Of a stretch of 64,000 nucleotides of DNA, positions 1 through 64,000 are shown piece after piece. The stretch spans positions 304,707-368,706 of the forward strand of contig NW_019218067.1 in the NCBI RefSeq assembly GCF_002571385.2, read 5' to 3'. Under the pieces are notes generated by a model. That model was not told the origin of the DNA, made no database searches, and was given only the letters and a program-made list of their open reading frames with translations. Each line of letters begins with the position of its first letter. Position 1 is the first letter of the stretch. The position numbers and the translations under genes are program-made. This DNA comes from Stylophora pistillata. Lineage: Eukaryota.

Positions 1-118
1 AGAGACCTACTGAGAACGAGAGGGGGAGATAGAGACCGAGAGAGACCGAGAGAGAACGAGTGAGACCGACAGAGAACGAGTGAGACCGACAGAGAACGAG
101 TGAGACCGAGAGAGACTT
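1..118. repeat. GA-rich 10/20-bp tandem repeat (GAGACCGAGA / GAGAACGAGT)
   Basis: Repeated units visible directly; intronic in the NBEAL-like gene. Confidence 0.9.
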
Positions 119-213
119 GAAATACAAAGACCCCTCCCCCTCCCTCCCCTGCCCTTAAAGGAGGACAGACGTGCATTTTAGCTTCAGCGCTTAGATTAAA
201 TATTTTAAACTAC

Positions 214-12581
<12,368 letters not shown>

Positions 12582-13111
12582 CTTTGTTTTGGTTCTTGCG
12601 CAAACTCGCTCCAGGATTCATCCTCGGAGACCCAGGGGCTGTGAGTCGATTTCAAGTTAAGGGCAGAGGAGCCCCCTGGGGACATTGTCTTACAAGACTA
12701 GTTCCAAACGGTCGCAGTCGTTCTGGCATCTGATTGGTGCCAGAAAATCTTTGTGTTTTTCTGCCCAATCAGAGTGAAGTGTCCTTTGGAGTCCTTTCGT
12801 GTGTTTTAACACGCACATATACAACAAGCTCTGTTGCTCGCTATGTTTGTTTGGGCCGTGCGACGAAGCTTTGCCCGAGGTGAAAAGTTTCAGTCTCAGC
12901 ACACAATGTAAGAGAAATCGATCAGATTGTCCGCGAAATCTTACCGGAAAATTATACTGAATACTTTCGCAGGTATCGCAAGAGAACGTGTTTAAAAGTT
13001 TGCGGGGTTCGTGTAAAACATAATGGTTGCAGGCATTGATATGGCGCTTTAAACGTTAGATGAGATGTAAGCCCAAATCTTTCAAGATTTTTTGTACAAT
13101 TTGTTGTGACT

Positions 13112-15912
13112 GATATCGGGTTTTGCCCAGTAGTGGCAGATTTTAGGTTTTTTCTAGTAGTGGCTGATTTGGGGTTTTGTCTAATAGTGGTCGATTTGGG
13201 GTCATTTGTGAAGGAGTGGCCGGTTTAAGGTTTTGTCCACTAGTGGCCAATTTGGGGTTTTGTCCACTAGTGGCCGATTTGGGGCTTTGTCCACTAGTGG
13301 TCGATTCAAGGTTTTGTCCACTACTGGCCGATTTGGGGTTTTGTCCACTAGTGGCCGATTTAGGGTTCTGTCCACTTGTGGCCGATTTGGGGTTTTGTCC
13401 ACAAGTGGCCGATTTGGGGTGTTGTCCACTATTGGTCGATTTTAATTTTTGTCGACTAGTGGCTGATTTCGGGTTTTGTCCATTAGTGGCCGATTTGGGG
13501 TGTTATTATGGGAGGCAGCGTGGTCGAGTGGTCAGCGTGTCGGACTCGCAATCCGTCGTTCCGGGGTTCAAGTCCCACTCTGACCACTCCCTGGATTTGT
13601 GTCACGGTAGCTCCGAGTTCAAATCCTCGGCCATGCTTGTAAATAGCCAACTGGTTTGCCTCCGGCCAGTTGGGATTCTTAACGAAATTATTTTCAATTT
13701 GAATTATTTGTTTACAGCCCACAATGTAAACTACTGGGCTACCAGTAATTGTGTTAGCTACTAAAGTTAATCCACTAGGGTTTTGTCCACTAGTGGCGGA
13801 TTTGGGGTTTTGTCCACTAGTGGTGGATTTAAGGTTTTGTCCACAAGTGGCCGATGTGGAGTTTTGTCCACTAGTGGCCGAATGAAGGAGTGGCCGATTT
13901 AAGGTGTTGTCCACTAGTGGCCGATTTAGGGTGTTGTCCACTAGTGGCCGATTAATTTAAGGTTTAGTCCATTAGTGGCCAATTTGGGGTTTTGTCCACT
14001 AGTGGCCGATATGGGATTTTGTCCACCATTAGTGGACTAACTACCATTAGTGGCAAAAATGCAAAAACGGCCACTAGTGGGTAAATTGCTTAAATGCCCA
14101 GTTGTCGTTTTTTCCACTATTGGCCGATTTAAGGTTTTGTCCACTAGTGGCTGATTTGGGGTTTTGTGAAGTAGTGGCCGATTTGGGGTTTTGTCCGCTA
14201 GTGGCCGACTCAAGGTTTTGTCCACTGGTGGTGGATTTGGGGTTTTGCCAGTAGTTGCTGATTTGGGGTTTTGTCCACTAGTGGTGGATTTAAGGTTTTG
14301 TCCATTAGTGGCCGATATGGGATTTTGTCCACTAATGGCTGATTTAAGGTTTTGTCCACCAGTGGCCAATTTAAGGTTTTGTCCACTAGCGGCGATTTGG
14401 AGTTTTCTCCACTAGTGGCCGATTAAGGGTTCTGTCCACTTGTGGCCGATTTGGGGCTTTCTCCACACGTGGTCGATTTCGGGTTTTGTCCATTAGTGGT
14501 CGATTTGGGGTTTTGTGGACTAGTGGCCGATTAAAGGTTTTTCCCATTAATGGCCAATTTGGGGTTTTCTCCACTAGTGGCCGATTTGGGGTTTTGTCCA
14601 CTAGTGGTCGATTTAAGGTTTTGTCCAGGAGTGGCTGATTTGGGTTTTGTCCGCAAGTGGCCGATTTGGTGTTTTCTCCAGTAGTGGTCGATTTCACGTT
14701 TTGTCCACAAGTGGCCGATTTGGGTTTTTGTTCCATAGTGGCAACTTTAAGGTTTGGTCCACTAGGGCCCTACTTAAGGTTTTGTCCACTAGTGGCCGAT
14801 TTAAGGTTTTGTCCACTAGTAGCCGATTTTTGGTTTTGTCCAGTAGTGGCCGATTTGATGTTTTGTCCACTAGTGACCGACTTAAAGTTTTGTCCACTTG
14901 AGGCCGATTTGGGGTTTTTTCCACTAGTGGCTGATTTGAGGTTTTGTCCACTAGTGGCCAATTTGGGGTTTTCTCCAGTAGTGGTCGATTTAACGTTTTG
15001 TCCACAAGTGGCGGATTTGGGGTTTTGTCCACTAGTGACCGATTTAGGGTTTTGTCCAGTAGCGGCCGATTCGGGGTTTTGTCCACAAGTGGCCGATTTG
15101 GGGTTTTGTCCAGGATTGGCCGATTTGGGGTTTTGTCCTCTACTGTGGCTGAACGAAGGTTTTGTCCACTAGTGGCCGATTTGGGGTTTAGTCCACTAGT
15201 GGCCGACTTGGGGTTTTGTCTAGTGATGGCTGATTTGGAGTTTTGTCCACTAGTGGCCGATTTGGGGTTTTGTCCAGGATTGGCCGATTTGGGGTTTTGT
15301 CCACTAGTGACCGATTTAGGGTTTTGTCCAGTAGCGGCCGATTCGGGGTTTTGTCCACAAGTGGCCGATTTGGGGTTTTGTCCAGGATTGGCCGATTTGG
15401 GGTTTTGTCCTCTACTGTGGCTGAACGAAGGTTTTGTCCACTAGTGGCCGATTTGGGGTTTAGTCCACTAGTGGCCGACTTGGGGTTTTGTCTAGTGGTG
15501 GCTGATTTGGAGTTTTGTCCACTAGTGGCCGATTTTGGGTTATAGCCACTTGTGGCTGATCTGTGATTTTGTGCAGTAGTTGCTTGAAGTTGTGGTTTTC
15601 GCCACGTGTGGCGTATTTGGGGTTTTGGCCAGTTGTGGCCTATTTGGGGTTGTTGCCACTTGGGGCCGATGAGTGATTTTTTTCCACTAGTTGGGGATTT
15701 GCAATTTTTTCCTTTAGTGGCCGATTTGGTGTTTTGGCCACTTGTGGCCGATCTGTTATTTTCTCCATTGGTGGCCGATCTGTGATTATGCCCACTAGTG
15801 GGCGATCTGCGATTTTTGCCACTAGAGGCCGATTTGGGGTTTTTGCCACTTGTAACCGACTTGGGGTTTGGGCCACTTGTGACCGATATCTGATTTTGTC
15901 CACTAGTGTCCA
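13112..15912. repeat. 27-bp tandem satellite, consensus ttttgtCCACTAGTGGccgatttgggg (~90 units)
   Basis: Direct inspection; palindromic core CCACTAGTGG; explains the 9-aa periodic ORFs on both strands. Confidence 0.97.
13510..13770 (+). mobile_element. tRNA-derived SINE inserted in the satellite
   Basis: A box TGGTCGAGTGG, B box GGTTCAAGTCC, second B-box-like GAGTTCAAATCC; satellite units on both sides. Confidence 0.85.
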
Positions 15913-16818
15913 ATTTTCAAATTTGGCCAGAAGTCAGTTTTGGTCTCGCAGAAGTATTACTAGAGACGTGATCTGGAAATCTTGTACGCTTTCAGGATTC
16001 TTTTTTCTTGTTTAAAATGAGCATTTTACTGTTTGAGTCAGGGACTTATGGCAACGTACATTTGCGGAGCGAGGAAACCCTTCAGTTATTAAACAGAATG
16101 ATGGAAGGGAGGGACGGTGGATCGGTGGAATGGGGGAATATGTTAAGACGCGGATAGTCGGAATATTCTGAAGCAAAAGTGTCAAAAGTAACAGGTGAAA
16201 CTAGAGGAAGCATATGTTATCACTGTTGGAGCCCAGAGGATGGGGGAACCATGAGGCTTTCGAGCTAGTACCTGGTTTTAATAGCTAATTGACTTGTTAG
16301 ATGAAATGAATTTCTCTCTGAGGGCTGCGGTGATATCACGTCTCCACAAATTTCAATACTAACATCATTACTTTGGATTATAAGGATAAGAAAAACATTG
16401 CACTGCACTGAATGATCAGTTTTGTGTTGGAAAGCGAAACCCGACAAATTTGTTATTGAAATCTTACAGAGGGTTTTTGAAATTATTTTCCAGCTGTTCT
16501 GCTTATTCAAGTTGTGTATCATTTCAAAGGAGCACAAGAAATAATACGAATGTTTCAACAGCTGAAAGAGTGAGAAAAACAAAAGAATGACTATTTAGAA
16601 TGCCATGATCAATAGAAAGTTTCACAAAAGAAAACTTCAGTCATCCGAAATTATGGTGAGCATTGTTGACATAACCAAACAGTTTCATTTTACACGCGCG
16701 CTGTGATAAGTTAAGTCGACTGGCGCTAGCGCACGATTGGCCGTGGGTGCTCCAAAGGTCATCTTAATTTTTGCAAGAGGTGTGTAACGCAATCGTCAGT
16801 GTTCACTTTACTTACACA

Positions 16819-19800
16819 ATGACGTGTACGGTTCCCCTTCAAACTGTAGCAGTTCTCTGCCTTATCTCCTCGACAAATGGATTTTGGGTTTGGAACAGAC
16901 CAACGGAACGTCCCTCAAATGAGATAACAACACCAGTCATAATCGGTAAATAAGAATTGTTAATATTGTACAATTAATTTATCGCTTTCTCGCGGCATTT
17001 AGCATTTATTAAACGATCATGAATCCAACGTTAAACAGAAAATCTGCAATCTCCTTTCCTAGCTTCACAAAAGAGATCGTTTCGTCGGATTTTGCTTCAC
17101 AACTAGTCCTTTGCTAGGCCTTTTCAAACCTGATTTATTTACATACAGCCCACAATTAAATGTATATGCCAATATATTACGTAACTTCCATGAATAAAGC
17201 TTTGTTTCGGTTTCGCATGGGGATTAGCATAATGAACAACGAAAAATGCTGATCTTTGTATTAACAAGAGTCTAAATTAAGAATAAGCAAACACTCAGTT
17301 TTCCTTGACAGTCGACGGAATAAGCAGGTCTAAGCACGCAACTGAAAGTAAGTCGAAACGTGACCCAAGGGGTGGTAAGTTCATGTCTACGTCAGGACAT
17401 AACTGAGGTAGTTTTTTTTGCGACGAGTAAAATTACCTTTGACATCAAGGAAACAACAATGGCCTTAAAGTTATAAAAAAAGAGAAAAAAAGACATCAAA
17501 TAACGGTTCCTTTGGTGGAAAATCGCTCGTTAAAAATCAAGGTAAGCACTACGAAACCGGCCTCGTCTAGAGCGGAAGGCAGATACCTCTGGGGTCCTAT
17601 GGGGATCTCACCGGTATTCCCGCCGTGTCAATATTTAATCGCTCACCGTGACCACCTTGCGTTCAATCAAACCGCACCCACAAAGGTAAGGTTAGTGATA
17701 ATTTAAAGCATAATTCCTTTTTTCTTCTCTCGTCAGTGCCTGGAACCGGTGGAAGCCAACTGCAAGCCAAGCTTAATAAACCTAGCACTCTTCATTGGTA
17801 TTGTTCCAAAACAACCGATGACTACTTCACTTTATGGCTCAAGAAGACTTCGCTATTACCTTATGCCATAGACTGTTGGGTGGATAATATGAGGTGATGA
17901 AAACCTTAAAATGTAGCTCATAATCGCTTTGATTAGTATTCCTTAGATCACTTTGTCATCAAGGAGGGAAATTGTTTCGCTTTTGGAGGACTGGTTATCC
18001 TTAAGAGGCAACTTGAGCATCTTAGGTTTGTTTATTCGGTGATCTCTTTTGCTTAGCCCTATTTCCGTTCGATTATTTCCTGTGGTCACTCATCATGTCT
18101 ATTAAAGATTATGTGCCCATATCTTAGGAAGAATCTCGTTTAAATGGAATAAATGAATATAGCTTTGCCATCAAATTATTCAAATAGCTTTGCCATCAAA
18201 TTATTCAAATGTACGCACAAATATCTTAACGGTTTGCTGCCTCCATTCAATGGTCACATGGATAATAAGTTTTGGCAAGAGCTTACCAATGAGCTCCTAA
18301 TATAACTAGTATAAGTAATTTGTATAATATTCTTCTTCAATTAGTGATCTCGTCGTTGTTGTTGCGGATTTTTTTTTTCTGTTAACAATTATTAGACTTG
18401 TGTACGATGAAAGCACCAAGACCATGAAGAACGCACCGGGCGTGGAAACAAGAGTTCCCGGATTTGGTGACACCAGTACAATCGAATACTTGGACACTAG
18501 CGGACTGATAAAGTATTTTGCACCAATGGTAGAGACCCTGGTCTCTTGGGGATACCAGCGTGGAGAGACTGTCAGAGCAGCTCCGTATGACTTCCGTTAT
18601 GGGCCTGGTAAGTTTCACGTGATCACTTGCTTGTTTAAAACTCATTATCGTCTTCAAATCCGATCGGCGCTCCAAGCCAGAAGGACCCTGAGAGCAGAAA
18701 TCAAAAGGAACCCTCTACTAAATAAGACATTTTCATTTTTCCTCTAGAATCCCAGTCAGAATATTTTTCAAAACTGAAGACATTGATCGAGGATACCTAC
18801 TCAGCAAATGGCAACAAGAAGATAACTTTAATGAGTCATAGCTTAGGATGTCCTTACAGTTTGGTTTTCCTGAACAAACAAACGAAAGACTGGAAAGACA
18901 AATATATTCTACAATGGATAACTCTGTCTGGTAAGAAAAAAAAATGGCGATTTAAGCTCAGAGGGCGCGTTCAGAGACATTTTTAATTGCATGTTTACAC
19001 CGAATATTTGTAGTGATTTTTTCTTTACTTATTCTCGAAGATTTCGTGTCGCGTTTTGGGTAATCAGCTGCAGAACTAAAGCCAAGAGATCTCTCAAGTT
19101 CAGTCCTATGCTGAGGAATTGAGTTTGTTTATTCTATGCCACAGTTGCCCATGTCGTGTTTCGTCAGACATGCTCACGCAGTAGTGTGCAAAACATCATT
19201 ACAAAAGATGTTTTCTTCTTTTTCCCATCAGGAGTGTGGGGCGGGACTGTAGAGCAAGTTAGCCTGTTTTCTTCTGGAAACACGTTAGGGATCCCGAAAA
19301 TCCTCGTAAACCCGCTGAAAGTCAGGGGCGAACAGCGCACTGACACAAGCAAAGTTTATCTACTCCCGAGCCGAGAATTATGGTCAGCGGATGAAGTCTT
19401 GGCAAGAACACCAGAGCGTACGTACACTGTTCACGACTACGACGATTTCTTCCGAGATATTGGCTTCCCGCTCGGAATAAAAATACGAAAGTTGGTCGAA
19501 AACATGACCTATCCGTTAACAGAGCATTCTCCCCAAGTAACCGTACACTGTATGCATGGAGCTGGCGTAAATACGGCAGAAGGCTACCAGTTCAAAGAAG
19601 GAGAGTTCCCGGATACTCCGCCAGCCGTTACCTATGGTGACGGAGATGGAACAGTGAACATACGCAGTTTAGAGGCCTGCAGTAAGTGGAGCCAGCGGCA
19701 GCCGAAAAATGTTACCCTGAAAACATATCCAGGAGTGAATCATAACGGACTGTTGAGCGACGAGAACGTGCAGAATTATATTAAGTCTCTTTTGTTTTGA
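16819..19800 (+). CDS. PLA2G15: Group XV (lysosomal) phospholipase A2 / LCAT-family acyltransferase; exons 16819-16945, 17737-17893, 18396-18607, 18748-18930, 19232-19800
   Basis: Signal peptide; PVIIVPGTGGSQL, CWVDNMRL, AAPYDFR, nucleophile SHSLG, GDGDGTVNIRSL, VNHNGLL; GT-AG junctions in frame. Confidence 0.9.
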
Positions 19801-21449
19801 TTGCAAACTGTGAATTTCAAACCGATCCAATCACGTTTTGTACAACTTGAAATTAAGCAGTTTGTCTGTTATTTTCCATTTTGATCGTCAAAGTTGTTGT
19901 TTTTTTCTTTCTTTTCTTTCTTTTTGTCACTTATTTTCCTTTTGTGTTTTCAAGAAAATCTTGGTGCGATGTTTTCCCACAATGACCATTAACCAATGAC
20001 TTTCTTTAAAACTTTAACTTATGTGTGTAACCAAGATACCCCTGCTGAATTAAACATTAGACTTATGACAATGAAGGAAATGATCGCGAACTTGAAAAGC
20101 TCTAAATTTTTCACAAAATTTCTCCTGTCATTGCCATAGAAAATGTATAGATAACAGTCTAGAGAATATACACTCTGATGTTAAGGTGTAAAGGTTTGGG
20201 AATGCTAATTATTTGGTTTATATTTTTTTAAGAACCATGGACTAACATCTATTCATAACTGAGATGGATTTGAAACGTCTTCATCAGTTGGTAGTCTCTG
20301 ACAAAGGCTGTTAGTTATGTTTTGTTAGTTATGGCAATTTTACGTCTCAAAACAATTGTTACAGAACGATTATTATGTAAGAAAGCAAAGCTGCCGAAAA
20401 GATTTGCTGCTCTCAATAAGCAGTTTCGTCTCTGAAAGCAAAACTTGGCACGCTTTGTCATCGAAACAAAGCAAAAGCTGTTCAAAATTGTCTTTTACCA
20501 GTCTTGTTCATTGTGCGGCATTTCAAAGGAACACGAAAAATAATACAAATGCTTCAACAGCTGATTATGAGAAATTCCAAATTAATGTTTTTTATATCCA
20601 AATAAAGTTTTTGTCTCCTATCTGATCTTTTGGCTAATTTTAAGTTGAATATTCAATTTCAAGCAAGACATTAAGTTAATTTGGAAAAGAAGGAAGTACT
20701 GACAGGTTTTAAAAAAGTAAAGGAGGACAGTCATAATTTCTAAAAATTGATTGTGCCACGTATTATCACAGAGCCTTACAAGATTGTCAGGATTATCTAG
20801 TGACCTTAATAACAGTAGAAGGTTCTTCATGCAAAAGTCACGCGTATTGATGGAAATGACTGGGTCTTCAGTGACCAGTGTAATACATGGCATGTTTTTC
20901 GAGTTCGTTCTGAACAGTTCGTCGGGAACGGTTCGTGTTCGGCCCCGGACACGCAGTGGGAGGATGTCCGGCACCCCCGGTGAGACTGGACTTATGATGG
21001 GACCCCCCTACTAAGGACATTTTTGTTGCGTTAGTATTATGGGATATAGGAACATGTGCTTTTCGCTTGAAGTTAGCAGTCTTTTCGTTGGATTAAAGGG
21101 GTGATTTAAACCGTTGTCGAAAGTTGAAGTTATTTAGTAGTCTGAATAAAACAGTGCGTGTTGAACACATGAACACTAATTGAGTTGCTCGTTGAGTACT
21201 AATTTTCACTCCTAAAACCGAACTGTACTCTTAGACGGAAGGAGCCTTGGCACTACGGCATTCACGGAAAACAGCTTTAGTGTTATAGTATGTAGTTTTA
21301 ATTTTAAATATCTTAGCGTATGTGATATGTATTTTTATAGGCTGATGAATTGATCGTGTCTAAATAAAGATTACAACTACAACAACTACAACAACTAGAA
21401 ATCGAAGGAATCACTTAGATGAATACAAAATTTTCAATTTTTCCTCTAG

Positions 21450-22205
21450 AATCACAGTCGGAATATTTTACAAAGCTTAAGACATTGAATGAAGAAACGT
21501 ATTCCGCAAATGGCAACAAGAAGATAACTTAGATGAGTCACGATTTTGGATGTCCTGAGCAAGCAAACTCAAGACTGGAAGATAAACCAATCACGAAAGC
21601 TTCTCTTTCCCGTTCAGTTCTGCGTTTCAGGAATTGGTTTGCTCATTCTAACCCACAGTTGCTCACATGTGTGATTCACCAGCACGCTCATACAAATGTG
21701 CGCGAAACACCACTTTATTTGCGAATAATGTTTGGTTTCTTTTTCTTATCAGGAACATGGGGCGGGACTGCGGCCGAACTTGGCCTGTTTACTTCTGGTA
21801 TGCCGATAGCCTCTAAGAACCCGCTGAAGCTCAGAAAGGTGGTACGCACGCAACCAAGCGCGGCATATATGCTACCAAGCCCCGAATTATGGTCAGGGGA
21901 TGAAGTTTTGGTGGAAACACCTAACCGTTCGTACTAAGACTATTTTTCCGGAGATATTGGTCGAAAACACTACACATCCGTTAACGGAGCATTCTCCAGA
22001 TGTGATCGTACACTGCTTGTATGGAACTGGGGTTCCTACAGTAGAGGGGCACCATGTAAAGAAAGGAGAATTCTAGGATAGGTAAACAGTCAGCTGTGAC
22101 CTATGATGACGGGGGATAGAATGGTGAACAAACGCAGTCTAGAAGTCTGCAATAAGTGGCGCCAGCAGCAAGCAAATAAAGTCACCCAGAAGTCATTTGC
22201 TAGAG
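21450..22205 (+). pseudogene. PLA2G15-like 3' fragment (exons 4-5)
   Basis: Homologous to 18748-19800; TAG just before MSHDFG (catalytic Ser lost); deletions, frameshifts and stops. Confidence 0.9.
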
Positions 22206-23191
22206 TGGATTTTTTCGTTATACTGATTACAATGTTTTGATTATGATATGTGAATACATTAAATGAAAGGATTATTGGCTAACGAAAAAGTAAACGAGAC
22301 TAGGAAAGTAGGAAATAGTAATTGTCCAATTTAGTAAGCTAAAGCTTTCCGAAACAGAAATGTTTAATTACATTTTGTAAAAACTGATGTTTTTTCCTCA
22401 CAGAAGAGCGAGATCACGGAAGCAATAAAAATGTCAATTATTTACATATTTGTTTTCAAAGCGAACAATGACGAAGAGCATTCGTACCATGATTCAAAAG
22501 GACTTCAAACCAATGTTTATCTTTTAAGGAGAGAAATGAAAGATTCAGTCAATATTTTTGCCAGTTATATGCTAACATGCACACACACACTCAAAAAAAA
22601 GATTTTGGAATTCTCGATCGCTCTAGTTGCGAATGAGTTAAAAATGGCCTTTGGTCTCTTCTTAGTAGTAAGTTTAGGTAAATTTGTGTTGTTCATTCTG
22701 TTTACAAATCACAGTAAAATGGTTCACAACTTCAGTTTTCAAGTCGATCTCAGGCCAAGCACGGTACTCCAATAAAAACTTGAAACAGAAAGAAATCTTT
22801 CATGCACTTCTCTGTTACTGTACGATATTTAAATCTCATCCCTGTAAATTTTTTCTGGAACGCCCAGCTGGCTCAAGGAAATAAAGCTAATTTTATGCAA
22901 TCAGATCGAAAAAATGATTATTTTTCAGCTGAACTTTTATAACCTGCATTGATTAACTCCGTCAAGGAGAAAAGTGTGATGTTTATTTATAAACATTTCC
23001 TTAGCTGTCTTCTCATCTTGTTTGAAAACAATAGAATTCATACACATCCCAAGCGTTTGCTATTGGCGCAGAGGGCTGGACCTAGCATATGATTGGCTAG
23101 AAAATTGCCAATATCTTTCTTCATTGGCTAAGAACCGTCACTATTCGAGTCACAGTTTTGAGCAAGTTTGAAGACTCAAAGATCCCTCGAA

Positions 23192-25050
23192 ATGTTGCCT
23201 AATAAATTGATTTTTTGCGTAATAATTTTGAGTGTAACGCTATCCCTTGGCGAAGGATGGCGGAAAATTCCGACATACAAACCATCTGAACAACTGCCGA
23301 GGGCTGATGAAAAGATAATGACACCAGTGATAATTGGTAATAGCTGCTGAAAATATTAATTCTCTATGTATGATTTTACATATTTTCTGTGCTTTTAGTT
23401 ACAATATGTTGTCTTGCTAAATAGTAACCCATTTCCATATCGTTGGGGTAAAATTCCCTGATAGGGGATGATATATGGGATCGAAGAAACTTGATTCATT
23501 TTCTTTACAAAACAGTTCTTTCCTCGTTAGTTCTAGAATTTTGGTGTTGCCTTCAACTTACCTAATTTTGAGGATTTCTTAACATATTTTCCTTTTTCCT
23601 TCTTATCCAATTGCTGGGCGTTATACTAATAATTTGATGAGAAAATAACTTTCGATCATTCAGCATCTATCGCAAATTATTGTGATATCACGCTCACACA
23701 ATTCCAGCTGAGCGTTAAGAGTAGGTCGGTAAATGAGCCTAAATCTTTCACTTTAACTGTTCCCTTAGCGACCTCGCATCCAGAAACGGGTCTCAGGAGG
23801 CTTCTCGGGGCTGGGACACCTAGCCTCCTCCCTTAGACTTATGGGTTTAGTTACTTTACTTCTCCGAAACAAAAATCTTCGTACGACAGGATCGCATATA
23901 TAACAGCTCAACATGAAGAATTTAAAATTCACTTGTCTTGAGTTATTTCTCAGCTTATTTAGGCTCGAGTGTAAAAGAGAAAAAGAAAATTAAAATATGC
24001 GTTTCCAGAATCAAAGTTTGAACCTCCCTTGATACACCCCTGATATCTAAGAGCTTTATTATTATTCACTAAAGTACCAGGACAGGATCTGGAGGCAGTC
24101 AAAGTGAACCCAAACTGAACAAATCCAGTGTTCCAAGTTGGTTTTGTTCTAAGAATACTTCAGATTACTTCACGCTATGGTTTCAAAAGTCATTCTTTTC
24201 CCTTACGCCATTCATTGCTGGGCTGACAATATGAGGTTAGTGAAGACTCTCTCCCAAGGAATAAATATTTCCTAGAGATTATCTTATTTCAATCTATCAA
24301 TACCCATCTCCAACAACCCCCCTCCCCTTATAGAAGCCCTGGGAACTAGAAAACCTCGAAGCTTATTAGAGCGTTTATGGAATTGTGACACTGTGCAGAC
24401 CCCAGCATCAGGTTCCGTTGTTTCCCCGTTTTCAAAGATTGATGTGGATTCTCAATAATCCTACATATTGGAAGGACCATTGTCGTGCGTTATCGATCAA
24501 TAGTGCCTTATCTTGTAGGTACTCTTGTAGGCACAGACTCACGAATAGAGACCCAATAGAGTTCGGAGAGCCAAACGGATGATAGGTGTTTACAATGTAG
24601 CAAAGATCAAAGTCGCTGCTAAAATCCTTTCCAAAGAGTTACTTTTCCCGATCATTTTTCAACGGATTTAATTTCAAGACTTGTTTATGATGAAAAGACA
24701 AACACCGTTAGAAATGCGCTGGGCGTGGTAACGAGAGTTCCCAGATTTGGTGACACTTCAACCGTAAACACTTGGATACCACAAACTTGATTTCATACTT
24801 TAAACCAATGGTGGACGCGTTGGTCTCGTGGGGATACAAGCGTGAGTTTAGCGTCAGAGCCGCACCGTGTGACTTCCGCTATGGGCCTGGTGAGTAGCAC
24901 CTAGATTGCACATGTCCAAAACGTGATCTTCTCATAGAAGAACAGGAATACACATGCTCAAAGAGCTTCAGAAAGGAAAGGGGGAACTGACGGCAGCTTG
25001 GCTCTGATTATTATTTTTAAATCTCTTTCAGAATCAGCGTCGGAATATTT
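23192..25050 (+). pseudogene. PLA2G15-like 5' fragment (exons 1-3 and start of exon 4)
   Basis: Exon 1 MLPNKLIF...TPVII at 23192-23336; exon 2 (~24075-24235) has a 5-bp cagga duplication and a 1-bp deletion; exon 3 (~24679-24889) has a 1-bp deletion; exon 4 is cut after ~20 nt. Confidence 0.88.
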
Positions 25051-25168
25051 TTTTTTTATTCTATTTCATTAGCTTCGCCGACAGGTAGGGACACCGCAAC
25101 AGCTTGCGCCAATTACAGCAGGCCCAGTAAACCCACCCATCCCACCCAGGGGAGGACATCCATCACAC
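25048..25168 (-). mobile_element. 5'-truncated SINE of the 2161/36156 family
   Basis: Shares cccacccatcc..cccaggggaggacatcca.cacac with 2241-2280; A-rich tail abuts the truncated PLA2 exon. Confidence 0.7.
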
Positions 25169-25825
25169 TCAAAGGGTACGACTCAGTGGACCACGAAGGA
25201 GTACTGGGCGACACAAACGCACTGAATTATATTAAGGGTGTTTTGTTCTAATATCCAAATAATTCTGTTATCTCTAATGGTGCAGCTATCAATAAACAAA
25301 ACGATTTCAAACGTTTCCTTAAATTGTCAGCCTTTGTCTAAAATGTTGATTCCTTCTTTCTGCATCTGAGAGCCCCTAAACAAGAAAAGTAACCTGCCGT
25401 ATTTGGGCGGAGCTTCCCTCAAAGCCCATTCCTCGCCCCTCACCCTCCCCCTCCCTTGTCCAATCCCTCCACGAGTGATATGAGGACGAAGCTTGTACCA
25501 GAAAACATCAGCCATGGGCCGGTTTTCTCTATTCAGTCTATTCAGCGACATTGATCCTATTGCAAAATAAACTACAAGCAGGATACAGGATTGTCATTGC
25601 GTGACGATTGCGTTATTTCGTGACAAATCCGGATAAGGCGTAAGTGATGGTGGCCAGTTGACGTGCACGAAGAGTACAAATATCTGATCAAAACTGATCA
25701 ATGAGTTCTTGTAACGTGGAGACGCGCGTGAGGAATTCTCTGAACGAGCACTGAAAATCGTAGCAACCAAAGAGACCATAGATCTTTATTCTTAAAATAC
25801 AAAGAGGTGAACCAATCGAAAGTTG

Positions 25826-52800: not shown

Positions 52801-55456
52801 ATTTTAATCTGGTCAATGACATAAAACAAACACATTGATCAAGAAATCATTGACAAACAGTTTTGCACAGTTTGAAATTTCTCATCATCTATAACAGATG
52901 TAAATAAGTAAATAAATGTAACCCATTCAAAAAAAGCTCCCCTAATTTATGAGGTAAAAAAGGTAAAGACCACTCAGGAGCCATGTGGCTCATCGGGCTG
53001 GTGCTTAACTCCGGTTTCTGTAGCACGAAGTGACTAGGAGTATTTCTACTCCCCCTCTACATGGGATGCTAGTCCATCGCAGGGTTACCCCTAGCATTAA
53101 ATTCACTGGTACTCATTTAATTCTCCTGGGTGAGGAGAGGCACTGTGAGAGTAAAGTGTCTTGCCTAAGAACACAACACGATGTCCCTGGCTGGGGCTCA
53201 AACCTGGACCACTTGATCCAGAGTTGAGCGCACCAACCAAGAGGCCACTGTGGCCTCCACTTAATTTATAAGACCAATTCAATTTTCCTTGTATATTACA
53301 TTGCAAAGCATAAGGAGTATTTGATTTTGCATAATTATGAGTCAGTTATATTAGGCTAATTGACAAAATACACTCATTCAAATTTTAAAATCAGCTTTAA
53401 TAGACCTTCATGAAGCTTAAAATTCAACTATAACTTATTTTTATCTTAGCAAATCATTGTTACCTCTTAAGCATGTAATGAGCAAATTTTTTGTTCACTT
53501 GTACTCCACCTTCAGCAGCAAGGATTTCATCCAAAGCTGAAATAGCATTGCAAACTACCTAAAGATGGAAAAATTGTTAGACATAATTTTACCCCATTAA
53601 TGCTGACCTGCTGGATACATTTTGCTCAGAAGCTTTTTACTCCTGGGGCAAACTGGTGTATCAAAATTATCATGATCAAGATTTATAAAGATATCCATCA
53701 TAAATGATTTTGAAGTAGGTCGTATATGTCAGATGGAATTGCAACACATCAAAAATGGTAATGGTAAAGAATCTGATCCCACCAAGGCATCTACTGACAT
53801 GTTAGCCGACACACTACCAATGCATCAGCTGACACTCTACTTAAGCATTGGTAAGATCAACCAATGCGTCGGCTAAATGCATTAGCCAACACACTACCAA
53901 CATAATGCTAACGCATTGCCTGACATGTTGGTGGAATCGGATTCTTCACCTTTACCAAAATGGTAAAGGTAAAGACTGGCCAATGTGTTGGCCAACACAT
54001 TGGTGGGATCAACTTCTATACCTTTACCTCAAAAACTGTTGGCAAGCTAACCATAATAATAATCATTACCATAACCCGTATGTATGATGCACATACCTGA
54101 GGATCTGGGTCGGTCAATAGTCGGCAAAGTTTGTCTATGATTCCATTATCTGTTTTGATGCAATACACCAAAAAATACTAATTAAGGTTAGACACACATC
54201 ACTATAGCAAATGAATGGTCTTCATCAATATTTTTCCCATTGTAATCAATGGAAAGTTATTAACAAAACTTCAGCAAGTTACCCTGTAAGAGAGGGGAAT
54301 ATTGGATTTATTAAGTCATTAGGTTTTTCATGAATACTGTACCTTCAACAAAGTCAGGAATAAGATGGTACAATTTCACACATCCCATTACTGCACACCG
54401 ACGCACATAAGAACTTGTATCTCCTAGACCAGCCAGAAGAGGCTCTACAATGTATTCCACAAGATCAGGCAGCCTATAGGAGTCAGCAACAATAAATCAA
54501 TCAATCATATTCTGTGCAATACCCTGTACTTCTGCAATCAAATGATTATTTACCTCAATGAGCACATGCTTCTCAGGGCAAGACCTCTGACCATAGCACT
54601 GCTGTCTTGAGAATCTTTCCTCAAGGTGTTAATGGTCAACAAAGCCAGTTCAGGGTTAGATTGTGCATAACTACAAATGTACAGATACACCAGCTTCTTC
54701 TGAACAAGATCATGGGTGGCTCCAGCCTGACAAAAGCAAAATAAAATGATTGGCTGTCAGTAACCCTTCAACTTCCTTATTATTAACCTTTCATTAAAGA
54801 GGAACTGATAAATAATTCTTCCCCCTAACTGTTACTATACACCTCTTTATCAAGTTGTAAAGAGGATTGGGTGCTAAATCAGGATAACTCTCACAAGCCC
54901 GACCTCAAGCCTGTACTTATAGAGAGCAAAAACTATGGATGAGAAGAGATTGGAATGTGACAGCATAAATTATGCCTCACAAGTGTAGCATGTGAGAGGT
55001 TTACTCATGCTCCAACATAATTTATGTCCCAACCTTCCTTCATGCCTCTACCTAAGACTAAACAGAAAAAAAAAAAGAAAAAATATTTGTTTTGTTCGCA
55101 AAGTAAGCATCTGTGGAAAGGGTATGGATATTTTCTGATAACCATTCTATGGTAAAGCTAGTAAAAACGAAAAAAACAGACAACTATTCTAGGTCTTCTA
55201 GTTCTACAATACCATAAAAGTGTCTCTGGATATTGTTAAAAAAAAAGGAACAAATGAGTATATATACCTTTATCATGTCCATGAAGAGAGAGGATAAGTC
55301 CATTCCCACAGTCATGCACGATATCACCTTCTGGATAACTTTCTTATAACGTGAAGCATCTCTCTGCACTTCTGGTGACTGTAAATTTTTCTTTAATTCG
55401 CTCACTTCGCCTTTCTTGTTTGACTCGCTAAAAAATGTTGTTGAGCTTGTCGCCAT
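46824..55456 (-). CDS. AP4B1: AP-4 complex subunit beta-1, ~18 exons
   Basis: [46 protein letters not shown]-like [66 protein letters not shown], ear domain with RYFFYAQ; last exon 46824-46979. Confidence 0.92.
48235..48475. mobile_element. Penelope-derived fold-back element
   Basis: gtaattgggattttatcaac...gttgataaaaccccaattac palindrome; CTGATGA at 48381. Confidence 0.8.
48800..49375 (-). mobile_element. Decayed CR1/L2-type LINE 3' remnant in an AP4B1 intron
   Basis: AATAAA plus (ATT)n tail and a gaggg...ccctc stem near the end; degraded body. Confidence 0.5.
52955..53260 (-). mobile_element. tRNA-derived SINE with CORE/V-like domains
   Basis: ttaggcaagacactttactctcacagtgcctc and ctgcgatggactagcatccca; tail (tttacc). 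Confidence 0.8.
53753..54030. mobile_element. Inverted-repeat element with short internal repeats
   Basis: ggtaaagaatctgatcccaccaa pairs with ttggtggaatcggattcttcacctttacc; the right arm is repeated. Confidence 0.6.
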
Positions 55457-55849
55457 AATTTCCTCAGGCTTTTGAAGACGTTTAAAATGCACTTTCAGTT
55501 CTTCTCCTGTGCTCATGCCTCACCACCCGGCCTGAAAGAAAAGAATATACTGCCATACTTTCCACATGAGCTTGGTTCCCTGATGTTCTGAAAAAAATAC
55601 AGTCCATGTTTTGTACATGAAGTAAAAATACAGTAATGTTTCAGTTTCCAGTCTTTATTGTCTATTTGAGAAGGCCTGGTTACTGAAACTACCATAGGGC
55701 ATCTTTGACCTTGACATCGTAACAATATACAGTAGTTACTTTGTTTATATGATGGGTGGATCATCTCAAATAGAAATGTATCAGAACTGATAATATTTAA
55801 TATATATCCTTATTTAAAAGGAAGAAGTGATTTTGACATCGTCATTACA

Positions 55850-61837
<5,988 letters not shown>

Positions 61838-62129
61838 GTGAGATAGTGTAAATATATACCAATAAAACAAAAAAAAAAGCGTTTGTCATGTCTTTCATGA
61901 ACTACATTTTGCTAAAGAATATTATTTTGGGAAGTTCTGAGCAATTTTTGTTCTTACATGTATGTGCAAGCATAATTTATCGAAGGTTCTGTCTGCGGTT
62001 TAATGTAGCAGATCGCTAGTGTAAATTTTGAAAAAAAGTTAAAATTCAGATTCAGTTTTATTCGGGTTCTCGGGTGTCACGCATTGTTTGACTCTCACGA
62101 TTGTGTGACAAATTGGAATTTTGCTTTCA

Positions 62130-62282
62130 TGACGTCAAGCATACGCCACTAAATATTTGTCTCCAACTGTACTAATTGGTAACGAGCATTCATGACGTAA
62201 CTTTTGCGTCACTAATTTCTCATTAAATTAGCCTAATAATCAACAGTTAATTAGTTAATTGATCGTTACGTTTATGACGTGT
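62130..62282 (+). promoter_or_regulatory. Cluster of CRE-like sites upstream of the protamine-like gene
   Basis: TGACGTCA 62130, TGACGTAA 62193, TGCGTCA 62205, TGACGTGT 62275. Confidence 0.55.
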
Positions 62283-62374
62283 CCCCACTTGATTAAGTCA
62301 TTTGCTGCAAGTCTCCAAGCTGTTCAGACGTACTTTCTGCGCTCCGTGAAAAAATTCGCCAGAACAGTTAAAAA

Positions 62375-62977
62375 ATGGCCAAAGCTAAAACCCGACGTGT
62401 TGCTAAAAAGTCAGCATTAGTCAAGAAGAAGAAGGCAGCCAAGAGGCCTGCTCTTACAAGCCAAAAGGTATTAGCTGCCATCGCCGCCTTGAAAGATCGT
62501 AATGGCTCAAGCGCGAAAGCAATTATGGCCTACCTCCACGCGCAACGTGGAACAAAGAAAGTTACACCTTTTCAAGTGAGAATCGCGTTGGCGCGCGCCG
62601 TCAAAGACAAATCACTGGTGAACAATGGAGCTTTGTTTAAAGTTGTTGCTGCTTCCAGCAAGTCGCGGTCGCGCTCCAAATCGCGTTCCAAATCCCGCTC
62701 CAGATCACGCTCTCGGTCAAGATCAACCTCGAAGACTAGATCCCGTTCTCGATCCCGATCAAGGTCTAAGAGTCCGGGCAGGAAATCGGTGAAGAAAGTC
62801 ACCAAGAAGGCTAAAAAGGCGAGAAAGGCCAAGAAAGTGATCCGAAAGCGCAGGGCCCCGGCTAAAAGACGCGTCGGAAAGAGGAGATACTACAAAGGAA
62901 CTAAGAAGGCGACCAAGAGAGCCGCACCCAAGATAAAGCGCAAGATTCGCAGGAGGCGACGATCCGCCCGCAAGTGA
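62375..62977 (+). CDS. Histone H1-derived protamine-like (PL-type) basic protein, intronless, with an RS-repeat block
   Basis: H1 globular-like segment (VLAAIAALKDRNGSSAKAIMAYL...ALARAVKDKSL), (RS/KS)n tract and Arg/Lys-rich tail ending KRKIRRRRRSARK; good start context aaaaATGG. Confidence 0.85.
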   Translation: MAKAKTRRVAKKSALVKKKKAAKRPALTSQKVLAAIAALKDRNGSSAKAIMAYLHAQRGTKKVTPFQVRIALARAVKDKSLVNNGALFKVVAASSKSRSRSKSRSKSRSRSRSRSRSTSKTRSRSRSRSRSKSPGRKSVKKVTKKAKKARKAKKVIRKRRAPAKRRVGKRRYYKGTKKATKRAAPKIKRKIRRRRRSARK

Positions 62978-63040
62978 ACTGACTGACTTTATAAAAACAA
63001 AACCGCCATGTCTTTTGCTTTCCCTTCTAAGAACACTCAA

Positions 63041-63075
63041 AGACTTTTAAGTCTCTACAAACTCTCTTAAGAGAG
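63041..63075 (+). terminator. Variant histone-type 3' stem-loop plus purine-rich downstream element
   Basis: AGACT-TTTA-AGTCT at 63041-63054 preceded by CAA; AAGAGAG at 63069-63075. Confidence 0.45.
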
Positions 63076-64000
63076 CAAACGCCTAAAACGCTGAAGAACT
63101 GTTAGTAAGCGAAGTTTACAGGATCCTCTGTTTTGTCATCTTTCCTTTTTTTTAACTCAAAGGATTGTACATACAAGAAAAATGATTAAACAGTGAAGGC
63201 GAAGACTTGTTTGGTGTTTGATTTCCTTTCTATAACAGGGGAAGAAAAGTGATGATTTTTACGTAGAAAAGACGGGATCTAACTTTTCCTTAACGAAGAA
63301 GCGACAACAATCAAAATTTTTAATTAGGAGGCACTTATGTTATAAAGCATGAGTGGGATACTTTTAAGTCGGCGCGCCCGTGGCCTTTTTTTGCGCGCAC
63401 CTTGATTTTGTGCGCATTTGGAACCGTCCGCCAAAATGCTGCCATAGACAGAAACTTTAAGTAGTTTTGATCGTGTATTTGTTGTAAATTAAAAACACAA
63501 GGTTGCGCGCGCGTTAATTCTGTGCCATTCAACGCGTCCCAGATGCTGCCCGAGGCGTCTTCATTGAAGGACTTCGTCCTAAGTTTCCGTGGGAAAATTT
63601 TTACGAACTCATTTGGATCTGCTTCAATTTCCACGAAGCTTAATATTTGTGTTTTTTTCAAACGATAGTTTTAGGAAAGTTTCTGATGAATCGATGTCAA
63701 TACTGCACGTGCACTTAACAAGCGCGTGATTTGCAATGTTGTCACAGTCTGTGTTACAATTGGCCAAAGATCGACGGCGAGACTTAGTAAGCAAACGGCC
63801 AGAGGTAAAAAAATAAATAAATAAAATCATAGTTAGTTGAGGGGACTATGATCAAATCTGTAGTGGAATTTAATACGCCCAGAGCCTGCGCATATAAGTG
63901 CAACAGGGTTCACTGTTCTTCAAAGACGATGCTTTGAAAAGGTCACACTAGTTTACGTAGTTCCATCCGTTTATCTAGTTTTGTTATGGTAAATTTCGTT

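What the first reader, a model, noticed from the sequence alone, without database searches (positions are those of the whole stretch)
62375..62977. Protamine-like H1 gene nested on the same strand in a Beclin-1 intron
Seen: BECN1 exon 12 ends FCLPYR|gtgag at 61837, and I found no exon for the conserved C-terminus (..WTKALK..) before 64000. The intronless 200-aa ORF therefore sits in that intron. The protein has an H1-like globular region with a shortened wing (SLVNNGALFKV instead of GxGAxGSFKL), an internal RS block and an Arg-rich tail. Known: PL-type sperm proteins derive from H1 and RS tracts are SRPK substrates. Inference: a sperm nuclear basic protein on the H1-to-protamine path. Same-strand nesting could interfere with full-length BECN1 transcripts when it is expressed.
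Basis: partly seen in the sequence, partly recalled or inferred. Interest (0 to 1): 0.8.

Follow-up and report, generated by a model that had tools for sequence, protein, structure and literature searches.

The report
Arg-rich H1-like gene inside Beclin-1 intron
A coral gene for an unusually arginine-rich, H1-type chromatin protein sits inside an intron of the autophagy gene Beclin-1, and has stayed there since corals and sea anemones split. It is probably a sperm DNA-packaging protein, but sperm expression was not tested here.

Summary
ORF 62375-62977 (+) encodes a 200-aa, pI 12 protein. It has a linker-histone winged helix (Pfam E 8e-8) whose wing loop is 5 residues shorter than in canonical H1, a 41-residue Ser-Arg/Lys block, and a K/R tail ending in a near-invariant RRRRRSARK.

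RNA contigs from four polyA libraries splice Beclin-1 from 61837 to 64015. The gene therefore lies on the same strand inside a 2177-nt Beclin-1 intron. This is the third-from-last intron, not the last.

The gene is a real, independent, single-copy unit:
- It has its own conserved promoter, with a CRE at about -100 in every ortholog.
- It has a poly(A) signal and no histone stem-loop.
- Transcript contigs are about 0.94 kb.
- dN/dS is 0.16.

The same nesting occurs in four other coral-type contigs and in the sea anemone Actinia tenebrosa. There NCBI's automatic annotation calls the relative "protamine-like protein".

One library holds Beclin-1 but no contig of this gene, so expression is not constitutive.

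Sperm specificity remains an inference. It rests on Arg enrichment, fast evolution and 1990s biochemistry of sea-anemone sperm H1-like proteins. There is no evidence that the nesting disturbs Beclin-1.

I file it as a new member of a known kind. The same scan separately noted the CRE cluster, and a second RS-bearing H1 elsewhere in this genome.

The parts
61787..61837 (+). Beclin-1 (BECN1) coding exon ending ...[17 protein letters not shown]; donor AG|GTGAG
   Evidence: Translation. RNA joints 2721->3043 and 3092->5270 of L026, where window = L026 + 58743. Exon 94-100% identical in orthologous contigs.
61838..64000 (+). BECN1 host intron. It runs on to 64014, just past the window end, for 2177 nt in all.
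   Evidence: GT..AG joint skipping 2177 nt in runs X6, X12 and X21. Loose end ATGGAAAAAG in X4. The next exons were found in L002 and the extended contig.
62099..62374 (+). Promoter and 5' leader of the nested gene. This is the only conserved non-coding block upstream.
   Evidence: blastn conservation starts at 62099/62100 in three orthologs. Multiple alignment shows shared blocks.
62130..62137 (.). Palindromic CRE, TGACGTCA
   Evidence: Aligned CRE present in orthologs.
62193..62211 (.). CRE-like pair: TGACGT at 62193-62198 and CGTCA at 62207-62211
   Evidence: In orthologs both are full ACGTCA/TGACGT sites.
62275..62280 (.). CRE-like TGACGT at -100 from the ATG. Its position is kept (-99 to -101) in all six genomic orthologs, including the sea anemone.
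   Evidence: alignment.
62290..63233 (+). Approximate transcript of the nested gene: a 944-nt contig in polyA run X6. The 934-nt contig of a close relative corresponds to 62334-63305.
   Evidence: table 8, record 19. L025 alignment. Contigs cannot fix the exact ends.
62375..62977 (+). Intronless CDS, 200 aa plus stop: the H1-like, Arg-rich protein
62375..62455 (+). N-terminal Lys-rich arm (aa 1-27), starting MAKAK/MAKAR in all orthologs
62456..62650 (+). Linker-histone winged helix (aa 28-92): helices 29-39, 47-56 and 65-77, then a tight hairpin 81-84/87-90. The wing loop is 5 residues shorter than in canonical H1.
   Evidence: Pfam PF00538. Alignment. AlphaFold model with pLDDT 83-87. Foldseek top hits are H5, H1.0, H1.4 and H1x globular domains.
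62651..62773 (+). Ser-Arg/Lys block (aa 93-133). It is followed at the start of the tail by the SKSPGRKSVK motif, invariant in the five coral orthologs, which fits the CDK/SPKK-type S-P-x-R pattern.
   Evidence: TRF finds only a weak 12-nt period and the Ser and Arg codons are mixed, so it is not a recent slippage array.
62774..62974 (+). K/R-rich C-terminal tail (aa 134-200; 21 Lys, 17 Arg), ending in a near-invariant RRRRRSARK (RRRRRSSRK in the most distant ortholog)
63088..63122 (+). Conserved 3'UTR block (ACGCTGAA...TTAGTAAGCGAAGT); role unknown
63185..63190 (+). ATTAAA poly(A) signal. It aligns with AATAAA in the orthologs, 121-208 nt after their stop codons.
   Evidence: Transcript present in polyA-selected libraries. 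No Histone3 stem-loop.

Best explanation
This is an independent, intronless, single-copy gene with its own promoter and poly(A) site. It is nested on the sense strand in a 2.2-kb intron of Beclin-1.

It encodes a specialised linker-histone derivative with four modules: a Lys-rich N-arm, an H1/H5-type winged helix with a shortened wing, a Ser-Arg block plus one SP-x-R site, and a K/R tail.

Most likely (inferred, not shown) it is a protamine-like (PL-type, H1-derived) sperm nuclear basic protein of hexacorals. On this reading it is made from a polyadenylated, replication-independent mRNA in male germ cells. The winged helix and basic arms bind DNA, and the protein helps replace or supplement somatic H1 and nucleosomal histones during sperm chromatin condensation. 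Phosphorylation of the RS/SP block would mask charge during deposition, and its removal would allow tight packing, as described for protamines and sperm histones.

The nesting itself is ancient: it is shared by stony corals and a sea anemone. It is probably just locked in, because a gene inside an intron cannot easily be moved without damaging its host.
For: Shown here:
- The ORF carries a Pfam linker-histone domain.
- The predicted fold is three helices plus a hairpin, with H5/H1.0/H1.4 globular domains among the top structural matches.
- A 5-residue wing deletion is shared by the whole family.
- Arg is 17-26% and Lys 16-22%, against Arg 1.5-3% and Lys about 32% in the same genome's stem-loop-type canonical H1s.
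- The family forms a clade apart from canonical H1 (94/89 support).
- A profile search of 1.84 billion proteins gave only 6 hits below 1e-10.
- The Beclin-1 intron is spliced around the gene in polyA RNA.
- The gene has its own 0.94-kb contigs in polyA libraries, and 10 RNA runs hold it.
- Run X21 has a Beclin-1 contig at depth 34 but no contig of this gene.
- No histone stem-loop was found here or in any ortholog. The same scan did find one at four canonical H1 genes and at the RS-N-terminal H1.
- A poly(A) signal sits at a conserved position.
- The promoter is conserved, with a CRE at -100 in all orthologs, and holds the window's densest TGACGT cluster.
- dN/dS is 0.16 against a close relative.
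- The protein is 43-61% identical between contigs whose flanking Beclin-1 exons are 94-100% identical.
- The nesting is conserved in four coral-type contigs and in Actinia tenebrosa, whose copy NCBI names 'protamine-like protein'.

From the literature:
- Anthozoans are described as containing protamine-like SNBPs (PMC5011920).
[quoted passage not shown] 1995, cited in PMC11607694).
Against: - No tissue- or stage-resolved expression data were reached. Presence in whole-colony polyA libraries fits colonies carrying spermaries but does not prove it.
- Contigs show presence only. The absence in X21 may be low expression rather than none.
- The Actinia name is an automatic annotation, not an experiment.
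- The 1995/96 anemone protein sequences could not be compared, because those papers are not in the library.
- CRE sites are common promoter elements and are not diagnostic of germline expression.
- Arg enrichment also occurs in non-sperm linker histones such as H5, which was the nearest ESM-Atlas feature cluster.
Confidence: 0.55

Rival explanations
1. It is a replication-independent linker-histone variant of another cell state: an H1.0/H5-like differentiation H1, an oocyte or embryonic H1, or an H1 of some specialised somatic cell type. It would compact or silence chromatin there, not in sperm.
For: - The mRNA is polyadenylated and has no stem-loop, as for H1.0/H5.
- The nearest ESM-Atlas feature clusters are Histone H5.
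- The transcript is present in many adult-colony libraries from 10 studies.
Against: - Oocyte and embryonic H1s are typically less basic and more acidic (general knowledge). This protein has 1% Asp+Glu and pI 12.
- H1.0/H5 keep the full wing, whereas this family has lost five wing residues.
- The rapid divergence is typical of reproductive proteins.
- The only named relative is called protamine-like.
Confidence: 0.27
2. It is an RS-domain nuclear protein working in RNA metabolism (speckle or nucleolar, SR-protein-like), with the winged helix used as a nucleic-acid-binding module.
For: - The RS block is long (aa 93-133).
- Weak hits to SR splicing factors (E 1e-5 to 1e-3) and to the SR region of coronavirus nucleocapsid (23.6 bits, below the cut-off of 30).
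Against: - Those hits cover only the low-complexity block.
- There is no RRM or other RNA-binding domain.
- The Actinia relative has no RS block but keeps the winged helix and the Arg-rich tail. The RS block is therefore an addition seen in the coral-type orthologs, not the core of the family.
Confidence: 0.07
3. It is not a separate gene. Either it is an alternative terminal exon or intronic polyadenylation product of Beclin-1, or it is a decaying retrocopy of an H1 gene that landed in the intron.
For: - It lies on the same strand as the host.
- One contig (X4, 61861-63323) runs from the 5' part of the intron through the ORF.
Against: - No splice joint enters the ORF (table 5).
- X4 also covers most other introns, which points to pre-mRNA or DNA carry-over.
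- Two transcript-like contigs start downstream of the conserved promoter.
- Promoter, CDS and poly(A) signal are conserved from corals to a sea anemone, with dN/dS 0.16.
Confidence: 0.04

Closest known systems
Actinia tenebrosa XP_031572941.1, 'protamine-like protein' (NCBI automatic annotation; P0020)
   Same: - Starts MA(R/K)AK.
- Its linker-histone winged helix has the same short wing (ALIKRGTFFKV).
- It has an Arg-rich tail ending in an Arg run and a poly(A) signal.
- CREs lie at -99 and -120.
- It lies on the same strand inside the annotated Beclin-1 gene.
   Different: - It is only about 33% identical.
- It has no Ser-Arg block and no SKSPGRK motif.
- The exact host intron cannot be fixed, because two N gaps flank the gene. 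These were not filled.
Sperm H1-like / PL proteins of sea anemones (Urticina crassicornis, Anthopleura, Metridium; Rocchini et al. 1995, 1996, as cited in PMC11607694 and PMC5011920)
   Same: They are anthozoan, H1-derived, highly basic proteins described as the major sperm chromosomal proteins. This genome likewise has two specialised H1 genes carrying RS blocks: this one, and the stem-loop H1 at L007.
   Different: Those are biochemical entities.
PL-I type sperm nuclear basic proteins of bivalves, tunicates and other invertebrates
   Same: They have an H1 winged-helix core flanked by Lys/Arg-rich arms, intermediate between H1 and protamines (general knowledge; PMC5011920 background).
   Different: No specific sequence relationship was found: the profile search gave only generic H1 hits beyond the cnidarian family. 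The short wing and the RS block are features of this family that were not compared with PL-I sequences.
Histone H5 / H1.0
   Same: They are Arg-enriched, replication-independent, polyadenylated linker histones of terminally differentiating cells. H5 is the nearest ESM-Atlas feature cluster, and H5/H1.0 are top structural matches.
   Different: They keep the full wing (GxGAxGSFK), have much less Arg and no RS block, and are not germline-specific.
Hydrozoan and sea-urchin sperm H2B variants with SPKK repeats (PMC5011920, PMC9903204); vertebrate protamine P1 with RS phosphorylation
   Same: They are basic repeats carrying Ser phospho-acceptor sites in sperm chromatin proteins. Here the counterpart is one SP-x-R site plus the RS block.
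   Different: They have a different protein scaffold (core histone, or small protamines without a globular domain). Phosphorylation of the coral protein is untested.

Membership tests
Linker histone H1/H5 family (Pfam PF00538) | Sequence match to the globular-domain profile above the curated cut-off | tested here: met
   32.8 bits against a cut-off of 22.4, E 7.9e-8, residues 30-83. This is much weaker than the same genome's canonical H1s at 83-108 bits.
Linker histone H1/H5 family (Pfam PF00538) | Three-helix winged-helix fold | tested here: met
   AlphaFold model: H29-39, H47-56, H65-77, hairpin 81-84/87-90, pLDDT 83-87. Foldseek top matches are H5, H1.0, H1.4 and H1x globular domains, with TM 0.6-0.8 normalised by target and probability 1.00, though E > 1e-3.
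Canonical (somatic, replication-dependent) H1 | Full wing loop (TKGxGASGSFK), Lys/Ala/Pro-rich tail with about 1-3% Arg | tested here: not met
   There is a five-residue wing deletion. Arg is 18.5% and Lys 21.5%, against 1.6% and 32% in canonical H1s. The family forms a separate clade.
Canonical (somatic, replication-dependent) H1 | Histone 3' stem-loop instead of poly(A) | tested here: not met
   No Histone3 match in the window or in 6 orthologous loci. The same scan found it at L003-L007. The transcript is in polyA-selected libraries.
Protamine-like (PL-type, H1-derived) sperm nuclear basic proteins | H1-type globular core flanked by highly basic arms with raised Arg | tested here: met
Protamine-like (PL-type, H1-derived) sperm nuclear basic proteins | Expression restricted to male germ cells; protein present in sperm nuclei | not testable with these tools
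   Only whole-colony Logan contigs were available. The transcript is present in 10 RNA runs and absent from some runs of the same studies. No tissue labels were available.
True protamines (P-type) | Small (well under 100 aa), Arg-dominated, no globular domain | tested here: not met
   200 aa, 18.5% Arg, with a folded winged helix.
SR splicing-factor family | RRM domain(s) plus a C-terminal RS domain | tested here: not met
   No RRM in the Pfam scan at E <= 1. Similarity to SR proteins is confined to the RS block.
Nested (intron-hosted) gene | The host intron is spliced around a gene with its own promoter and 3' end | tested here: met
   Joint 61837->64015. Conserved promoter and poly(A) signal. 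Separate 0.94-kb contigs.

The most novel reading that the evidence does not exclude
The half-billion-year association may be functional rather than merely locked in. In spermatids, firing of the nested promoter and use of its poly(A) site on the sense strand would cut Beclin-1 transcription short. That would yield no Beclin-1, or a Beclin-1 lacking the last 53 residues of its membrane-binding domain. Sperm chromatin condensation would then be coupled to a switch in autophagy. A cAMP/CRE input would be shared with the CREM-driven protamine genes of mammals.
Probability: 0.06. Interest if true: 0.75.

Novelty: new member of a known kind. Interest (0 to 1): 0.45.

Why it matters
Anthozoan sperm were shown biochemically in the 1990s to be packed by specialised H1-like proteins. 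In the literature I could search, no gene-level description of them exists. The only named relative found among 5.8 billion proteins is one automatic annotation.

This locus gives a concrete, testable candidate gene family for hexacoral sperm chromatin. It has a clear anatomy: a short-wing H1 fold, an RS/SP phospho-cassette and an Arg-rich tail. That places it on the proposed H1-to-protamine path in a non-bilaterian.

It is also an example of a sense-strand nested gene kept in one host gene since corals and sea anemones diverged. Its promoter architecture is conserved too, which makes it useful for studying how nested genes and their hosts coexist. If it is sperm-specific, it would also be a practical molecular marker of male reproductive state in corals.

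Tried and rejected
- **Histone stem-loop.** Two hairpins after the stop (AGACTTTTAAGTCT, CTCTCTTAAGAGAG) looked like a histone-type stem-loop. Rfam gives no Histone3 hit even at E 10, and the first hairpin is broken in the 90%-identical relative. Rejected.
- **Full-length protein word search.** It was swamped by RS-block words. Repeating it on residues 1-95, and with the Actinia protein, found nothing new.
- **Exact look-up.** The protein is absent from the 15-billion collection. So is the genome's other H1 (L007), so this says nothing about whether the gene is annotated.
- **Wider context.** P0131 had no DNA available. The P0127 contigs (L028/L029) show no Beclin-1 exons within reach. P0018 sits on a short contig.
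- **Literature.** No paper links Beclin-1 to a nested histone gene. The coral gonad transcriptome and coral cell-atlas papers and their held supplements do not mention a protamine-like or H1 marker.
- **RS cassette exchange.** DNA similarity between this gene's RS cassette and that of L007 is only about 70% over 60-80 nt of low-complexity sequence. There is no evidence of recent gene conversion.
- **Rest of the host intron.** It is not conserved between species, so no second nested element is indicated.
- I did not fill the N gaps in the Actinia locus.

Full report
**What is there**

The window is G000:C283:304707-368706. The genome behaves as a stony coral's. RNA runs that hold the locus are labelled 'coral metagenome' or one coded organism. 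The closest relatives come from coral-reef metagenome assemblies.

ORF 62375-62977 (+) exists exactly as reported. It is the longest ORF in the region. It encodes 200 aa of 22.5 kDa, pI 12, with 1% acidic residues.

**Host gene**

Pfam APG6 and APG6_N searches of the whole assembly place Beclin-1 on the same contig and strand, from before 58119 to past the window end.
- The exon ...[17 protein letters not shown] ends at 61837 with AG|GTGAG.
- The next coding exon (MEKGKIHDSSGNGGAFSIK) begins at 64015.
- The last exon (IQFNSEEQWTKALKF...TEK*) lies at about 64497-64602. Both are just outside the window.

I laid Logan contigs of four polyA RNA libraries on C283:363450-369440 (L026; window = L026 + 58743).
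- Every Beclin-1 intron appears as a GT..AG joint, identical in all four runs up to the exon that ends at 61837.
- This includes 61837->64015, skipping 2177 nt, in three runs. The fourth run has a loose end reading the first ten bases of the next exon.

The ORF is therefore inside a spliced Beclin-1 intron on the sense strand. The one correction is that two coding exons follow, not one. I searched the exons one by one by reference and did not build a joined Beclin-1 model.

**The nested gene is a real, separate transcription unit**
- In run X6 a 944-nt contig covers 62290-63233.
- A 934-nt contig from a relative that is 90% identical in protein (L025) corresponds to 62334-63305. It carries no intron flank.
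- No joint enters the ORF.
- Ten runs on record as RNA hold at least 86% of the sampled words, and all ten are polyA-selected libraries.
- Run X21 has a 2457-nt spliced Beclin-1 contig at the same depth as X6 (34), but nothing over 61944-63543. Three runs of the same studies hold almost none of the gene's words. Expression is therefore uncoupled from the host and not constitutive. Contigs show presence better than absence.

Between species, only 62099-62995 (promoter plus CDS) and a 35-nt 3'UTR block (63088-63122) of the intron are conserved.

The promoter block carries the densest TGACGT/ACGTCA cluster of the 64-kb window: 4 of its 15 hexamer hits fall within 200 bp. In the orthologs there are up to six such hexamers. 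One CRE sits at -99 to -101 from the ATG in all six genomic orthologs, the sea anemone included.

An AATAAA or ATTAAA lies 121-208 nt after the stop in every genomic ortholog; here it is at 63185-63190.

Rfam finds no histone 3' stem-loop in the window at E <= 10, nor in any orthologous locus. The same scan found it at four canonical H1 genes of this genome and at the RS-N-terminal H1. That is the positive control.

The gene is single copy.

**The protein**

Pfam Linker_histone matches residues 30-83 at 32.8 bits, against a cut-off of 22.4. The genome's nine ordinary H1 genes score 83-108 bits.

An AlphaFold model of residues 1-95 shows three helices and a tight beta-hairpin, with pLDDT 83-87 in the domain. 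Foldseek's best PDB matches include H5, H1.0, H1.4 and H1x globular domains. The related MORF and KAT6A winged helices also rank high, and MORF ranks first. Probability is 1.00 and rmsd about 2-4 A, although E-values stay above 1e-3 for so short a domain.

Aligned with the genome's own H1s, all family members lack five residues of the wing loop: TKGVGASGSFKV in canonical H1 against NN-----GALFKV here. They also lack the HPPY start of helix 1.

After the domain come two further modules.
- A block of 41 residues holds 20 Ser, 13 Arg and 5 Lys. The motif SKSPGRKSVK follows it and is invariant in the five coral-type orthologs. It fits the S-P-x-R/K pattern of CDK/SPKK sites; that reading is my own.
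- A tail of 21 Lys and 17 Arg ends in a near-invariant RRRRRSARK. The most distant coral-type ortholog has RRRRRSSRK.

The RS block uses mixed Ser and Arg codons, and TRF sees only a weak 12-nt period. It is therefore kept at the protein level.

The weak Pfam hit to coronavirus nucleocapsid is below its cut-off. The SR-protein hits cover only this block.

**Family and evolution**

A profile of the N-arm plus domain was searched against 1.84 billion representatives. Only 113 hits fell below 1e-3 and 6 below 1e-10.

| Contig | Protein identity | Identity of the flanking Beclin-1 exons |
|---|---|---|
| L022 | 61% | 100% and 95% (last exon not on the contig) |
| L024 | 56% | 100%, 79%, 100% |
| L017 | 55% | 100%, 84%, 100% |
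| L018 | 43% | 94%, 89%, 97% |

All four place the gene on the same strand between the same two Beclin-1 exons. Against the 90% relative, dN/dS is 0.16. The protein is therefore constrained, but evolves far faster than its host.

More distant members (P0018, P0020, P0027) share the short wing and the Arg-rich tail but not the RS block.

P0020 is XP_031572941.1 of the sea anemone Actinia tenebrosa, named 'protamine-like protein' by NCBI.
- It lies on the same strand inside the annotated 448-aa Beclin-1 gene.
- It sits between the exon encoding FDQAMVAFLDCLQQ and the last exon.
- Two N gaps hide the nearest exons. I left them unfilled.

A maximum-likelihood tree of the domain separates this family from the genome's canonical H1s (support 94/89; one change in 100% of bootstrap trees). 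Long branches inside the family are unresolved.

**Interpretation**

Shown:
- A conserved, expressed, polyadenylated, replication-independent, Arg-enriched H1 derivative with a truncated wing.
- It is nested in Beclin-1 in both stony corals and a sea anemone, so the arrangement predates their divergence.

Inferred: that it is a PL-type sperm nuclear basic protein. The inference rests on five points.
- The Lys-to-Arg shift.
- The rapid evolution.
- The phospho-acceptor cassette.
- The non-constitutive expression.
- Literature saying that anthozoans contain protamine-like SNBPs, and that two specialised H1 proteins are the major sperm chromosomal proteins of an anemone (PMC5011920; Rocchini et al. 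1995b and 1996 as cited in PMC11607694).

This genome also has a second RS-bearing H1 (L007, C468). It has an N-terminal RS block followed by SKSPSSK, a full wing, a Lys-rich tail and a histone stem-loop. The pair may correspond to the 'two specialised H1s', but that is a guess.

The CRE-rich promoter recalls CREM-dependent protamine genes of mammals (my knowledge). CREs are too common to count as evidence.

I put the SNBP reading at about 0.55. Another kind of replication-independent H1 variant is at about 0.27, and other readings are below 0.1 each.

**Host interference**

All four libraries splice the host intron correctly, including those holding the nested transcript. Bulk tissue cannot show what happens in the cells that express the nested gene. 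The idea is untested rather than refuted.

**Novelty**

The kind is known: H1-derived sperm-type basic proteins, in anthozoans too. One relative already carries an automatic 'protamine-like' name.

As far as the searchable literature goes, three things are new.
- The gene-level anatomy in corals.
- The RS/SP cassette and short wing as family traits.
- The deeply conserved sense-strand nesting in Beclin-1, with a conserved promoter.

Noticed in passing
L007 (G000:C468:220141-223353), gene on the minus strand, 1866-1201: A second specialised H1, 221 aa. It has an N-terminal RS block (RSRSRSKSRSRSRSRSRSRSKSPSSK), a canonical full-wing globular domain, a Lys-rich tail, an AAACACA H1-box-like upstream element, and a Histone3 3' stem-loop at 1135-1180. 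A 261-aa relative (P0010) carries SKSPGRK, the same motif as the nested gene.
   Followed up: partly
L026:5526-5556 (equivalent to 64269-64299, just past the window end, in the next Beclin-1 intron): A 31-nt stretch has very high summed depth in all four RNA runs (57-549). The loose ends on both sides differ between contigs. It is probably a short repeat or a word shared with abundant unrelated transcripts.
   Followed up: no
window 63401-64000 (3' part of the host intron): RNA contigs cover parts of this unconserved stretch in all four runs, including X21, which lacks the nested gene. One X12 contig runs unspliced into the next exon. This suggests retained intron or pre-mRNA rather than another gene.
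   Followed up: partly
L012 (G000:C268:6221-9388), ORF 1429-1674 (+): A truncated H1-like ORF of 81 aa, ending inside the wing. It is probably an H1 pseudogene or fragment.
   Followed up: no
P0017 (746 aa) and P0019 (486 aa), origin unknown: These proteins carry 4-7 tandem H15-type winged helices and match the family profile at 1e-29 and 1e-11. They are multi-domain linker-histone-like proteins, or fused gene calls.
   Followed up: no
L013 (G000:C90) and L016 (G000:C271): Two proteins of about 180 aa each, with a weak linker-histone-like winged helix in the C-terminal half and a second conserved N-terminal module. They are unrelated to the nested gene.
   Followed up: no
window 63088-63122: A 35-nt block of the nested gene's 3'UTR (ACGCTGAA...TTAGTAAGCGAAGT) is conserved across coral orthologs while the rest of the UTR is not. 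It could be a translational-control element. It shows no covariation to test.
   Followed up: partly
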